A stretch of 64,000 nucleotides of DNA from a virus. Where the stretch lies: the IMG/VR virus record IMGVR_UViG_3300002225_000002; one strand, 5' to 3'. The first letter of the stretch is position 1, and every line of letters begins with the position of its first letter. The notes under the pieces are model-generated. The model ran no database searches, had not been told where the DNA came from, and saw only the letters and a list, made by a program, of their open reading frames with translations. The position numbers and the translations under genes are program-made. Of the stretch, positions 1 through 64,000 are shown piece after piece.

Positions 1-2378
1 ACAGTTTTAATATTTAACTCACCGTCATGAGTAGTACTAGTGCCAATTTGCAATCTAGAACCAGATGTTCTATTAAAGTCTAAAGTGAATAATCCAGTAG
101 CATTTATGCTATTAGTTCCTGTGAAATTAACAGCTCCATTTAGATTAGTCGTATCACTAAATGTGTTAGTGTTAGTGAATGTGTTGGCATCTGCTAATAT
201 AGCTACACCAGTAGGCACATTATTAGAAATTTCAGTATCGACATACAGTTTAGTTGCTGGACTAGCGTTAACAGAAGGAACCGCAACCGTCATGGGAACA
301 GATGTAAAATCTTGTGCCCCAGCAGTATAAGTATTTGCCGCATTAGTGAATGCAACATCCGAAGGCACATTACCAGCAATCTCATCATCAACATATTTTT
401 TAGTCGCGGCATGACCATCTACTGTCGGCGCTGGAACTAAAATATCTGCTGTGAAAGTATTCGTATTAGTAAATGTATTAATACCTGGTTGTGTAGCTAC
501 TATAACACCGCCATCAATAATAATGTTATTGATTATTGTAGTTTCACCTTTACTAATTAACGCCCACCCAACAGTACCGCCGACGAAAAAGAATTCCACT
601 GAAAGACCAAGTTGGTTTAAAAGAATATCATCAGTTGCTCCGTTAATAAGTTCTCCGTTCCTTAACACTGTGACAGGGTTAGTGTCATATGTTGGGTGGA
701 GAGGTGCAATAGACACTTTATCATTTATTTGCGGCGTAGCAGGTAATGTGATGTCGAAACTACCAAGCGTACTATCTGCCAATAATCTTTCTTTAGCTTC
801 GGCTGTATAGTTAGCAGTAATAACTTCCCATGGCTCATCATCGATGACACCGTTAAGAATTATACTTCCGTGATTGTCCACACCGTTAGCAGAAATATCA
901 GTTACGACAATGATGCCGTTTTGGTAAGCAACAGTTACGTTATGGCTATGTCCAGCATTAGTACTAGAAGGAACCACTACACTGCCTATTGTCCCTTCAA
1001 TTAAATCTGAAATTTGTTCAAATGTAACTGTGGCACTATGAGTATGTCCAATTCCTGTATCCGTTAGTTCTATATAAATACTAACGCCGCTATCATCGAT
1101 GTTATTAATAATACCAACATCGCCTTGATTTATTACAGCCCAACCAACAGTCGGATTAACATAAAATAATTCTATAGATGCGCCTAATTGATTTACCAAT
1201 AGATCAGTTCCAGAACCCATGATATTCTCACCAGAACCTAATACGGTTAAAGGATTAACATCATACGTAGGATATAGAGGAACAATGGTAACTCTATCAT
1301 TAACAGATGGACCTGATGGTAATGCAATATCGAAACTTCCAGACGTCGTGTTGGCTAAATATCTTGCGCCATCAAATGCAGTAGCATTAGCACTAACAAC
1401 AACCCAAGGAAGTAATGGGTCACCGCCGCCGCCGCTTCCGCCACCTAAAGGCCAAGGTTCATACCAAGTTTGAGGCACAGGATTATCATCACCTTTATAA
1501 AGGATGTAATTAGTATACGTCTTACCGTCATACTCACCTTCTAGGGAAACTTCTTTTATCATACCAGCTTGCGTTAAACCAGTAGGAGGAAAACCTAAAT
1601 TAGGGTCCCACTCTCCAGAAACTTGATGTATAGGAAAGGAGTCATTAGGGCCTGTTGGACCGGCGTGAGGTAGACCTAGATCTTTAATCCACGTATCGGC
1701 TGCAACGTCCATTTTTTGATATCTACTTCTGTAACCTTCACTAATAACATCAGTGTCTATGTAGTAATCACCTAGGTCAGCGCCATTAACTTCTGCGTCA
1801 ATAGATAAGTTAGGATCTCCGTCACCAGAAAACATTTTCTGTCCGTTTAACACCGAAGTAACGTCAACACCTTTTGGTCCTACGTAACGGTAAGCTTTAA
1901 CCCATATCTCAGATAACCCAGCAGGGACATTATTAGGGAAATAAAGAACACCAGCTACGTAATCGAAATTCCATTCTTCATCAGGTGTGCTCTGATTTAA
2001 TTGATCACCCGTTCCACTAGGATTACCATCGTACACTTCAACAAGATATTCAGGACTGAAAGTCGTGTCTATCCAGTCGCCTATTAGCGTAGTTGGGTTG
2101 CCCACAGAAGAAGCAGTTAGCCATGTTTTGTTTCCAGTAACAGATGAATCAACTGTACACTGTAAAGTAATATATTCAGACGTGCCGCCAAGACCAGCAC
2201 CTAAAGTAGGAGGAACCGGAATCAATTCAGATTCCTTCCACACATCTTTAGAGTAGGTAGCGACTGGACTAGCAATTACTTCGTTATAACCTTCTTTGCC
2301 TTCGATATCAGTTTCGGTCTTTCCGAAATTAATCTTTTTCCAAAGAATGTCTACTTTTTGAGAATCATTTATTGCCAT
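1..2378 (-). CDS. Tail fibre / fibre-like virion protein, C-terminus runs off the left edge (not in ORF track)
   Basis: Hand translation from ATG 2378 (MAINDSQKVDILWKK...) is open to position 1 (>790 aa). Two 96-aa repeats (PW.V..AN.TA....L.....GSFDI.LP..P...D.V.I.PL.PTYD.NP.TV...GW), HxH motifs and fibre-shaft motifs HAATKKYVD / PATKLYVD. Confidence 0.7.
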   Translation of the reverse strand, partial: MAINDSQKVDILWKKINFGKTETDIEGKEGYNEVIASPVATYSKDVWKESELIPVPPTLGAGLGGTSEYITLQCTVDSSVTGNKTWLTASSVGNPTTLIGDWIDTTFSPEYLVEVYDGNPSGTGDQLNQSTPDEEWNFDYVAGVLYFPNNVPAGLSEIWVKAYRYVGPKGVDVTSVLNGQKMFSGDGDPNLSIDAEVNGADLGDYYIDTDVISEGYRSRYQKMDVAADTWIKDLGLPHAGPTGPNDSFPIHQVSGEWDPNLGFPPTGLTQAGMIKEVSLEGEYDGKTYTNYILYKGDDNPVPQTWYEPWPLGGGSGGGGDPLLPWVVVSANATAFDGARYLANTTSGSFDIALPSGPSVNDRVTIVPLYPTYDVNPLTVLGSGENIMGSGTDLLVNQLGASIELFYVNPTVGWAVINQGDVGIINNIDDSGVSIYIELTDTGIGHTHSATVTFEQISDLIEGTIGSVVVPSSTNAGHSHNVTVAYQNGIIVVTDISANGVDNHGSIILNGVIDDEPWEVITANYTAEAKERLLADSTLGSFDITLPATPQINDKVSIAPLHPTYDTNPVTVLRNGELINGATDDILLNQLGLSVEFFFVGGTVGWALISKGETTIINNIIIDGGVIVATQPGINTFTNTNTFTADILVPAPTVDGHAATKKYVDDEIAGNVPSDVAFTNAANTYTAGAQDFTSVPMTVAVPSVNASPATKLYVDTEISNNVPTGVAILADANTFTNTNTFSDTTNLNGAVNFTGTNSINATGLFTLDFNRTSGSRLQIGTSTTHDGELNIKT

Positions 2379-2387
2379 TACTTATCC

Positions 2388-4118
2388 TTAGCCGAATGAA
2401 AGACTTGTGATTGACTGTCCAGCAGACAGTTTCAATCTAACATATATATTTTTAGGTGTTACCGAGTCAGTACCGTTTGAATTCTTAGAGGTGTTTGCTG
2501 TACCGAACGTCATCACGTATGATCCACTCGTTCCAGTAGGTACTAAACCCTCAGCACAACCAGCTGACGCTCCTGCTCTAGCAGGCAAACCAGATCCGTT
2601 GTATGCTACAAAACCATCCCACCACGTTCCGTTAATGGAATTTGGACAAATAGCTATATCTTCTGAATAGTCCTCTAAACCTATCCATAGACCAGAATAC
2701 GTACCTTGAATATTTATCGTAATATTACTCAAAGACTCTTCGCTTAATACAATATCTATATATTGCGAGTCAGCCTTCTTATTTGTATAATCTGGTCCTG
2801 CTGGCATGAAACCAGCCGTGTAATCTCTAACATCGTGCTTTAGTGTTCCACCTACTACTGCAGCTTCAGACGTATAAGATACATCGTTTAATAATTGAGT
2901 AGAATTAAACACTGTAGGCGTAGCAGGTAAGTTTACTGCTGGAGCATCAACTAACGTGGCACCTAAACCTAAATCAACACGGTACGCATTGCTAGTTGGT
3001 GCTACGATTGCAGATTCATCCACATTAGAAGTAACGCCGTCCATGTATAAAACATTAATGGCCGTAACATCTACGTAGTTTCCGTATCCGTTCGTATTTC
3101 TAACTCTAAATCTCAAATTATCTTCTGCGTGAGAATTAACTTCGTCTAATGTAATATCATACGACACTAATTGTCCGGTAGTACCAACACTCAGCGGAGT
3201 TGCAATTCCTAGAGACGTATAATCAACAGTAGGTTCTCCGTTCGTAAGAGTTCCGCCAATGGAAGAAATCTCTAAAGGATCACTACTAGTATACGTGTAA
3301 CCGGATAGGTCATTTATAGTTGCACCGGCCATTAACAAAACAGCTCCAGTTTGGTAATGATTAATACCTGAACTAAGTGCTAACGTTCCAGCTATACTTT
3401 CACTTAATGCACCACTAGTGAAGGAAGCAGTGTTTGTTAAGTTGTCCTTAATTACGTAAAATTCATCAGATATGTGAGGTAATACGTCGGCGTCTACATA
3501 AGTCAAAGAATACCTATTCCAACCGTCAAGTGCCGGTGCGTCGTTTACCTTCGCATCAAATGATTGATGGAAATTAGGCTGAGAAATAGGGAACCAGTTA
3601 TTATTAGTAACTTCTATGCTTCCGCTATTAATTGAATCACCAGTGTTAGTGGTAAAGAACAATTCTCCACCCTTTATGTTATTGTAAGACACGTATATGC
3701 TTCCTGTGTCTCCGTAGCCGCTCTCTACTAACGTATTTGAGTCAACTATGGCCGATGTACCTCTATAAGGAGAAGCATCGCCTCCGGCCACTACAGAAGG
3801 CAGAGTGCCACCGCTTGTATTATCTGGAATAGCTCCAGAACACAATAACGGCGTTAAACCGACTGTGTACCCACTTTCCACTAGTGTTCCGTTAGGGAAT
3901 AATGTAGGGGCCGCTGGAACTAGCTTCAACATAAACTCATTGATTTTGTCGATAGCATTAGATACCGACATATTCTCATCTAACGGAATCGCACCGTCAT
4001 CTAAGCTTCCATCACCGTCACCAGTGTTGGGGTCGCCTATTGGAAGCAAGAAGCCCGTTACCGGATCTGGTGCTCCCGATGTACTAATTATTACACCGTT
4101 ACCTAATTTAAGTCCCAT
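2388..4118 (-). CDS. Virion structural protein (tail/baseplate-associated), 576 aa
   Basis: G/S/T/D-rich beta-type composition; directly upstream of the fibre gene. Confidence 0.5.
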   Translation of the reverse strand: MGLKLGNGVIISTSGAPDPVTGFLLPIGDPNTGDGDGSLDDGAIPLDENMSVSNAIDKINEFMLKLVPAAPTLFPNGTLVESGYTVGLTPLLCSGAIPDNTSGGTLPSVVAGGDASPYRGTSAIVDSNTLVESGYGDTGSIYVSYNNIKGGELFFTTNTGDSINSGSIEVTNNNWFPISQPNFHQSFDAKVNDAPALDGWNRYSLTYVDADVLPHISDEFYVIKDNLTNTASFTSGALSESIAGTLALSSGINHYQTGAVLLMAGATINDLSGYTYTSSDPLEISSIGGTLTNGEPTVDYTSLGIATPLSVGTTGQLVSYDITLDEVNSHAEDNLRFRVRNTNGYGNYVDVTAINVLYMDGVTSNVDESAIVAPTSNAYRVDLGLGATLVDAPAVNLPATPTVFNSTQLLNDVSYTSEAAVVGGTLKHDVRDYTAGFMPAGPDYTNKKADSQYIDIVLSEESLSNITINIQGTYSGLWIGLEDYSEDIAICPNSINGTWWDGFVAYNGSGLPARAGASAGCAEGLVPTGTSGSYVMTFGTANTSKNSNGTDSVTPKNIYVRLKLSAGQSITSLSFG

Positions 4119-4119
4119 C

Positions 4120-4893
4120 TTATACCCTCACTATAACCACGTTGCCACTAACGTTATGTTTCAGGGCAACACACTCTCTTAAATTTATTATTTCCCAATC
4201 AAGGCCTAGTGCCTTTTTCAGTATTTTACATTCATATGATTCTGTAAAGTCCATAGGGATGTGATCGTAAGCTTCAGATATAACCGTCTCAGTATCACAA
4301 TCCATGACATCCATATAAATACCACTTAATTTTATCTTTCCATCAACAGCTTCTGCTATCATACTGTTAGTGTTGAATAGGGACATAGCCTCTTCAACTT
4401 CGTCGTAATCCATATCTTCCATGTCTTCACCTTCGGAATCTTGCTCTTCTGCCATATCTGGGCTATTGTCTTCGTCATCGTCAGTCATGACCGGAGTCAT
4501 ATCTGCGACATACACACTAGTCTCAAGCTGCTCATCACCTAAAGGGATTTCATTCTCTGCCGACCTAGTCGTAACCATCCAATCCATCTTACCGGCAAGG
4601 TTTTCTACCTCTTCAGTGATACCATATAGTTTCTGGAAGAAATCAGGTGCACGTTTAAGTTCAACGAAAACCATATAGTGTCCGTCTTCAGTAGGATTAG
4701 GGCTTACATCGACATCTAAGATATCTATTGAGCTTTTCTCAATAAAGTCATCCAAGTCTTTAGCTGCGTCCTCTTCGATGGCATAATAGGCAACGACAAT
4801 CACTTCTTCGTTACCGCCAGTCTTAGATTCATACTCATCGACTGAAATCATTGGCATTATGCATCTTTTCAAATCACCATGTTTTAAACTCAC
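4120..4893 (-). CDS. Hypothetical acidic protein, 257 aa
   Basis: Long ORF, ATGA overlap with upstream gene, D/E-rich linker. Confidence 0.6.
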   Translation of the reverse strand: MSLKHGDLKRCIMPMISVDEYESKTGGNEEVIVVAYYAIEEDAAKDLDDFIEKSSIDILDVDVSPNPTEDGHYMVFVELKRAPDFFQKLYGITEEVENLAGKMDWMVTTRSAENEIPLGDEQLETSVYVADMTPVMTDDDEDNSPDMAEEQDSEGEDMEDMDYDEVEEAMSLFNTNSMIAEAVDGKIKLSGIYMDVMDCDTETVISEAYDHIPMDFTESYECKILKKALGLDWEIINLRECVALKHNVSGNVVIVRV

Positions 4894-5462
4894 ATTTCTT
4901 CTCCCATATCTTCACCTTCCATACCGTCCATTCCTTCCATGCCGCCTTCACCCATATCTTCTACGGATTCAACGTTTGCATCATATGCATCGGATATATC
5001 GGTGGTATCGACATCAAGGCTATTTTCGTCGCCATTAGAATTGATTATGTCAAGAAGGCGCTCATCTAAGAATCTCTTAGGCATGCAGATACTAACGATC
5101 CACACTTTATGAGTCTTAATCTTGGCTTTCTTTTGTTCGAAGTTGCTGTAGCTGTGTCTACCAGTTATTTTCACTGGGACTTTAAAGTTATCTTTACGAT
5201 ATGTGACTTTACAACCCAATTTGGTCAATCTCATGCCGCCCATAGGGTCTGGCATCATGTTGTATGGGAACATAAAATCAACAGTCACCCAGAATCTCTC
5301 GATATCGGGTCCTTGAACTATCTCACCGTCCATCCAGTTTTTATATGCGTATACATTTGCATTATCCATGGTTCTTTCGAATTCCATGAGCAAATCAAGC
5401 ACATTAACATTGGAGTTTAGATATGATAATTTGTTTTTTACGTCGTTTAAGTGTCTGGACAT
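4890..5462 (-). CDS. Hypothetical protein, 190 aa, probably late
   Basis: Preceded by GATAAATA; acidic M/G/E-rich tail. Confidence 0.6.
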   Translation of the reverse strand: MSRHLNDVKNKLSYLNSNVNVLDLLMEFERTMDNANVYAYKNWMDGEIVQGPDIERFWVTVDFMFPYNMMPDPMGGMRLTKLGCKVTYRKDNFKVPVKITGRHSYSNFEQKKAKIKTHKVWIVSICMPKRFLDERLLDIINSNGDENSLDVDTTDISDAYDANVESVEDMGEGGMEGMDGMEGEDMGEEM

Positions 5463-5488
5463 CTAAAATATACCTGCTTATTTCTATC

Positions 5489-5496
5489 TATTTATC
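5489..5496 (-). promoter_or_regulatory. T4-late-like promoter GATAAATA
   Basis: Plus-strand TATTTATC, 26 nt upstream of the ATG at 5462; motif recurs upstream of many structural genes. Confidence 0.55.
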
Positions 5497-5560
5497 AAAA
5501 AATTGTGAGGAATAAGTCATTCTTTATCTGACACGTATTAAGGGATTTATGTCAAAATCT

Positions 5561-5568
5561 TATAAATA
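5561..5568 (+). promoter_or_regulatory. T4-late consensus promoter TATAAATA upstream of phoH
   Basis: Exact TATAAATA in the intergenic gap, oriented toward the plus-strand phoH. Confidence 0.5.
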
Positions 5569-5673
5569 ATTACATATGATATGTAAAACACTACGTACAC
5601 AGTCCCCACCCACCACTGTCGCCTTGAGCGGCATAGAAGCTTTCGCTTCAAATAAAATACAAAAGGAAATACC

Positions 5674-6423
5674 ATGAGCAAACATAAACCTCGCTCCAAG
5701 AGAAGTAACTCGCGTAACGAAAATGTTGTCGAAATCGATAAACAGCGTGAACGTGAATTCACACCCAAGAAAGCTAGGAAGAAGGATGTCCAGATCATCC
5801 CTAGGAATACAGCCCAAGAAGACTATGTGTTAAATCTAGAAGATGAGTCTAAAAAGATAATTTTTGCAGTTGGACCAGCAGGTACAGGCAAAACTTACAT
5901 GGGTGCCCTATTAGCCGTTAGAGAACTATTAGCAGGCAATATTGAGAGAGTAGTAATAACTAGACCAGCAGTTGGTACAGACGGAGAGAAGCACGGTTTC
6001 TTACCTGGAGATATCAACTCTAAGATGGAACCTTGGCTTATGCCTATCTTGGATGTGTTTAATGATTACTTTACACCGGACCAAGTTAAGGCTATGATGG
6101 CAGATAGAGTAATTGAAATTATCCCTATCGCATTTATGAGGGGTAGATCTTTATCCAATTGTTTAATTCTTGCAGATGAATTTCAGAATACTACTGAGAG
6201 TCAAGCTAAATGTGTATTGACACGTATTGGCGAAGGAAGTAGACTGATTGTCACAGGTGACCTTAACCAGTCTGACTTCACTAAGAAGAATGGTCTATTA
6301 GACTTTACCCAACGATTGACTGACACAGGCAGCGACATGGTCGCAGTATGTAAGTTTGATAAGTCGCACGTTGAGAGATCTGAAATAGTTTCAGAAGTTC
6401 TAAGAGTTTACGGCGAAGACTAA
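5674..6423 (+). CDS. phoH: PhoH-like ATPase
   Basis: Walker A GPAGTGKT, ITRPAV, GFLPGD, AFMRGRSL, ADEFQN, TGDLNQSD; SD AAGGA. Confidence 0.95.
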   Translation: MSKHKPRSKRSNSRNENVVEIDKQREREFTPKKARKKDVQIIPRNTAQEDYVLNLEDESKKIIFAVGPAGTGKTYMGALLAVRELLAGNIERVVITRPAVGTDGEKHGFLPGDINSKMEPWLMPILDVFNDYFTPDQVKAMMADRVIEIIPIAFMRGRSLSNCLILADEFQNTTESQAKCVLTRIGEGSRLIVTGDLNQSDFTKKNGLLDFTQRLTDTGSDMVAVCKFDKSHVERSEIVSEVLRVYGED

Positions 6424-7028
6424 TAGTAGTATTGAGCCATATCATATATCTCTTTCCAAGGGTTCTCATTTGAGACCCTTGGTACTTCCAATTTACTATG
6501 AGCATTTTCAGGATGCATTATCAAGATAGGGAATAATCCCAAATTCAGTCCGACTTCAGCATTCTTAGGACAATCTTCAATCCACATATACTTTTCATCT
6601 TTCCAACGCTTCAATATTTGACTCTTATCGCCAAACACTGGTATGCAATTAACCGAAGAGAAAGTATCTTCGCCAAATAACATCTCAAGGTTGTGGATTC
6701 TATTAGCCACAGTGGTCTTATGAGTGCCTATGCTTGTAACCGCATGAAACTCAAAGCCTTCGTCCTTCAAGCGCCCCACGTACTCCTGAGAGTCCTTAAA
6801 AGGGGATAATGTCTTGATACTGTCCGTAAGGTTAAATTCCGCAACTAACTCTTCTGCGTGATCGAAGTCGATGTTATACTTATCATTCACAAAAAAGTGT
6901 TGGTGGTGATCATCGACTCTAGCATGTCCAAGTTCATCCATGTAGCCATGAAATGAATGTATCCATGAGGTTAGACAATGATCAACGTCAGTTAGGATTA
7001 TCTTACTTTCAGGAGGCTGATTCATCAT
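6420..7028 (-). CDS. HAD-superfamily 5'(3')-deoxyribonucleotidase-like phosphatase
   Basis: Motif I LTDVDHCL, FHAVTS, WIEDCPKN. Confidence 0.75.
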   Translation of the reverse strand: MMNQPPESKIILTDVDHCLTSWIHSFHGYMDELGHARVDDHHQHFFVNDKYNIDFDHAEELVAEFNLTDSIKTLSPFKDSQEYVGRLKDEGFEFHAVTSIGTHKTTVANRIHNLEMLFGEDTFSSVNCIPVFGDKSQILKRWKDEKYMWIEDCPKNAEVGLNLGLFPILIMHPENAHSKLEVPRVSNENPWKEIYDMAQYYY

Positions 7029-7263
7029 CAGTACCTCGGTTGAATTTACCCATCATCATATTCACGCTATCTTCACACGCTGATAAATACGCTAATGGTA
7101 TCGCTGACGCTAACAAGCAAGAACCAAGAATGGTTAGGCCCGTTAAACGACATGCAGTCTTACTACATGCCACGGTATCGTCGTATAATTCTTTATATCC
7201 ATTTTTATCTTTCATAAATTCCTCTATAATATAAACAGTTTCGCTATTGTACCACTCAAACAT
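7009..7263 (-). CDS. Hypothetical small membrane protein (start may be downstream MKDKNG)
   Basis: One hydrophobic segment; fills the gap in the operon. Confidence 0.45.
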   Translation of the reverse strand: MFEWYNSETVYIIEEFMKDKNGYKELYDDTVACSKTACRLTGLTILGSCLLASAIPLAYLSACEDSVNMMMGKFNRGTDDESAS

Positions 7264-8153
7264 ATTTCTGGATCACCAGAACCTGCGTGGTCAACTAAGC
7301 CTTCTTTGATTGCATATAAACATTCACATTCATGCGTAACATCTCTCGCAATCATGGACACGTTCTCATATAAGAACCTATATGCACTTACGTACTGGTC
7401 TGGGCTTATGCCTTTGCATACTAATGTTCTAGCATCACTGATTTGGCCTTTCTTGAACAAAGATATCATTTCTAAGAAAATTTCTTTCTCACTTCCGCTC
7501 TCATCGTCCGAGAATGGCAGTATTTTACCACCAACACAACTTAATTGCAACTTATTAATGCATTTACGTAAATCGGGGTATGTGTGCTTAACGTATTCGT
7601 TCAGGTTTTCTAAGTCTTCTTCACCAAAATGTATACCTTCCGTCAAAAGTACAGAAGCAGCTCTGGCTGTAAACTCAGTGACATCTAGCGCATCAATAGT
7701 GATAGGTGGGCACCTACTCACAATCGGCTCCATAAGCTTCCCTACGAAGTTACACGTTAATATGAACCTAGTTGTATCCGCGAAGTCTTGCATGACCCCA
7801 CGAAGTGCTGCTTGGCCATTATGGGTCACATAGTCTGCTTCGTCTAGAAGCACATACTTATAATCACCAAAAGGCATAGTTTCAGCAAACCCAACAACTT
7901 GATTCCTGATGTGATCGACACCATTATCAATCGACGCATTGATATATAAAATATCACACTCGTCAACTTCTAACTCTTTAAGGATAAGGAAAGCTAAAGT
8001 AGTTTTCCCTGTCCCTGCCGGTCCACAAAACGTTACGTGAGGAAGAACACCGTCTTCAATCCATTGTTTGACTCTAAGCTTGAGACCTTCATCCTTGAAG
8101 ACATAACCTTCTATGTCATCTGGTCTGTAATGTTCGCTCCAAATTTCTTTCAC
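7224..8153 (-). CDS. Clamp loader ATPase subunit (T4 gp44 / RFC small subunit-like)
   Basis: WSEHYRP, Walker A GPAGTGKTT, NASIDNG, Walker B LLDEAD, TRFILTCN, SRC motif. Confidence 0.92.
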   Translation of the reverse strand: MKEIWSEHYRPDDIEGYVFKDEGLKLRVKQWIEDGVLPHVTFCGPAGTGKTTLAFLILKELEVDECDILYINASIDNGVDHIRNQVVGFAETMPFGDYKYVLLDEADYVTHNGQAALRGVMQDFADTTRFILTCNFVGKLMEPIVSRCPPITIDALDVTEFTARAASVLLTEGIHFGEEDLENLNEYVKHTYPDLRKCINKLQLSCVGGKILPFSDDESGSEKEIFLEMISLFKKGQISDARTLVCKGISPDQYVSAYRFLYENVSMIARDVTHECECLYAIKEGLVDHAGSGDPEICLSGTIAKLFIL

Positions 8154-8155
8154 TT

Positions 8156-8506
8156 TTAAAACCTACGTAATTTTCCGTGTTCAGTCGAATTCATAACCAT
8201 GTCGTCTTCTGGCTCATCTTCACTCACCAATAGCACACTCTCTGGGTACTCAATCGCTCTAAGTTCATCGCCTTCTAAACCTCTGGCTTTGATCTCCCTT
8301 GTCCATCTACCGTGATCTACCAAAACCCAATCGCCTTCTTTAAGCAACTCGACTTCTGGACCAATATATTTCACTTTGGCCCATCTTGGTCTAACACCGT
8401 GTTCTTTACCGTCGTCGTTGGCAATTATAATTCTACCAACTTTCCTTTCTCCGCTCTTCATAGATTCTACTAGGACAGTAGAGCCTAATGGCTTAAATTC
8501 ACTCAT
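8156..8506 (-). CDS. Divergent GroES/Cpn10-like co-chaperonin
   Basis: KPLGSTVLV...GRIII...WAKVKYIGPEV...GDWVLV, a Cpn10 pattern; start moved to MSEFK. Confidence 0.7.
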   Translation of the reverse strand: MSEFKPLGSTVLVESMKSGERKVGRIIIANDDGKEHGVRPRWAKVKYIGPEVELLKEGDWVLVDHGRWTREIKARGLEGDELRAIEYPESVLLVSEDEPEDDMVMNSTEHGKLRRF

Positions 8507-8768
8507 CCTTGGCCTCTTGTAATAATTGTTCGGCATTTTCTACCATGTATTCAGTTATACCAATGAAACCTTTCTCTTCAGACTCATTGCCAAACCCACG
8601 GAATCTAACTCTTGCTGGGTAGGCACCTGTTACGGCACCATCTGCATCAACATCGACAACTATAGCCCAACCAAAGACATGTAGAAGTCTATTGGCGAAC
8701 CATAGCATTTTAGAATTTCTAAACTCGTCCCACGTGCTTCGAGTTACCATTTCTTTATCGTCACTCAT
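8499..8768 (-). CDS. Hypothetical protein, 89 aa
   Basis: SD-preceded ORF between the two GroES genes. Confidence 0.6.
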   Translation of the reverse strand: MSDDKEMVTRSTWDEFRNSKMLWFANRLLHVFGWAIVVDVDADGAVTGAYPARVRFRGFGNESEEKGFIGITEYMVENAEQLLQEAKDE

Positions 8769-8770
8769 GA

Positions 8771-9064
8771 CTATTCTTTATCGATGATGCATTGAACTTC
8801 TTCTTCTTTCATCAAGAGAAGCTTCTCACCATCAACGTTCATTAGATACCCAGCGTCTTTTTCAAACATCACAGTGTCACCTATTTGAACAGTTAGGGGT
8901 TTAATACCACCATCTTTCAATTTGATTCCTGCGCCTACTTGAACGACTTCGCCGAGTTTAGATTTTTCATTATTCTTAGGCAAAAAGATACCAGCAGACG
9001 TTTTTTCAAGTGTCGCTTCTGCTTTTACTAGAATCTTATCGTATAGGGGTCTTTTACTACTCAT
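8771..9064 (-). CDS. groES: Co-chaperonin GroES (canonical type)
   Basis: RPLYDKILV, mobile loop KTSAGIFLP, GEVVQVGAG, PLTVQIGDTVMF, DGEKLLLMKEEEV. Confidence 0.92.
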   Translation of the reverse strand: MSSKRPLYDKILVKAEATLEKTSAGIFLPKNNEKSKLGEVVQVGAGIKLKDGGIKPLTVQIGDTVMFEKDAGYLMNVDGEKLLLMKEEEVQCIIDKE

Positions 9065-9105
9065 CTTTGTCTACGCTCTGTATGTGTGTTGGGTCAACCT
9101 CTGTA

Positions 9106-9498
9106 CTAGAGGTCGTTCCCTTCGTCGTTTTCTGGGTCGAGGACTTCAATCGAGCCATCTGGCAGTTCCTTCTCGATAACCGCTTTTTTCCCTTGGTTGG
9201 ACTTCTTCTCATTCTTCTTAGCCTTGGCTTTCACGGTTGTTTTAGCATCTTCTTCAAGATTTACGTCTACTTCATCAGTACCTTTAACACTCACTGTTTT
9301 TCTTGTGGTATTAGGGTTTGAAGTGTAGTAATCTTTGACGCGTTCACTGGAAGTCTTAACAACTTCACCGCCCTTACCAAGTTTATCACCACCGGCATTA
9401 ACACCCATATTACCCAAAGCTACTTTATCTTTGTGTTTGGCTGCTAACGCTTCCATATCAATAGGCCTTCCGTTGGCCGTTTTTCTTATGTTGCTCAT
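9106..9498 (-). CDS. Hypothetical protein, 130 aa
   Basis: SD AAGGAG; RKTANGRPIDM...ALGNMGVNAGGD N-terminal domain plus charged tail. Confidence 0.65.
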   Translation of the reverse strand: MSNIRKTANGRPIDMEALAAKHKDKVALGNMGVNAGGDKLGKGGEVVKTSSERVKDYYTSNPNTTRKTVSVKGTDEVDVNLEEDAKTTVKAKAKKNEKKSNQGKKAVIEKELPDGSIEVLDPENDEGNDL

Positions 9499-9524
9499 AA
9501 AAACTCCTTTGTTTTAGTGTGTTG

Positions 9525-10052
9525 CTATTCCTTAAAAAATTCTTTACAGTCTAAGTTGTACTTGATACTGTCAACCCTATGCACGCCCATTAAATACAAA
9601 GTATAAACGGATACACTAGAGCCACGTCCGACGCCCCACACTGTTCTTTCTTTTCTCATGGTATCTACGAAGTATTTCATGAACCTAAGCATATTAAGTA
9701 AATTAAATTTCTCAAATAGCTCCATCTCATGAGTAACTCTGTCAATTTCTTCTTGACCATCACATAAATTCATTATATGATGTTTGATATCAAGTATTTG
9801 GTACTCCCAAGGGATATTCCACTTATTGACTTGCTCAGCATGAAAGTCCTCAAAGGATGTTTCATTCTTCTCGTAGATATTAAGTCCAGTTTCACCTAAA
9901 ACCTGACTACAGTTCGTATTATACATTAATACGTCCTGTTCGTCAAGGAAAAAACAACCTGAAACATCTTTACCGTGTAGCATCAACTCAACCGCGTCGT
10001 TACTACTCAGTAAGTACCTTCCATATTCATCTAAGTTTTCGTTGGTTTCCAT
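9525..10052 (-). CDS. DNA polymerase III alpha (DnaE)-like fragment A, GRGS half of the palm
   Basis: RVTHEMELF...WGVGRGSSVSVYTLYLMGVHRVDSIKYNLDCKEFF parallels DnaE RL..EL.VI...VGPGRGSGAGSLVAYAL.IT.LDP...LLFERFL. Confidence 0.75.
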   Translation of the reverse strand: METNENLDEYGRYLLSSNDAVELMLHGKDVSGCFFLDEQDVLMYNTNCSQVLGETGLNIYEKNETSFEDFHAEQVNKWNIPWEYQILDIKHHIMNLCDGQEEIDRVTHEMELFEKFNLLNMLRFMKYFVDTMRKERTVWGVGRGSSVSVYTLYLMGVHRVDSIKYNLDCKEFFKE

Positions 10053-10762
10053 TTCAAGTCCGCCATAGCAATAGTAGATGTTAGTTTGTCAGGGACCTCT
10101 ATCTCACCTTCCTCGGCAGCACCGTAGGTAGTGTCATGGATTAATTTGGTGATTTGGTTTAGATCCGAAGCAGTCTCTAAGCTCTCAAGCAAGTCATCAT
10201 TAGACATACCTTCTACGTGCATTGGTTCCCACGTATCACAGTCATATCTTGCCCACCAAGGCTCTGTATATAGAGACTTACCTTCAAACACGCTATTGTC
10301 CATGTTAATCTGATAGCCAGCTTTATCACTGAAGTAAAAGGTAGATTCAAAATCTGTTGATTTAAGGGATACTTGAAGCACCTCTATGTTATCACCAGAC
10401 AATACCGATACTTTCTTGAATAAGGCTTCACTAAGTATGCTGTCAGTTGGTTCTTGGGGAGTAGACACAAATACATTGTCGAAGTCACCAGTAAAAAATG
10501 CTTCGAGTGTAGGTACGTCTGTAGATCCACATGCAAAGATATCCATCATGAAGTTTTGCAACCACCACTTTACGCGTTGATAGGATACTGTTATATCCCT
10601 CATTTGGGCTTCTTTGTCTTCTTCGGAGATGCCTTCTTGTGCCTTACCGGCGAGTTTTATGACTAGTTCCCAATTAACTGGGTACATGTGTCTGTCGAAC
10701 GACCTGATGCCGCTGAAATTGTGTTCAATCGTGTTATACACGTGAATATTTTCGTCTATCAT
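10031..10762 (-). CDS. Hypothetical protein (start moved to MIDEN after GAGGA)
   Basis: Long ORF overlapping the start of fragment A. Confidence 0.6.
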   Translation of the reverse strand: MIDENIHVYNTIEHNFSGIRSFDRHMYPVNWELVIKLAGKAQEGISEEDKEAQMRDITVSYQRVKWWLQNFMMDIFACGSTDVPTLEAFFTGDFDNVFVSTPQEPTDSILSEALFKKVSVLSGDNIEVLQVSLKSTDFESTFYFSDKAGYQINMDNSVFEGKSLYTEPWWARYDCDTWEPMHVEGMSNDDLLESLETASDLNQITKLIHDTTYGAAEEGEIEVPDKLTSTIAMADLKWKPTKT

Positions 10763-10769
10763 AGATTCC

Positions 10770-11084
10770 TCAATCATCAACGCCTTTGATATGACCAAGA
10801 GTAGCCACAACGTTGGGATTTGGTTTTTTCTTCTTGGATTTTTTCTTTCTGCCATAGCGACCAGCACTCTGCTTTTCGCGTTCTTTATTGGCTTCTTCTT
10901 GTTTCATTTGTTGACGATATTCAGCTTCTTCGCCTAGTACGCCAATCAATGATTCAAGACTATCCACCATTCCTTGGAATTGCGTGCCTCGGTAATTCAT
11001 TAGCATCTGGTTACTCTTCAGTAACTTCGCCATGAGTTCCTCATCACTTAAATCTTTAGGATCTATTAGATCATACATATACAT
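10770..11084 (-). CDS. Hypothetical protein, 104 aa, coiled-coil with basic tail
   Basis: SD AAGGA; KKKSKKKK tail. Confidence 0.55.
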   Translation of the reverse strand: MYMYDLIDPKDLSDEELMAKLLKSNQMLMNYRGTQFQGMVDSLESLIGVLGEEAEYRQQMKQEEANKEREKQSAGRYGRKKKSKKKKPNPNVVATLGHIKGVDD

Positions 11085-11088
11085 TTCC

Positions 11089-11226
11089 TTATGTATAAGT
11101 CAATAACATGAATGCTCCCATAGCAATGCAGATGAGAGACATATCAATAGCCGCCCATCTTAGCAAATTCTCACGTTTCACAGACTTCTCTGCGCTTATT
11201 ACTATATTTATGAAAGTTATGATCAC
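11089..11226 (-). CDS. Small hydrophobic protein, 45 aa (not in ORF track)
   Basis: GTG start after GGAGG; MIITFINIVISAEKSVKRENLLRWAAIDMSLICIAMGAFMLLTYT fills the gap exactly. Confidence 0.4.
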   Translation of the reverse strand: MIITFINIVISAEKSVKRENLLRWAAIDMSLICIAMGAFMLLTYT

Positions 11227-11227
11227 A

Positions 11228-11560
11228 CTACCCCTCCTGTGTCTCCAGAATCTTTTCGTAGTCGTCACCGTACATCATACGAAGGAATTCATCACTCTTC
11301 TCTTCATCATCCATTTTTAGCACACGTGCACGTTGACGTGACTCTTCAGATTTATCTTTATCATCAATATTCATAGTTCTGAGAATAGCACGTTCTCTTG
11401 CTAGTTCCTGAGAAGGACCAGTCGTCAAACAACGCTTGAACATCGTGAATGATATAAGACCCAAAAGACCCTGAACCAACATATACAGGTTCAGTTTCAT
11501 AGTTACGCCGAATACACGACGCTTTTGGACACTAAGGCTATAAGGTTCGTCAGTATTCAT
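11228..11560 (-). CDS. Hypothetical protein with one TM segment
   Basis: ORF in operon with ATGA overlap. Confidence 0.5.
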   Translation of the reverse strand: MNTDEPYSLSVQKRRVFGVTMKLNLYMLVQGLLGLISFTMFKRCLTTGPSQELARERAILRTMNIDDKDKSEESRQRARVLKMDDEEKSDEFLRMMYGDDYEKILETQEG

Positions 11561-11874
11561 AGGTAATCATTCCTAGTAATGGTATATAGTATTTCATTAA
11601 TGCCAATATCTCTATCAGCGGTGAGTTCGATACCAGTGGAGTCTATGGTATACTTGAGAACGTCTTCATAAGTCCAATCGGTAAATCCCATAGCCTTGAA
11701 AGTTCTACCGTGAGCACCTTCAGAGTAAGCTTCGGCATCATCATTACCGTAAACACTTCGTATAGCGCCAGACACCTTACCTATAAGGAAGAAAACGTTA
11801 CCGTCTGGACCACCTATGTCGATTTTTTTACCGCATAATGGCCATTCTAATTCAGAGTAAGGTTGATCAATCAT
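11557..11874 (-). CDS. Hypothetical phage protein
   Basis: GPDGNVFFLIGKV motif; operon context. Confidence 0.55.
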   Translation of the reverse strand: MIDQPYSELEWPLCGKKIDIGGPDGNVFFLIGKVSGAIRSVYGNDDAEAYSEGAHGRTFKAMGFTDWTYEDVLKYTIDSTGIELTADRDIGINEILYTITRNDYL

Positions 11875-12202
11875 CTGACATCACATACACACTAAATCGT
11901 GTGGTGGATGGCCACATAGGAACTTCTTTGGCCATATCAAAAGATAGCTGCATTGCCATAGAATCATCGTCATTGGTAAAACCAACATATGCATAAAATT
12001 CAGATTTAGCTCCGCTCATACGAGAGTGAAATGTCTGTTTTTCAGAAAGAATTTGAGATGTACAGAATGTTCCTATGCAACCCTTACGAGACCAACGCAC
12101 AACTTTCTTTACTTCAGCAATATCATCACACTTAACTATGAACATACGATAGTCTTTGCCTGATATGTACTGATCCATCATTAATTTTTTCTTCTTAGCC
12201 AT
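11867..12202 (-). CDS. Hypothetical protein (start moved to MAKKKK)
   Basis: SD GGAG upstream of ATG 12202. Confidence 0.5.
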   Translation of the reverse strand: MAKKKKLMMDQYISGKDYRMFIVKCDDIAEVKKVVRWSRKGCIGTFCTSQILSEKQTFHSRMSGAKSEFYAYVGFTNDDDSMAMQLSFDMAKEVPMWPSTTRFSVYVMSDD

Positions 12203-12256
12203 AACATCATTCTCCACTTTTTTAAATAATACCAACAATTACATTCACGGTCAATA

Positions 12257-13249
12257 TTATTTTTTCACGTAGCCTTTATCTTCGTGGTGAGCAGCTAATA
12301 TTTCAACCATCGCATCAATATCATCACTATCATGATCTTGATATTCAATCACTGCGGATTCACCTTCAGATTCCATACCGTAGTTAGGATCTTCCTTCTC
12401 TTCCAATATTTCTAGAAGCTCATCGAGATTCTTCTGCATAGGCTTAGACACTTTAGACTTCCCACTCAACGTTTCCATGAATATCTCTTGCTCTAACCAT
12501 TCATAAAGATCACGAGTTATCACATCTTTTCTATCTGCACGTTTCAAGTCACGGTTAATGAACGAGCATAGCTCCTTGGCAGTTAAAGGACTACGTTGGT
12601 AGTCAGACGTATCAAGGACAGACATTAATAAAGGCGTATTGAATAACATAGCCCTAACATCTGACTTATTCCTAAAGGTATGGAATACAGATTTAAACTC
12701 AGCGAGTCTTTCATCAGTAGATTTTCTACCTTTAGACACATATTCGCCCCAATCATAACAATGAAGCTTAAGAGTGTCTGAAAGTCCATACTTCTTAAGT
12801 TTGAATCCAGCTTTCCCTCTAACAAGGACACCATATTCATCCTTACTAGGAATACGATCTGATATCAACTTATATGTTTCGTTATTTGGCTTAGCTGCAA
12901 ACAGGCCTATCCTTACATGCCTAGACATGTAACCTTTACGGTTAGACAGAACAGTGTAATCTATGATACCGGCATCAATAAGACCAATAAGGTCTTGGTC
13001 ATTCATAGAGTCCACATTACACACGTCAAATAACGTGCCTTTTTTGATGGCAGCCTCTACTATATTGATACGTTCTTTTTGCTTTGTTCTTTGCGCCAAG
13101 TCACGTATCAATTCAGCTCTAGTTTTATTTTTACTTCCATACTGACCGCCATTGTTTTCGGCCCACCACGAATAGTTACCCATTTGCATTATTTCCGTTA
13201 CTAAGTTTTTACCAAGTACGCTTGGCATATCCATCACTACCGATTTCAT
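12257..13249 (-). CDS. Hypothetical protein, ~310-330 aa (true start uncertain)
   Basis: Long ORF, no recognised motif. Confidence 0.6.
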   Translation of the reverse strand: MKSVVMDMPSVLGKNLVTEIMQMGNYSWWAENNGGQYGSKNKTRAELIRDLAQRTKQKERINIVEAAIKKGTLFDVCNVDSMNDQDLIGLIDAGIIDYTVLSNRKGYMSRHVRIGLFAAKPNNETYKLISDRIPSKDEYGVLVRGKAGFKLKKYGLSDTLKLHCYDWGEYVSKGRKSTDERLAEFKSVFHTFRNKSDVRAMLFNTPLLMSVLDTSDYQRSPLTAKELCSFINRDLKRADRKDVITRDLYEWLEQEIFMETLSGKSKVSKPMQKNLDELLEILEEKEDPNYGMESEGESAVIEYQDHDSDDIDAMVEILAAHHEDKGYVKK

Positions 13250-13448
13250 AACCGTCAGGTGGTTTTACTCCGTCGTTTTCCACGACAATTTCATCAGTCG
13301 AAGATAACTTCAAGAACATGAAGTCTTCTGGCGTCATGATATTGGCACCTTTATTACCAAGTTCACGATAACAAAAGTCATCAATGAATTCGTTCCATTT
13401 TTTTTCGAAACGTCTTGTAACTGGTTCGCCGCCTAATGAATTACTCAT
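13209..13448 (-). CDS. Hypothetical protein (start MSNSLGG)
   Basis: SD GGAG upstream of ATG 13448. Confidence 0.5.
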   Translation of the reverse strand: MSNSLGGEPVTRRFEKKWNEFIDDFCYRELGNKGANIMTPEDFMFLKLSSTDEIVVENDGVKPPDGYEIGSDGYAKRTW

Positions 13449-13459
13449 GGTATTCTCCG

Positions 13460-13795
13460 TCAGTCTTTGGTTGGTTTGGTATGTATAATACCTTGTTCTA
13501 TGAGTGTTGCCCACATACAATACAGATTATTCTTTAGAGTTCCGTCATACATGTACTCAGAACCTATCAGCCCAAGAGGGGATAGAACTCTACTGTTATG
13601 CATGTCTCTAACATCTATCTGTGCGTATTCACCGTGGATAGTTTTAACTGTTAAGTAATTATCGCCTTCCATAAAAAGACTACATGACAATTTAAACTCT
13701 AAAAAACTTTCTGTTTCTTGGTCACGCTCGTAGATATTCGATACACATACCAAGGGCAAAGCTTCGCCCGTGGTTGTTATTAATACTACGCTCAC
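13460..13795 (-). CDS. Hypothetical protein, 111 aa
   Basis: Overlaps the MazG stop; operon context. Confidence 0.5.
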   Translation of the reverse strand: MSVVLITTTGEALPLVCVSNIYERDQETESFLEFKLSCSLFMEGDNYLTVKTIHGEYAQIDVRDMHNSRVLSPLGLIGSEYMYDGTLKNNLYCMWATLIEQGIIHTKPTKD

Positions 13796-14202
13796 ACGTC
13801 ACCGTCCTTCCTGTTCTCACTGAAATGTACGTCGAATGATCCACTTGGGTATCTGCTTTCCAGCTTTTCGACATTCATCTCTATAACTTTGATCGGATCG
13901 ATATCTAACGCCATACACGCGTTGATCCAATAGAAAATGATATCACCCAACTCGCGTTGCATGTGGAAAATATTATCTTCGTTGTATTCTTTACCCTGAT
14001 ACTTGATTTTCTTAACAACTTCTTCAAATTCGCCTGCTTCCGCCGACATACCTTGAGATGCTGTGTCCAATCTAGCAATATCACAGCCTTGCTCATTCAA
14101 TTGAGTCAAACGTGCGATATAGGATTCAAATTTAGTGCTTTCATCACTAGTAAGTGTGTCAACAAAATGTGTGTAGTTCTTTAAAATATTCTGGTCTTTC
14201 AT
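13792..14202 (-). CDS. mazG: MazG-like NTP pyrophosphohydrolase
   Basis: EAGEFEEVVKK...QRELGDIIFY, the ExxE...ExxD metal-binding pattern; NVEKLESRYP. Confidence 0.85.
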   Translation of the reverse strand: MKDQNILKNYTHFVDTLTSDESTKFESYIARLTQLNEQGCDIARLDTASQGMSAEAGEFEEVVKKIKYQGKEYNEDNIFHMQRELGDIIFYWINACMALDIDPIKVIEMNVEKLESRYPSGSFDVHFSENRKDGDV

Positions 14203-14224
14203 TTTTCTTCCTTGATATAAATTA

Positions 14225-14250
14225 TAAAGGGCAGCACTCCTGTGCCACCC
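14225..14250 (-). terminator. Rho-independent terminator after clpP
   Basis: Minus strand GGGUGGCAC-AGGA-GUGCUGCCC followed by UUUAU. Confidence 0.6.
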
Positions 14251-14262
14251 CTATGCACAGAC

Positions 14263-14907
14263 TTAGGTTAAGTCGGCACGTGATCTGATTACACGGTCAG
14301 CGAATCCGCCTTTAACAGCATCTTCTGCTGATAAGAACGTGTCGTAACGCATGGTTTCGAACAATTCTTCGTAAGTTTTACCCACAGAGTTATGCTGAAC
14401 ATACAGTTGAGTCAAACGTTCGTTCAAACGCTCACCTTCTTCAACCGAACGTTTGATATCTTCCAACTCTTCACGCATAACGTGGATAGAACCTTGTGTG
14501 TTGGCTGTACCGGCACTAACACGATGGATCATAGTACGTGATTCGCCCATTACAAAACGCTTACCGGCAGTACCTGATTGAGCTAAGAAGCTACCCATTG
14601 ATGCTGCTTGACCAGTAACGATAGTTTTCACGTCACATTCGATAAATTGAGCGGTGTTATAGATGGCTAAGCCAGCAGTAACAGAACCACCAGGAGAATT
14701 GATGTACATATTGATATCGCTTTCAGGATTTTCCGCTTCAAGGAACATCATTTGCGCAGTAACAATATCAGCCATACCGTCATGGACTTCACCACTTACG
14801 TAGATGATACGTTCTTTAAGTAAACGTGAGAAGATATCGTAAGAGCGTTCGCCGTTAGGGGTTTGTTCAACGACCATAGGTACTAAGCTAGATAATGGAG
14901 TATTCAT
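14263..14907 (-). CDS. clpP: ATP-dependent Clp protease proteolytic subunit
   Basis: [37 protein letters not shown], catalytic Ser AASMG, His MIHR, Asp YDTF. Confidence 0.95.
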
Positions 14908-14944
14908 GTTTTTTCTCTTTTGTCAGTGAAAGTATTGAGTTGTA

Positions 14945-14973
14945 ATTCTATTCGATTTTTATATTGGTGTCAA
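14945..14973 (-). promoter_or_regulatory. Sigma70-like promoter for clpP
   Basis: TTGACA-N17-TAGAAT on the minus strand. Confidence 0.7.
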
Positions 14974-14978
14974 CATAA

Positions 14979-15281
14979 TCATCTAATATTTTTTGCTACT
15001 TCTAAAAATTCAAGTTTACCGATTAACAAGTTGGCAATGCGATCATAAGACTCACATTCAAAATCATCAGGCCCATAACGTGTAACGCCTGTACCTTTAA
15101 TAACTACAACTTCGTCTGTTTTCATATCCAGACCGACACTATCTGCACCATCGAACTTTTCAGTGTCGATTACTACTAAAGCTTTAATAGTTAGGAGCAC
15201 AAATACTTCCAAAGGGTCTATAGCGATAGCGTCTGTGTTGGTTACAATGCCGTTTACGTTAATCATTGAATGGATTCTCAT
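14979..15281 (-). CDS. Hypothetical protein, 100 aa
   Basis: ORF in operon. Confidence 0.5.
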   Translation of the reverse strand: MRIHSMINVNGIVTNTDAIAIDPLEVFVLLTIKALVVIDTEKFDGADSVGLDMKTDEVVVIKGTGVTRYGPDDFECESYDRIANLLIGKLEFLEVAKNIR

Positions 15282-15465
15282 CTACGTTAACTTTTTCGAA
15301 GGTTAACTCGCCATACACATAGAACTGCTTTTGTTCTGCAACATACACGGCACTAGAGTACTGACCTTCTTTGAATTTCTTGTAATCTTCTTGCAAGAGC
15401 ATCTCAGTGAACCCATTATATCGGGTTATTTGGCTGATGTCACTGATTTTATAATCTTTCTTCAT
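15259..15465 (-). CDS. Hypothetical protein, 68 aa
   Basis: Directly downstream of a sigma70-like promoter; SD GGAG. Confidence 0.5.
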   Translation of the reverse strand: MKKDYKISDISQITRYNGFTEMLLQEDYKKFKEGQYSSAVYVAEQKQFYVYGELTFEKVNVDENPFND

Positions 15466-15488
15466 TGTGGCTCTCCTTTAATGCGTGT

Positions 15489-15517
15489 ATTATACTACAA
15501 AGACCACATAAGGTCAA
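15489..15517 (-). promoter_or_regulatory. Sigma70-like promoter
   Basis: TTGACC-N17-TATAAT. Confidence 0.7.
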
Positions 15518-15524
15518 TGTTTTT

Positions 15525-15532
15525 GATAAATA
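15525..15532 (+). promoter_or_regulatory. Late-like promoter GATAAATA
   Basis: 5 nt before ATG 15538 of a plus-strand gene. Confidence 0.55.
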
Positions 15533-15537
15533 ATAGC

Positions 15538-15882
15538 ATGAGACTTATAGAACTTTTCGAGACAAACGACAAATACTTTTCAGCCACCAATGAATTGGAT
15601 GCTGAGTTGAACCCTGAATCATCTTCTTATAAAGAAGAAGAGGAATCTAAGGCTAAAAAGAAAGCCAAAGATAATAAAGGGGGCACGCCCGTAGTCACGG
15701 ATGATGTTGATAACGAAGAAGAGGATTGGACCTCTACTCCAGTCGTAGGTGATATGCAATCTGCTGGATATCGAGGAAGAGAAGAGGCTAAAGCTAATGC
15801 TGGTATGCCACATGACAAATACCAACGATTCGACCCTGACTATTTCGTCCAAGATACCCCAGATGTTCCTACTCCGCTATAG
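15538..15882 (+). CDS. Putative head internal protein, 114 aa (start MRLIELFE)
   Basis: CTS-like N-terminus, acidic, own late-like promoter; the upstream part of the ORF-track call overlaps minus-strand genes. Confidence 0.55.
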   Translation: MRLIELFETNDKYFSATNELDAELNPESSSYKEEEESKAKKKAKDNKGGTPVVTDDVDNEEEDWTSTPVVGDMQSAGYRGREEAKANAGMPHDKYQRFDPDYFVQDTPDVPTPL

Positions 15883-16623
15883 AATCTTATCTAAAGCGGC
15901 AGCCACAGAGGCAGCTAAGTCAGAATCGTACTTATCGCCATCTTCCTGCAATGAATCCATGTTGCTTAAGGCCCACGTCCAGTAAGTAATAGGTATTTCT
16001 ACCATAGGCTTACCGACATGTTTACCAAACGTCATATTTTCATATATAATAGGCGCTTCTAACCACTCATAGATCTCTTCAAGATTATATTCATGAATCT
16101 GCCCTAAAGCCTTCATCATTTCTACTTGCTTCTCGAACACTTTACCTATGATGGCGTTATGCATAGCAGTGTCGGTTTCATAATCATTTCTTTTTATGTT
16201 CGCCCCGAAGAAATGATTCAAGTATGGCAATTTATAATTAGTCATGCCCAAACCTAACGCATCAAGCTTCTTACTTATTCTACTAACGCATATCAATTTT
16301 TTACCGGATAACATTTTACTGCCATTACCGTTAATCATGCCTGCATGAAAAGTTGAATTACACATTACAACGTATTCATTCACGTCAGGTATAACGCCAT
16401 CTAACTCATGAAGTCTCTTATCGCCTAACATACTTTCAGTAATGTCATGTAGGTATGAAATTTCTGGCGTAATAGGAACATCAGCTTTACAATAAGATGT
16501 CATATTATCCCACTTACCAGTGGATGACTTATATCCTACGCATAATGCTATGACTTGGTCTTGTTTGAAGTCAAGTCCAGTTGTTTCGGTATTAACTATT
16601 GTTACATTATCAAAGTTTATCAT
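15877..16623 (-). CDS. Exodeoxyribonuclease X-like DEDDh protein with degenerate active site
   Basis: IVNTETTGL, PITPEISYLHDITESMLGDK, VMCNSTFH, and C-terminal TFGKHVGK...YWTWAL align with ExoX-type proteins. Confidence 0.7.
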   Translation of the reverse strand: MINFDNVTIVNTETTGLDFKQDQVIALCVGYKSSTGKWDNMTSYCKADVPITPEISYLHDITESMLGDKRLHELDGVIPDVNEYVVMCNSTFHAGMINGNGSKMLSGKKLICVSRISKKLDALGLGMTNYKLPYLNHFFGANIKRNDYETDTAMHNAIIGKVFEKQVEMMKALGQIHEYNLEEIYEWLEAPIIYENMTFGKHVGKPMVEIPITYWTWALSNMDSLQEDGDKYDSDLAASVAAALDKIL

Positions 16624-16774
16624 TTTTTAGTCTTTCAATTAAGTTTTCTGTGCTCTCAGTAAGCTCTTCGCACTGAGTAGCTATACCGAAGTATCCTTCG
16701 GCAGATAATATTTCATACATTCCAGCTATGAACTTTTTATGTCGTTCTAACTCTGCAATAACGTCTTCTTCCAT
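16610..16774 (-). CDS. Small hypothetical protein, 54 aa (not in ORF track)
   Basis: MEEDVIAELERHKKFIAGMYEIL...; stop overlaps the start of the next gene; weak RBS. Confidence 0.3.
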   Translation of the reverse strand: MEEDVIAELERHKKFIAGMYEILSAEGYFGIATQCEELTESTENLIERLKNDKL

Positions 16775-16840
16775 AATAAATAAGCTCTAGGTATGTTTTA
16801 TGGTGCGTATTTTACCACACCACGACTTTTTTGTAAAGAC

Positions 16841-17335
16841 TTATCCAAATATAAAGGATTTAAGCTTGCACCACCAACAAGGAACATAACTTTTAGATGT
16901 CTGGTGAATACGTTCCGGTTTTTTGGTTATAGTTTCATTGGTTTCTATTTCAACCCAGCATCCGCTATCGTATTCCTCATTTATTAACCAATACGACGTC
17001 TGATTTTCAGCATCTCTATCGTCTTTGGCATACACTTCCTTACAAATGAAATCTTCTTTCTCATATGACCTGAATGAATGCAAGACCATGGCGTATTTTT
17101 TCAGGCCTCGTAATGTATTCTCGAAGTCGTCTATGTTCTCACCATCTACCTCTTCGATATTTCTCACCTTCAGTACGAAAGTTTTCCCATGTCTCATTTT
17201 TCCATCATTTTCAACATCAATCTGTAATCCTGCGGCTACGTAATCCGCATCAATACCAACCATATCTACCGATTTACATTTCATTTCTATTTTTTTACCG
17301 CCCCACCATGTGGACAGTACGATTATAGATCTCAT
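16841..17335 (-). CDS. Hypothetical protein, 164 aa
   Basis: SD GGAG; long ORF. Confidence 0.55.
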   Translation of the reverse strand: MRSIIVLSTWWGGKKIEMKCKSVDMVGIDADYVAAGLQIDVENDGKMRHGKTFVLKVRNIEEVDGENIDDFENTLRGLKKYAMVLHSFRSYEKEDFICKEVYAKDDRDAENQTSYWLINEEYDSGCWVEIETNETITKKPERIHQTSKSYVPCWWCKLKSFIFG

Positions 17336-17351
17336 TCTTTGTTCTCCACGT

Positions 17352-17375
17352 AAAAAACCGCACTAGGCGGTTTTT
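17352..17375 (-). terminator. Rho-independent terminator (bidirectional shape)
   Basis: AAAAACCGC-ACTAG-GCGGTTTTT. Confidence 0.7.
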
Positions 17376-17391
17376 GTTCATAAAGTAAGTG

Positions 17392-17970
17392 CTATAGGTT
17401 CTTAAGATCTAAACCTTTGTCAATCTTCGTCTCGAAAGCTTCACGAGCATGAGATGAACTTACAATTTCACAGTACGTTGCCAAGTCAATTTCGGGGAAC
17501 TTAGCCAGTGATAAGAAGAAACCACTAACTGTCTGTCTTAATGTCGTCTTATACGCTCGACACATGTCAATTCTGTTATTCTGCATCTGCTCGAAGTTAG
17601 TACGTCCGCCTTTAATGGCACGCATTACTTCTTTCTTCAGAGAAGGATCAATAGTCTGCGTAGATTCATTCGACCATAACATCTTAGCCGTTGCTCCGTC
17701 ATCACCATACTTACCTTTCATAGCTGCGGAAATTAACTTCACCATATCATCGGTATGTGAGTTAGCTACCTGCATCATTTCCACTACTTTCAATGACATC
17801 TGGGCCAATGTGTTCTCGTCCGCCTTGTATTGACCTACAATACCTTCTTCAGTTGCCACTGCAGTATCTTTATGCCCGATATACGCTACGCCAAATGCAA
17901 TGATAGGACCTAATACTAAGACCAATACTGTTACTACGATAGCTAGCGTTGTTTTTGTTGATTGCTTCAT
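17392..17970 (-). CDS. Membrane-anchored helical protein, LemA-like
   Basis: N-terminal TM anchor followed by a long amphipathic helical domain; size typical of LemA. Confidence 0.45.
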   Translation of the reverse strand: MKQSTKTTLAIVVTVLVLVLGPIIAFGVAYIGHKDTAVATEEGIVGQYKADENTLAQMSLKVVEMMQVANSHTDDMVKLISAAMKGKYGDDGATAKMLWSNESTQTIDPSLKKEVMRAIKGGRTNFEQMQNNRIDMCRAYKTTLRQTVSGFFLSLAKFPEIDLATYCEIVSSSHAREAFETKIDKGLDLKNL

Positions 17971-18005
17971 GTGTTTCTCCGTTGGGATATGTATTTGATG
18001 AGTTC

Positions 18006-18034
18006 ACTATATAATCTTTTACACTTACCGTCAA
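18006..18034 (-). promoter_or_regulatory. Sigma70-like promoter
   Basis: TTGACG-N17-TATAGT. Confidence 0.6.
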
Positions 18035-18062
18035 CACTTTTATCTAAAAGCCCATCTTTTCT

Positions 18063-18455
18063 TTACTTTGGAAATAATGATGCACTCTTCGAATGTTTGA
18101 TTTCTTTAGAAGTAATGGTGTACTCTTCAATGTTTGATTTCTTTATGCATCGATACGTCCAACACGTATCGTCTCTATATTTAAAAGTGTATACCTCAGA
18201 TGACTCTCTACAGTGATACCATTTGATGAAATCCAACCATGCCTCTCTAACACCAAACTTACCATCAGGTTTCGCAACTTTTAACTCCAAGTTTAGAGTT
18301 CTATTATTCTTCAGTTGTATATGTATAGCTGAATAATACTCCGGTTCCTGCACCGGCTCCGGCTTCTCTTCACCTTTCGCATACTTTGCAGGTGTAGTTT
18401 CGGTTTTATTCTTACGGCCTTTAATCCATTCACTTAGTCTTAATATTTTTGACAT
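18063..18455 (-). CDS. Hypothetical protein, 130 aa
   Basis: ORF in operon. Confidence 0.5.
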   Translation of the reverse strand: MSKILRLSEWIKGRKNKTETTPAKYAKGEEKPEPVQEPEYYSAIHIQLKNNRTLNLELKVAKPDGKFGVREAWLDFIKWYHCRESSEVYTFKYRDDTCWTYRCIKKSNIEEYTITSKEIKHSKSASLFPK

Positions 18456-18456
18456 C

Positions 18457-18624
18457 CTATTTTCCTTCTATTTTGCATTTTGCAGAAAGTACGAAGTTAT
18501 CTTTGCGTAATCGCTCCACTAACTCTTCCTTGTGACTCTCACACTCGGCGAGACTAGACATATCATACTCAATAGTTTTTGAGAATGCTCCGTTTAATAC
18601 GATTATCGCTAAAATAATTTCCAT
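18457..18624 (-). CDS. Small hypothetical protein, 55 aa (not in ORF track)
   Basis: SD GGAGAAGGG; MEIILAIIVLNGAFSKTIEY...C...C hydrophobic N-terminus. Confidence 0.45.
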   Translation of the reverse strand: MEIILAIIVLNGAFSKTIEYDMSSLAECESHKEELVERLRKDNFVLSAKCKIEGK

Positions 18625-18637
18625 TTCCCTTCTCCGT

Positions 18638-19873
18638 TTATCTTCTAAATCTTCTACGTCTATTAAATTTCCACTTAATGTGTCTGTATGAGTTGCCTAT
18701 CGGATCAAAGTCGTACTTATTGAATGCCCATAACAACCCTACGCAAATAAGAATGTCTAATATGAATGCAAATATAAGCGCTCCGGTAGAAGGTTGTATA
18801 TGCTTCACTAAATAAAAGTATTCTTTCATTGCAGGTCGATCATAATGCTTGGCAGTTAAGTTCTCTATAGTGCCTACCAGCTCACCTTGATTATCTTTAG
18901 TAATATTTTCCATATCACTGATTGCGCCAGTTAAATTAGCAGTATATATACCATTAAACTTATTTTTTCCGAATGTCATTAGGTCTGTCCACAATATATC
19001 ACCGTTAGTGTCTAAACTAATGAAGATAATAGCGTCGTTTTTCTTACCACCAAGCCATTTGTTCTCTACGGCATGTCGGAATGACATATCACCTATACTA
19101 GTTAGGATAACGATGACATTTACCTGTTTTGCAGGGTTTAATCGCCCTAATGCCTTACCAAGCTCATAATTTAGCTTATTTTTGTCGATATTACCTTTAT
19201 ATCCCACCGATAGTACACGATTCACTTTATATCTGCCGTGAACTGTTGGGTATGCCGGAACACTAGCGCTATGTGCGTTCTTTACTTCCTTATTATTGAA
19301 TAAGCTCTCTGGTACGGCTCTGACGTAGTTGTCATATGGCCTAGTGACACTCACAGGGTCGTTAATCTTGACAATAGTCCAGCTCTTAGGCTCTTTTAGA
19401 CCTTGCTTATAACGTCCGCCTACGCGTGGTTCTTCCCAGCTAACCAGATTGGAGTTTACATACCAACGCTGTTCGTATCTAAAGTAATAACGGTAGTACG
19501 TTTCATAGATTGGCTCTTCATGTGAGCTTGTGCAGCTGCCGCTATCATTATAAGAGTCACATACTGTCTCATACCCAACAATACGCTCTTCATCATCATG
19601 GGCACTACAGAAGGATGAGTACTCATCTGTCCAGCCATCGTAGTCTGGTACGGGACAATTGCGTTTCTCTGGTTGTTTGGAGGTAACTTTGCCGTTCCAG
19701 ATCTCTCTGTCAGCCATTTTGCCATTTTTAGATACTTCAAGAACGGCTATCGCAGAAGCAGCACATATGATGATACCGATCACGACCTCTTGGAAGTTAA
19801 ATTTGTGGTTAAAACATAATTTCGCAATCAAGAATGCTGCGAATGGGATAAGTATTAATAAAAAAGCTAACAT
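18638..19873 (-). CDS. Membrane protein with Cys-rich insert and TPM-like alpha/beta domain, 411 aa
   Basis: Two N-terminal TMs, VNVIVIL...WLGGKKNDAIIFI domain, C-terminal TM and Arg-rich tail. Confidence 0.5.
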   Translation of the reverse strand: MLAFLLILIPFAAFLIAKLCFNHKFNFQEVVIGIIICAASAIAVLEVSKNGKMADREIWNGKVTSKQPEKRNCPVPDYDGWTDEYSSFCSAHDDEERIVGYETVCDSYNDSGSCTSSHEEPIYETYYRYYFRYEQRWYVNSNLVSWEEPRVGGRYKQGLKEPKSWTIVKINDPVSVTRPYDNYVRAVPESLFNNKEVKNAHSASVPAYPTVHGRYKVNRVLSVGYKGNIDKNKLNYELGKALGRLNPAKQVNVIVILTSIGDMSFRHAVENKWLGGKKNDAIIFISLDTNGDILWTDLMTFGKNKFNGIYTANLTGAISDMENITKDNQGELVGTIENLTAKHYDRPAMKEYFYLVKHIQPSTGALIFAFILDILICVGLLWAFNKYDFDPIGNSYRHIKWKFNRRRRFRR

Positions 19874-19896
19874 AGTATTCTCCGTTAAGAAGCATA

Positions 19897-19925
19897 ATAC
19901 TATTCTATTTTAAAGTTGTTGTCAA
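19897..19925 (-). promoter_or_regulatory. Sigma70-like promoter
   Basis: TTGACA-N17-TAGTAT. Confidence 0.6.
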
Positions 19926-19928
19926 ATA

Positions 19929-20273
19929 TTATTGTGTGTATATCACAGTGACATGAAGCCCAAGACGTTCTGCTATGTTTATCATGTTAGCCGTGCCGGT
20001 GCTTACTCCGTCCCACAACGCGATGAGAGCTTCTGCTTCTAACGCCATCTCTTCATTACGAATAGATCCAGCTTTCTTTCCGTGTAGATCCCAGTCCGCA
20101 GGCATTTCTAAGCATGGTATGCCTTCTAGGTCGGCCCATGCCTTACCTATTGTGTCTGCACCTCTGGCGCATCCGCATATCACTTGAGTAATTTCATAAT
20201 CTATTATGTCAAATGCCTCAAATAAATGTTCTGGTCCTACGTTGTCTCTACTACCGGCTATTATTGTCTTCAT
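19929..20273 (-). CDS. SLOG-superfamily (YspA/DUF2493-like) protein
   Basis: KTIIAGSR, VICGCARGAD, PADWDLHGKKAGSIRNEEM, ALWDGVSTGT; start moved to MKTIIAG. Confidence 0.8.
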   Translation of the reverse strand: MKTIIAGSRDNVGPEHLFEAFDIIDYEITQVICGCARGADTIGKAWADLEGIPCLEMPADWDLHGKKAGSIRNEEMALEAEALIALWDGVSTGTANMINIAERLGLHVTVIYTQ

Positions 20274-20281
20274 ATGTCCAT

Positions 20282-20303
20282 AAAAAAGGGCACCGTAGTG
20301 CCC
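20282..20303 (-). terminator. Rho-independent terminator
   Basis: Minus strand GGGCAC-UACG-GUGCCC-UUUUUU. Confidence 0.7.
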
Positions 20304-20399
20304 AAAAAGGTATTTTATTATCAGTCTAATGTGGTGTTGATTAACTGGCTCACCAATTGCCTTATCATGTGTGTATTTTACCATCATTCATGAGTCAAG

Positions 20400-21224
20400 T
20401 CAAGATAAAAAATCCTTCAGATCAATTATCTGAAAATTATTATCTATCTGCCCATATACCCACGTGTCTATATAGTGAATATTACCTATAGTAAACGGCG
20501 CAGTATCTGTATACTCAATGATGGGTGTGTGTCCGCAGAACACAGCGTCTATATTAAGCATAGTTTCACAAGAGTGATCCTTACCATACATAACTGAGGT
20601 TCCACATCTCTCTATGCGTGATCTGCTCCAAGCAGCGTCTCGCATGAGTCTACTAGCATCAGTACATTCGACTTCTAAACCATTCGACACCGACACTACG
20701 TCGTTCCAGTCATAGGTATCGTTGATTTCAGCATGTACCATTGCAACTTTCTTCATAGTGCCATCGACTTGTACCGGAATTTCCATGAAATACGGTAATG
20801 CGTCTAATGCGACCATGTATTCTTTAAGCTCTTTAACTCCAAGGTCTTCACCGTGCACGGTTTTTAAGTCTTCGAACCATCTTCCGCCGTTACCCATCCA
20901 TGTATTATATGATATGATACCAGTCATATCATCAGCAGGGCAGCCGCGTAACATAAAGTCTACTCCTCTAACTAGAAACTCTTCATGGTTTCCTTTTATG
21001 GAATAGAACCAGTCTTTTTTAAGATAATCTAAGCACTCATGAGAGTACGGACCTCTATCGATCAAGTCACCCACTACGAATAGCCTATCTTGTTCGAAAT
21101 TAAAACCTATTTCTTCCAACTTATTATCAAGTTTTCTGAAATGACCATGGATGTCCCCAACAACGAAGTCTTTCCCTTCTACATTAGGCTCCATGATCTG
21201 TAAAAAGTGTATATTATCGCTCAT
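20400..21224 (-). CDS. Calcineurin-like Ser/Thr protein phosphatase (NinI/PrpA-like)
   Basis: GDIHG, GDLIDRGP, GNHE, CGHTP motifs; start moved to MSDNIHF. Confidence 0.88.
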   Translation of the reverse strand: MSDNIHFLQIMEPNVEGKDFVVGDIHGHFRKLDNKLEEIGFNFEQDRLFVVGDLIDRGPYSHECLDYLKKDWFYSIKGNHEEFLVRGVDFMLRGCPADDMTGIISYNTWMGNGGRWFEDLKTVHGEDLGVKELKEYMVALDALPYFMEIPVQVDGTMKKVAMVHAEINDTYDWNDVVSVSNGLEVECTDASRLMRDAAWSRSRIERCGTSVMYGKDHSCETMLNIDAVFCGHTPIIEYTDTAPFTIGNIHYIDTWVYGQIDNNFQIIDLKDFLS

Positions 21225-21486
21225 CTTCCTTGGTGTACTCCATTTGCTCAAACTCGGCGTAAGGGCCAAAGCCAACTTTACATCCGATACCTTCCTTGTG
21301 CGCTTCCACGCATAGTTCTCTAACCTCAGAGTATTCCTTATTGCCATATCCCATATCATCTAACATATAGCGCTGATACCCACATACTGCGAGCAATAAA
21401 ATAAGTAATACGCCCATGTAGTATATACCTAGTGTGCTGTTTGCTGTATCTTTTTTGTCTTCATCGTTAATGTACATTATGTCCAT
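21214..21486 (-). CDS. Small membrane protein, 90 aa
   Basis: Single TM segment. Confidence 0.5.
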   Translation of the reverse strand: MDIMYINDEDKKDTANSTLGIYYMGVLLILLLAVCGYQRYMLDDMGYGNKEYSEVRELCVEAHKEGIGCKVGFGPYAEFEQMEYTKEDER

Positions 21487-22133
21487 AACCTCAAGTAATA
21501 TTTGGAGAATAAATCAAGACCTTCTTGGACTACCCTTTCAATATTGTTCGGGTCCACTTCCATGAACTCATAGTAGTCTTCCATCTTAATCTTGCCGTGT
21601 GTTTCTTCAAGAGACTTTAATGTGTCCATCTCTTCATGAATCAACTCAGTGTGTATCTTAAGAACATCAGGTATTCTAATGTCTCCTAGACCTTCCTCGC
21701 AGGATGTTACGGCTAACTCATTAGACACGTACTTGAATGATATAATCATCCTAGTCATGACATATTCCCACTTAAAGCTACGAGACACGTCTATACCATG
21801 GAACTTAACGCCTATATCCATAATAGCATCCGGTACGTCCATGTCATCAACTGGAGGCACACCTTGCTTCTCAACATTTAACCTTTCCAATAATGGCACT
21901 ATAATTTTAGCCATTGTTATATCGGCATTCTTCACGTCGTTTGACTCTATGACTATTTTATCACTAAACTTAAATTTATGCAAGCAATATCTAATGAAAT
22001 GACTAATGGCAATAGGGACAGTTAACATAAAAGCCAGCGCCCTTATATTAGTGTCGTCCAAGTAACCATAGTAACGTCTTTTTATACTTTGGAGATCATC
22101 AAACTTTGAACTTTCCTTCAATCTCACCTTCAT
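21477..22133 (-). CDS. Hypothetical protein, 218 aa
   Basis: Long ORF; ends GLDLFSKYYLRLWT. Confidence 0.6.
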   Translation of the reverse strand: MKVRLKESSKFDDLQSIKRRYYGYLDDTNIRALAFMLTVPIAISHFIRYCLHKFKFSDKIVIESNDVKNADITMAKIIVPLLERLNVEKQGVPPVDDMDVPDAIMDIGVKFHGIDVSRSFKWEYVMTRMIISFKYVSNELAVTSCEEGLGDIRIPDVLKIHTELIHEEMDTLKSLEETHGKIKMEDYYEFMEVDPNNIERVVQEGLDLFSKYYLRLWT

Positions 22134-22365
22134 TACGCGTTGACTCCTTTAGTTCCAACTCAGCATTCTTTCTTTCGCTAACCCACACTAACAACTCCAA
22201 TATATTCGGACTAGCTAGGTTATTTGACGATTTTTTTAGAGAGCTAGATGCAAATGTATGCATGCCTGCGCAATCTTCATGTACAGTTACTGTACATGTA
22301 GGCTTACCAACGATGTTATATATGTGAGTGTAAGTATTCATTGTTAAGTTCTCGGTGTTCTCCAT
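22099..22365 (-). CDS. Hypothetical protein, <=88 aa
   Basis: Fills the gap between neighbours. Confidence 0.4.
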   Translation of the reverse strand: MENTENLTMNTYTHIYNIVGKPTCTVTVHEDCAGMHTFASSSLKKSSNNLASPNILELLVWVSERKNAELELKESTRNEGEIEGKFKV

Positions 22366-22850
22366 TTTCTAATAACGCAAGTGTCATGGGAACGGAGTAC
22401 ACCTTGCAAAAAGAATGACTCCGATAACGATGGCAAGAACGTATCTATTTCCATATCTTTATATACGCACGAATCTTTGATCGTAGTTATATATGCCTTA
22501 CTGATGTGTTTCATAAAAGCAGCGTATGTTTTTTCTCCACCTATCACGATAAATTCTTTATCGCTGTGGAGTTTAACTAATTCAAGGATGCTATCAAAGT
22601 TCATAAACCTCAAACTACCATGCGTGCTATTAGCATGACGTGTGACAACATAGTTGTCTCTGTTAGGTAGCGCTCTGCTACCAATGGACTCAAACGTGTT
22701 ATGTCCCATAATAACTGATTTACCAGTGGTGAATTCTTTAAAGAATTTCATGTCTTCTGGACATTTCCATGGTAATCTATTTTCTGACCCTATACCGCCA
22801 TCTTGCGTAGTCGCCGCGATAAGGGATAAATTCTCAAGTATCTGTGTCAT
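22344..22850 (-). CDS. folA: Dihydrofolate reductase
   Basis: GIGSENRLPWKCPEDMKFFK, VIMGHNTFESIGSRALPNR, VIGG. Confidence 0.93.
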   Translation of the reverse strand: MTQILENLSLIAATTQDGGIGSENRLPWKCPEDMKFFKEFTTGKSVIMGHNTFESIGSRALPNRDNYVVTRHANSTHGSLRFMNFDSILELVKLHSDKEFIVIGGEKTYAAFMKHISKAYITTIKDSCVYKDMEIDTFLPSLSESFFLQGVLRSHDTCVIRKWRTPRT

Positions 22851-23124
22851 TTTTATCTGCCTTGTTAAATGCTCTAACCATTATAGGATGCAATTTCATA
22901 GATGCCCCAATAGCTATACCACCGGCAATTATAAAAGCAAACCATGTAGGTGAGTATGCCTCTGTCTGTGATATGGCGTTGACGTTATAAAAGCTACACA
23001 CACTGATGAGCAGTGATGTCGTCATTGCCATATAAATATGGTTGTGAACCACATTTAATTGATTGAGGCCCACTAATAAAATCATAAAAAACTGTGATAT
23101 AAATACGTAGGCCACATCAATCAT
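22834..23124 (-). CDS. Small multi-pass membrane protein, 96 aa
   Basis: About three hydrophobic segments. Confidence 0.55.
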   Translation of the reverse strand: MIDVAYVFISQFFMILLVGLNQLNVVHNHIYMAMTTSLLISVCSFYNVNAISQTEAYSPTWFAFIIAGGIAIGASMKLHPIMVRAFNKADKNDTDT

Positions 23125-23402
23125 TTGCTATACACCAAAACCTTATCGTCAATACTATCTGCTCCACTATCATCAATCTCTTGAAGTCGCACAGATAGTT
23201 CCATGCGCCGTAGACCAGGATTTATATTGGCGTTCTTACCAAATAGTTCCACCGAATACACTTTTTTTGTGTCCTTTGATACCAAACGATCTAATACTTC
23301 ACTAATAAACCACTTCTCGTTTGGATCTGTAAACAATGAAACGCCATCATCGGAGAAAAATAACGTCGGCTCCGACACCAACCCAGTTACATGATACGTC
23401 AT
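23121..23402 (-). CDS. Hypothetical protein, 93 aa
   Basis: Operon context. Confidence 0.5.
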   Translation of the reverse strand: MTYHVTGLVSEPTLFFSDDGVSLFTDPNEKWFISEVLDRLVSKDTKKVYSVELFGKNANINPGLRRMELSVRLQEIDDSGADSIDDKVLVYSK

Positions 23403-23636
23403 CTATTCTCTCAGTGGATCGATCTCAACAGTGTTTGTGTCAACTTCTGCTAAGTCGATATCATCTTGGTTAGATGGAGAGTAATAGGCTTCTGAATGGT
23501 GTTCAGCGCAGTAACTTGATCCAGATTTAATTTGCTTGCTATGGCAGAAAACTATGCCACGCTCGTCTATCGACACCGGCCACTCACATTCTGTGGCTGG
23601 TGGGATAGGACCTGTGTTATGTTGGGGAGTCGTCAT
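23403..23636 (-). CDS. Stand-alone GcrA C-terminal-like Cys3His zinc domain protein
   Basis: CEWP...FC...YCAEHHSEAY matches the GcrA C.WP...FC...YC..H...AY signature. Confidence 0.6.
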   Translation of the reverse strand: MTTPQHNTGPIPPATECEWPVSIDERGIVFCHSKQIKSGSSYCAEHHSEAYYSPSNQDDIDLAEVDTNTVEIDPLRE

Positions 23637-23667
23637 ATATACCTCTGTTAATGGATAATCTGAATCA

Positions 23668-23691
23668 ATTATAACATGTTTTCAACATGTT
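23668..23691 (-). promoter_or_regulatory. Extended -10 promoter TGTTATAAT with tandem AACATGTT palindromes
   Basis: TATAAT at 23668-23673; AACATGTT at 23673-23680 and 23684-23691. Confidence 0.5.
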
Positions 23692-23694
23692 TTC

Positions 23695-24000
23695 TCAATC
23701 TATATCTGTGTATTCTATGACTATGGTATGGTTGCCTGTAGTTATTGCCTCCTTTACGGCATCAACTAGGTTACTTTCGTAGCTTGGCACTGAATACCAC
23801 GTAATATCATACGGGCTATCTACGAATCCCTTCACTGCATCGTACACGTTCTTTCGGTAATCATCAAGATCGTATACGTTACAATCGTTCAAACCTACCA
23901 TCTCAATTAAACTGTCGTAATAAATGATCTGGAAGGTTATTTTCTTTCCTTTCTTATCTGTGGCGACGTATTTAACGCCGACCTCTTTTAAATCAATCAT
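23695..24000 (-). CDS. Hypothetical protein, 101 aa
   Basis: Operon context. Confidence 0.55.
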   Translation of the reverse strand: MIDLKEVGVKYVATDKKGKKITFQIIYYDSLIEMVGLNDCNVYDLDDYRKNVYDAVKGFVDSPYDITWYSVPSYESNLVDAVKEAITTGNHTIVIEYTDID

Positions 24001-24301
24001 AAAATATTAGCATGGAACCTTCATACACATCACAAAACTCGAAGGGCAAATCACAGAAATCAGTCCAACCAATGGGACCTTCATTCCACGTTATGAATGC
24101 ACCAACGCGTCCGATGTTACGCCTCATAGCTTCTTCTTTACTATGGACCTTAACTCCTCTAGGATCATATCCTGAGTTTTTAGCAATGTCTTTTAACTCT
24201 AGAACTACTGTCTGGGCCATAATATACGGCTCATCACTTAAGCATTCTTTCCAATGTTCTCTGGTTCTCATGGTACACTCCTTGTACATAATTACCACCA
24301 T
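23993..24301 (-). CDS. Hypothetical protein, ~100 aa
   Basis: Operon context. Confidence 0.5.
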   Translation of the reverse strand: MVVIMYKECTMRTREHWKECLSDEPYIMAQTVVLELKDIAKNSGYDPRGVKVHSKEEAMRRNIGRVGAFITWNEGPIGWTDFCDLPFEFCDVYEGSMLIFYD

Positions 24302-24337
24302 CGTACGTCACGTATAATGACGGTATATTTTACGGTA

Positions 24338-24610
24338 CTATTCGTCTATCAAAGAAATTTCCGTACCGTCTCTGCATATTACAGTGACTGTTCCGAAATC
24401 ACCCGTAAGTGTATTGACGTCAAAATTGAATTCATTAACGTATTGGCTTCCGCCACATGCATAATGCATCTTCACTATTGTCAGTTTAGAAACACTTACC
24501 ACAGCATCAGCATCTATTCGTGATTCTTTATGGCCTATTTCCCTACCCATAAGTAAGGAGGCCAATCCAAAACACAAACATAATGTTGAAATCATGAAAA
24601 AGTTATTCAT
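24338..24610 (-). CDS. Small secreted/membrane protein, 90 aa
   Basis: Hydrophobic N-terminus; start overlaps the clpS stop. Confidence 0.5.
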   Translation of the reverse strand: MNNFFMISTLCLCFGLASLLMGREIGHKESRIDADAVVSVSKLTIVKMHYACGGSQYVNEFNFDVNTLTGDFGTVTVICRDGTEISLIDE

Positions 24611-24915
24611 TACACTTCCTCAACCACAACTTGAAGAGGGAATCCATTGGCGCGAGCCAATTTCGTAGTCTCTTCTTGCTTAGTCTCGGCAATTTCCTCA
24701 CTGTATACACCGGCAATGCCACGCCCAGTATGATGAATCTGTAAGGTAACCATTTCCGCATCCACTAATGTTTTGTGAAATACTGAAGCTAATACATCCA
24801 CCACAAATTCAATGTGGGTTTTATCGTCGTTCAAGAAAACTACTTGATACGTGGAAGGTTCCTTAATCTGAACTTCTTCCAAAACCATAGTGTCTTCGCA
24901 TGTTTGTGTGCTCAT
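24610..24915 (-). CDS. clpS: ATP-dependent Clp protease adaptor
   Basis: YQVVFLNDDKTHIEFVVDVL, QIHHTGRGIAGVY, EIAETK, ARANGFPL. Confidence 0.9.
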   Translation of the reverse strand: MSTQTCEDTMVLEEVQIKEPSTYQVVFLNDDKTHIEFVVDVLASVFHKTLVDAEMVTLQIHHTGRGIAGVYSEEIAETKQEETTKLARANGFPLQVVVEEV

Positions 24916-25024
24916 TGTCGGTATCTCCTACCATCAGTATATTAATTTTGCGCTATTGTAACAAACTTTCCCCGTTAAGGGAAGCTTTATTTACAAATAA
25001 GATCAAAAAAACAACTGATAATAG

Positions 25025-25032
25025 TATTTATC
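25025..25032 (-). promoter_or_regulatory. Late-like promoter GATAAATA(CTATT) overlapping the rpsU stop, pointing at clpS
   Basis: Followed by CTATT, as in the extended T4 late consensus TATAAATACTATT. Confidence 0.45.
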
Positions 25033-25264
25033 TTTTTCTGTGTTGTGCTTCAGGGCTATTATCTCTGACGCGCTTTTGCTCTCTACGACTTGCAGCTGCC
25101 TTATCTTTCTTTCGCTTAGACGTCTTCTTCTCGTAGTGCTCTCTTTCTCTCAACTCACGAATGAGTCCTGAGCTTTGTACTTTTTTACTGAACATCCTTA
25201 ATGCGCGTTCGAAGTTACCTTTAACTTCTACCGCAAGACCTTCTATCCTTACTGGACCTTTCAT
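25028..25264 (-). CDS. rpsU: 30S ribosomal protein bS21
   Basis: NFERALRMFSKKVQSSGLIRELREREHYEK..SKRK. Confidence 0.9.
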   Translation of the reverse strand: MKGPVRIEGLAVEVKGNFERALRMFSKKVQSSGLIRELREREHYEKKTSKRKKDKAAASRREQKRVRDNSPEAQHRKR

Positions 25265-26475
25265 GTATCTTCCTTTTCTAATGTAATGATACCTTTGTCT
25301 CCAACGACTACACGTATGACATTATCATTTTTATGTTTTTTAAGATCGAACTGTACGCCACTAAGATCTTCTTCAAGACTTCTTCTAAGGCCTCTGGCCC
25401 CAGTCTTGTGCTCTATGGCTTTTGAAGCCAAGTACTCTAGGTATTCTTCTGTGAATACCAATTCTATTTCTTCAACCGCAAACAAGTCTTTAAATTGAGA
25501 GAATATGCTATTCTTAGGTTCCACGATAATTCTTTTCAGCATATCCACGCTTAGTGGTTGCAGAGTTACCATGATAGGGAATCTACCAATGAATTCCCGT
25601 ATAAGACCATACTTACTCAAATCTTCAGATGATATCTTAGGCACTGTGGCCTCATCACTATTAGTAAGAGTTGCAGATAGACCCATGGTCGTGCCAGCAT
25701 CTCTTTTCTTAGCTATATCATCCAACCCAACGAATGCACCACCAGCTATGAACAAAATGTCCTTAGTGTTGAATGGAACCAACGTTAATGGTTGCTTATT
25801 CTTCGGATTAGGGTTGATCATAAGCTCTGTGCCCTCAACTAGCTTCAATAAAGCTTGCTGTACGCCTTCGCCTGAGATATCCCTACCACTACCGCCTGTT
25901 TTTGCCTTAGCTTTCTTATCAATCTCATCTAAGAACACAATACCTTGCTGTGCCTTATCTATATCGCCGTCAGCGGCCATAAGAAGGTCCTCAAAGATAC
26001 TTTCTACGTCTTGCCCTACATAACCTGCCTCAGTGAGAGAGGTGCTGTTAGCGACAATGCACGGAACGTCAGCAATCTTAGTAATAGTCTTCAATAATAA
26101 CGTCTTACCACTACCTGATGGTCCTACCATTAGAATATTTGACTTTTCCACTGTGTCCTCACCACGATTAACCATGGCAATTCTTTTCTTATGATTGAAT
26201 ATCGCCACTGATAACTTTTCTTTAGCGCTATTTTGACCAACCACGTACTCATCTAATTGATTCTTAATATCATTAGGATACAAAATGGACTTGGTACACT
26301 CAACTTTATCAAGTGCAGCCTCATCCGCTTTCATTTCTAATACGAACTCTTCAGCGACACCAGTACATTCACTACAAATGTAGGCTGATGGTACACCTTC
26401 AGAGTCTAACGGTCCTGATATAAGTAAATCAACCTCGCCTTTTCCTTTACCACAAAAAGTACATAATTCACTCAT
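25261..26475 (-). CDS. clpX: ATP-dependent Clp protease ATP-binding subunit
   Basis: N-terminal Zn domain CTFC...ICSEC, KSNILMVGPSGSGKT, GYVG, DEIDK, RDISGEGVQQALLK, TGARGL. Confidence 0.95.
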   Translation of the reverse strand: MSELCTFCGKGKGEVDLLISGPLDSEGVPSAYICSECTGVAEEFVLEMKADEAALDKVECTKSILYPNDIKNQLDEYVVGQNSAKEKLSVAIFNHKKRIAMVNRGEDTVEKSNILMVGPSGSGKTLLLKTITKIADVPCIVANSTSLTEAGYVGQDVESIFEDLLMAADGDIDKAQQGIVFLDEIDKKAKAKTGGSGRDISGEGVQQALLKLVEGTELMINPNPKNKQPLTLVPFNTKDILFIAGGAFVGLDDIAKKRDAGTTMGLSATLTNSDEATVPKISSEDLSKYGLIREFIGRFPIMVTLQPLSVDMLKRIIVEPKNSIFSQFKDLFAVEEIELVFTEEYLEYLASKAIEHKTGARGLRRSLEEDLSGVQFDLKKHKNDNVIRVVVGDKGIITLEKEDT

Positions 26476-26903
26476 TAATAAATCCTCGTCTGTATAGCAG
26501 ATTCATGTTCTGCTTTAGCGTTGTGCGTTTGTACTAAAACATTCACTTTATCTTCAAGATTACGTAATCTATTATCATGTCTAGTACGGTCTTCGCATAA
26601 CGTTTTTACTTCGGCTTCTAATACTTCATTACGTTTAACCAGAATAGTTATCTCATTAGCCATCTCAGTAAAAATACTATGCCTAGCTGGATAAACGGTA
26701 CTGTAATCTGTCAGGTCGCTATATTTATTTAGGTTCAACTGTTTACACGTAGCTGAATCATATGCCATAGGGTCATGCCCTGCCAGTTTATCTTGCATCA
26801 CACATTGCAAATGATCCGCAAGCTTATCTTCACTGAATACTCCATTGAAAAGAGCCATCTCTAAATAACTGAGTTGCTCCTCTAACGTCCTAGAAATTTC
26901 CAT
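26475..26903 (-). CDS. Hypothetical coiled-coil protein, 142 aa
   Basis: Operon context. Confidence 0.55.
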   Translation of the reverse strand: MEISRTLEEQLSYLEMALFNGVFSEDKLADHLQCVMQDKLAGHDPMAYDSATCKQLNLNKYSDLTDYSTVYPARHSIFTEMANEITILVKRNEVLEAEVKTLCEDRTRHDNRLRNLEDKVNVLVQTHNAKAEHESAIQTRIY

Positions 26904-26904
26904 A

Positions 26905-27753
26905 TTACACCGCCATCTTTGGCTTATTTTTTATATCTGGCTGTGGCGCATAGTCCTTCAGCTCAATATCATTATACTCCATAGACAGCAAATCGTCAAT
27001 CGTTTTCAGATCTTTTTTGATTATTAGAGTAGGCATGGCGTCAGGTGTGCGCTGTAACATCTCATCCACCATAGGCATCTGCTCTTCATAGATATGAACG
27101 TCATTACCGAAGTAAACCAAGTCACCAGCTTCCAATCCTAATAGCTTAGCAATCGCCATGTTAAGAAGTGCATAGCCCATCATATTAAATGGGAGACCAA
27201 ACGGAACGTCTGTGCTTCTCATCATGAATGTGGAGTGCAATTTGCCTTCTGCAATATAGTATTGATTATATACGTGACATGGAGGCAGTGGAGTGCCGTC
27301 TAACTGCTTTGGATTCCAACCCGACACAATGTGCCTTCTTGAGTTAGGATCGTTCTTAAGGCCTTCTACAAGCTCTGTGATCTGGTCTATGCCGTCATCA
27401 CCGCCTATAGCGCCACCAAAGTTTCTCCACTGATGAGAATAGCCTGTTCCTAAGCTGCCAACTGGCAAATCAGTAAGGCCTTTATCATCTAAAAACTCAC
27501 GCGTGGTGTTTCCTTCCCAAATGGGAATGTTTTTGTCTGCTAAGATGGTAGTGTCTGTGCTACCACTAAGGAAGAACCATGTTTCCTCAAAAGCGAAACG
27601 TAGGGGTACTCTTCTAGTAGTTAATGCGGGGAATCCTTCTGAAAGATCCCATCTAAGGGATCTGCCAAATACGGATGTGGTTTTACCTGATCTACTTCCT
27701 TTGACAACTCCATTGTCCTTAATATCTTGCAATAATTCAAGATAATTCTTCAT
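26905..27753 (-). CDS. thyA: Thymidylate synthase
   Basis: YGHQWR-like YSHQWR, DPNSRRHIV, LPPCH, RSTDVPFGLPFN, GNDVHIYE; start moved to MKNYLE. Confidence 0.95.
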   Translation of the reverse strand: MKNYLELLQDIKDNGVVKGSRSGKTTSVFGRSLRWDLSEGFPALTTRRVPLRFAFEETWFFLSGSTDTTILADKNIPIWEGNTTREFLDDKGLTDLPVGSLGTGYSHQWRNFGGAIGGDDGIDQITELVEGLKNDPNSRRHIVSGWNPKQLDGTPLPPCHVYNQYYIAEGKLHSTFMMRSTDVPFGLPFNMMGYALLNMAIAKLLGLEAGDLVYFGNDVHIYEEQMPMVDEMLQRTPDAMPTLIIKKDLKTIDDLLSMEYNDIELKDYAPQPDIKNKPKMAV

Positions 27754-28283
27754 AAAAGACTTCCTTTCTCTCGTCTGTGAAATGCATGATTTCCTATCCT
27801 GCATTTTAATGTGTAGTGTTTAGCCCACCGAGGTGAAGCTAAAGTAGGATTATAATAAAAGTTAGCACCTTCGCACTCGCTTTTATAGTCACCGTTTATT
27901 ACTCTCAACGCCACCATAGACGCCGTCATAAAGTTTCTGTAATCTATGATCATGAACTTGCCTTTCTTAACAAATTCAATATCATCTGGCTTGCCATCGC
28001 AAAACCAAGAAAACGAACAGCGATATAACTTTGGTCTACCCAAAGAATCACGGTTCGTTTGTAATACCACTCCGCATATAGTACTAGGGAATCTTTTATC
28101 CCTAACACGTTCCATAGTAGCGTGAGCTACTTCTATCTGACCTGCAATAGATTCGGATCTAGCTTCGTGGTAAATATTTATAGCCATGCAGTACGCTTGT
28201 TCTTGATCTATTTGTCCATCATTTAACGAGAACAACATCATCAAGTGCATCAATAGTGCTTTGGCAGTGGGTAAGCTTACCAT
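27750..28283 (-). CDS. SleB/Hydrolase_2-family cell wall hydrolase
   Basis: CMAINIYHEARSE, VAHATMERV, FPSTICGVV, FSWFCDG, ANFYYNP, IGNHAFH; N-terminal hydrophobic segment. Confidence 0.88.
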   Translation of the reverse strand: MVSLPTAKALLMHLMMLFSLNDGQIDQEQAYCMAINIYHEARSESIAGQIEVAHATMERVRDKRFPSTICGVVLQTNRDSLGRPKLYRCSFSWFCDGKPDDIEFVKKGKFMIIDYRNFMTASMVALRVINGDYKSECEGANFYYNPTLASPRWAKHYTLKCRIGNHAFHRREKGSLL

Positions 28284-28470
28284 CTTTTACATACCTTCCA
28301 ATAGTCATTTCAACGATCAAAGGACAGTATTTGTCATTCAATCCCATCCGTAGTTTTATTAGTTCGTTCTCTCTCTTACCGCAAGGGTAGGTAGAAACAT
28401 TACTGACGAAAGAATCAAGTATATCACATAATTCGCTCATAATCACCTCAAAATGAAATAAATCTATCAA
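28219..28470 (-). CDS. Hypothetical protein (likely start MSELC)
   Basis: GAGG upstream of the internal ATG. Confidence 0.4.
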   Translation of the reverse strand: MIDLFHFEVIMSELCDILDSFVSNVSTYPCGKRENELIKLRMGLNDKYCPLIVEMTIGRYVKDGKLTHCQSTIDALDDVVLVK

Positions 28471-29215
28471 AAGTTAACCCGATGTCGTATACAAACTTAA
28501 GACTAGTGACTGTTAATGTCCCGTCGTCTCTCTTTCCACATCCGGTATCTGTAAAAATGGCTAACCCGCCTAATGCACCACCGTACATTTCTGGCCTACC
28601 ATCAAAAGTCTTGCCCATAGGCGCTCTGTCGTGCCCCACAATCGCTTTGTGGCCCTTTGGGATATCATCTATCCAATCGTATAACCTCACAGGGAATCCC
28701 CTGTCATCACGCCTACCGTTGGTGCTACCGTACAATAGAGTATGAGTCTCTTTCTTAGTGAGATCTACATCTGTGTATACGTTAGGAACGATGGCAGCAT
28801 GAACAAATGCCCATTCCATGTATATCGCATGGACTGATGTGTTTTTATGCTCACATACATATTTGTACGTGTCCATGAAGTCTTGTTCTGAACCAAGAGG
28901 TATATCAAAAATTGTAGAAACCATATAGTCGGTAAAGATTACTTTGTTTCCCAAGATAGCCCTGTGCCATTTATAATCGTGGTTTCCCATGATAAAAGTT
29001 GCCATGCCGCTGTCTAAAAGAGACTTTACTTCTTTAACTGTTTCATATGGCTTATCACCACCATCAACCAAATCCCCTAAGAAGACTATATGAAGGTAGT
29101 GACTTTTTGCATATTCAACCGCCCCCATCATCTTGTCATATTCTCCATGAATATCACTGATGACTAAGAACCCTTCCATATGATCTAGGATTACTTTACT
29201 CATGTCCATGGTCAC
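28448..29215 (-). CDS. Second calcineurin-like metallophosphoesterase
   Basis: SDIHG, GDLVDGG, GNHD, VHAA, VGHD, DTGCG. Confidence 0.85.
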   Translation of the reverse strand: MTMDMSKVILDHMEGFLVISDIHGEYDKMMGAVEYAKSHYLHIVFLGDLVDGGDKPYETVKEVKSLLDSGMATFIMGNHDYKWHRAILGNKVIFTDYMVSTIFDIPLGSEQDFMDTYKYVCEHKNTSVHAIYMEWAFVHAAIVPNVYTDVDLTKKETHTLLYGSTNGRRDDRGFPVRLYDWIDDIPKGHKAIVGHDRAPMGKTFDGRPEMYGGALGGLAIFTDTGCGKRDDGTLTVTSLKFVYDIGLTFDRFISF

Positions 29216-29265
29216 GTTACCTCGTGTATAACCATATTGAGCACAGCAATCAATGTTACTGTGCG

Positions 29266-29490
29266 TTATTTGTCATTCTTTTTAGAAATGAAGTCGTTAA
29301 ACTTAGTAGCTGTTTCAATAACTTTGTCAGGATCAATTTCTTCACCCTTTCCAGTACTATTGACGTTATGTAGTTCCATTGCCAATTTCAAAACATCTGT
29401 TCTGATCTCGTATGCACTTTTACCACCACCGCCACTACGCTTTCTTTCATTGTAGTTGCTGTTATTACTTCCTGTATTACCGTACGACAT
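29266..29490 (-). CDS. Small hypothetical protein, 74 aa
   Basis: SD GAGAGG; AYEIRTDVLKLA...VIETATKFNDFIS helical pattern. Confidence 0.6.
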   Translation of the reverse strand: MSYGNTGSNNSNYNERKRSGGGGKSAYEIRTDVLKLAMELHNVNSTGKGEEIDPDKVIETATKFNDFISKKNDK

Positions 29491-29517
29491 TATAGTACCT
29501 CTCTAACTAATTGTCAA
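29489..29517 (-). promoter_or_regulatory. Consensus sigma70 promoter whose -10 overlaps the ATG of the 74-aa ORF
   Basis: TTGACA-N17-TATAAT, both hexamers perfect. Confidence 0.55.
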
Positions 29518-29523
29518 GTCGTT

Positions 29524-30345
29524 TTATAGTTCTTCCCATAAGGACGTCACATAATTATATCTTACTTTACCAACACCATCTTCTAACCTACCGATGTCAT
29601 TGTTCTCTTCTGTCAACCCTTCATAAGCGATAGTCTCAAATGGACCTGTCCTTAATGACGTAGGGTCTTCAATTTCTGTTACTGTTGAAACTCCATCCAC
29701 CGGAATATTATATTCCAATCTTTGCTTGCTAAAATACGTAGTGATACTGGACGGTTCAAATCCACCGACACCATCAATATTTCTAGTGTAGTTTTCTAGC
29801 TCATCAACATTGGGCAACCTTACAAATGAGCTGGCACTTAACGCTGTAGTAGAGGCATTCATCGCATTTACGTATGTTGTTACAGTTGTTCCAACTGTAG
29901 CGGGTAGCACAGGAGGTATAGTAACTGTCAATTCATAATGACTTCCGTATAAAGTTTCTTGGGAACCATTACTATCATCGTATGTAGTGAACTTAGCTCT
30001 TGGCTTGTTAGCGGCACCGGCTGACGTAATCTTCATATTATTATAATTAGTTGTATCAACATAAGACGTGCCATTATGATACTGCCATGTCATACTTACA
30101 TAAGGTCTCTTTCCAGTGTCTACTGATCTATAAACAAATCCAGATACTGTTTCTCTACTCTTCTGTCTTATAACATATGGGGACACGCAATCTTCTTCAC
30201 TGGGAAGAAAACAAGGCGGTTTATAAGGTTGGGTTGGATCAATGGGTAGACACCCATTTTCATCACGTAATTCTTCTTCAGGCTGAGTAGTGGATTCTAC
30301 GGCATCGCCTAAAACCCACTCGCCATTTTCATTCAAATAAGCCAT
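29524..30345 (-). CDS. Probable virion protein (start MAYLNENG)
   Basis: T/S/Y-rich; immediately downstream of PAAR. Confidence 0.45.
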   Translation of the reverse strand: MAYLNENGEWVLGDAVESTTQPEEELRDENGCLPIDPTQPYKPPCFLPSEEDCVSPYVIRQKSRETVSGFVYRSVDTGKRPYVSMTWQYHNGTSYVDTTNYNNMKITSAGAANKPRAKFTTYDDSNGSQETLYGSHYELTVTIPPVLPATVGTTVTTYVNAMNASTTALSASSFVRLPNVDELENYTRNIDGVGGFEPSSITTYFSKQRLEYNIPVDGVSTVTEIEDPTSLRTGPFETIAYEGLTEENNDIGRLEDGVGKVRYNYVTSLWEEL

Positions 30346-30347
30346 AA

Positions 30348-30641
30348 TTATCCCGCGAATACATTCCCAGAACCCACAGCTATGGTAGAACCACAACTAA
30401 TGAGATCACCTAGTCTTGAAATAGGCATACCGTTTACAAAAACTGTTGCCGATCCGACAGCGGTGGTGGCTGCATGCGGAGGTGAACCTGGGCAAGCATG
30501 TGGTGCCCAAGCATCGCCGACTCTATGTACCGGAATCCCATTAACAAATACATTACCCGAACCTTGTATACTAGCTCTTGGAGGAGCTTTACATGGGTCT
30601 GGAGTAGATAGATCTCCTAATCTGGATACCGGAATAGTCAT
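30348..30641 (-). CDS. PAAR-repeat spike-tip protein (T4 gp5.4-like)
   Basis: VSRLGD, VFVNGIPVHRVGDAWAPHAC, VFVNGMPISRLGD, GSGNVFAG. Confidence 0.92.
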   Translation of the reverse strand: MTIPVSRLGDLSTPDPCKAPPRASIQGSGNVFVNGIPVHRVGDAWAPHACPGSPPHAATTAVGSATVFVNGMPISRLGDLISCGSTIAVGSGNVFAG

Positions 30642-30976
30642 TATGAAATTATCTTCTTCTCTGGCGGCATAAAGATGCCAGCTTTTTCTTCCTCAACTTC
30701 ACCATGAAGTGGAGAGTATTGGTTTAAGAAATCTTCTCTTAACGGATAGGCAATCATAATTTTATTCTTATGAACGAAAAACGAGTCATCGCTCACCATT
30801 GAAGGCCAAGCCATAAACGCTGCTCCTTCGTGCGATGTTACCAAAGAGTGAGGTAGAATTAATTCTACTTGGTCACCTAATATTTTTCCGATCTTTGCCA
30901 TAACGTCTTCACCAGAAACAAATTTAACTCCGATGATCGCGCCTTCTTCTATAAGTGTAGTTTTTTCTTTAATCAT
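30641..30976 (-). CDS. Hypothetical protein, 111 aa
   Basis: GVKFVSGEDVMAK small beta-domain; SD AAGGA. Confidence 0.6.
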   Translation of the reverse strand: MIKEKTTLIEEGAIIGVKFVSGEDVMAKIGKILGDQVELILPHSLVTSHEGAAFMAWPSMVSDDSFFVHKNKIMIAYPLREDFLNQYSPLHGEVEEEKAGIFMPPEKKIIS

Positions 30977-31027
30977 TTGTATTTATCCTTTTTGTATGTG
31001 TATAATTATTTGTGTAGCTGGACTAGA

Positions 31028-31135
31028 TTATCTAGCCCTGCGCTTTCTCTTTAGCTTCTTCAGTAACATCTCTGCTTCGGCGGTGGCCATATCCCCTACC
31101 TCCACAAAGATCACCTTACCCCTACGAGTAATCAT
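31028..31135 (-). CDS. 35-aa peptide resembling the T4-type portal clip motif (not in ORF track)
   Basis: ATG overlaps the nrdA TGA (ATGA) after GAAGG; MITRRGKVIFVEVGDMATAEAEMLLKKLKRKRRAR. Confidence 0.45.
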   Translation of the reverse strand: MITRRGKVIFVEVGDMATAEAEMLLKKLKRKRRAR

Positions 31136-32883
31136 CCTTCACATGCTGCACAATCACTATCTTTAGCGGCATCAACACCGGCCATTGTTCTCAAGTAGTA
31201 CAAACCTTTCAGTCTGTCATCCATGAAGAACTCTCTGTGTACTTCCGCAATGTAAGATTCATCTTCATCTGCAGAGAAGAACAAGTTAAGAGATTGCCCT
31301 TGGTCAATCCATTGCTGTCTAGTTGAAGCTAAACGTAGTAATAGACGTTGATCGATTTCGAATGCAGTTTTAAATACATTCTTTTCGTTTTCAGTCAACC
31401 AATCTAAGTGCTGTACTGATCCCAATCTATCAATGATAGAACGGATAGTTGTCTTATTGTACTTACCGCGCTCTTTAGCAATCTTCAAGAACTCTGGATT
31501 GATACGTTGCATTTCACCAGCAGTCGTAGCCTGAGTGTAAACGTTAGCAATGATTGGTTCTATACCCTGAGATACTTGACCAGCCATTACAGCAGAACTC
31601 ATGTTAGGTGCTATTGCCATGCGATGTGTATTACGTACGCCGTAACCTTTACACCATTCTGGTTCGCCCCATTCACCCGCCATCCACTGTGAAGCTGCTA
31701 GAGATTCATCGTGCATGTGCTTGAACATTGTATTGTTGATCTGATGAGCTTCAAAGCTATCCATAGCAACCATATTCTTCTGTAAGTAAGAATGGAATCC
31801 TAGTAGTCCTAAACCTAAAGCGCGTGACTTTTCGGTGAAGCGTACAGATTTTTCCAAACCTTCAATACCTTTTGCTCTCTCTAAGAAAGCTTGAGCATTA
31901 CAATCAAGTAATACTGTTGATGCAAAGACAGCACCAGTATCTTTCCAACGGTCATAGTGATAACCATTCATGGAAGAAAGTACGCACGTATAAGTATGTT
32001 CATCATCGGCGTGCAATGTAATTTCAGTACATAGGTTAGAAGCTTTATTGGCCAAACCTTTGTCTTTATACATCTGCGGCTGTTGATCATTTACGTGATC
32101 TACTTTCCAAAAGTAACCTTTACCAGATTGACACTTAATCCATAAAGCTTTCTTGAAACGACGAATCATTTCTGGATCTTTATCAACCCATTTCTGGATT
32201 ACTTCTTTAGTTACAACCCAACCGATATTAATACCTTCTGGATTTTTATGTAACATGTCTGCCCATTCATCAAAATCATCATGATCGATTTCTATGTATC
32301 CTGCCCATGCGCCACGACGTACTGCGCCTTGACTAACATCTTTACTTAGTTGTACAAAGTCACGTAGTACTGGGTATGTACCTGATGCTGTGCCACCGCC
32401 AGCGAATGTAAAACCGCGAGGTCTAATATCACCTAAGTATGCACTTGTACCGAATCCTTCTTTAGTCAACAGAGCAGTCTCATGTTGAGCTTTATAGAAC
32501 CCACCGATAGAGTCAGGGATTACTCCGCCTGAACAACTAACTGTACAGCCTCTATCAGTTCCGCCATTGGCGATTAATGGAGAAGACGGTGCTAAATCAC
32601 CATCCTTGAACAATGCGATGAAAACGTCTTTCCAGTTGTCACCGTAGTTAGCTCTAAGAAGATCTCCGTGTTTGTGTCCTTTCTCTGGGAAGGAAGGTGC
32701 GTGCTTAGCTAAGTCTTCAGCAACTCTAACTACTTGAGGAATATATCCATCGCAGTCATACATTACTTTCTCTTTGAAAAGCTGCCATCCGCCTGTGGTA
32801 AACCATTCTGGTAATTTACCTTCGTCCTGTAATTTCTTTCTCTCTTCTGAAAGAATTTCGTATATGTTATCTTCCTTGGCCAT
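31132..32883 (-). CDS. nrdA: Class I ribonucleotide reductase alpha subunit, short form
   Basis: SNLCTEI, GLGLLG, IAPNMSS, SQGIEP, DQGQSLNL, GLYY, C-terminal CAAC. Confidence 0.95.
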   Translation of the reverse strand: MAKEDNIYEILSEERKKLQDEGKLPEWFTTGGWQLFKEKVMYDCDGYIPQVVRVAEDLAKHAPSFPEKGHKHGDLLRANYGDNWKDVFIALFKDGDLAPSSPLIANGGTDRGCTVSCSGGVIPDSIGGFYKAQHETALLTKEGFGTSAYLGDIRPRGFTFAGGGTASGTYPVLRDFVQLSKDVSQGAVRRGAWAGYIEIDHDDFDEWADMLHKNPEGINIGWVVTKEVIQKWVDKDPEMIRRFKKALWIKCQSGKGYFWKVDHVNDQQPQMYKDKGLANKASNLCTEITLHADDEHTYTCVLSSMNGYHYDRWKDTGAVFASTVLLDCNAQAFLERAKGIEGLEKSVRFTEKSRALGLGLLGFHSYLQKNMVAMDSFEAHQINNTMFKHMHDESLAASQWMAGEWGEPEWCKGYGVRNTHRMAIAPNMSSAVMAGQVSQGIEPIIANVYTQATTAGEMQRINPEFLKIAKERGKYNKTTIRSIIDRLGSVQHLDWLTENEKNVFKTAFEIDQRLLLRLASTRQQWIDQGQSLNLFFSADEDESYIAEVHREFFMDDRLKGLYYLRTMAGVDAAKDSDCAACEG

Positions 32884-32886
32884 GCT

Positions 32887-33879
32887 TTAATCCCATGCGT
32901 CAAATTTGTCTTGGTTCCAACTTCTGTTGTATTCTGAACCTGTAGTGTCGAAAAAATCATGCAGTTTAACCGCGTTGATATTATCGTAGAACCATTCTGC
33001 AATAGGGTTATAGGACACTTTGAATAACGCAGGGTAACCTAAGTTTTTCAAGCACATATTAATTCTACTTTCTACAAAATGCTTCAGCTGTGTGGATGTG
33101 ATACCTGGAATATTACCTTTCTCAAATAACATCTCAATGATCTTACATTCGTGCTCATATACCGTAGTGGCAAATTCATAAACTTCATCACGTAAAGATT
33201 CTTGTTCTTCTGAACTAAGTTGTCCAGCTTCTTCAAGTTCTTTTTTGTGTGTTCTAAATAACCATGCTCCGCCTTCTGAGTGAAGGTTCTCATCTCTAAC
33301 AGAAAAGTTAATTCCTGAGATAAGATTCTTAAACATATTTTTACCGCCAACTCTGTAGTGCTTTAAAAAAGCAAAGGCAGAATATAAAATCGCACCTTCT
33401 ACAATAGAGAATGCACCAACTGACAATAGGTCATTCTTAGATGAAACAACTGAATCGATATGCTTCATACGTGCGGTTAATGTTTCGTCTTCTAGGTAAC
33501 TGTTATAGAACTCTTCAGTGTCTAAGTTAAGTACCTTGTTCAATTCGTTATAGAACGGCGCGTGCATATTTAATTCTGCATTAGCAAATGAATTCGCCAT
33601 ACGTTGTATGCATACTCTAGGGTAACGTTTTGCAATTCTATTGCCCCAGTATTCGTTGCCTGCCACTAATTCATATTTGGTGAATAGCTTTAGGACTGTA
33701 GTAACAGCGTGTCGATCACTTTCCGTTGCTCCGGTTAAGAATTCCTGTATGTCACCTTCTACTGGGATCTCCAATGGAGGCCACGCGATAGAAGATTGCA
33801 TCTCAGCAAAGTTAACTGCATCTGGATAGGTGACGATATACGCTGACTGTTTTTGTTGACATCTTGTCAATTTAGTCAT
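32887..33879 (-). CDS. nrdB: Class I ribonucleotide reductase beta subunit
   Basis: ELNMHAPFY, VEGAILYSAF, RDENLH diiron ligands. Confidence 0.93.
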   Translation of the reverse strand: MTKLTRCQQKQSAYIVTYPDAVNFAEMQSSIAWPPLEIPVEGDIQEFLTGATESDRHAVTTVLKLFTKYELVAGNEYWGNRIAKRYPRVCIQRMANSFANAELNMHAPFYNELNKVLNLDTEEFYNSYLEDETLTARMKHIDSVVSSKNDLLSVGAFSIVEGAILYSAFAFLKHYRVGGKNMFKNLISGINFSVRDENLHSEGGAWLFRTHKKELEEAGQLSSEEQESLRDEVYEFATTVYEHECKIIEMLFEKGNIPGITSTQLKHFVESRINMCLKNLGYPALFKVSYNPIAEWFYDNINAVKLHDFFDTTGSEYNRSWNQDKFDAWD

Positions 33880-33902
33880 AACATCTCCTGATTAACTGTA
33901 TT

Positions 33903-34367
33903 TTATTTTTCTCTAAGATGAGGAGTGTCCTCATCGAATGTATGTATGAAGTTTATCGATGGTTGGTCGTCTTCCATGACTGGACTTCCAGTAATATAGT
34001 TCAAGGTACATGCGTCCCCTGATATATACGTTCTGTTTACTGCGACAACGAGAAACTCGTCACCCTTATCGTATGCCACTCTCATGGTCACATCGACGTC
34101 GTCATCTTCATAAGCTGCTACTAACGTATGGTAGATCATTATGGCTACCTTGTTTTCGCATAGCGAATTCTCATGTAGGATTTCCCATGGTGACATCCAA
34201 GTCTCCGGTTCGTATAATCTTACATTTTTTGATGTGTGTATGGGGACCGTTCCCCAAAATTTAGCGACTGCTTTCATCGCATCTTCGAAAGGGAGAGCAA
34301 CAATATCTACTCTATGTTGCTTCCATTCCCTTAACATTTCGATGTAGGTACAATTATTCCATTCCAT
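33903..34367 (-). CDS. Hypothetical protein (start MEWNN)
   Basis: Start overlaps the upstream stop. Confidence 0.55.
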   Translation of the reverse strand: MEWNNCTYIEMLREWKQHRVDIVALPFEDAMKAVAKFWGTVPIHTSKNVRLYEPETWMSPWEILHENSLCENKVAIMIYHTLVAAYEDDDVDVTMRVAYDKGDEFLVVAVNRTYISGDACTLNYITGSPVMEDDQPSINFIHTFDEDTPHLREK

Positions 34368-36154
34368 TAAGCTAACCATTCAGTAGATGCAAACTTTAAT
34401 TCCACGTCGTTAGGGAATGTATGCCAATACTGAAGGACTGCCTGTCCAGTAACCATAAAGGTTCTGAAATAAATGTTATTGCCGGACAACGCAGGAGCTT
34501 TAACTTCAGTACTTGACGTCGTTAAGTCAGTCACGCCATCGTACACAACGATGTTCATGAATCCGTTTCTTAAGAACGTATCACCAGAAGAATGCTTAGC
34601 GCTAAACTTCAGGAATATTGAATTAGAGTCTAATGGATCATAAGCTAATACAATCGTATTACCTGGATTATCCTTGTCGTCAATCTCTACATTAGTCCAT
34701 GTGTTAGCACCAGTTGCCACTAACTGTCCACTTTCTAAATCTTCAGTCGGTATGATAACTGATGGTGGCGCTGTTGGTAATGTAGAGTATTCTGTTAGTA
34801 CTTCTACGTTCTGGCTTGATTGAGCCAATGACGCTGAGCTACTATTAATCTCATTGATGATTGTAGTGGTAGCTGATGCCTGATTGGGCGTGTCCATTAC
34901 TAGGACAGCTTGTCCACTAGAATCTATAATTACTGCTTTGCCTTGTCCGCCTGCACCTAATAACTGCGACTGTGAATTAGCCACTGAGTCGATAAGCTTA
35001 GACAGAGGAAATGTAAGATCGTCTACGGCATTAAAAGCTGCGTTAGCATTAGTAATGTCTGTAGGTGTTGCAGTTGGCAAACCTAAGTCATATCTAAACT
35101 TATACATTACCTTAGATAAAGGATCTCTGATAGTAACTGATGGCGCTGATACGTATCCAGAACCAACACTAACGATTGTAAGGCCAGTAACAGTTCTCGT
35201 TACGTTATCCCATATAGCTTCAACTACCGCATTAACAACAGCACTACCACCATTAACATCTACAATAGGCTTAGTTCTATATTCGCCACCGCCACTGATT
35301 AAAGGAACACTAGTTAATTCCCCACCAGATATAGTAGTTGGGCCAGCAACTGCCGTCTTAGAGCTTAAATCAGGCCCTGTGACAGTGAACTTAGTATTAC
35401 CTGCGATAGCAGCGTAGCCAGTACCTCCAGACAATAAGTTAAAAGTAGTAACTTTACCTTGCCCGTCATCTAATACGGTAATAGAGAATGTAGCGTTTGT
35501 GCCAGCTCCGTTAGGAATCTCAACAATGTCACCATCAAAGTAACCAAGACCAGCGTCACTATCGACTAGTACGTCAGGTGCCGCGCTATATCCGGTGATA
35601 ACACCGCCGACTATAGAGGTTATGATGATTTTTGCTGTTCCTACCGCTGTGGATTCTGTAGTCGTCACTCTAACCATTTCTGGTTGTAGACCGGCAGGCA
35701 CAGAACTTGCAATGGCATTTTTGAATTGTGTTAGAACGAAAACATTATCTTCAACGTCTGCAATAACTGACGTGCCATTAATGAAATCTTCTGGAGACAT
35801 AGCCAAATAGTTTCTAATGAAGTCTTCTTCAGTTAAACTAGATCCGCCATTATCTACTGAGCCGGTAACAGTACCATTGAGGTATGACCATTTGCTCTGA
35901 CACTCAATCATCTCTTCATCTAAAAGTCTCTGCACTTCAACCTGATCGGTAACAGTGATAGAGGAACTAGACGTGGACGAATCCAAGCCAATGAAAAGCT
36001 CTTTAGTATCGATACACCAGCCCAGTTCTCCTGGTGCTAATGGTTGAGGAAGGTTAATCTTATAACCTCTCCTATTCTGAATTCTAGCAACTACTGTGTC
36101 GCCAGCTTGTATAACTCCGTTTGGAGTTGTCACTGAAAATGATGAACTAGTCAT
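34367..36154 (-). CDS. Virion structural protein with Mtd_N-like N-terminus and GxGY repeats, 595 aa
   Basis: RIQNRRG...LAPGELGWCIDTKELFIG; repeated GG.GY...P.V motifs; preceded by CATAAATA. Confidence 0.65.
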   Translation of the reverse strand: MTSSSFSVTTPNGVIQAGDTVVARIQNRRGYKINLPQPLAPGELGWCIDTKELFIGLDSSTSSSSITVTDQVEVQRLLDEEMIECQSKWSYLNGTVTGSVDNGGSSLTEEDFIRNYLAMSPEDFINGTSVIADVEDNVFVLTQFKNAIASSVPAGLQPEMVRVTTTESTAVGTAKIIITSIVGGVITGYSAAPDVLVDSDAGLGYFDGDIVEIPNGAGTNATFSITVLDDGQGKVTTFNLLSGGTGYAAIAGNTKFTVTGPDLSSKTAVAGPTTISGGELTSVPLISGGGEYRTKPIVDVNGGSAVVNAVVEAIWDNVTRTVTGLTIVSVGSGYVSAPSVTIRDPLSKVMYKFRYDLGLPTATPTDITNANAAFNAVDDLTFPLSKLIDSVANSQSQLLGAGGQGKAVIIDSSGQAVLVMDTPNQASATTTIINEINSSSASLAQSSQNVEVLTEYSTLPTAPPSVIIPTEDLESGQLVATGANTWTNVEIDDKDNPGNTIVLAYDPLDSNSIFLKFSAKHSSGDTFLRNGFMNIVVYDGVTDLTTSSTEVKAPALSGNNIYFRTFMVTGQAVLQYWHTFPNDVELKFASTEWLA

Positions 36155-36180
36155 GTCTAACTTCCCTGTTTCTTACCCTT

Positions 36181-36188
36181 TATTTATG
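36181..36188 (-). promoter_or_regulatory. Late-like promoter CATAAATA
   Basis: 26 nt upstream of ATG 36154, the same spacing as at 5489. Confidence 0.55.
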
Positions 36189-36191
36189 CTT

Positions 36192-36863
36192 TTAAGGTAA
36201 TAGAATTCCATATTCTACGTAATATTTTTCTAAAGTTGCAAACCACATCCTTCGATACTTATCATATTCGTTTCCCTGAATTATGAATTCCTTATATCTA
36301 CCGGATCTACACATCATCATTATTACCCCTTTACGTATACGTGTCCCATATAGCTCATCATGAGCGGCACCATACGCGCAAAGTTGCATCTTATAATCGT
36401 CTACATCTTCATCTTTCTTATCTTGCCTAGCGTTCTTATAATCCATAACTGCGGGTTCACCTTCATGGACCCCAACTAAATCTGTTGTGCCTGCATAAAG
36501 ATCTGGAAAGAATAATGGTGCTTCGACGCCCCATACTTCATCTACCTTAGATAGACCTTTCTTTATTACGGTATCTGCAAAGATTTTAGAGATGACAGGG
36601 ACCTTACCAACGTGTATGCCGGTATAGTGTGATTCTAATAAGTCATGCATTCCTTGGCCGATCATAACGGACTCGTCAACGATAGCTTTGGCTTCTGCCT
36701 CACCTACTCGTTCTTTCCATTGAGTTAGCCATTCTTTGTCACTGGTGTTTGACATTACGGTGGTTACTGAAGGGAGAGGTCTCTCTCCACCAACCGCGTA
36801 AAATCTTCCGTGATCTGAATATTGTCTGTGTAATTCTTTGTAATTATATTTTGGTGTGTGCAT
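36192..36863 (-). CDS. PD-(D/E)XK (RecB-like) exonuclease
   Basis: LPSVTT, GQGMH, GVEAPL, AGTTD, MDYK, QLCAY; start moved to MHTPKY. Confidence 0.85.
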   Translation of the reverse strand: MHTPKYNYKELHRQYSDHGRFYAVGGERPLPSVTTVMSNTSDKEWLTQWKERVGEAEAKAIVDESVMIGQGMHDLLESHYTGIHVGKVPVISKIFADTVIKKGLSKVDEVWGVEAPLFFPDLYAGTTDLVGVHEGEPAVMDYKNARQDKKDEDVDDYKMQLCAYGAAHDELYGTRIRKGVIMMMCRSGRYKEFIIQGNEYDKYRRMWFATLEKYYVEYGILLP

Positions 36864-36870
36864 GTGGCAC

Positions 36871-36899
36871 ATTATACCAGACTGGGTCTGGTATTACAA
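36871..36899 (-). promoter_or_regulatory. Sigma70-like promoter containing a 9-bp inverted repeat
   Basis: TTGTAA-N17-TATAAT with extended TG; ATACCAGAC-TGG-GTCTGGTAT at 36874-36894. Confidence 0.6.
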
Positions 36900-36942
36900 G
36901 CGATTTCTCGCTTATTACCAGCTTATATAATATTGAAGGTGA

Positions 36943-37824
36943 CTATGAGCTTAGCCGCCATCCCTTGTGGGATTTTCTAGTTCCCTTTGCCACTCTAGCT
37001 ATATGATTTTTGCTTATGTGTGGGTGTGACTCGCACAACTCATCTATCGTGCAAACTATATCCCCATTTTCAACGTGATACCATTTAATTACGTCTATTA
37101 TTTTTTTACTTCTTTTATCTGACTGTGCTTCGCCATTGTACAGGAACCAACCACTATGAGATTTTTGGCATCCTTTTTTGACCGAATTCAGACAATCAAT
37201 GTTCAGGTTGAAATCTTTCACCATTTTATGGGTTGACGTAGTGACTACACCGTATTCTTGGTTCCACCAGTCATATTCCGTAAGGTCGGTATTGTGATGA
37301 TATTCATTAATGATTGTCGTCTTTAGACGCCACCCTTTGCACGTTTTATTGAAGCCATTCTTCACATTTCTGATAGCAGATACTGTCATTCCATGGTCTG
37401 GATATTTTTCTAGGAGATCCCACATAGAACATTCCGCCGTGCCGTAAACTTCATGTGTCCACTCGTATACTGTCCTATCTTTCTTTTCTTCGCTAATAGC
37501 TGTTATGAACGTATGCTTTAGATCTTCGTAAAGCTTGGAGGTTTTTAGTTTATTGCCATATTTATCATGCATCATCATGTGTGCCGCTCTGGACATTCTT
37601 ACGAAGTTATCACCTTCTGTCATTTTAACTAAAAGTAAATGCGCTACGTAATGTTCACGTGATGTGAGAAATACAAGATTGTCTTTTTCATCGCTTCCTC
37701 CCATCGATTTGGGAATTATATGGTGGGACTCATAATAGACCTCGTCTTCACGAGACCTATTATAGGAGGAACATTTGTATATTAATCTGTGATATGTATC
37801 AGTGTATTTGTTATTGATGAACAT
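36943..37824 (-). mobile_element. Free-standing HNH homing endonuclease with three C-terminal NUMOD-like repeats
   Basis: ESHHIIPKSMGGSDEKDNLVFLTSREHYVAH; three ~50-aa repeats ending K..KGW.L / SHSGWFL / SHKGWRL. Confidence 0.85.
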
Positions 37825-37828
37825 AGCG

Positions 37829-38719
37829 CTACCAACTAATATACCACTGTAGAGTATCCATGGTAACTGGGTTAACTTGGATAATAAAATTGTATCCTAA
37901 ACTAATAAAATACTGTTGGATCGTATCGATTTGTAACTTCACAGCTTTATCATCAACAAGACCTGCCCACACTTCATAATAATGAGAAGGATCTACATTA
38001 ACATTATACATAGAAGACTGTGTAGTAGTGGTTATAATAGCATTAGAGCCACCTACACCTACGTCACCTACGATGATAGCTGTTGAGTTTGTGCTGTAGT
38101 TTCTGCCGCCGTTAAGGATGCTAATTTCAACTACGGAATTATCTGCTGGGTCTAATTCGATTGTTCCTATGAAACCTGAACCTGTTGATTCTGGATCTAA
38201 TATAGTAACGTATGGAGTGTCTAAGTAACCTGTGCCACCAACGGTGATAGTAATACCTAAAACATCGAAAGGCGCAACATCACTTACTGCACTAACAACA
38301 CCTTCGAATAAAATTCCAGTAGCGCCTAGGGCATGTGTTACGTCTACAACATCACCAACTTCATAATCAGAACCTCGGTCACTGATATTGAAACCGATAA
38401 CCGCACCAGTAGTTAAATCTACTAGAGGAATAGCTGCAAAACCTGTACCGGCTGTTGACGTGATAGCTACCGTAGGGGAACTTTCTATGTATTGAGATCC
38501 GCCGTCAAGAACCATGATAGATTCAATTCCGTTAGGAGTCGTAATAGGAGTTCCGCCATTGATAGTAATTTCTAATGGTGCCGTGCCTGTACAATTATTT
38601 ATAGTGTCTAAGATTTGTTGTTCTATAGCGCAAATTTCCGCATAGATAACTCTATCATTCCTAGCTTTTAACCTAGCATCGACAGCTGGCAAAAATCCAC
38701 TTCCAGAACAACCACTCAT
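37829..38719 (-). CDS. Virion structural protein with GxGY repeats, 296 aa
   Basis: GGSQY, RGSDY, GGTGYLDTPYVTI, GGRNY repeats resembling those of 34367-36154. Confidence 0.6.
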   Translation of the reverse strand: MSGCSGSGFLPAVDARLKARNDRVIYAEICAIEQQILDTINNCTGTAPLEITINGGTPITTPNGIESIMVLDGGSQYIESSPTVAITSTAGTGFAAIPLVDLTTGAVIGFNISDRGSDYEVGDVVDVTHALGATGILFEGVVSAVSDVAPFDVLGITITVGGTGYLDTPYVTILDPESTGSGFIGTIELDPADNSVVEISILNGGRNYSTNSTAIIVGDVGVGGSNAIITTTTQSSMYNVNVDPSHYYEVWAGLVDDKAVKLQIDTIQQYFISLGYNFIIQVNPVTMDTLQWYISW

Positions 38720-39045
38720 CCTATATCCCTCTTAGCTGTATCAGTTGCCATCTGACCGACGACGTCCTGATTCATTTCGTTATTTCCTGCGCCAAGATCT
38801 TGTTCAGCTTCATTACCAATAACCAACTCTTCTGGAGTAGCGCTAGTAATAAAGGGACTCTGAACAGCAATACTTGCAAGTGACTCAGCATCAACATTTT
38901 GTCCCATATTATTCAAATACTGTACAGCATATTGAGTAGGGATATTGTCATGTCCTTTTGATTTCAACACGGAAATCATAGACGACAAAGCCGACATAAT
39001 ATCGTCGGCTGAATCGTTTTCTTTAATGATCTGATATAAACGCAT
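38716..39045 (-). CDS. Putative head-associated protein, 109 aa
   Basis: CTS-like start MRLYQIIKE. Confidence 0.55.
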   Translation of the reverse strand: MRLYQIIKENDSADDIMSALSSMISVLKSKGHDNIPTQYAVQYLNNMGQNVDAESLASIAVQSPFITSATPEELVIGNEAEQDLGAGNNEMNQDVVGQMATDTAKRDIG

Positions 39046-39626
39046 TACTTACTCTTTGACTTGAGCTTAGCTTCCGTTTCCATGATCTTTTTGGCAACTG
39101 CATATCTACGAGATTCTAAAGCTGCTCTACCTAAAGGCTCTTCAGCACCGAACTCATCATCAAATGATTCTTCGCCATCACCAACAGGATCAATATCGAA
39201 TTCGCCTTCGACTTCGCCTTCAATGCCATCAATACCATCGTCATCAAAACCAATCTCAGCGTCGATTTCTCCGCCTAGCTCATCACCGCCAAACTCGTCC
39301 ATGTCTACTCCACCTGGAACTGTACCATTGCTAATGTCTGTTACAACATCATCTAAAGTATCTTTAGCTTGTGCTAGTGTTTGTAATACTGCATCCATTT
39401 CACCTTTAACAGTGTCTTGGAAAGAGTTAGCCATATCACTGCCATAGGTCAAACGCATTTGATCTACAACAGGACCAACCTGTTCATTGGCCAAACGACC
39501 AACTTTCTGAATCATATCTTGAAGTTCTTTACTGAAACCTCTAGCAGCCATAATTACTTCTGCTTCTTCGACTTCGCCTTCAAGAATTATTCTTAATTCT
39601 TTAACGTAACTTTTATTCTCATTCAT
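39045..39626 (-). CDS. Acidic putative prohead/scaffold-associated protein, 193 aa
   Basis: ILE/LES motifs, helical N-domain, G/D/E-rich tail. Confidence 0.5.
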   Translation of the reverse strand: MNENKSYVKELRIILEGEVEEAEVIMAARGFSKELQDMIQKVGRLANEQVGPVVDQMRLTYGSDMANSFQDTVKGEMDAVLQTLAQAKDTLDDVVTDISNGTVPGGVDMDEFGGDELGGEIDAEIGFDDDGIDGIEGEVEGEFDIDPVGDGEESFDDEFGAEEPLGRAALESRRYAVAKKIMETEAKLKSKSK

Positions 39627-40603
39627 TAGTAAATGCCCTTTGCCATTAATTCATCTAAAATGTTTTGTCCTAATGTTGCTTTCTCAGCATCATCAAGTTC
39701 AGTACCTGTTTCGCTACCATCACCATCAACGATAGTAATAATATTAACGAGACCAGCAGCGTCATCATATACGAATCTAACTCTAACTGGATAGGAAATT
39801 TCTTCGCCGCCGCTATCAAAGCCTGTCATGGCTATAGCGTTACCTTTGCTGGTATTGGGATTGAAAGCTAGTTTTGGTTCGTCAGCTAAATAAATATACT
39901 GTCCGCCATCTTCGCTCATGTTAAGTTTTGATCTTGCTGGGGTAGTTTCTCTGCCACTATCACGTGGACCGAATGCTGCTTTTTGGCCTCTCTGCGTATA
40001 TGCAGTAGGGACGTCTTGAGCTGCTGATCTTCTAGGTTTTCTATCTAAAGAACCGTGATCGGTATTTGGATGATAGAAATCACCGGCTTCATCTACTTCT
40101 ACTCCAAGACCTTTGACTAGAGTTTCATCTACGTCATTTACACCACCGATAAGCTTAGAAGCTACACTGTGACGTACGTCTTGTTCTACTTCGTGATCTG
40201 GATATCTGTATTTGCTAGAGCGGTATTCTCTCATAGCTACAGAAATGGCTGAATCTAAGTCATCGCCCTGATTCACGTACTTAGCCACTGCATCTGACAT
40301 CTTATCTACGATGCCTGAGTAAGGGCCAAATCGCTCAGAAGATTCCACAACTGCGCGTCGGTTTGCCAAAATTAGATCAATTGCCTCAAGCATTGCCAAG
40401 CTTTTGCCTAAATCGGCATCTTTAGGGGTACAACCGCGCACAACCTTTAGCTCGTGTATTTCGTTAATAACGTGTTCTCTCAACGAAAGAAGCTCTTTGC
40501 TGTCGCCATCAACATCTACTCTAATCTTAAAATTTTCACTTAGATAGTTATTAAGCTTTGATAGCTTCTTTTTATCATGTATTTCAATTTGATTAAGGTA
40601 CAT
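39626..40603 (-). CDS. Putative head-associated protein, 325 aa
   Basis: Follows GATAAATA; VVESSE, MSE motifs. Confidence 0.55.
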   Translation of the reverse strand: MYLNQIEIHDKKKLSKLNNYLSENFKIRVDVDGDSKELLSLREHVINEIHELKVVRGCTPKDADLGKSLAMLEAIDLILANRRAVVESSERFGPYSGIVDKMSDAVAKYVNQGDDLDSAISVAMREYRSSKYRYPDHEVEQDVRHSVASKLIGGVNDVDETLVKGLGVEVDEAGDFYHPNTDHGSLDRKPRRSAAQDVPTAYTQRGQKAAFGPRDSGRETTPARSKLNMSEDGGQYIYLADEPKLAFNPNTSKGNAIAMTGFDSGGEEISYPVRVRFVYDDAAGLVNIITIVDGDGSETGTELDDAEKATLGQNILDELMAKGIY

Positions 40604-40629
40604 ATCCTGTTATATCCTGTAGTTTCATA

Positions 40630-41100
40630 CTATTTATCAAAAATAGGCGCATTGATATCTATTCTTAGTTTACTAAGAATCTTCTTAGCATCCTTCATTC
40701 TATCAACTGCTTCGTTCAATCTATCTTCAGCAACCATCACTGCGCACATATTATCTGATGTGGCAATTGTATTACTGTAGACTAGAGTATCGTATTTATA
40801 CTTACCGTACTCATGGTCCGCTTTTACGATGTCGGAAATATTCTTATGTGGTGATTTTAACTTAACTTGGACGATAAGGAATGCAGTATCTAGACTATAT
40901 AGATTCTTACATACGCTATACTTACCAAGATGAATGTCGTAACCGAGACTAGTAGAGTGAATGACATATTCGCCAACGCTAACACCGTCCTTGATCTTCT
41001 CTTCCAATTGGTCTAACTGATAAGTTTTGATCTTTTGTTCCAGCAACTGAACTGTTTCCACGATAGTTTCCTTTTTAATTAATCCATTATGTGTATTCAT
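40630..41100 (-). CDS. Hypothetical protein, 156 aa
   Basis: Operon context. Confidence 0.55.
   Translation of the reverse strand: MNTHNGLIKKETIVETVQLLEQKIKTYQLDQLEEKIKDGVSVGEYVIHSTSLGYDIHLGKYSVCKNLYSLDTAFLIVQVKLKSPHKNISDIVKADHEYGKYKYDTLVYSNTIATSDNMCAVMVAEDRLNEAVDRMKDAKKILSKLRIDINAPIFDK
40631..40638 (-). promoter_or_regulatory. Late-like promoter GATAAATA
   Basis: 27 nt upstream of ATG 40603. Confidence 0.55.
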
Positions 41101-41738
41101 CGAGTCCTGCCCGTTTTTGGACCTGGTTTCTCGTTCTTTCTGTGTCGTTTGATTATCTGATTCGGAGTGGTACTTCCATCACGAGACATCGCTTTACACG
41201 TCATCGGCGTAGGTGACCCAATCTCTTCACCCATAGCTTCATCTTCTATCCCAGCTAACTGTCTAATACGATCTATCTCCGCCATGGCATCATCCCTATT
41301 GGTGATTGGCGCGTTAGGTATATCAGGCATATCTGAAATAGAAATATGCTGTCCGTCATCTGTTTGCATGGTCGTTTTATCGCCCATCATAGATACGCTT
41401 GAAATCTTGCTGTCTCCACTACCAGTAGAAACCATATCTCCACTTTGTAGTGCTGCCAAGTTAACCATTTCGTCATCTTGGTCTTGGTTCGCCATAGGAT
41501 CTTGTGTGCCTTGTCTAGCCGCAGTGTATGCGTTACCTTCCATGGCAATTTTACTATGAAGTATAGCTTTCACTTTAGGAGTATCGTTAGCATCAATAGC
41601 GTCTTTTAGATCGGTGTAGTCACTAAATGACATTTGCCTTAATAACTCTCTAGCCTTTGAAGAATCAACTCCGTAAGTCTGAGATAAAATTGATGATACA
41701 TCCTCGTTTAATATTCCCTTTACGATCCTATCGAACAT
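41097..41738 (-). CDS. Putative head-associated protein, 213 aa
   Basis: ILNE, AMEG and EIDRIRQLAGI motifs. Confidence 0.55.
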   Translation of the reverse strand: MFDRIVKGILNEDVSSILSQTYGVDSSKARELLRQMSFSDYTDLKDAIDANDTPKVKAILHSKIAMEGNAYTAARQGTQDPMANQDQDDEMVNLAALQSGDMVSTGSGDSKISSVSMMGDKTTMQTDDGQHISISDMPDIPNAPITNRDDAMAEIDRIRQLAGIEDEAMGEEIGSPTPMTCKAMSRDGSTTPNQIIKRHRKNEKPGPKTGRTR

Positions 41739-42031
41739 TACTTCTTTCTCCTATTGATAATAACCAACTTTCTAGACGCTGGATTTATACGTTTTGTCTT
41801 CTTAGCTTTTTTAACTAATCGTCTTCCGTATTTCTTCTTCGTCTTTTTAAGGCTTACGCTCTTACCAATGTCCAAGGGCAGACTACACTGCTCTGGACTG
41901 GATACTACGCGACCTTTTCTAAGGCCACTAGTACATCTGAATTTCTTTTTTAGCTTAGTGCCAGTACGACCCCATACTAAAGACTCATCGATGTCTTCAC
42001 TTTCACTCAATATCTCCGCTATCAACATCAA
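41738..42031 (-). CDS. Small basic protein, 97 aa
   Basis: MLIAEILSE start, KFRCTSGLRKGRVV, K/R-rich. Confidence 0.55.
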   Translation of the reverse strand: MMLIAEILSESEDIDESLVWGRTGTKLKKKFRCTSGLRKGRVVSSPEQCSLPLDIGKSVSLKKTKKKYGRRLVKKAKKTKRINPASRKLVIINRRKK

Positions 42032-42419
42032 AATCTCCCTTTAAGAATTCCAAATTCAAATCGTCACCAGACGTTTTCAAAACATTTCCACAAGGTAGAA
42101 CCGTATCGTTCAGTTCATCCTGTAATAATCCTACCGGATTGCCGTCATCACCAAGAAAAATATCGACTGCTTCAATAGCAAAATCCCAAACGTACCCAGT
42201 TCCTTTAAAGTTTTCAGATCCTAAATCTTTCACTGATCTAACTTTCTTTAATGCTGATACACTTTCGGGAATTGCCCTCAGTCCAATAGTTTGCTTTAAT
42301 ATTTCAAAATTCTTCCCTTCAGTACTTCTTAAGTTGCCGTCATCAGATAATACAATATCTTCCGATTTTAAGAACATCCTGAAAGTGTCGAAATCTTTAG
42401 TTACTCTTGGGTTATACAT
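42003..42419 (-). CDS. Hypothetical protein (start MYNPR)
   Basis: 11 nt downstream of GATAAATA at 42431-42438. Confidence 0.55.
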   Translation of the reverse strand: MYNPRVTKDFDTFRMFLKSEDIVLSDDGNLRSTEGKNFEILKQTIGLRAIPESVSALKKVRSVKDLGSENFKGTGYVWDFAIEAVDIFLGDDGNPVGLLQDELNDTVLPCGNVLKTSGDDLNLEFLKGDFDVDSGDIE

Positions 42420-42442
42420 CTTCCATTCCCTATTTATCAAGT

Positions 42443-43876
42443 TTAATTCAATTTCTTAATGATACTCTGTAAAGCATTGAAATCGCCAACTGCCGGAGTC
42501 TTTCCATCATCATCTGTAGTAGCAGCAGGAGCAGGAGCAGGAGATGCACCAGTACCACCAGTAACTACGCTAGGATCACTTCCCAACTTATTAATCACTC
42601 CAGTCGTATTTAACTGTATAGAGCTTACCGCGTCTGGGGCCAAGTCATGTATCCTAAGCGTTTTTACATTAAAGCCAAGATCAATCTTAGAACCAACACC
42701 GGCACTAGAACGCGTTTTCATGAATTGAAGCTGGTATCTACCATTCTCTTTCATTGTCGGCGTAGTAAAGATACCAAACACGTTATCCGCAGTGTTGATC
42801 TTACTCATACCACCAGCGATGTTAGCGTGTGTGAACTCTACGGTGTCTTCATGGGACGATCTATTTAACTGACTCGCAGTCGCTAATAGGGTATCCAATT
42901 CCACTGCCAAATCACGTAAGTTTTCCGTTACGTACTTATCCTTAACGAATAAGTTTTCTGGAGATATCTTAGCGTTGGTTGGCATGAACAGATCTAAGTA
43001 ATCCAATACTAACGCATCCACTTTGATGCCAGTTTGAATTTCATATTCCTTCACGAAAGCTTTGATGTCGTTTGCTGTACATCCGTTCTTCATCTGTTTA
43101 ATACGAAGTGATCCACCAAACTTCTTATTAAAGGTGTTTAGCTTAAGATGTACGTCGTCCCTATTCTTAAGAACGTCTCTGGTTCCATGATCAGTGATCA
43201 TAGCGTCAATACGCATGGCACATAGATTCTCACTAAGTTCCAATGTCACGTATATCACGTTCAGGCCCATCTCAACCCAGTTAACAGCTATATTCTGTAA
43301 GAATACAGATTTACCGGCACCTGATTGTCCAGCGAATATAGATAGCTCACCTCTATTCACTCCGCCGTACAGTTTCTCATCTAACGCGTCCCATCCAGTA
43401 GATATTGCACCTCTGGTATTAGCAACGTCATTAAGACGCTGCAGGGGATCAGCAAAGTAGTCCAAACCTAGGTCTTTTACTAAGCCTACGCTCACCGCTT
43501 GCTTTACCATGTCTTCTACTTCGCCATACCTGTGTTCTATCAACAGATCTGGAGCAGCAAATATGGCTGTTTCTATTTGTTTATGTCTTGCGAACTTTTC
43601 ATATTCATCTAAGAACCAATCACGTTCCGTGTCATCGCACTGTGTTAGTTTTTCTACTGTGACGCCCGTAACGGCCTTAATCTGTTCTAACGTAGGTAGT
43701 CCGTTGTAGTCTTTGGCGTAATCAGCCAAAAAGAATACAACTTTCCTATTATTAGCATCTGAATAATGCTCACTATCGATGATACCTAAGCATCTAACGA
43801 ATAGTGAAGGGTCGGTCACAAAAAATCTTATAAATATGTTCTCAATATCAGCAGTATATTCCTTTATATCACTCAT
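42443..43876 (-). CDS. Replicative DNA helicase (T4 gp41 / DnaB-like)
   Basis: Walker A GQSGAGKS, VTLEL, LDYLDL, TASQLNR, NTADNV, KTRSS. Confidence 0.92.
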   Translation of the reverse strand: MSDIKEYTADIENIFIRFFVTDPSLFVRCLGIIDSEHYSDANNRKVVFFLADYAKDYNGLPTLEQIKAVTGVTVEKLTQCDDTERDWFLDEYEKFARHKQIETAIFAAPDLLIEHRYGEVEDMVKQAVSVGLVKDLGLDYFADPLQRLNDVANTRGAISTGWDALDEKLYGGVNRGELSIFAGQSGAGKSVFLQNIAVNWVEMGLNVIYVTLELSENLCAMRIDAMITDHGTRDVLKNRDDVHLKLNTFNKKFGGSLRIKQMKNGCTANDIKAFVKEYEIQTGIKVDALVLDYLDLFMPTNAKISPENLFVKDKYVTENLRDLAVELDTLLATASQLNRSSHEDTVEFTHANIAGGMSKINTADNVFGIFTTPTMKENGRYQLQFMKTRSSAGVGSKIDLGFNVKTLRIHDLAPDAVSSIQLNTTGVINKLGSDPSVVTGGTGASPAPAPAATTDDDGKTPAVGDFNALQSIIKKLN

Positions 43877-44888
43877 TAAAGTTATCCATCTTCCTTTTTA
43901 GTGTTATTTTCATAGGGTTATGTTCGGCACTGGCAATAACCGATTTAACAGTCAGCAATCTTCCATATTCCTGAACTGCCTTACCCACATCTTTAATATC
44001 TTTTCGCCAGTTAGGGAAACTCACTTCCCATTTATTAGCCAATGCTATGTCCACTAATGATTGACCATCTTTATCTCTATCAGGGATGACAATGACTCTC
44101 TTTCCTAGACTGTTTATAATGTCTATCTGCGCTTGGTTCATTGTTCCCATACAAGACACACCATTACATAGATACGCGTCTATGACGCCCTCTGTAAGTA
44201 GTATGAATGGATAGTCCATAGATTGCTTATCCAGATTATAAATGAAATCTTCTGGAGTCAAATTTAGGTATCTGCGTATGTGTTTTGCGGGTGACGCAAC
44301 ATAGTATCTCCCGCTGTATCCTACAACTTCATCTTTATACCAGAAAGGCATAAGGATTCTTTTGTGCATTGAGTGCTCTGTGTTAGGTGTCCAGTACATA
44401 TCCGTAAGGTCAAGTTTCCTTTCCAGACAGTAGTTGGCAACCTTTACCAAATTCTTGTCGTTACAACCGGCTTCCAGCCAGAATAATACAGAGCGGGAAT
44501 CTGGTGGTAAATCCACCTTCTTCCACTTAGACCTAGAGTCCTCAGTAACCTTAACATCTTGGAAAATCTCGCCTGCTTCTTTCTCTCTGAAAGATTGGAA
44601 CTTAATTTTCTTGACATCGTCTGACGGAACCCCTATAGTCTCCATAAACCAAGCAAAATCTTTGCTGATTAATGAACCTCTGCCATACTTGGCTTTGAAG
44701 GCACAGTTGAAACAATGGACAGCGACGGACGTACCGCCTTCTATCTTCATCCCGAATCTGCTTTTTTTGTCTATACCATGTCCTCTATGAGGGCACAGTG
44801 GACAGTTACGGGTTTGCCAGCCTTTACGACTCGCTTTTAACCCGCCTAACTTCGGTACAATTGTTTCTATAATAGTGTCTAGTAGCAT
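43869..44888 (-). CDS. DNA primase (T4 gp61 / DnaG-like)
   Basis: Zn finger CPLC...HCFNC; TOPRIM LTEGVIDA and IPDRDKDG; start moved to MLLDT. Confidence 0.88.
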   Translation of the reverse strand: MLLDTIIETIVPKLGGLKASRKGWQTRNCPLCPHRGHGIDKKSRFGMKIEGGTSVAVHCFNCAFKAKYGRGSLISKDFAWFMETIGVPSDDVKKIKFQSFREKEAGEIFQDVKVTEDSRSKWKKVDLPPDSRSVLFWLEAGCNDKNLVKVANYCLERKLDLTDMYWTPNTEHSMHKRILMPFWYKDEVVGYSGRYYVASPAKHIRRYLNLTPEDFIYNLDKQSMDYPFILLTEGVIDAYLCNGVSCMGTMNQAQIDIINSLGKRVIVIPDRDKDGQSLVDIALANKWEVSFPNWRKDIKDVGKAVQEYGRLLTVKSVIASAEHNPMKITLKRKMDNFNE

Positions 44889-44894
44889 CCGGCT

Positions 44895-44923
44895 ATTATA
44901 ACATAGGAACACTAGTTTGGCAA
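44895..44923 (-). promoter_or_regulatory. Sigma70-like promoter for primase-helicase
   Basis: TTGCCA-N17-TATAAT with extended TG; ATG is 6 nt after the -10. Confidence 0.65.
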
Positions 44924-44928
44924 GATGT

Positions 44929-45351
44929 TTATGGCGTAGGTGGCCAATCCCCAGATAGAACTTTTAACATGACTTCTTCTAATGGCACGCCGGACATGTC
45001 AGAGAACTGTTCCCAACTGGTTATTCTTTTATTATCTACATACCAAGTATAGACTTTGTCGGACCCAATTTGCCTAATGAGTGCCGGTCCATCTATTCTA
45101 TGTAGTTTACCACGGTGATAATGTGTTAATTTTCCTGGTCCAATTACAGCCGGTAGACCATCACCCCTATGTGGGTTGCCTTCTTTATCGTACCATCTAG
45201 TTGATCCGTCGTTACTTATAGAGTAACTTCCGTTTTCATAGTTAGTTAGGCCGCTGCCATGTTCGCTTTTATTATAGACCCTATTCATATTTTTTATTTT
45301 TTCTAATTTGTCTCGATAGACCTGTAAATTCACGGACATGGTATTCTCCAA
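44929..45351 (-). CDS. Hypothetical protein with HR.DG.PA(V/L)I repeats
   Basis: HRGDGLPAVI and HRIDGPALI. Confidence 0.6.
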   Translation of the reverse strand: MENTMSVNLQVYRDKLEKIKNMNRVYNKSEHGSGLTNYENGSYSISNDGSTRWYDKEGNPHRGDGLPAVIGPGKLTHYHRGKLHRIDGPALIRQIGSDKVYTWYVDNKRITSWEQFSDMSGVPLEEVMLKVLSGDWPPTP

Positions 45352-45358
45352 AAATGGA

Positions 45359-45387
45359 AGTATACCACAACTTACGCGTTATAGCAA
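45359..45387 (-). promoter_or_regulatory. Sigma70-like promoter
   Basis: TTGCTA-N17-TATACT with extended TG. Confidence 0.6.
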
Positions 45388-45393
45388 ATATAC

Positions 45394-45401
45394 GATAAAT
45401 A
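45394..45401 (+). promoter_or_regulatory. Late-like promoter GATAAATA
   Basis: 23 nt upstream of ATG 45425. Confidence 0.55.
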
Positions 45402-45424
45402 CAGTAAACTAACGGACACTATCA

Positions 45425-45988
45425 ATGATCATTTCAGAAATCGTAGACAGAGAAGGTTCTAGCCTTGACTACAGAACAGGCGGAGACCATATTAATTTAC
45501 CAGATGGCTCTATAGCGCAGACTTGCCCACAGTGTAAGGGTAGCGGTAAAGAGGGAATCAGCAGACCTTTACAGAGAAATAATAACGAATTTATGCAAGG
45601 TGGAGACACCAACCCTACTAAGATATGCACCAATTGTCATGGTAAAGGTTACACCGACAAAGTAGAGGGTAAACTATCCATGGGTTATAATCCAGATGAT
45701 TATGAGAGCATTAAAGACTTCAAAGCTGGACATCCAGAAATATACCAATATATTCTAGATAATAAGAAAGGTAACCTTAACGCTAAGCAAGCAATTATCG
45801 AGTTGAAAAAGAATGGCTCATTAAGCGTAGAAAGATTCAGAAAAATAGAAGGTGCCATGAACAACAAAGCTAATGACATTAGTGATGATGCTGGCATAAG
45901 AGCAGCCAGTAAAATGAAGACTGACAAAAGGTGGAACGATAAGACCTACAGTAGAACAGCAGGCGGCCATCGCGGTAGACACAAATAA
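45425..45988 (+). CDS. DnaJ-type zinc-finger protein with CTS-like N-terminus
   Basis: CPQCKGSG and CTNCHGKG; starts MIISEIVDRE. Confidence 0.6.
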   Translation: MIISEIVDREGSSLDYRTGGDHINLPDGSIAQTCPQCKGSGKEGISRPLQRNNNEFMQGGDTNPTKICTNCHGKGYTDKVEGKLSMGYNPDDYESIKDFKAGHPEIYQYILDNKKGNLNAKQAIIELKKNGSLSVERFRKIEGAMNNKANDISDDAGIRAASKMKTDKRWNDKTYSRTAGGHRGRHK

Positions 45989-45990
45989 AT

Positions 45991-46013
45991 AAAGCGCCTA
46001 GGGCGCTTTTTTT
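45991..46013. terminator. Terminator between convergent genes
   Basis: AAAGCGCC-TAG-GGCGCTTT followed by a T-run. Confidence 0.75.
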
Positions 46014-46953
46014 ATGATCTTAATTGTACTCTATCCAGTTTATTCTCAACGACACTATTGTCATCTAAGATTAACTCAGGCGGATCAAGATGTGATGGGT
46101 GTGGGACACCGGCATCATCAGTAGCAACCCAATAGAAAATAATCCACAGCACATTAGATTGTATAGACCATGCATCTATACCATGAAACGTTTGTAGTTT
46201 TCCATTCTCGTCAACATCGCCATATCTAGCGAACTCACTATAATCAGTAAGGTTAAGAGGGAAGTACTTTTCTCTATCCGAAGCAGCTGGAGGGATATGT
46301 TCCAGTGATCCACGTGCTTGGAATAACCCACGGTAATTTTCAGCCGAGACTGTAAATGTATGAGTTCCATGTTTAAGGTTTCTTAGTCTATTAGCTGCGA
46401 TAGGGTGGCTGTAATACAATTTAGTATATACGCCTTCTATCTCAACTGACTGCGAAGACCATTCAATTATCTCTGTGGTTGGAATAGGTGCCTTCTCAAC
46501 ACTATCAGTCACTTCAGCTTCTAATCTTATATTAGAAGTAGCGTCTGTATAGAATGGGGTAGATACTATCTCACCAGCTTGGCTAGGGATAAAGTCTTCT
46601 TCGCCAGTAACAACGAAGTCATAGAAACCAGCGGCGATATCTACTAACTGCCCTTCTGGAATAGCAACTGTGAATATACCTCTAGTACATTCAAGTGTTC
46701 CCTTAACAGTTAATACGCGTTCGCGGTTCTCTTTATTAATTAATGTGCCACTTATTTTAAGGTGGTCTATTTTTGCTCTTTTTCTATCGGAATCGAAAAC
46801 TCTGAATTTCAGAAGGTTATCGACCCCTTTATGAATTTTTACTAATCTTGTGTTCATAGGCGCGTTGTCCGTCAAATTACACTCGCAAGTGAACCTACTA
46901 TTATCAAACAGCAGATCATACCAATTGTCGTATCTATATAAGTCATATAACAT
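46012..46953 (-). CDS. Probable virion protein, 313 aa
   Basis: Beta-rich; preceded by CATAAATA at 46959-46966. Confidence 0.5.
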   Translation of the reverse strand: MLYDLYRYDNWYDLLFDNSRFTCECNLTDNAPMNTRLVKIHKGVDNLLKFRVFDSDRKRAKIDHLKISGTLINKENRERVLTVKGTLECTRGIFTVAIPEGQLVDIAAGFYDFVVTGEEDFIPSQAGEIVSTPFYTDATSNIRLEAEVTDSVEKAPIPTTEIIEWSSQSVEIEGVYTKLYYSHPIAANRLRNLKHGTHTFTVSAENYRGLFQARGSLEHIPPAASDREKYFPLNLTDYSEFARYGDVDENGKLQTFHGIDAWSIQSNVLWIIFYWVATDDAGVPHPSHLDPPELILDDNSVVENKLDRVQLRS

Positions 46954-47005
46954 ACCTCTATTTATGGATTTCGGAATGATTTTTACTGCTGATAGATTTA
47001 GCTAT

Positions 47006-47018
47006 GATAAATACTATT
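47006..47018 (+). promoter_or_regulatory. Late-like promoter GATAAATACTATT abutting the ATG
   Basis: One mismatch to the extended T4 late consensus; ATG at 47019. Confidence 0.6.
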
Positions 47019-47378
47019 ATGACAAATACAGACGAATTCCCATTTTTAACACATATATCCTTACAAGGCGGCGAGAAATTGTGCCTTATACAAAACAGTG
47101 ACGAGAAAATTCTAAGTTATTATGACTTGGATAGCATCGTTATCAAGGAAGAGAAGGCCAGATTATTAGAACTTGGCGATACTTGGTGGCATGAGAGCAA
47201 TCGCTTACTACCTATTAATATCTTTCTTAGAGAAGAGATGACTAGATATAAGCCATTTCTTAGGACTGTTAACAAAAAAGACGTAGAGGTCATTTCTGGC
47301 CCATGTACTTCTTTAAACAATCTTATACGTAAGAGAGTTAAGAAGCGTCAAATCACTTTAGTAAGAAAGCCAAAGTGA
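47019..47378 (+). CDS. Hypothetical protein (start MTNTDEF)
   Basis: Plus-strand gene with its own late-like promoter. Confidence 0.6.
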   Translation: MTNTDEFPFLTHISLQGGEKLCLIQNSDEKILSYYDLDSIVIKEEKARLLELGDTWWHESNRLLPINIFLREEMTRYKPFLRTVNKKDVEVISGPCTSLNNLIRKRVKKRQITLVRKPK

Positions 47379-47575
47379 TATCTCATATTAAATATCTAGC
47401 TAATGACTCCGCTTTCATATATTATGAAGATTTGGAACACAGGTCATTAAGTGAAATTCGTGAAGGCGTACCGAAGGACATCTATGTTCTTGGTATAGTA
47501 GAAACGTACGTAACTGTCAACCCAGATACCTATGAACCAACACGGTACTACATGATCAATATATCTTCTCAGTAA
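47375..47575 (+). CDS. Hypothetical protein, 66 aa
   Basis: GTGA overlap with the upstream gene. Confidence 0.4.
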   Translation: MISHIKYLANDSAFIYYEDLEHRSLSEIREGVPKDIYVLGIVETYVTVNPDTYEPTRYYMINISSQ

Positions 47576-48140
47576 TAAGATTCATTTTTACTACTAATGA
47601 CATGGCGTAAGCGTAACTATGCGCACGTTTGAAGTGATAACCGCCATCAGCAGGCTTATCCCAAATCTCTTTATCAATATCAATTCTAGATCTACCAACT
47701 AGGTGTCTCTTTGCTGGTCGTATAATAGCCAGTGCCACAGCTAGATCATCCACATTACGTGGGCGTATACTATTAACAATATCAAAGTGACCAGTAAGGT
47801 GAGGTAATTGATCCACGAATTCTTCATGTTCCATTAGGTCCCACTGTACCATGCACTCTTCACAAAGGGCATCAAGATGAGCTTCATCTTCAACCTCTTC
47901 ATATATCGAATTATTAAGGACATCGATCTTCTGATACCCTAACTCTTCAGCTATCTTGTACTCGAACGTAGCCATCCCTGTAATAGGGTTAGCAGGTATA
48001 TCTTGAACATAGATACCCACGTTATGTACTTGTTCTTTATCATCTTTGGTACGTATCATAGCACGAACATGACGGACGCTCTTCAGCGCCTCATCACGAC
48101 TTGCCACATCAATATCGATATCACCTTTAAAAATACTCAT
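47556..48140 (-). CDS. DNA polymerase III alpha (DnaE)-like fragment B with the catalytic aspartates
   Basis: GDIDID, HNVGIYV, GYQKIDVLN, LAVALAIIRPA, YHFKRAHSYAYA parallel DnaE PDxDxD, HxxGVVI, KxDxLG, LA..ALYRPG, YGFNKSHA.AYA. Confidence 0.8.
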   Translation of the reverse strand: MSIFKGDIDIDVASRDEALKSVRHVRAMIRTKDDKEQVHNVGIYVQDIPANPITGMATFEYKIAEELGYQKIDVLNNSIYEEVEDEAHLDALCEECMVQWDLMEHEEFVDQLPHLTGHFDIVNSIRPRNVDDLAVALAIIRPAKRHLVGRSRIDIDKEIWDKPADGGYHFKRAHSYAYAMSLVVKMNLITEKIY

Positions 48141-48847
48141 AGTCCTGCCGCGCTTATAATGTCTCTTGCATATTTCACATCATCAACTTTCTTATGAAAC
48201 ACAAAGTTCCATAAATTTACGTCCATGATATTAGCTAACATCTTAACCTGTTCTTGGTTAAAGCTGCTCAGTAGCTTAGATGAGTTATCAGATATGTAGA
48301 TTATCCATGGGGATATTCTACCGCTCTTAATGAGGTACACAGCCTCTACAGGATGGACGTACTCAAAGAAGTTCGTAAATTCCGTATTGTTTTCCTGTGC
48401 CCATTTATCCATTTCGATTATGGATCTTTCTAGTGCTCTTTTCACCGGCTCTTTACGAATGTATTCACCTAAGAATTTATCGTAAATGGATGGCTTATCC
48501 CAGTCCTTCATTTTGATTCCGTTAGTAATAACGTAGTCTATGAATTGATCTGGAACTAACGGATTCAAATCTACCATATATCTGGCGAATTTAACGAATG
48601 CGTTGTAGTGGGAGCTGTCTATGAATTCATACACGCTTTTTGGTTCGCTCTTACGTGATGTAAGTTCATAGAACCTTTGAAATACCCTGTAACCTAACAT
48701 AGATCCTGGTGCATCTTTATCTGCAAATCGACGTTTCTTGACACACATATGCGCTGCTAGAGTTCTCTCAGAGCTAAATCCTTTCTTACAGAATTTACAT
48801 ATGTTATCTCGTGAACGCACTATTGACGTCTTTGGTTTCGAAGCCAT
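48137..48847 (-). CDS. Hypothetical protein with N-terminal C2H2-like Zn finger
   Basis: CKFCKKGFSSERTLAAHMC. Confidence 0.6.
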   Translation of the reverse strand: MASKPKTSIVRSRDNICKFCKKGFSSERTLAAHMCVKKRRFADKDAPGSMLGYRVFQRFYELTSRKSEPKSVYEFIDSSHYNAFVKFARYMVDLNPLVPDQFIDYVITNGIKMKDWDKPSIYDKFLGEYIRKEPVKRALERSIIEMDKWAQENNTEFTNFFEYVHPVEAVYLIKSGRISPWIIYISDNSSKLLSSFNQEQVKMLANIMDVNLWNFVFHKKVDDVKYARDIISAAGL

Positions 48848-49286
48848 AATCTATACACATTTCCTTAAGTTCACTCACGTCGTTTATCTTTATAAGTAAA
48901 TCTATATCGTCCGGTTTCTTTTCAGGGAACACAGATGTCAACATTTTTATTTTAGGGTCAATTCTTCGTGATGAAGTGGGAGGTAACAATTCGTGGTATT
49001 GTTTATTACCTACGCCACAATGAGCCATTAGTTTCCATTGAAGTTCTGGATGGTCACTGACCTTCATGAAATCTTTATTCACTAGACTATGTGTCATAAT
49101 CAAGTAATGAAGGCTATGATCGCTACGATAGTTAGGTTTTACACCGCTACAATAACGCATCATTAGCCAGATATTCTTAGATAGGTCCGCCTTCTTGTCG
49201 TCGGGCAGACCGCCCAGATAATCAGTATTCCCGAAGTCAATGGCATTGAGAACATCGCTCAACTTATTTAATCTTGCCTTTGCCAT
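48804..49286 (-). CDS. Probable clamp loader A subunit (T4 gp62-like)
   Basis: Size and pattern L.AI...WLMMRYCS...N...QWKLM...K.YH resemble gp62-type proteins; replication-cluster location. Confidence 0.45.
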   Translation of the reverse strand: MAKARLNKLSDVLNAIDFGNTDYLGGLPDDKKADLSKNIWLMMRYCSGVKPNYRSDHSLHYLIMTHSLVNKDFMKVSDHPELQWKLMAHCGVGNKQYHELLPPTSSRRIDPKIKMLTSVFPEKKPDDIDLLIKINDVSELKEMCIDYGFETKDVNSAFTR

Positions 49287-49315
49287 ATTTTCACCTTGCC
49301 TATTATACTACGTTT

Positions 49316-49822
49316 CTACTCAAAAATCAATCCAATATCTAAAGGATTAGGTATTTTAGTATGGTCTTTAACGAACAATGCACATAAAGGTGTATCTCCG
49401 TCTTCAACTGGGACAACTAAAATGTTACCTGTCTTCAGTTTAGGGAAAAACCATTTCACGTCAGAGTACACGTCCATCATAACAACTTCTTTTGATTCAG
49501 GAACGAAATGCTTCAAAGGATTAAACAATACGGTATGGAAACCTCTATCATTTAAGCTAGTCAATGGCATAATTTCCATTGCGCTATAATCTTCATCGCA
49601 TACCATCACCGACCAATCTAAAGGCATCTTAACTGTGTACTTGCCTATAGAAAGAACTACCATTGGAGAATAGAAACTCTCCAAGTAGATCAGCGGAAGA
49701 AAGAAGAAATCTATGTAGTCGGTCTCTGTACAATCTAATACACAAAATCTTAAGTCATCTACCACTTCTGGTACGTGGTCTATGTCATACATTTTATTTT
49801 CAACTGTTAGAATCTTACTCAT
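49316..49822 (-). CDS. Hypothetical all-beta protein, possibly a degenerate Hint fold
   Basis: Alternating hydrophobic beta pattern, 168 aa; coupled to UvsW. Confidence 0.5.
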   Translation of the reverse strand: MSKILTVENKMYDIDHVPEVVDDLRFCVLDCTETDYIDFFFLPLIYLESFYSPMVVLSIGKYTVKMPLDWSVMVCDEDYSAMEIMPLTSLNDRGFHTVLFNPLKHFVPESKEVVMMDVYSDVKWFFPKLKTGNILVVPVEDGDTPLCALFVKDHTKIPNPLDIGLIFE

Positions 49823-51282
49823 ATGAAATCTCCTTTTACTTTGTTAATTTTAAATGGGTATTCTTTACTCTTATAAAACTTTTTCCTTTCGGTCAAATGT
49901 TTCTTGGAGTACTTAGCACTAGAACATACGTCGTAAATATTTACGAAGTCTTTATCTTTAGCTTTACGAATTCCCCTACCAATGGACTGTATAACTTTAA
50001 TAAAACTTTTACCTGACTCAAACATGAATACGTTAAATATTCTTGGTATGTCGATACCTGTACTTGCTACCGCGAAGGTTGCAATTATAGGTTTGTTATC
50101 TGCATTTTTCACAGAGTCATATTCAGTCTTTCTGTCTACCGACTTAACGTTACCATTGATGAAAACAGAATCAGGAATTAACGCCTGTAGTTTTTTACCA
50201 GTGGCTATCCTATCAACCAGAATCAATGTGTTTCCAGTTTCTAGAGCAGGCATAATAAACGTCTCAGTAAGAAATTTTAATCTCTTATCGTCAGTCACTA
50301 AATAATTCAGTTCTTCCTGATAATCAGGAAAGTTAGAATAATAATCTTGGACTTGTAATACGTCAATGTTAAGATTACTCAGAACACCTTTGTCTTGCAA
50401 TTCCTTTGCGGACACTTGACATATAACAGGACCAATTGCAGCCTTAAGAGAAAATGCTTCAGCTGGGTCTAACGGTATAGTACCAGTCATCGCCCATCTA
50501 ATAGGACATTGACTAAATGTCTTAGTTAGGTGCTTAAACAATTTATCCGCTTTACATGAATGAGCTTCATCGACAATAACACCAACGACTCCATCAGATA
50601 TATCTGACATCGTTATCTTACCGTCCTTCTTCTTATCCAGTGCCTCTAAGCTCTGCCACGTGCATATGGTATGCATATGCCCTATCTCTTTCTTATCGCC
50701 GTAATACACGCCTACATCGAGTCCTAGTAGCTCATAGTCTCTTCTGGTTTGCGTAACCAGATCCTTATTAGGAACAATAACTATAGATCTACCGTACTGC
50801 CCAATGTGATCGGATAACACAGCGGTGATAATTGTTTTACCAGCGCCAGTACTTATCTCTCCCATACCACAAGGGTTAGCCAAAAAGTCATTAATGGCTT
50901 CAACTTGGTGTTCACGTATAACTAAAGATTCGCCTTCACATACATGACCTTCAGGCCACTTAACATGTGAGTAACTATCCGCAGTTATTGGACTAAAAGA
51001 CATGCGGTCACATGATCTCTTATCCACTACATCTATCTCGTATCCTTCGTCAAGAAGAATAGGAAGCACATCATCTATAAGATTGATATATGTTCTTCCA
51101 CCGGCATCAAAAAATCTTTTCATGCCGTCCCAGCGTCCTAATTTGTATGCTGGGGTATGTCTTGCGTACTGAAGAAAGAATTCTAATTTCTTAGACATCT
51201 TCCTTCGAGTGGACGGATCAACATTTTCGAAACGACAATTAACTTCATCTCTCAAAACTAGGTCACATACTTTATTAGTCAT
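49819..51282 (-). CDS. uvsW: SF2 DNA helicase UvsW-like
   Basis: REHQ, TGAGKT, DEAH, TGT, STGIDIP, QSIGRGIR. Confidence 0.9.
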   Translation of the reverse strand: MTNKVCDLVLRDEVNCRFENVDPSTRRKMSKKLEFFLQYARHTPAYKLGRWDGMKRFFDAGGRTYINLIDDVLPILLDEGYEIDVVDKRSCDRMSFSPITADSYSHVKWPEGHVCEGESLVIREHQVEAINDFLANPCGMGEISTGAGKTIITAVLSDHIGQYGRSIVIVPNKDLVTQTRRDYELLGLDVGVYYGDKKEIGHMHTICTWQSLEALDKKKDGKITMSDISDGVVGVIVDEAHSCKADKLFKHLTKTFSQCPIRWAMTGTIPLDPAEAFSLKAAIGPVICQVSAKELQDKGVLSNLNIDVLQVQDYYSNFPDYQEELNYLVTDDKRLKFLTETFIMPALETGNTLILVDRIATGKKLQALIPDSVFINGNVKSVDRKTEYDSVKNADNKPIIATFAVASTGIDIPRIFNVFMFESGKSFIKVIQSIGRGIRKAKDKDFVNIYDVCSSAKYSKKHLTERKKFYKSKEYPFKINKVKGDFI

Positions 51283-51747
51283 CTAACCCACCGTCGCGTC
51301 TTCAAGGCCAGCACATCTAAGTCTAACTACATTGTTTATTTGCCAATGTTTAGCTTCTAGACCTTTATGTATTGCTAGGTATTTGTTTCGCAACAGAGCG
51401 ACTTCATTAATCAATAGAGCTTGGTCGATAACTTCATCATCGCCGTCAACATACTTCTCAGCATCTCTAGACGTTAATGCTTTATCATAACCTTGGAAGT
51501 AGTGCTTAAAGCGCCTACCTCTAATTCTCTTCATTTCGATATTCAGAAACTCAAGAACAGCTTCTATTTCTTGAAGCTGACTGAATCTATGTTCTGTTAT
51601 TCCTGGCATCATAGCTGCATGCCTTTCCAATGATACACCCGACATAGAAAGTTGTTTCTTGGCGTCTTCTAATTCATTCTCGAAGAACGTTAGGAAGTTA
51701 GGAACTTCCGCAACACTACCAGTTACTTTTCTATACCATTTGCTCAT
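51283..51747 (-). CDS. uvsY: Recombination mediator UvsY-like
   Basis: ALTSRDAEKYVDGD, IHKGLEAKHWQINNVVRLRCAGLED; between uvsX and uvsW. Confidence 0.75.
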   Translation of the reverse strand: MSKWYRKVTGSVAEVPNFLTFFENELEDAKKQLSMSGVSLERHAAMMPGITEHRFSQLQEIEAVLEFLNIEMKRIRGRRFKHYFQGYDKALTSRDAEKYVDGDDEVIDQALLINEVALLRNKYLAIHKGLEAKHWQINNVVRLRCAGLEDATVG

Positions 51748-52025
51748 TATAAATACCCCACGGCATTCATCATGGCTTGCACAAACAACGACGACCTATG
51801 TACTGCGTTAGGAACTCTGTTACGCAATTGCAACAGTCTTCTATTAACGCCAAGTTCATCGCACAATCTCGCTTGTAATACAGTAAGATTCGCTGGTGTT
51901 GCTACGTGCTCTACGACTTCAACATTGCCAGTGTCTATCTCTTGTTTTATTTCAACAAGTAATCGTCGGACTTCTTCGATATCTTTTTCAGTTATCGCCA
52001 CGTCAAGGTCTTCAAAAATTTTCAT
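51747..52025 (-). CDS. Hypothetical protein (start MKIFEDL)
   Basis: SD AAGGAG. Confidence 0.5.
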   Translation of the reverse strand: MKIFEDLDVAITEKDIEEVRRLLVEIKQEIDTGNVEVVEHVATPANLTVLQARLCDELGVNRRLLQLRNRVPNAVHRSSLFVQAMMNAVGYL

Positions 52026-52236
52026 TATCTTCTCCTTCATCTGACAACTCAAAGTAAGTAGATATGGCAACAGCAAGAGGCTGATCGAAATCAACATCGG
52101 TAGAGAAACCATCCGACGTGTTATACACATCGAATAATTCAACTAATCTGTCACAGATATCTATATACTGGGAATCATCTACGTTTTCTTTAACAATCGC
52201 CCAAATTTCAGATATAAATGCAGAATCATTAGTCAT
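52012..52236 (-). CDS. Hypothetical acidic protein, 74 aa
   Basis: Operon context downstream of uvsX. Confidence 0.55.
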   Translation of the reverse strand: MTNDSAFISEIWAIVKENVDDSQYIDICDRLVELFDVYNTSDGFSTDVDFDQPLAVAISTYFELSDEGEDNENF

Positions 52237-53290
52237 CTAATTCACCAACATCAACAACTTCTAAGTCGTCAGCTGTGAATTCACCCATGACCACGTCTAG
52301 CAATTCTGGACCCCAGTTCTTTCTGAACTCAATGAATTCTTCACCTGTTTGTCTACTAACATAGCGATAGCGGTTGCCTTGCTTTTGTAACAGACCAGAT
52401 GTTTCAAACATATCGAACAGACCTGAGTATGGGTCCAATCCTCCATCCCAAGGGATGTTAATTTTTACGCTTTCAAAAGGTTTAGAGAAACGACTCTTAA
52501 CTACTTTACAGTCAGCTTTTATACCTTGCACAGAAGTAGTTTTCTTACCATCGGAATCTTCTTTCAACTTACGTTTCTTAGAAGCAACTACAATGGAAGA
52601 TGCGAAGATAGGTCCATTACCACCTGAGATTTTGTCATCTGGATCAAACATGTCCTGTGATGCGTATGTGTGGTTTGTTGCTACGAATCCAACGTTGTGC
52701 TCGGCAATAAGGTTGATAACGTTTTTAACTAACGCGTTTAACTGCTTAGCCTTACGTCCCATGTCGCCTTTCATGTCGCCTTTCTCGAACTGATTAATTT
52801 CAGTAGGAGTTAGTAGCATACCTAAGCTATCACAAACGAATAACACTTTAGGTCTATCTTCACGATCCATAGAACCATAATCAGCATTGTATGCCTTCAT
52901 AAAGTCTGATATGATGCTTGCAACATCATCGATCATGCATACGCCAAGTTTCATAAGTTTGTCTTCGCTGGTATCTACACCTAGCGCTTGCAACCAATCT
53001 TCATCGAGTGCGTTTTCTGTATCCAGAACAACACAAAAAATGCCTTGTTCTTGTGCATGCTTCACAATATTACCGGATACTATCAAAGATTTCCCACTGC
53101 CACTCTCACCAGCAAAGCAACATACTTTACTTAGAGGAATGCCTCGGTGGAAATCGCCAGAAATAAGATAGTTTAATGCATGGCTTCCAGTACTTATCCA
53201 AGTATCTGGATCGTTAAAGCCAGAACTAATACCTGGAATGGCCTTAGTTAAGCTTTTTCTATATTTTGTAAAATCAATAGGGGCTGTCAT
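52229..53290 (-). CDS. uvsX: RecA-like recombinase UvsX
   Basis: STGSHALN, AGESGSGKS, LDTENA, DSLGML, GRKAK, TNHTY; start moved to MTAPIDF. Confidence 0.93.
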   Translation of the reverse strand: MTAPIDFTKYRKSLTKAIPGISSGFNDPDTWISTGSHALNYLISGDFHRGIPLSKVCCFAGESGSGKSLIVSGNIVKHAQEQGIFCVVLDTENALDEDWLQALGVDTSEDKLMKLGVCMIDDVASIISDFMKAYNADYGSMDREDRPKVLFVCDSLGMLLTPTEINQFEKGDMKGDMGRKAKQLNALVKNVINLIAEHNVGFVATNHTYASQDMFDPDDKISGGNGPIFASSIVVASKKRKLKEDSDGKKTTSVQGIKADCKVVKSRFSKPFESVKINIPWDGGLDPYSGLFDMFETSGLLQKQGNRYRYVSRQTGEEFIEFRKNWGPELLDVVMGEFTADDLEVVDVGELDD

Positions 53291-53310
53291 TACAACATCC
53301 TTATAAGAGG

Positions 53311-53335
53311 ATGCGGGGCTATCCTTGCCCCGCAT
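53311..53335. other. Stable 9-bp hairpin between gp32 and uvsX (attenuator or processing site)
   Basis: ATGCGGGGC-TATCCTT-GCCCCGCAT; no U-tract on the minus strand. Confidence 0.5.
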
Positions 53336-53360
53336 ATTTTAGTCGCCGTTTGGCGTTAGA

Positions 53361-54341
53361 TTAAGAGTTGCCGCGAATCTTGGCTAAGATATCTTGAGCC
53401 GATTGACCGCTAGACGGTGTAGACACTGGAGTTGTATCCTGTGCTGCTGGAGTTGATTCCTGTGCAGCTGGAGTTGAATCCTGTGCAGCTGGAGTTGAAT
53501 CCTGTGCTGCTGGAGCAGAGCCAGTCGCTTTACGAGCGCTAGTGGTGTATTCGAAACCGTAAGGCTTGTAGAACTCAGCAAATTGCTCTGGATCGTACAA
53601 CTCACCTTCAACAGACGCTTCGAACATGTCGAAGATAGCAGCTAGTGCTTCTGGAGATGGTTTAGCTGGAAGATATGTTTCCAAATCAACAAGACCATAC
53701 TTTTCTACAGCTTCTGCTTCAATTTCAGTCAAAGCAGTCTCTTTTCTTGCCCATACAGAGTTACCGTAATCGGCGTATTGCCCGTTGTTACCTTTAGTAA
53801 GACGGAAGTCTGTGCCTAATAGGTAATCAGTTGGGATATTCTCCATGTCTGGGTCTAACAGTGCATTCTTAATTGGACCGAAAATCTGTGGACCAATGAT
53901 GAATTTACGGATAGGGTTCTCTGGCGCTTCGTCTTCCGAAATAGCGGAGTCACGAACAAATCCTTGGAACATATAGGTACGTTTTTTCCAGTACTTACGT
54001 GCTAAGGCTTCTTGCTCTTTGTCACCCTTGAACCAAGGACGAATTTCTTGTAAGATTGGGCAGGTTTCACCCCACATTTCCATGCATGGTACTTGGATAG
54101 TGATGACTTTATTCTCATCATGCCCTTTAATACCTGGAAATTCCAATTTTATTACTTGACGCTCTTTCCAAAAGTATGTATTATCTTGGTTACCGTCTGG
54201 TAGGAAGCGTAGTGTTGAGGTGTCGCCAGTTTTGGCGTCCCAGAATGGAAAAGTGAGACCATCGCCTCGTGATTTACCTTTACCTTGGGATTTTTCGTCT
54301 GCTTTTTGTAATTTTGCACGTAGTTCAGCTAATGTAGCCAT
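53361..54341 (-). CDS. Single-stranded DNA-binding protein (T4 gp32-like)
   Basis: LRFLPDG, QVPCMEMWGETCPI, YWKKRTY, GTDFRL, YADY; start moved to MATLAELR. Confidence 0.88.
   Translation of the reverse strand: MATLAELRAKLQKADEKSQGKGKSRGDGLTFPFWDAKTGDTSTLRFLPDGNQDNTYFWKERQVIKLEFPGIKGHDENKVITIQVPCMEMWGETCPILQEIRPWFKGDKEQEALARKYWKKRTYMFQGFVRDSAISEDEAPENPIRKFIIGPQIFGPIKNALLDPDMENIPTDYLLGTDFRLTKGNNGQYADYGNSVWARKETALTEIEAEAVEKYGLVDLETYLPAKPSPEALAAIFDMFEASVEGELYDPEQFAEFYKPYGFEYTTSARKATGSAPAAQDSTPAAQDSTPAAQESTPAAQDTTPVSTPSSGQSAQDILAKIRGNS
53426..53509 (-). repeat. Four tandem 21-bp coding repeats (TPAAQ[D/E][S/T])
   Basis: Plus strand CTGGAGTTG(T/A)(A/T)TCCTGTGC(T/A)G x4. Confidence 0.9.
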
Positions 54342-54420
54342 TATAATTATTCCTTTAATTATTCCAGTTCTTTTTCTAGATATATTCCAGATAGGTCGGT
54401 CCTTCTTGGACGTTCCCATA

Positions 54421-54463
54421 AGCTCTTTTCGTATACTGATGATTCGAGCTATCCCTCATCAGT
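54421..54463 (-). promoter_or_regulatory. Putative H-type RNA pseudoknot in the gp32 leader
   Basis: S1 ACUGAUGA/UCAUCAGU (8 bp); S2 AGCUC/GAGCU (5 bp), with the 5' arm in the S1 loop. Confidence 0.5.
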
Positions 54464-54473
54464 TTATGCGGCT

Positions 54474-54502
54474 ATTATACCACAAAAGCGTGCGTTACAC
54501 AA
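54474..54502 (-). promoter_or_regulatory. Sigma70-like promoter P1 of gp32
   Basis: TTGTGT-N17-TATAAT with extended TG. Confidence 0.7.
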
Positions 54503-54572
54503 TGGTTATTGTTGCAACTTTATAATATTTATTATATACTTACTATAATGTGTCATAACGCCGCTGAGCGCT

Positions 54573-54601
54573 ATTATAACACACCCAACGACTCAACACA
54601 A
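54573..54601 (-). promoter_or_regulatory. Sigma70-like promoter P2 of gp32
   Basis: TTGTGT-N17-TATAAT with extended TG, 99 bp upstream of P1. Confidence 0.7.
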
Positions 54602-54608
54602 CCCCTAA

Positions 54609-56285
54609 TTACTCTTGAGGTAATAGATGGTTAGGTATTTCATTTCTTCCTATACCCCAACTCTTTTCAAGTTGCTGTACGTCAGCTCTTAGCTTATTCA
54701 TGTTTATCATGATCTGCTTCTGATGCCTAGCATTAGACTGTTTATCTTTAAGCTTATGAGCAATTTTCATGGCTCTTCTAGCAGCTTCGAAGCGATCCAC
54801 TGCTTGCCTGAATTGCATAAGAGTAGAATTATGTACTTCGTCGCTACTCATGCGCTCCACGCCTTCTTCAACGCCTTCGCCTTGTTTCATTTTCTGCTGA
54901 ATAGCTTTAAGTCTAGTTCCAAGGTCCATCAATTCATCATTAGCTTCACGCTGGAATGACTTAGCCCCTTGTTTAGTTCTAGACATAGCATCACCCATAC
55001 CTTCATTAATGAAGTTATCGTATACGTTATCTTCGATATCTGTTAACTTCTCGCTTAACTTACGTACGGACTCAGAAATAAGATCTTGTGGCTCATCTTC
55101 AGATACCATAGTAATGTTCTCTAGAACGTTCTTAACTACAGACTTCTCGAAATCACTAATGTCACCTTCAGAAATCATCTTGCCACCGATAGAACCGATG
55201 TACGTGGCTAATTCTGGATTCTCATTGATAGATAGTGCCACAGCTTTCAATCTGTGTCCCATTTTAACAGTACTACTTTCAAAGGTAACAGCAGCACTCT
55301 CAGTAAACTTAAAAGATGTTGCTTTTACTCTTTCCAGAGAAGATTCTTCAATACGTCTTAATTTCATGTTTCTTTCCTGTACAATGCTGCTGACTACAGG
55401 CAATACTGCTTCGAATTTCTCATCGAATTTCTTAACAGTGAACATATCTCTATAATCAATGCCGTCGTCGTCTTCAGCTATAAAATTTTCTTGTTCAGCA
55501 ATTCTTTGAGTAGCACTAGTGTAACTCTTCTTGCCGTAAATTGATTTAAGGTCACCAGCAATAGCATTGATACTCTCTCTAAGAGCAGCAATCACTTCAG
55601 TGGTGTCTTCGGTTACTAATTTATTTCTTTTAGAGTAAACGTAGAACTCTCTAAGTTCTAACATTTTTCCAGTGAGGTTTACAATACTCTCGCCAATAAC
55701 GTCATGGCTAGATCCGCCGTTAGCGAAGTGACGCGCCATTGCTCTAGCACCGTTCAAGTTGGTGTGAGGAAACTTATATCTTTCCCCGTTGCTTTCCAAA
55801 AAGATACTTTGGATATTTCTAGATCTTGCGCCTCTAACGCTTTCATCTACTTCTTTCTTATGCTTGACTACCAAACAAACATTTTCGATCATCTGTCTGC
55901 TGGTTTTTTTGGTGCCGTACATGGCAGATTCTTGGACGCTTTCCATTTGATCCCCTTTCTTTGTCTGGTATGAAAAATCTTTAGGTGTTATATGCTTACC
56001 GTATTCTCTTATCGTGAATTTATACATGTATTCTTTCGCAACCGCTTTAACAGCCCACATTGCTTTCTCAAAATCACTAAGAGGTATGTTACCGTTCTTA
56101 TTGAAATTGACCTCTTCGTCTTCTTCATCAACATGGATGAGAAGATTAGGGTCTTCAACGTAGAATCTGGATGCTAACTCAGCATCCACAGTAGCCATAC
56201 CGCCATCATCGTACATCTTGATTTGGTAACCTTGGCTTTTTAGCGCTTTAAATACACGCTCTTTTACACGTTTCGGATCGATCAC
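54609..56285 (-). CDS. Putative head/prohead-core protein, 558 aa
   Basis: Multiple VQES/LRES/IEES/ISES/INEG motifs; preceded by GATAAATA; next to terminase. Confidence 0.55.
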   Translation of the reverse strand: MIDPKRVKERVFKALKSQGYQIKMYDDGGMATVDAELASRFYVEDPNLLIHVDEEDEEVNFNKNGNIPLSDFEKAMWAVKAVAKEYMYKFTIREYGKHITPKDFSYQTKKGDQMESVQESAMYGTKKTSRQMIENVCLVVKHKKEVDESVRGARSRNIQSIFLESNGERYKFPHTNLNGARAMARHFANGGSSHDVIGESIVNLTGKMLELREFYVYSKRNKLVTEDTTEVIAALRESINAIAGDLKSIYGKKSYTSATQRIAEQENFIAEDDDGIDYRDMFTVKKFDEKFEAVLPVVSSIVQERNMKLRRIEESSLERVKATSFKFTESAAVTFESSTVKMGHRLKAVALSINENPELATYIGSIGGKMISEGDISDFEKSVVKNVLENITMVSEDEPQDLISESVRKLSEKLTDIEDNVYDNFINEGMGDAMSRTKQGAKSFQREANDELMDLGTRLKAIQQKMKQGEGVEEGVERMSSDEVHNSTLMQFRQAVDRFEAARRAMKIAHKLKDKQSNARHQKQIMINMNKLRADVQQLEKSWGIGRNEIPNHLLPQE

Positions 56286-56309
56286 AGTATAATTCCCTTT
56301 ATCTGCTTC

Positions 56310-56317
56310 TATTTATC
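56310..56317 (-). promoter_or_regulatory. Late-like promoter GATAAATA
   Basis: 24 nt upstream of GTG 56285. Confidence 0.55.
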
Positions 56318-56322
56318 AATTT

Positions 56323-57903
56323 TTACATGATAAGTGGCAATGGGATTCTACCATCGTCTTCATCGTAATCATCATCAATGTTACTATTAATGGTGCCGTA
56401 AGTGTCTTCGTCCCACCTTGAGATGCTCTCAACCATCCTAATGAATACTAGCGCAGAAGACACCAAGTCATCCTTACAGCCCTCTTTGGCTTGATAGGAG
56501 TTACCCCTAGCGATGTAGTTCTTCAATTCGGTTATCATTGGAGACGAATGTATTGTTAACTTGCCACTCTCGAACCATTGCTTGAACCTAGAGCACGACT
56601 TCAGTTTGTTTTTACTGGTCGTAGTGAAACCTTTACGCTTACGATTACCACCATCACTCTTACGTTCAGATAAGAAAGTACCTGGAAAATTCTCCTCCCC
56701 AGTGTCCCTGATAATAACGAGTGCCGCTTCACCTAATGTGTTGGATTCTAATGACCAATAGATCTCAGGTTTGCCGTGTTCCCATATCTCAAGTAAAATA
56801 TTTCTTAACACTTTCATTTGTCCTTCAATGGACGTCTTGTTATGATACCACTCGCCCACTTGTTCCATCGATGGCATTTCCCATATGGTTATCGCAGCGT
56901 TATCGCCACCAGTACCCATACACGGATCTAATGAAACGACATATGTTTGATCTTCTCTGATTTGTTTGAACCAACGTACTTGTCCTGACTTACGGAAAGG
57001 CTCTTTAGTCTTCGCATCTGATAATTTAACAGAGTTTACTAACGTTTCTTCGAATACAATAAATTCGGCCAAATGCTCACGTCTGAATCGTTCATCGCCA
57101 ATTTTATTTCTTTCTATTCTTGCCCACTCTTCATCACGTTCTGGATGATCTTCGTATGTAGCAAAGTATGACCCGAATCCGTTCATGCCGGTATCGTTAG
57201 GATATAAGTTACCGTATTCGTCATGTTTCTCTTGGGCTTGATGCCAAATTTCAGCGAACTGATCTGTATCTGAGTTAGGCGTACTTGTTAGGATTACTTT
57301 ACCACCCGTAGACAATGTAGGTGACAGTGAAGTCCATAATTCTTTTGCCACTCTTGGTGGATCAACGAACGCAAATTCATCGAGATAGATAAGGGATATG
57401 GATTTACCACGACCCGTATTTATTGTTGTTGTGGTTGACACGATTGTTGAACCGTTATCAAACTTCATTGATTTTTTATTGTACTCTCGCACACCGGCCC
57501 TAATGTAATCCGGTAAGTTCTCGTAGGTATATCTAACCCTATCCATGATGTCTATTGCATCCGAACCTGTCTTAGACGCAACTAGTATATATGAATCCGG
57601 CATGAACATAGCATACCATAAAAGATACCCTGCCGCGCACGTAGTTTTTCCTAACTGTCTTCCCAGTAAAGATATCTGCTGTCTATGTTTTACATAGGAC
57701 GCGATAAGGTCTTTTTGATATTCATATGGATCAAAAAGTAATGAGCCTAATATTGGATGCTGTATCATCATGAAGTTCTCCATGAAGTATAAAGGCCCGT
57801 CTACCGGATCGGTACATTTTTTAAAATGTTCTAGTTGTTCTGGTGTATATTCACTAAGCTGATTTGGTTTCTTAATGAATTTAGTATCATCTATGCCTGC
57901 CAT
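56323..57903 (-). CDS. Terminase large subunit (T4 gp17-like)
   Basis: YQ motif, GRQLGKTT, RGKSISLIYLDEFAF, TSTPN, SLDPCMGTGGD, KDDLV. Confidence 0.95.
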   Translation of the reverse strand: MAGIDDTKFIKKPNQLSEYTPEQLEHFKKCTDPVDGPLYFMENFMMIQHPILGSLLFDPYEYQKDLIASYVKHRQQISLLGRQLGKTTCAAGYLLWYAMFMPDSYILVASKTGSDAIDIMDRVRYTYENLPDYIRAGVREYNKKSMKFDNGSTIVSTTTTINTGRGKSISLIYLDEFAFVDPPRVAKELWTSLSPTLSTGGKVILTSTPNSDTDQFAEIWHQAQEKHDEYGNLYPNDTGMNGFGSYFATYEDHPERDEEWARIERNKIGDERFRREHLAEFIVFEETLVNSVKLSDAKTKEPFRKSGQVRWFKQIREDQTYVVSLDPCMGTGGDNAAITIWEMPSMEQVGEWYHNKTSIEGQMKVLRNILLEIWEHGKPEIYWSLESNTLGEAALVIIRDTGEENFPGTFLSERKSDGGNRKRKGFTTTSKNKLKSCSRFKQWFESGKLTIHSSPMITELKNYIARGNSYQAKEGCKDDLVSSALVFIRMVESISRWDEDTYGTINSNIDDDYDEDDGRIPLPLIM

Positions 57904-57924
57904 AATTATCTCCGCAGTTTATTT

Positions 57925-57951
57925 TATTTATCACAAAAGCCTTGATAAATA
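57925..57951. promoter_or_regulatory. Back-to-back late-like promoters
   Basis: TATTTATC (57925-57932, minus, toward terminase) and GATAAATA (57944-57951, plus, toward the GIY-YIG gene). Confidence 0.6.
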
Positions 57952-57971
57952 GGGGTTTTAGGGATATAACT

Positions 57972-58244
57972 ATGGAAAACAACGGTTTCGTATACATAAT
58001 TTCATGCGGAGACGCATATAAAATTGGAGTTGCTAAGAACCCTGAGCATAGGCTTAGGCAGTTACAAACAGGCAATAGCGAAGAGCTTTTATTGGAATAT
58101 ACTGAAGGGAAAATAAATCCATACGCAGTTGAAAAGGAACTTCATAGGAGTCTACAAAAATACAGAACTAAAGGGGAATGGTTTAAAGGGCTGTCCTTTA
58201 ACGATATTAGAATAGCCCTTATGCTTGTCACAGAATATGACTAA
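57972..58244 (+). CDS. Small GIY-YIG nuclease (T5orf172/MUG113-like)
   Basis: GFVYII...YKIG...PEHRLRQLQTG...EKELH...KGEWF; start moved to MENNG. Confidence 0.82.
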   Translation: MENNGFVYIISCGDAYKIGVAKNPEHRLRQLQTGNSEELLLEYTEGKINPYAVEKELHRSLQKYRTKGEWFKGLSFNDIRIALMLVTEYD

Positions 58245-58274
58245 TATACTCTCGTAAGAGTAAACTGTATTTCG

Positions 58275-58514
58275 TTAAGCTTCATTTTCCATATCCTGTA
58301 ATCTACTATAATAGTCTGGCATTTCTGCCAAATGATCAAGAGCTATTTCCATTGCTATGGATTCGTCACCAGTATGTTCTTTTTCTACCTGTGTGCCAAT
58401 GGCCAGCTGACGCGTTATAACCTCTAAAGGAACGCCATGTTTACCGGCAACTTCTTCTGCGGACAATGTAGGTTTACCTAGCATATCTGGTTCTATAAAT
58501 TCATATAATCTCAT
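58275..58514 (-). CDS. DUF5661-like protein with CTS-like N-terminus
   Basis: GTQVEKEHT...AMEIALDHLAEMPDYYSRL; starts MRLYEFIE. Confidence 0.65.
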   Translation of the reverse strand: MRLYEFIEPDMLGKPTLSAEEVAGKHGVPLEVITRQLAIGTQVEKEHTGDESIAMEIALDHLAEMPDYYSRLQDMENEA

Positions 58515-58927
58515 TAGTCTTCTACCTGTATAACTGATGCTTGTATAGCCTTCTCACCATTTGCGTGGGCGGCATAAACTCTATGGTTACCGTCAAGAAC
58601 GTAATATTTACCTTCATACAAAACCAGAACTGGTAAATCTCTAGACTTAGCTCCACGAGGGTCAAGGTATTTCTCCGTACCAACAATATCTTTAATAGGC
58701 ACGGTATGTGTTGTAGCTGCCATTGAGGTAGCTTTTTTCCATTTAGTTGGATTATCTGCTATGTCTAGGGTACTTGCTATTTCTCCAACAGTATCATCGT
58801 ACAAATCAAATATATGACCGAACAGCCTATCATCACCAGTTATATGCGGTAATGGATTTTTTAATGTACGGCCTTCATCTTCGCCATATCGACTTTCGTA
58901 TTCTTTTAGTATCTCTGTGATCTTCAT
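58514..58927 (-). CDS. ParB/Sulfiredoxin-like domain protein with CTS-like N-terminus
   Basis: VPIKDI...LPVLV...YYVLDGNHRVYAA; starts MKITEILKE. Confidence 0.7.
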   Translation of the reverse strand: MKITEILKEYESRYGEDEGRTLKNPLPHITGDDRLFGHIFDLYDDTVGEIASTLDIADNPTKWKKATSMAATTHTVPIKDIVGTEKYLDPRGAKSRDLPVLVLYEGKYYVLDGNHRVYAAHANGEKAIQASVIQVED

Positions 58928-58938
58928 TCTGTCTCCAT

Positions 58939-58962
58939 AAAAAAGGGGGCCGTTAAGCCCCC
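58939..58962 (-). terminator. Rho-independent terminator
   Basis: Minus strand GGGGGC-UUAACG-GCCCCC-UUUUUU. Confidence 0.75.
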
Positions 58963-59002
58963 ACGTACAACGGGTCGGTAGCGAATCTTCCCAGTGTTCT
59001 AA

Positions 59003-60712
59003 TTAGCCTCTAGGTTTTCTAGGCGCTTCATTACGTTTAGTGAAATTGCCGCCTTCTTCCATGCCTTCGTAGTCATCATGACCAGTAGCAGCTCTGAAAT
59101 TAGCTTTAGTAGGAGACATATCACCTTTCATTTTCTGAACGCTTGCTTCACAGCCTGCTTCATCAACTTCTGGCTTATTACGTCTTTCTTTCTTAACTGG
59201 CTCTTCACTACGTCTACGTTCAACTTTACCGCCAGACTTTTTACTTCCTAGGCCATAACCACGTGACCTCATAGATGAAGGTCCACCAGCAATGCGCATT
59301 CCGCCAATTTCGTTTAACTCAGCTTCAATCATAGATTCATAATCTTCACAGAAAGAATCAAATGCTTCTGAAAGTCTATTGTGGATGTCATCAGTTGACT
59401 CTTCTACTTGAGTAACAGGATCGCTATTACCTAGAGGATTATCTTTGAAATCACCACCAGTATTACCGATGTGAGATGCTGCGTTACTTGCTTGGCCTGT
59501 AGGGAAACCTTCTCCGCCATTATAAGGTGAAGTGCCTCTTAGATGGCCTTCTGTATCATCTGGTTGAGTTTGGTATCCAGACTCTCCGCCCCAGTTATCA
59601 TCTTCTTCTTCAAGGCCTTGACCCATTACTTTATTATGCACTCTAAGCAACATATCAGGACTCATATTAACTAATGAGTCAGCATTGTATTGTGCTTTAG
59701 CAGAAGACATTCCGCTGTCTTGCATAGCCATAATCTTAGCAACCATAGATGAACTATCTTGAACGTTATGGTCCATAGTTCTAGCTGGTGCCATGTCGTT
59801 AGTTGGGTCCATAGAACCAAAGTCGGCATCCATTTCTACTTCGTCATCGCCATAACCTAAATCAGGTTCGTCTTCTTGACCAAATTCATCACCACTAAAG
59901 TCATCATCGAATTCATCGCTAAATTCATCTTCACCCATAAACTTATCTGCAACTTTACCTGCAACTGCGCCTGCTGCGGCAGCGGCTAATGGATTTTCAT
60001 CTAACTCATTTTCAACGCCTTGTGCTGGTGCCGGAACAGGAGCTGGTTCTTCTGGAGCAGGAGCTGCAACAGGAGCTGGTTCTTGTTCTGGAGCAGGAGC
60101 TTCAATAGGAGCTGGCTGTTCATTACCCATAACTTTATTATATACAGCAGTGATACTATCTAAAGCCATACCCATTAATTCTTCAATATCATGACTATCT
60201 ACGTCTGAAGACATTCCGCCTTGTTGCATAGTGTCTATTTTTTGGACCATCATAGATGGATCAACTGTATGGTCAGTAGGAACTTCACCAACATTAGGAA
60301 TACTTTGTACCATTGAAATCTCTGGCTCCTCGCCACTCTGAGTGAAATCTAGTTCTAGCTCAGTATCGTCTACGCCGCCGTCTTCGAAATCATTCTCTCC
60401 AAGATCAACAACTATAATTTCTTCTCCGCCTGACACTTGATCTGGCACAGGAACTGCTGATTCTGCAGAATCACCAACTAAACATTTATCGCCATATTGA
60501 CCATGACCATCGTCATACGGTGTTTGACATTCAGCTTCAGCCATAGTCTCATCGTATTCAATTTCTTGTGTGTGGGATTCAGCATCAGTCTCTTCTATGT
60601 CTTGAGCCTGTCCACCCATAACTCCAGCAAATCCACCAGCACAATTCTCATCAAGCTTAGTTTTTTCACTAGGAGTAACGCCAGCTAACTCTAGTAATTT
60701 ATTAATATCCAT
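59003..60712 (-). CDS. Highly acidic low-complexity scaffold/core-like protein, 569 aa
   Basis: MDINKLLELAG start, repeated LDEN/LEEE/VEES/LNEI, a 42-aa duplication and PAP linkers. Confidence 0.55.
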   Translation of the reverse strand: MDINKLLELAGVTPSEKTKLDENCAGGFAGVMGGQAQDIEETDAESHTQEIEYDETMAEAECQTPYDDGHGQYGDKCLVGDSAESAVPVPDQVSGGEEIIVVDLGENDFEDGGVDDTELELDFTQSGEEPEISMVQSIPNVGEVPTDHTVDPSMMVQKIDTMQQGGMSSDVDSHDIEELMGMALDSITAVYNKVMGNEQPAPIEAPAPEQEPAPVAAPAPEEPAPVPAPAQGVENELDENPLAAAAAGAVAGKVADKFMGEDEFSDEFDDDFSGDEFGQEDEPDLGYGDDEVEMDADFGSMDPTNDMAPARTMDHNVQDSSSMVAKIMAMQDSGMSSAKAQYNADSLVNMSPDMLLRVHNKVMGQGLEEEDDNWGGESGYQTQPDDTEGHLRGTSPYNGGEGFPTGQASNAASHIGNTGGDFKDNPLGNSDPVTQVEESTDDIHNRLSEAFDSFCEDYESMIEAELNEIGGMRIAGGPSSMRSRGYGLGSKKSGGKVERRRSEEPVKKERRNKPEVDEAGCEASVQKMKGDMSPTKANFRAATGHDDYEGMEEGGNFTKRNEAPRKPRG

Positions 60713-60733
60713 TAAAATATCCTTTATTTTATT

Positions 60734-61120
60734 TTAGCTATTGCTGCGTATGTATTTTTCCAGCATCCAAGCTTCGTTGTTAGATCTGGCACCAATATTC
60801 CATTCCGTAATAGAATTTGGATCTATGCGCCTATCTTTATCATAATCGTATCTACGATCATAAATCGTTGTAGCTGCAGTATCATATTCATGACCTTCAC
60901 CGTACTCAGTAGTGTCATCCTGATATTGCAGTTCCACTTCCCACATGACATTAACATCCGATTGAGGATCATCATAGAAGGATTGTGGCTCACCAAACAT
61001 ATTAACTAATGCTTGATATGGTACTTGAATTTTTCCTTTAAGAGATGTACCAGAGACGTCTACGTATTCCGTATCTAACCCTACCACTCTACCTTCAGTT
61101 ATAAATTCATTTAGTCTCAT
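60734..61120 (-). CDS. Putative internal head protein (start MRLNEFITE)
   Basis: CTS-like N-terminus; start overlaps the upstream stop. Confidence 0.6.
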   Translation of the reverse strand: MRLNEFITEGRVVGLDTEYVDVSGTSLKGKIQVPYQALVNMFGEPQSFYDDPQSDVNVMWEVELQYQDDTTEYGEGHEYDTAATTIYDRRYDYDKDRRIDPNSITEWNIGARSNNEAWMLEKYIRSNS

Positions 61121-61275
61121 TTTTTTTCTTCTTTCATACATTCAAGTACTAATAAAATTTCTTCTTTACGTTCCTGAGTAGTCTTGCTACTCATTAGCTC
61201 CCAGCGTAAATCGCTTTCAGCCATACTTACTTGCGTTGGTCTTTGCCAATCGCCTTTACCTTGAAAATTACTCAT
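61117..61275 (-). CDS. Small hypothetical protein, 52 aa (not in ORF track)
   Basis: SD AAGGA; MSNFQGKGDWQRP...; ATGA overlap with the downstream gene. Confidence 0.45.
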   Translation of the reverse strand: MSNFQGKGDWQRPTQVSMAESDLRWELMSSKTTQERKEEILLVLECMKEEKK

Positions 61276-61283
61276 GTGTGTCC

Positions 61284-61778
61284 TTAAATAAAATCGCTTC
61301 CGTCTACACCATGTTCCACGTAGGGGTCTGCCATACTATTCAATATGTCATTGCTGTATTCACTCACAAATTCATCAAAACTAATTAATGATGCCTTTGC
61401 AATATTATACGCTCGTTTTATGGTTTCTATACCTTCACCAGTGTCGCCGCCGTCCATCTGTGCCAATCCATCATAAACCATTTGCATAGCTTTCTCGCCG
61501 TTACTTGCCATACCGGCTTTGTCGCCTTTGCTTGCTAATTCAGATGTGAAATCGTCAATATCAGATTTAACGGCCACTAACTTAGTGTTGTCAATATTAT
61601 GTTCGCTGTTAGCATAACTATATAGCTCTTCGTAACTATCGATCATCTCATCCCTGTCTATGATATGCTCATTCCAGAAATCTTCAGCCTGTGATTCGAA
61701 ACGTTCTTTTCCTTCAGAAACAATTTCTTCAGTCATTTCGCCTTGGCCAGATAATAACAATAGTCGTTGCAGATCCAT
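61284..61778 (-). CDS. Acidic putative head-associated protein, 164 aa
   Basis: MDLQRLLLLSG...IVSE start. Confidence 0.55.
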   Translation of the reverse strand: MDLQRLLLLSGQGEMTEEIVSEGKERFESQAEDFWNEHIIDRDEMIDSYEELYSYANSEHNIDNTKLVAVKSDIDDFTSELASKGDKAGMASNGEKAMQMVYDGLAQMDGGDTGEGIETIKRAYNIAKASLISFDEFVSEYSNDILNSMADPYVEHGVDGSDFI

Positions 61779-61779
61779 A

Positions 61780-62439
61780 TTAGTCGCCCTTAGACATTAA
61801 GGTGTTCTTTCTAGGGGAGTATTCAGTAGCATTTCTCCATCTATCATTCAACACTGCGTCCGTACCTTCGCCATCAAATTCAGCAGGTTTAGCTTTTTCG
61901 CTATCTCTCTTCTCTTTAGGACTAAGTGCGTTATTAACTTCTTCAGTCTTATCGCTAACACTATTTAAGCTTTTTAGGAATTCGTTATTGTAATCTTCGC
62001 CGTAAGCAGGCTCTACTTCCCAGTTTTCTGGACTACCTAACTTAGACTTATACTTATCCTTGAATTCTTCATTACCTACTACTCTTTCCAACCATTCTTC
62101 TTCGTATTGTTTACGAGGATCATTCTCAGAGTAAATGGCAATGCTTTGCTCATTGATACCCATGGCACTAGACACTTCTCTATGTAAAGCATTAGGCGTG
62201 ATAGGATATTCAACGATGATGTCGTTAATATAAACTTCACAGTCTCTCACGTTAGGAAAATCGATAGGGTTTTGTTGGATAGGGGTTTTTCTGAATGGGC
62301 TAAATTCAAGAAGATTATATCTTTCTAGATATTGCTCCAGAGTCGAGGCATCATTTGCGCTTAAATCGTTCTGGGCAATTTTTATGGTGTATTTGTATTG
62401 CTTTTTATTAGCATTGTAGTAATCAACAAACTGTTGCAT
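61780..62439 (-). CDS. Putative structural protein, 219 aa
   Basis: Preceded by GATAAATA at 62468-62475. Confidence 0.55.
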   Translation of the reverse strand: MQQFVDYYNANKKQYKYTIKIAQNDLSANDASTLEQYLERYNLLEFSPFRKTPIQQNPIDFPNVRDCEVYINDIIVEYPITPNALHREVSSAMGINEQSIAIYSENDPRKQYEEEWLERVVGNEEFKDKYKSKLGSPENWEVEPAYGEDYNNEFLKSLNSVSDKTEEVNNALSPKEKRDSEKAKPAEFDGEGTDAVLNDRWRNATEYSPRKNTLMSKGD

Positions 62440-62494
62440 GGCAAATAAAGTCCTTTAATTTTACTACTATTTATCAGAATTAACCAAACATACG

Positions 62495-62989
62495 TTACTT
62501 TTTGTCGCTGTTGTCTTTAATCAACTTAAGAAGCTCATTCCTGTCGAACTGTGCGCCTGATGCGCTCTGCGATTTAGGATCGTCGCCGCCAATGTCCCTA
62601 TCCAACTTCATCTTCTTCATCTGCAGCTCAATAGTCTTTAATTTTCTGTTTATTTTCGAGTCTCTAGCCTTTAATGCCGTATTCAACATTCCATTAGATA
62701 CTTCATATAGCCTAGCAACGTAGTTATCTTGCATATTCATACTCAAGTCACAAAGATCTTTATATGACTGTAATGCTTTCTCTGCAATGTCATCCATCTC
62801 AACGTCGTGTTGTTGTAAACTCTCAACAGAAGCTAGAGCATTGTCTATTTTATCAGTCGTTGCTAGTTCCTCTTTGATGAGTTCCGCTTCTTCTAATACG
62901 TCGTCAACGCTTCTGATATCTTCAGGCTCGTTTCCTTCCATATCTTCAGGGTCTGCTAAATTTAAGGTTTCTGCTAATTTTTTTGTCAT
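62495..62989 (-). CDS. Probable terminase small subunit (gp16-like)
   Basis: Helical; ARLYEVSNGML resembles gp16 PRAYEV...L; C-terminal DRNELLKLIK; preceded by CATAAATA at 63010-63017. Confidence 0.45.
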   Translation of the reverse strand: MTKKLAETLNLADPEDMEGNEPEDIRSVDDVLEEAELIKEELATTDKIDNALASVESLQQHDVEMDDIAEKALQSYKDLCDLSMNMQDNYVARLYEVSNGMLNTALKARDSKINRKLKTIELQMKKMKLDRDIGGDDPKSQSASGAQFDRNELLKLIKDNSDKK

Positions 62990-63052
62990 GACTGTGTCCT
63001 CTATGTCATTATTTATGCCACGTAAAGACAATGACATAATAACGTGGGATGA

Positions 63053-63478
63053 TTATTTTGGATTTCTATAGATATCGTATTCAGTTACTATTCTGAACGT
63101 CATACCATGTGATTTTGCATACTTACTGGCTGCTTCCCATTTCGACGCATTAAGTGCTAACTGCAACTTATCATCTTTGGACTTAGCATTGCCAATATGT
63201 GCTTGTTTGGATGGTTTTACTTCAATGAGCTGTACTTTTTGGTTCTGCTGTTTATCTACAAAGACAACCAGAAAATCAGGTACGTACACTGTGCTCTTAT
63301 GAGTGAAGGGATTCATATATGGGATCTTAATCGGCTCATATGCCCAACTTACGATAGCTGGATGCTCATCACACATCCTCATGAAAGCTAACTCCCATGA
63401 AGATTTGTAATATGGCCTAGGTGTGCCAGTCTTACCAACATTCTTTGCTTCAAAAAAACCTTTTAGTGTCTTACTCAC
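63053..63478 (-). CDS. Head completion nuclease (T4 gp4 / TnsA-like)
   Basis: YKSSWE...WAYEPIKIPY...YVPDF...IEVKP...KWEAA. Confidence 0.88.
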   Translation of the reverse strand: MSKTLKGFFEAKNVGKTGTPRPYYKSSWELAFMRMCDEHPAIVSWAYEPIKIPYMNPFTHKSTVYVPDFLVVFVDKQQNQKVQLIEVKPSKQAHIGNAKSKDDKLQLALNASKWEAASKYAKSHGMTFRIVTEYDIYRNPK

Positions 63479-63924
63479 GGTAAAATGTCTCTACTACGCA
63501 AGCTATTAACATTTTCTTTTTGCAATAAGTATGTTTGCTGCGATGAGTTTGGTCTGAATAAATTAGCAGCTACGTAGGCTTCAAAATCCAGATTGGCATC
63601 AGGGTTCTTTCTCATTGGTTCCAAGAATACCATAACGCTAACTTCCATTATTTTAGCGGCATCCATAGATAGGACCGCCATGGTCGCGGCAGTGGTCTCA
63701 GTTAAACCTCTTTGCTGAAAAAAACTCTTTGCAAAAAAGTATTGCTCCGAATTTAGAGAAGAAGACACTAACGTCTTATCCATTAATGCAGTGTTAGCAG
63801 CGTTAAGTGCGTGCTCAAAACCTTTTCTGTCTTGAAACGTATTCACTAGGCGTCCTGCGTCTTCAACAGTTTTCCTCCTAGCACCTTGCTGCTTTAAGAA
63901 TTGCGTACTGAATCGTTCAGCCAT
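63475..63924 (-). CDS. Hypothetical protein, 149 aa
   Basis: SD AGGAG; operon context. Confidence 0.55.
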   Translation of the reverse strand: MAERFSTQFLKQQGARRKTVEDAGRLVNTFQDRKGFEHALNAANTALMDKTLVSSSLNSEQYFFAKSFFQQRGLTETTAATMAVLSMDAAKIMEVSVMVFLEPMRKNPDANLDFEAYVAANLFRPNSSQQTYLLQKENVNSLRSRDILP

Positions 63925-64000
63925 TACGTTCTCCTAAAATCTACAAAAGCCTTAGATGATCCTGACGCTGTAGCCTTAAGGTTTTTAGTACTTATGGTCT
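63924..64000 (-). CDS. 3' end of a gene entering from the right edge
   Basis: Frame ...ISTKNLKATASGSSKAFVDFRRT*, stop overlapping the next start. Confidence 0.35.
   Translation of the reverse strand, partial: TISTKNLKATASGSSKAFVDFRRT

Follow-up and report, generated by a model that had tools for sequence, protein, structure and literature searches.

The closest described counterpart of the protein reported here is the sigma-interacting domain (SID) of GcrA from Caulobacter crescentus. GcrA consists of an N-terminal domain that binds methylated DNA, a linker, and the C-terminal SID (PMC5887438). The latter is a CCCH zinc finger (C118-x14-C133-x9-C143-x2-H146) from which W120, F130, F132, Y142, A150, and Y151 fill a groove in sigma70 made up of the coiled coil of regions 1.2 and 2.1 together with the non-conserved region (PMC5887438). 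The interaction is lost with W120A, G129D, F130A, F132A, Y142A, and Y151A on the GcrA side, and A136E and A143R in Caulobacter sigma70 abolish binding from the other side (PMC5887438). The C-terminal domain alone suffices for binding sigma70, and GcrA deprived of its N-terminal domain is still found at sigma70 promoters in vivo (PMC4647560). Directly after the SID lies a basic patch, K157-K159, which sits on phosphates of the discriminator in the non-template strand (-7 to -4) and makes the open complex more stable; its deletion lowers activation, and the residual activation by GcrA lacking the DNA-binding domain has been ascribed to this patch (PMC9976885).

Phages are known to deploy both GcrA itself and unrelated proteins against the host primary sigma. 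Full-length GcrA homologues are encoded by phiCbK (gp222), Agrobacterium phage Atu_ph08 (gp5), and the Caulobacter phages Senya and Shash, and such phage-borne proteins have been proposed to be host-takeover transcription factors (PMC3556154, PMC6630229, PMC13459779). They retain the DNA-binding domain and are thought to function like GcrA in alphaproteobacterial hosts. T4 AsiA, Xp10 P7, P23-45 gp39, and ORF67 of the Staphylococcus aureus phage G1 are small proteins that act early, bind the host primary sigma, and redirect the host RNA polymerase (PMC7403470). The phage proteins known to seize this sigma all act on region 4, and regions 1.2/2.1 are listed as a site of cellular activators only, namely RbpA, Crl, GcrA, and GrgA (PMC7403470).

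The gene described in this work lies in a stretch of 64,000 nucleotides (the window) from the virus record IMGVR_UViG_3300002225_000002 and encodes a SID that stands alone, with neither the N-terminal methyl-DNA-binding HTH nor the linker of Caulobacter GcrA (Table 1). It has an ATG start and 77 codons, and the translation reads C17-E-W-P, F30-C31, Y42-C43-A-E-H46, and A50-Y51. Only 13 residues precede the matched core of the protein, and an HTH cannot fit in them. In contrast to the full-length phage GcrAs, it is thus a SID by itself, with inverted charges, and it comes from a different lineage of phages.

Table 1. Features of the stand-alone SID locus; positions are those of the window.
Feature	Position	Strand	Basis
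Gene for the 77-aa stand-alone GcrA-SID-like protein	23403..23636	-	ORF list, Pfam, hhalign, family conservation
Stop codon (TAG) of the SID gene	23403-23405	-	
CCCH zinc-finger core, residues 14-52	23481..23597	-	5yix_B alignment, model pLDDT, VIA-align, predicted contacts
Acidic C-terminal tail, residues 53-77	23406..23480	-	Charge table, alignment, low pLDDT
Shine-Dalgarno AGAGG, 5 nt before the ATG of the SID gene	23642..23646	-	Sequence; GGAG-type at the same place in orthologues
Candidate extended -10 element TGTTATAAT of a promoter, within the 58-nt upstream gap	23668..23676	-	Conserved in four lineages
Gene for the 93-aa partner, translationally coupled	23121..23402	-	ATG directly after the SID stop
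Conserved 101-aa upstream neighbour	23695..24000	-	Alignment, synteny; PA5oct gp263

Several independent comparisons converge on GcrA. The Pfam family GcrA (PF07750) matches with an E-value of 1.1e-5 and 26.3 bits, just below its cut-off of 26.9, and the alignment spans only positions 109-150 of the 155 in the profile. The NCBIfam model sig70cofacGcrA (NF050816, "cell cycle sigma 70 cofactor GcrA") is matched at its C-terminal end with an E-value of 0.01 and 16.2 bits against a cut-off of 280, this being an equivalog model of the full protein. The shortfall against both cut-offs is explained by the missing N-terminal half. The top sequence match in the PDB is 5yix_B (E-value 0.035), the GcrA SID crystallised with sigma70 domain 2, and a profile of the short family aligned by hhalign with one of seven full-length GcrA-like proteins at 98.2% and an E-value of 4.7e-14, in the SID columns only. 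A scan of PHROGs with the 77-aa protein returned chance-level rows only. The AlphaFold model has a pLDDT of 85-93 over residues 11-50, followed by a low-scoring (54-61), disordered tail. When it was compared by VIA-align with 48,161 PDB chains, just two chains reached a Z-score of at least 2, and both are GcrA SIDs: 5yix_B (Z 2.6, rmsd 2.5 A over 38 residues, 34% identity) and 7ye2_G (Z 2.2). These Z-scores are low in absolute terms, and the domain is very small. Foldseek returned no match for the model in the PDB. The original prediction, which had spoken of a 77-aa protein with a C-x-W-P...F-C...Y-C-x-x-H...A-Y signature, an acidic tail, and no HTH, is therefore borne out by the ORF, by the restricted span of the Pfam alignment, and by a tail charge of -7; the profile, hhalign, and fold matches likewise uphold its assignment to the sigma70-interacting zinc domain of GcrA without the DNA-binding part, and the comparison with the GcrA family and structures that it proposed gave the hhalign and 5yix_B results above.

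At the level of single residues, the zinc ligands C17, C31, C43, and H46 of the core, all invariant in the family, align with C118, C133, C143, and H146 of GcrA, and the residues at contact positions are E18, W19, P20, G27, I28, F30, Y42, A50, and Y51. In the 5yix_B alignment, the positions W120, G129, F130, F132, Y142, and Y151, which are essential in GcrA, correspond to W19, G27, I28, F30, Y42, and Y51; five of these six are identical and the sixth is a conservative replacement. The domain thus resembles the Caulobacter SID (residues 105-152; 5YIX, 7YE1/7YE2; PF07750) in being a CCCH knuckle that is built mostly of loops with a short C-terminal helix, in conserving the W, G, F, Y, and A-Y contacts, and in a predicted dock on sigma70 regions 1.2/2.1 that is homologous. 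It differs in the spacing of the ligands (C-x13-C-x11-C-x2-H versus C-x14-C-x9-C-x2-H) and, more conspicuously, in charge: an invariant Glu stands in place of K119, and an acidic tail in place of K157-159. Judged from these alignments, the 77-aa protein is homologous to the sigma-interacting domain of GcrA in ways that go beyond generic zinc ligands.

The stand-alone SIDs form a rare family of proteins of 67-86 aa. Searched exhaustively with HMMER, 1.8 billion representatives yielded 15 matches at an E-value of 0.001 or less, comprising 12 stand-alone proteins of 67-86 aa (the query included), two full-length GcrA-like proteins, and one spurious match, the repeat protein P0015; a profile search added one further short member. 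Across the 13 other short proteins with which conservation was assessed, T15, C17, E18, W19, C31, Y42, C43, H46, A50, and Y51 are invariant and F30 nearly so. All members with enough contig occupy a single genomic slot, in the order ThyA, ClpX, ribosomal protein S21, ClpS, two or three small ORFs, the SID, an ORF of 92-95 aa, in some cases a small membrane protein, and DHFR. The 347-kb phage genome contains no second GcrA match, and the neighbours of the SID gene match neither GcrA nor an HTH. A related-locus search with the single protein retrieved six full-length GcrA-like genes on high-GC viral contigs and no members of the family.

The source record, which comes from marine and marine-sediment metagenomes, is a phage genome of 347 kb (94% complete, 40% GC) with 37 tRNAs and a permuted tmRNA. 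It encodes T4-type proteins, including a Gp23 capsid protein and a gp55-like late sigma whose gene adjoins a gp47-like one, as well as a further ORF of the sigma70 family. The major capsid protein shares 81.7% identity with its counterpart in Pseudomonas phage PA5oct, about 70% with that of Sinorhizobium phage Phosso, and 66% with those of PBECO4-like and Vibrio jumbo phages. PA5oct shares the gene order, and in the SID slot it carries gp264 (EST35_0264), a "hypothetical protein" of 75 aa with C-E-W...C...Y-C-L-E-H...A-Y and an acidic tail. The family profile matches gp264 with an E-value of 5.8e-9, and it is a syntenic orthologue. However, its first loop is shortened (C-x9-C) and the G-x-x-F hairpin is missing, so that PA5oct is without two of the six hydrophobic contacts that are essential. 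At an E-value of 1 or less per genome, the profile found no match in Vibrio phage 2.275.O, PBECO4, or Atu_ph07, and in Phosso it gave a chance-level row only (E-value 0.215, with three internal stop codons). Searches of the phage collection at the DNA level and by tblastn, with the region and with the 77-aa protein, returned nothing; tblastn is too insensitive here, as PA5oct gp264, later recovered with the family profile, escaped it. PA5oct brings no RNA polymerase of its own, and rifampicin blocks it (PMC7318152); the lineage therefore relies on the host sigma70 holoenzyme.

The region upstream of the SID gene is consistent with such reliance. In all lineages a gap of 54-78 nt precedes the gene, and neighbouring genes abut or overlap. 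Within these gaps, which are otherwise variable, the element TG-N-TAT(A/T)(A/C)T is invariant in four divergent lineages and lies about 30-55 nt before the ATG. The count of TGNTATAAT across the genome is not above chance, and the window shows no enrichment; hence the case for a promoter rests on conservation rather than on number. The longer motif GAAA-N3-5-TGNTAWWMT occurs at a single site in the window, which, along with the lack of enrichment of TGNTATAAT, points to a gene-specific element and not to a phage-wide class of promoters. A scan for consensus sigma70 promoters did not report an upstream promoter, because there is no match to a -35 element. The conservation suggests a sigma70 promoter of the extended -10 type that lacks a conserved -35 and is transcribed by the host holoenzyme.

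The complex of the 77-aa protein with sigma70 was predicted from the protein (with the family alignment), zinc, and residues 92-462 of Pseudomonas aeruginosa RpoD (RPOD_PSEAE), this sigma being that of the host of the nearest cultured relative and a stand-in for that of the source phage. The complex scored 0.63 against 0.00 for the best control, the control in which sigma was replaced also giving 0.00; a mark of 0.63 is attained by 58 of 80 solved complexes and by 2 of 110 mismatched pairs. Individually, the runs gave 0.01, 0.63, and 0.67, with 61% of contacts common to the second and third, and in all three the agreement was at least 5% and the pLDDT of the partner at least 47 (48 in the run that scored 0.01). 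The check by complex prediction with sigma70 that the original prediction had put forward turned out favourably in its score against the control and in the homologous interface, but one of the three runs failed to reproduce it, and the pass may be owed partly to the model's memory of 5YIX, since a like complex is already solved there.

The predicted interface reproduces that of GcrA on both sides. Sigma numbering was derived by aligning sigma70 genes from fetched genomes with PDB chains, 7xya_F (617 aa) being taken as P. aeruginosa RpoD by its length and N-terminal sequence. Nine of the 11 region 1.2 positions touched by GcrA in 5YIX recur in the predicted complex: Caulobacter L128, L129, S130, G133, A136, K139, R140, A143, and D146, which are L112, L113, T114, G117, E120, K123, R124, E127, and R130 in P. 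aeruginosa. The two positions outside the predicted contacts are E142 and T147 (P. aeruginosa E126 and E131). In region 2.1, Caulobacter K407, E411, Q414, and E418 correspond to I371, K375, R378, and E382, of which the last three are in the list of predicted contacts. From the SID, residues 11-14, 18-20, 23, 27-28, 41, 46, and 49-54 are predicted to touch sigma; these map to L113, K119, W120, P121, D124, G129, F130, P141, H146, V149, A150, and Y151 of GcrA, which is the published interface. The prediction supports binding of the 77-aa protein to sigma70 domain 2 at the site homologous to that of GcrA.

The first of the two charge inversions acquires a possible meaning from this model. The residue after the first zinc-binding Cys is Lys (K119) in Caulobacter GcrA and mostly R or Q in the other full-length and stand-alone forms retrieved (L in L003, C in L034), but all 12 aligned members of the family, PA5oct gp264, and P0019 have a Glu there. 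In the predicted complex E18 contacts R124, K375, R378, and A379. At the position of K375, the three fetched alphaproteobacterial sigma70s and that of Caulobacter have Glu or Asp, whereas Lys is found in E. coli, in the Pseudomonas chain, in a further gammaproteobacterial chain, and in a Burkholderiales genome; the same four gamma- and betaproteobacterial proteins have an Arg where the alphaproteobacteria have Q, T, S, or G. The pairing of GcrA K119 with an acidic pocket in alphaproteobacteria would thus be mirrored by that of E18 with a basic pocket in gamma- and betaproteobacteria, and this predicted mirror image is the strongest individual reason to think that the family has adapted to a sigma from outside the alphaproteobacteria.

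Certain features could suggest a zinc knuckle that kept the GcrA-SID fold and acquired another target, be it a phage sigma-like protein, another surface of RNA polymerase, or a partner outside transcription. Gamma- and betaproteobacterial sigma70s have Glu or Asp at A136 and A143, the very sites at which A136E and A143R kill GcrA binding, and no consistent compensating basic residue was found for them in the SID family. The part of the contact hairpin that is missing in gp264, the altered spacing of the zinc ligands (C-x13-C-x11-C against C-x14-C-x9-C), and the presence in the phage of a second ORF of the sigma70 family beside the gp55-like late sigma could be read in the same way. Nevertheless, invariance in the family falls on the zinc ligands together with the W, Y, and A-Y with which GcrA contacts sigma, and the prediction with sigma70 passed where its sigma-replaced control scored 0.00. 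Moreover, GcrA requires region 1.2 and the non-conserved region, and the small phage sigmas lack both (PMC5887438). We hence regard a different target as quite improbable, and docking on the host sigma70 remains the reading that we favour.

The original prediction had entertained a dominant-negative role. In one such reading the free SID would occupy the sigma70 of an alphaproteobacterial host and shut off the GcrA/CcrM cell-cycle regulon. The permuted type of tmRNA found in this phage is known from alpha-, beta-, and cyanobacteria, and jumbo phages with a capsid protein about 70% identical infect Sinorhizobium and Agrobacterium. Further, GcrA is alphaproteobacterial, and phages of its hosts carry full-length copies (PMC3556154, PMC6630229). 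Against this, the cultured relative closest by capsid (81.7%) infects Pseudomonas and is also the one cultured phage that has an orthologue, and the SID gene is absent from Phosso and Atu_ph07, both phages of alphaproteobacteria. To our knowledge, GcrA is absent from Pseudomonas, a gammaproteobacterium, so that competition with a host GcrA is unlikely. In addition, the invariant E18 would meet Glu or Asp in a sigma70 of the alphaproteobacterial type and fits that of gamma- and betaproteobacteria instead, and no CcrM-type adenine methylase was found in the phage genome. A dominant-negative action on GcrA is accordingly very hard to sustain. The family departs from GcrA in being SID-only and in residing in PA5oct-like jumbo phages, one of which grows on a gammaproteobacterium that lacks GcrA.

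The second charge inversion concerns the segment that follows the zinc finger. The C-terminal 26 residues of the 77-aa protein have a net charge of -7, and acidic tails (net -5 to -11) are present in 13 of the 14 short members; in seven of eight full-length GcrA-like proteins, the tail is neutral to basic (0 to +5), the exception being P0011 at -1. D58 and D59 occupy the place of GcrA K157-K159, both in the sequence register to 5yix_B and at the end of the structural alignment with 7ye2_G, where residue 58 of the model faces residue 157 of the chain. By extrapolation from GcrA, which is the basis for its placement because the tail is predicted to be disordered and is unplaced in the model, the acidic segment would lie near the discriminator. 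The earlier suggestion of an acidic tail acting with respect to DNA thereby gains a concrete footing, as the tail is acidic where K157-159 of GcrA holds the discriminator strand (PMC9976885).

We therefore favour, with a probability of about one half, a reading in which the SID docks on sigma70 regions 1.2/2.1 and weakens or re-biases the open complex, without activating in the manner of GcrA. A free-standing GcrA SID, a CCCH zinc knuckle of 40 residues, would be expressed from an extended -10 sigma70 promoter of its own by a PA5oct-like jumbo phage that depends on the RNA polymerase of its host, and would settle on the region 1.2/2.1 coiled coil of the host primary sigma, the site that GcrA uses in Caulobacter. 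Having no DNA-binding domain, the docked SID would read no DNA. The family would have been re-tuned to a non-alphaproteobacterial sigma by the change of GcrA K119 to an invariant E18 set among R124, K375, and R378, and an acidic segment would have replaced the basic patch that clamps the discriminator. As this segment would sit at the site of the GcrA clamp, the docked protein would most likely weaken or re-bias the formation of the sigma70 open complex rather than activate it; we infer this inhibitory direction along with a promoter bias, whereby host promoters with unstable open complexes would be hit hardest. In this broad sense, the analogy with T4 AsiA drawn in the original prediction is apt: like AsiA, P7, gp39, and ORF67, this would be a small phage protein directed at the host primary sigma. 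It does not extend further, as those proteins have unrelated folds and target sigma region 4 with the beta-flap, whereas the SID is predicted to lie on regions 1.2/2.1, and searches of Pfam, PHROGs, and the PDB with the 77-aa protein gave no match to AsiA in sequence or fold.

The sign of the effect could, however, be the opposite. The sigma-bound SID might serve as an adaptor or activator, with a tail peptide (VDTNTVEIDPL) or the 93-aa protein recruiting a further factor, or with the SID itself stimulating the formation of open complexes on phage promoters in the manner of RbpA, Crl, and GcrA; a positive and promoter-selective effect would result. The known binders of sigma domain 2 are all activators (PMC7403470), and GcrA without its DNA-binding domain keeps a residual activation (PMC9976885), but that activity is ascribed to the basic patch, the very feature that is inverted in the SID family. 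In the closest relatives the tail holds this conserved peptide and not acidic residues alone, yet the motif is missing from the more distant members and from PA5oct. The partner gene is directly downstream and translationally coupled in seven of seven marine members with enough contig, the two genes overlapping by 4-19 nt in relatives, but it too is absent from PA5oct. Its 93-aa product is modelled as a small alpha/beta domain (pLDDT 84; beta-beta-alpha-beta-alpha-beta) with no match in Pfam and, across the PDB, AFDB clusters, BFVD, and the Atlas, no similar fold, and thus offers neither a DNA-binding nor any other recognisable fold. On balance we hold an activating role to be unlikely, though a contender to be kept in mind. 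We also considered this partner as the missing DNA-binding half of a split GcrA, and rejected the idea because it has no Pfam match, is not an HTH, and matches no known fold.

Returning to the reading of a sigma-docked protein that weakens or re-biases the open complex, a broader evolutionary scenario may be tentatively drawn from it. PA5oct-like jumbo phages might have captured the sigma-binding knuckle of GcrA, swapped its charge (K119 to E against E411 to K in sigma) for the sigma70 of gamma- and betaproteobacteria, and exchanged the basic patch for an acidic tail, turning a module of an activator into a destabiliser of the open complex; this would possibly be the first phage factor to act through sigma regions 1.2/2.1. 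A search of the available literature found no paper on SID-only proteins, the full-length phage homologues of GcrA being known from annotation. The new elements here are the occurrence in the PA5oct-like lineage, with one host that lacks GcrA, together with both inversions of charge and the partner gene coupled to the SID. If the scenario is true, it would represent a new route to the takeover of host transcription, by means of a borrowed GcrA module in hosts without GcrA, and a natural experiment in re-tuning one docking module between lineages of sigma. If the protein is a mere accessory zinc protein, the result is a modest gain in annotation for a group of hypothetical proteins. A direct test of the hypothesis is within reach, since gp264 belongs to a cultured phage, PA5oct, which grows on P. 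aeruginosa PAO1, has published transcriptomes, and depends on the host RNA polymerase.

Finally, two SID-only ORFs were found beyond this family, one of 75 aa in a metagenome-assembled genome (MAG) of the Burkholderiales (L031) and one of 68 aa in a MAG of the Rhodospirillaceae (L032). Like the phage proteins they consist of the SID only, but they have Q or R at the position of K119 and no acidic tail.

The slot downstream of the gene for the stand-alone sigma-interacting domain (SID) of GcrA is flexible. In phage PA5oct (L021:11725-14140), the genes that come after the SID orthologue encode an "FtsH-interacting membrane protein" and a phage FtsH, instead of the 93-aa partner and DHFR seen in the window phage. 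The latter has a further small gene in this stretch, whose 96-aa hydrophobic product is probably a membrane protein; marine relatives carry a 94-97-aa protein in the same slot, the correspondence being one of position and size. The hairpin just within the partner coding region (see table) might serve to attenuate transcription that continues past the SID gene, unless it is a chance occurrence.

Features of the phage genome (G000:C1, contig of the whole record; L014-L016, loci within it) and of two cellular assemblies (L031, L032)
Feature	Location	Strand	Remarks
Terminator-like hairpin and T-run	window 23361-23380	minus	just within 5' start of 93-aa partner ORF
96-aa hydrophobic protein	window 22834-23124	minus	between 93-aa partner gene and DHFR
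Sigma70-family ORF	L015:1228-2172 = G000:C1 about 8.2-9.2 kb		region 2 match above Pfam cut-off
gp55-like late sigma, 330 aa	L016:724-1716 = G000:C1 about 146.8-147.8 kb
tRNA genes, n = 37	G000:C1:193278-211544		noted together with tmRNA
Permuted (two-piece) tmRNA, tag ANEELYAQAA	G000:C1:229770-230138 (L014 761-1119)		outside window; Rfam match
Stand-alone SID ORF, 75 aa	L031:2001-2120		Burkholderiales MAG
Stand-alone SID ORF, 68 aa	L032:1806-1934		Rhodospirillaceae MAG

SID-only forms seem to have had several separate origins, the two ORFs from cellular assemblies being independent; these display Q or R at the position of Caulobacter GcrA K119 and lack the acidic tail.

The phage genome itself encodes two sigma-like genes, of which the gp55-like late sigma is followed by a gp47-like phosphoesterase, in the same order as in T4. 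ClpX, ClpS, ClpP, and ribosomal protein S21 are also among the phage's own genes, and together with the tRNAs and the tmRNA (beta_tmRNA, 85.5 bits; tmRNA_permuted, 81.6 bits) they could constitute a phage-run tagging and degradation circuit. Immediately beyond the tmRNA gene lies a short Gp23-like N-terminal fragment (G000:C1:230143-230241; 35.8 bits, in an open frame of 124 aa); the real capsid gene is distant, at 162 kb on the same contig.

Follow-up and report, generated by a model that had tools for sequence, protein, structure and literature searches.

The minus strand at 47556–48140 of the 64,000-nucleotide stretch analyzed here (the window) carries an open reading frame of 194 amino acids, which we call fragment B. 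The stretch belongs to the 347-kb record of an uncultured giant phage. The frame is open from start to stop, and its start codon overlaps the stop of the gene upstream within an ATGA. This upstream neighbor (48137..48847, minus strand, 236 aa) matches phrog_11058 (E 9.5e-60), a family whose label carries no function, and serves here as context only. Residues 16–38 of its protein form a weak C2H2 zinc-finger motif, with Pfam zf-C2H2 matches below the cut-off, and a search of the ESM Atlas with this zinc-finger-like protein returned only virus-only hypothetical clusters. The arrangement recurs elsewhere: in 69 of the 74 loci with enough upstream DNA, fragment B is preceded on its own strand by a homolog of the neighbor, and in 79 of 80 loci it is followed downstream by a convergent gene (phrog_11637). 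Genes for a primase and a DnaB-type helicase are also found near fragment B. Around fragment B, no site resembling an intrinsic terminator was found, and promoter-like sites there were no commoner than in shuffled sequences.

The protein comprises the second half of a polymerase palm, with three metal-binding aspartates, and a reduced fingers region. Motif positions were taken relative to the E. coli K-12 dnaE gene in RefSeq, in which GRGS begins at residue 361, DFDVD at 401, HAGG at 511, KFD at 553, FRPG at 638, YQEQ at 686, RRAMGKK at 709, FNKSH at 756, and QADMF at 920. The motifs of fragment B, all encoded on the minus strand, are collinear with this series. DIDID (D7-I-D9-I-D11, residues 7–11; 48108..48122) corresponds to E. 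coli D401, D403, and D405, and HNVG (residues 39–42; 48015..48026) corresponds to H511-A-G-G, where the palm restarts past the thumb. KID (K71-I-D73, residues 71–73; 47922..47930) matches K553-F-D555, such that D73 is the third catalytic aspartate. In the fingers, IRPA (I140-R141-P142-A143; 47712..47723) is the counterpart of F638-R639-P640-G641, and FKRAHSYAYA (residues 170–179; 47604..47633) is the counterpart of FNKSHSAAYA at 756–765. Because the order of the motifs is the same as in DnaE, we equate H39 with H511, R141-P142 with R639-P640, and F170…H174 with F756…H760. An earlier note on this DNA, made from the letters alone, had listed DIDID, KID, HNVG, IRPA, and FKRAHSYAYA as kept, and every one of them is present in the protein sequence. 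It had also placed the end of the protein 10 residues past AYA; the correct figure is 15 residues.

A Pfam search with fragment B gave no match at E ≤ 0.1. Among the PHROGs, the protein falls within phrog_11778 (“DNA polymerase”; E 5.9e-60), with a match that extends over residues 5–192 and profile positions 6–194 of 197, and it is also matched weakly by the full-length Pol III alpha family, phrog_405 (E 2.8e-5). A profile built from 81 fragment B homologs and compared with PDB sequences found only Pol III alpha chains, in four collinear pieces, and hhalign against a small DnaE alignment placed residues 57–143 on E. coli 539–641 (E 1.4e-5).

The AlphaFold (AF2) model of fragment B has a pLDDT of 94.6. 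The 11 best Foldseek matches to this model are all C-family polymerases, as are the 13 best matches from VIA-align (Z 6.4–9.6), in which the first unrelated entry appears at Z 5.1. Between 184 and 192 of the 194 residues superpose on C-family polymerases. Residues 1–194 could be aligned with E. coli DnaE 397–780, Taq Pol III alpha 458–837, M. tuberculosis DnaE1 415–807, and PolC 967–1295, each with Z 9.0–9.6, and every invariant position of fragment B (see below) sits on a DnaE motif. The likeness to Pol III alpha is not due to chance, and these comparisons establish both the homology and the boundaries of the domain.

In this superposition, E. coli residues 397–780 are compressed to half their length. 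There are 28 residues from D11 to H39, compared with 106 between D405 and H511 in E. coli. The difference of 78 residues between the DxD and HAGG strands equals the length of the DnaE thumb, which we take to be residues 433–510, and on that assumption the thumb is absent from fragment B. Similarly, RP and F.K.H are separated by 29 residues rather than 117, and the finger stretch containing YQEQ and RRAMGKK is deleted; R709, R710, K714, and K715 of RRAMGKK are invariant in four aligned full-length DnaE sequences. These figures bear out the earlier remark that the spacers between motifs are shorter. Since the end of fragment B is equivalent to E. coli residue 780, the clamp-binding, HhH, OB, and tau-binding parts of DnaE have no counterpart, and QADMF, at 920, lies beyond this end. 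A short, divergent clamp-binding peptide may nonetheless be present in the protein.

The length of the frame is sufficient to confirm the statement in the earlier note that fragment B lacks PHP, HhH, OB, and clamp-binding domains. The same note described a loss of processivity and proofreading domains, which is correct as far as it goes, but the losses are wider and include the thumb and the YQEQ/RRAMGKK finger segment. Across the whole 347-kb record, searches found no match to PHP (PF02811, which was matched in 14 of 14 control genomes), to DNA_pol3_finger (PF17657), or to HHH_6. Compared with a standard C-family polymerase, fragment B therefore has the catalytic triad but not a complete palm on the same chain, the palm being split at approximately E. 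coli residue 395, and it has no PHP, thumb, complete fingers, or clamp-binding, HhH, and OB parts.

Despite its small size, what remains of the enzyme is highly conserved. The 81 database homologs, of 37–72% identity, share the invariant residues D7, D9, D11, R15, H39, P49, G68, K71, D73, I140, R141, P142, K144, W160, K171, and H174; the length of the protein is likewise conserved, at about 185–200 aa. A separate sample of 80 IMG/VR loci was drawn independently from at least 574 matching stretches; one of the 80 is cut by a contig end, and D7, D9, D11, and D73 are present in all 79 loci whose sequence reaches that stretch. An alignment of homologs had been proposed in the earlier note as a check on the three catalytic aspartates, and in the 81 sequences all three are invariant, with no sign of frequent loss. 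The median dN/dS ratio is 0.11 and the highest is 0.18 (Nei-Gojobori, 65 pairs with usable dS), which establishes purifying selection. The view of that note that the gene is under selection and is not a pseudogene is upheld by the invariance of the aspartates and by the median ratio, and we reject decay to a pseudogene on these grounds. Judged by its pattern of substitution, fragment B is a working gene under strong purifying selection.

The same data bear on whether the protein could be non-catalytic, either as a captured dnaE in the course of decay or as a decoy that binds parts of the host replisome. Such a role might be imagined for so small a portion of a large enzyme with no Pfam match, but we regard it as extremely unlikely, given that finger residues as well as catalytic aspartates are invariant in the homologs and across the 79 further IMG/VR loci, and given the dN/dS of 0.11 and the conserved length. 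Moreover, it is exactly the beta-, epsilon-, and tau-binding regions of DnaE that are missing.

The first half of the palm is encoded elsewhere in the window. When the entire genome was searched with PF07733, a single place was identified, 9525–10052 on the minus strand, which is the same strand as fragment B and 37.5 kb downstream of it. The gene at this position, fragment A (175 aa), encodes an N-terminal unit with the NTP-binding half of the palm. PF07733 positions 22–94 match it at E 1.7e-7, above the cut-off, and phrog_11127 matches it at E 1.5e-44. In structure alignments, its AF2 model (pLDDT 88) places residues 78–175 on M. tuberculosis DnaE1 307–414 (Z 12.1) and residues 79–175 on E. 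coli DnaE 279–394 (Z 10.5–11.3). The C-terminal part of the protein reads ...GVGRGSS...KEFFKE and includes the GS motif, G140-V-G-R-G-S-S146 (9615..9635, minus strand), which is equivalent to the triphosphate-binding G361-R362-G363-S364 of E. coli. Within this motif, G140, V141, G142, R143, G144, and S145 are invariant in 109 homologs. The models of fragments A and B abut, since their ends meet at residues 394 and 397 of the E. coli enzyme and at residues 414 and 415 of the M. tuberculosis enzyme.

The remaining portion of fragment A, residues 1–75, is a small α/β region (pLDDT about 67–88) that aligned with no part of DnaE in a structure search. A 278-aa open reading frame at 10031–10867, which overlaps the start of fragment A, was considered as a third subunit and rejected, as it matches neither PHROG nor Pfam families. 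A clamp-loader subunit gene (7224–8153) is located near fragment A, and two GroES-like genes, 8771–9064(−) and 8156–8536(−), lie between the two; one of this pair matches phrog_3188 (co-chaperonin GroES, E 1.4e-20) and the other phrog_931 (head morphogenesis, E 3.2e-11).

The division of the palm determines how fragment B should be viewed by itself. As its sequence starts with the DxD strand, it lacks the first half of the palm; because the NTP-binding half with the GS motif is carried by fragment A, fragment B alone could not be an enzyme. Read literally, the earlier note had proposed that it is a self-sufficient, distributive mini-polymerase. The three catalytic aspartates and a start and stop of its own are compatible with that proposal, which we consider very unlikely in view of the position of the GS-motif half (E. 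coli 279–394) in fragment A, the co-occurrence of the two fragments, and the existence of a protein, P0256, in which they are fused.

Among cultured jumbo phages, fragment B homologs are found in 96 records and fragment A homologs in 92, with near-identical tallies by host genus, and several GenBank records label the two pieces DNA polymerase III alpha. A distance of 34–44 kb separates the two genes in RaK2, GAP32, and PA5oct (in which the fragment B gene is PQE65_gp264); in Atu_ph07 and Phosso the distance is about 180–225 kb. Both of the complete uncultured genomes tested carry fragment A, fragment B, and a family B polymerase. No A-like sequence was found within 3 kb of fragment B in the 80 IMG/VR loci, and the split is therefore the rule.

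P0256 was identified in a profile search of 1.84 billion proteins with the fragment B family, which gave 598 representative clusters at E ≤ 0.001. Among the 150 clusters listed, all are about 190 aa or shorter except this one, of 375 aa. Its residues 30–181 match fragment A (32% identity, E 5e-21), its residues 190–368 match fragment B (35% identity, E 3e-37), and a single PF07733 match spans the A–B junction. P0256 is a metagenomic singleton on a 2.4-kb ENA contig. From its sequence it appears to be a natural A–B fusion, and we treat it as supportive, not decisive, evidence that the two fragments belong together. Longer, fused relatives of fragment B were not found by a shared-word search, and a scan of viral contigs for the source of P0256 found no relative; a scan of metagenome contigs found only ordinary full-length DnaE genes, at the loci L006 and L007. 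At the first of these (L006:8366-12382(+), metagenome contig OKRZ01000398.1), an ordinary-looking DnaE occupies two consecutive open reading frames, the first of 382 aa with an N terminus that is PHP-like by eye and the second a 933-aa polymerase frame, reflecting either a real split or a sequencing frameshift.

A gene for a family B DNA polymerase is present in the phage genome as well. PF00136 matches it at either end of the linear 347-kb record, outside the window (G000:C1:346225-347193 and G000:C1:41-589), and hence the record seems to be cut within or beside this gene. A search of the genome for the T4-type clamp family PF02916 found no match. A stand-alone exonuclease of the DnaQ/RNase_T type lies at G000:C1:228798-229301(+), also outside the window, in a 196-aa open frame (E 3.5e-26). 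It is a conceivable in-trans proofreader for a polymerase that has no PHP or epsilon-binding part; T4-like phages carry such DnaQ-type exonucleases anyway.

Comparison with bacterial Pol III alpha (E. coli DnaE, Taq Pol III alpha, and M. tuberculosis DnaE1) and with PolC underlines both the kinship and the reduction. The Pol-beta-fold palm is shared, as are the equivalents of D401, D403, D555, K553, H511, and R639-P640 and of the F-N-K-S-H motif, and fragment B is collinear with residues 397–780 and superposes on them. In contrast to the bacterial enzymes, the palm of the phage form resides on two polypeptides, divided near residue 395, with nothing past 780 and without PHP, the thumb, the YQEQ/RRAMGKK segment, the beta- and tau-binding parts, HhH, or OB.

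The split DnaE of cyanobacteria is also a C-family polymerase encoded by two distant genes, but in that case each half bears part of a split intein, and splicing yields a single full-length DnaE. In contrast, no extra sequence was seen at the phage junction, where the end of fragment A and the start of fragment B fall at adjacent DnaE positions, and both phage pieces are minimal.

Another reduced, phage-borne C-family polymerase without PHP is encoded by a related uncultured phage (IMG/VR contig IMGVR_UViG_3300023115_000010). This 551-aa DnaE-like protein (L089:11427-13082(+)) follows directly after a DnaB helicase gene and matches the full PF07733 model (E 1.2e-42) and PF17657 (E 5.5e-16). 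Because it is a single chain that matches both of these models and keeps the RRA..KK motif, it represents a different, less reduced form. The same contig also encodes a fragment B homolog, at L089:4471-5037.

The closest known counterpart is the split minimal Pol III of group 2.2 jumbo phages (Iyer, Anantharaman, Krishnan, Burroughs, and Aravind, 2021, Viruses 13:63; PMC7824862). These authors recognized one piece as the NTP-binding subdomain and the other as the Mg2+- and template-binding subdomain, noted a family B polymerase alongside, suggested a role in one strand or in repair, and took the split mini-Pol III as a model of an ancestral Pol III. The arrangement seen here was thus already described from sequence in 2021 (PMC7824862), and fragment B is a further member. 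It has the same size as their C-terminal unit and constitutes the Mg2+- and template-binding half, while the gene for the N-terminal, NTP-binding unit is separate and distant in the same genome; a family B polymerase is present and other Pol III domains are absent. Nothing essential distinguishes the two; this copy is 36–49% identical to those of the cultured phages. Our literature search turned up no biochemical or genetic tests of members of the split mini-Pol III family, and neither an omics paper on PA5oct nor a 2026 review of jumbo phages mentions this polymerase.

Considered together, these data are best explained by a model in which fragment B is the C-terminal, metal-binding subunit of a split minimal Pol III alpha of the type found in RaK2, PA5oct, and Atu_ph07; we give this reading a probability of roughly 0.8. 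Fragment A would supply the helices bearing the G-R-G-S motif, which would hold the triphosphate of the incoming nucleotide. Fragment B would supply two strands, one bearing D7 and D9 and the other K71 and D73, together with a shortened fingers region that includes R141-P142, K171, and H174. The two most likely associate post-translationally and rebuild one Pol-beta-fold palm, with the join falling at the loop between F391-L392-N393 and D401 of DnaE. The enzyme so formed, lacking the PHP, thumb, clamp-binding, HhH, and OB parts, would then act beside the family B polymerase of the phage. That A and B bind one another and are catalytically active is inferred indirectly, from the abutting structural boundaries, the co-occurrence of the genes, and the one natural fusion; they would serve, as Iyer et al. 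proposed, in auxiliary DNA copying, such as repair, gap filling, or synthesis of one strand.

Templated synthesis by such a heterodimer is not assured, since the thumb and the YQEQ/RRAMGKK finger stretch are missing. Loss of these elements together with all of the accessory DNA-binding domains, in a phage already equipped with DnaB, a primase, a clamp loader, and a family B polymerase, raises the alternative that the pair is an active Pol-beta-fold nucleotidyltransferase but no longer a templated DNA polymerase, and might instead carry out untemplated nucleotide addition, make short primers, or produce a nucleotide signal. We consider this unlikely. The residues held invariant extend beyond the palm triad to the finger motifs of DnaE (I-R-P and K.xH), and it is the entire fragment B that superposes on the polymerase palm and fingers; furthermore, we know of no relative with such a nucleotidyltransferase activity.

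A more tentative extension of the split-polymerase reading, which we think fairly unlikely, is that an A/B heterodimer without thumb or RRAMGKK has a catalytic behavior unlike that of any characterized C-family polymerase. In that event, K144 and R145, just after R-P, may replace the RR of RRAMGKK, or the enzyme may perform gap filling, lesion bypass, or even untemplated transfer beside the family B replicase. P0256, at 375 aa, would then offer the smallest C-family polymerase core known, already joined in one chain.

In terms of principle, this copy adds nothing to what was known of the split mini-Pol III. What is new here are the residue-level boundaries of the two halves (fragment A equivalent to E. 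coli 279–394 and fragment B to 397–780), the exact deletions, the dN/dS values, and the fused form. The family is widespread, numbering some 600 representative clusters and occurring on hundreds of IMG/VR contigs, and it represents the smallest known version of the catalytic core of the bacterial replicase, with an active site that lies across two polypeptides.
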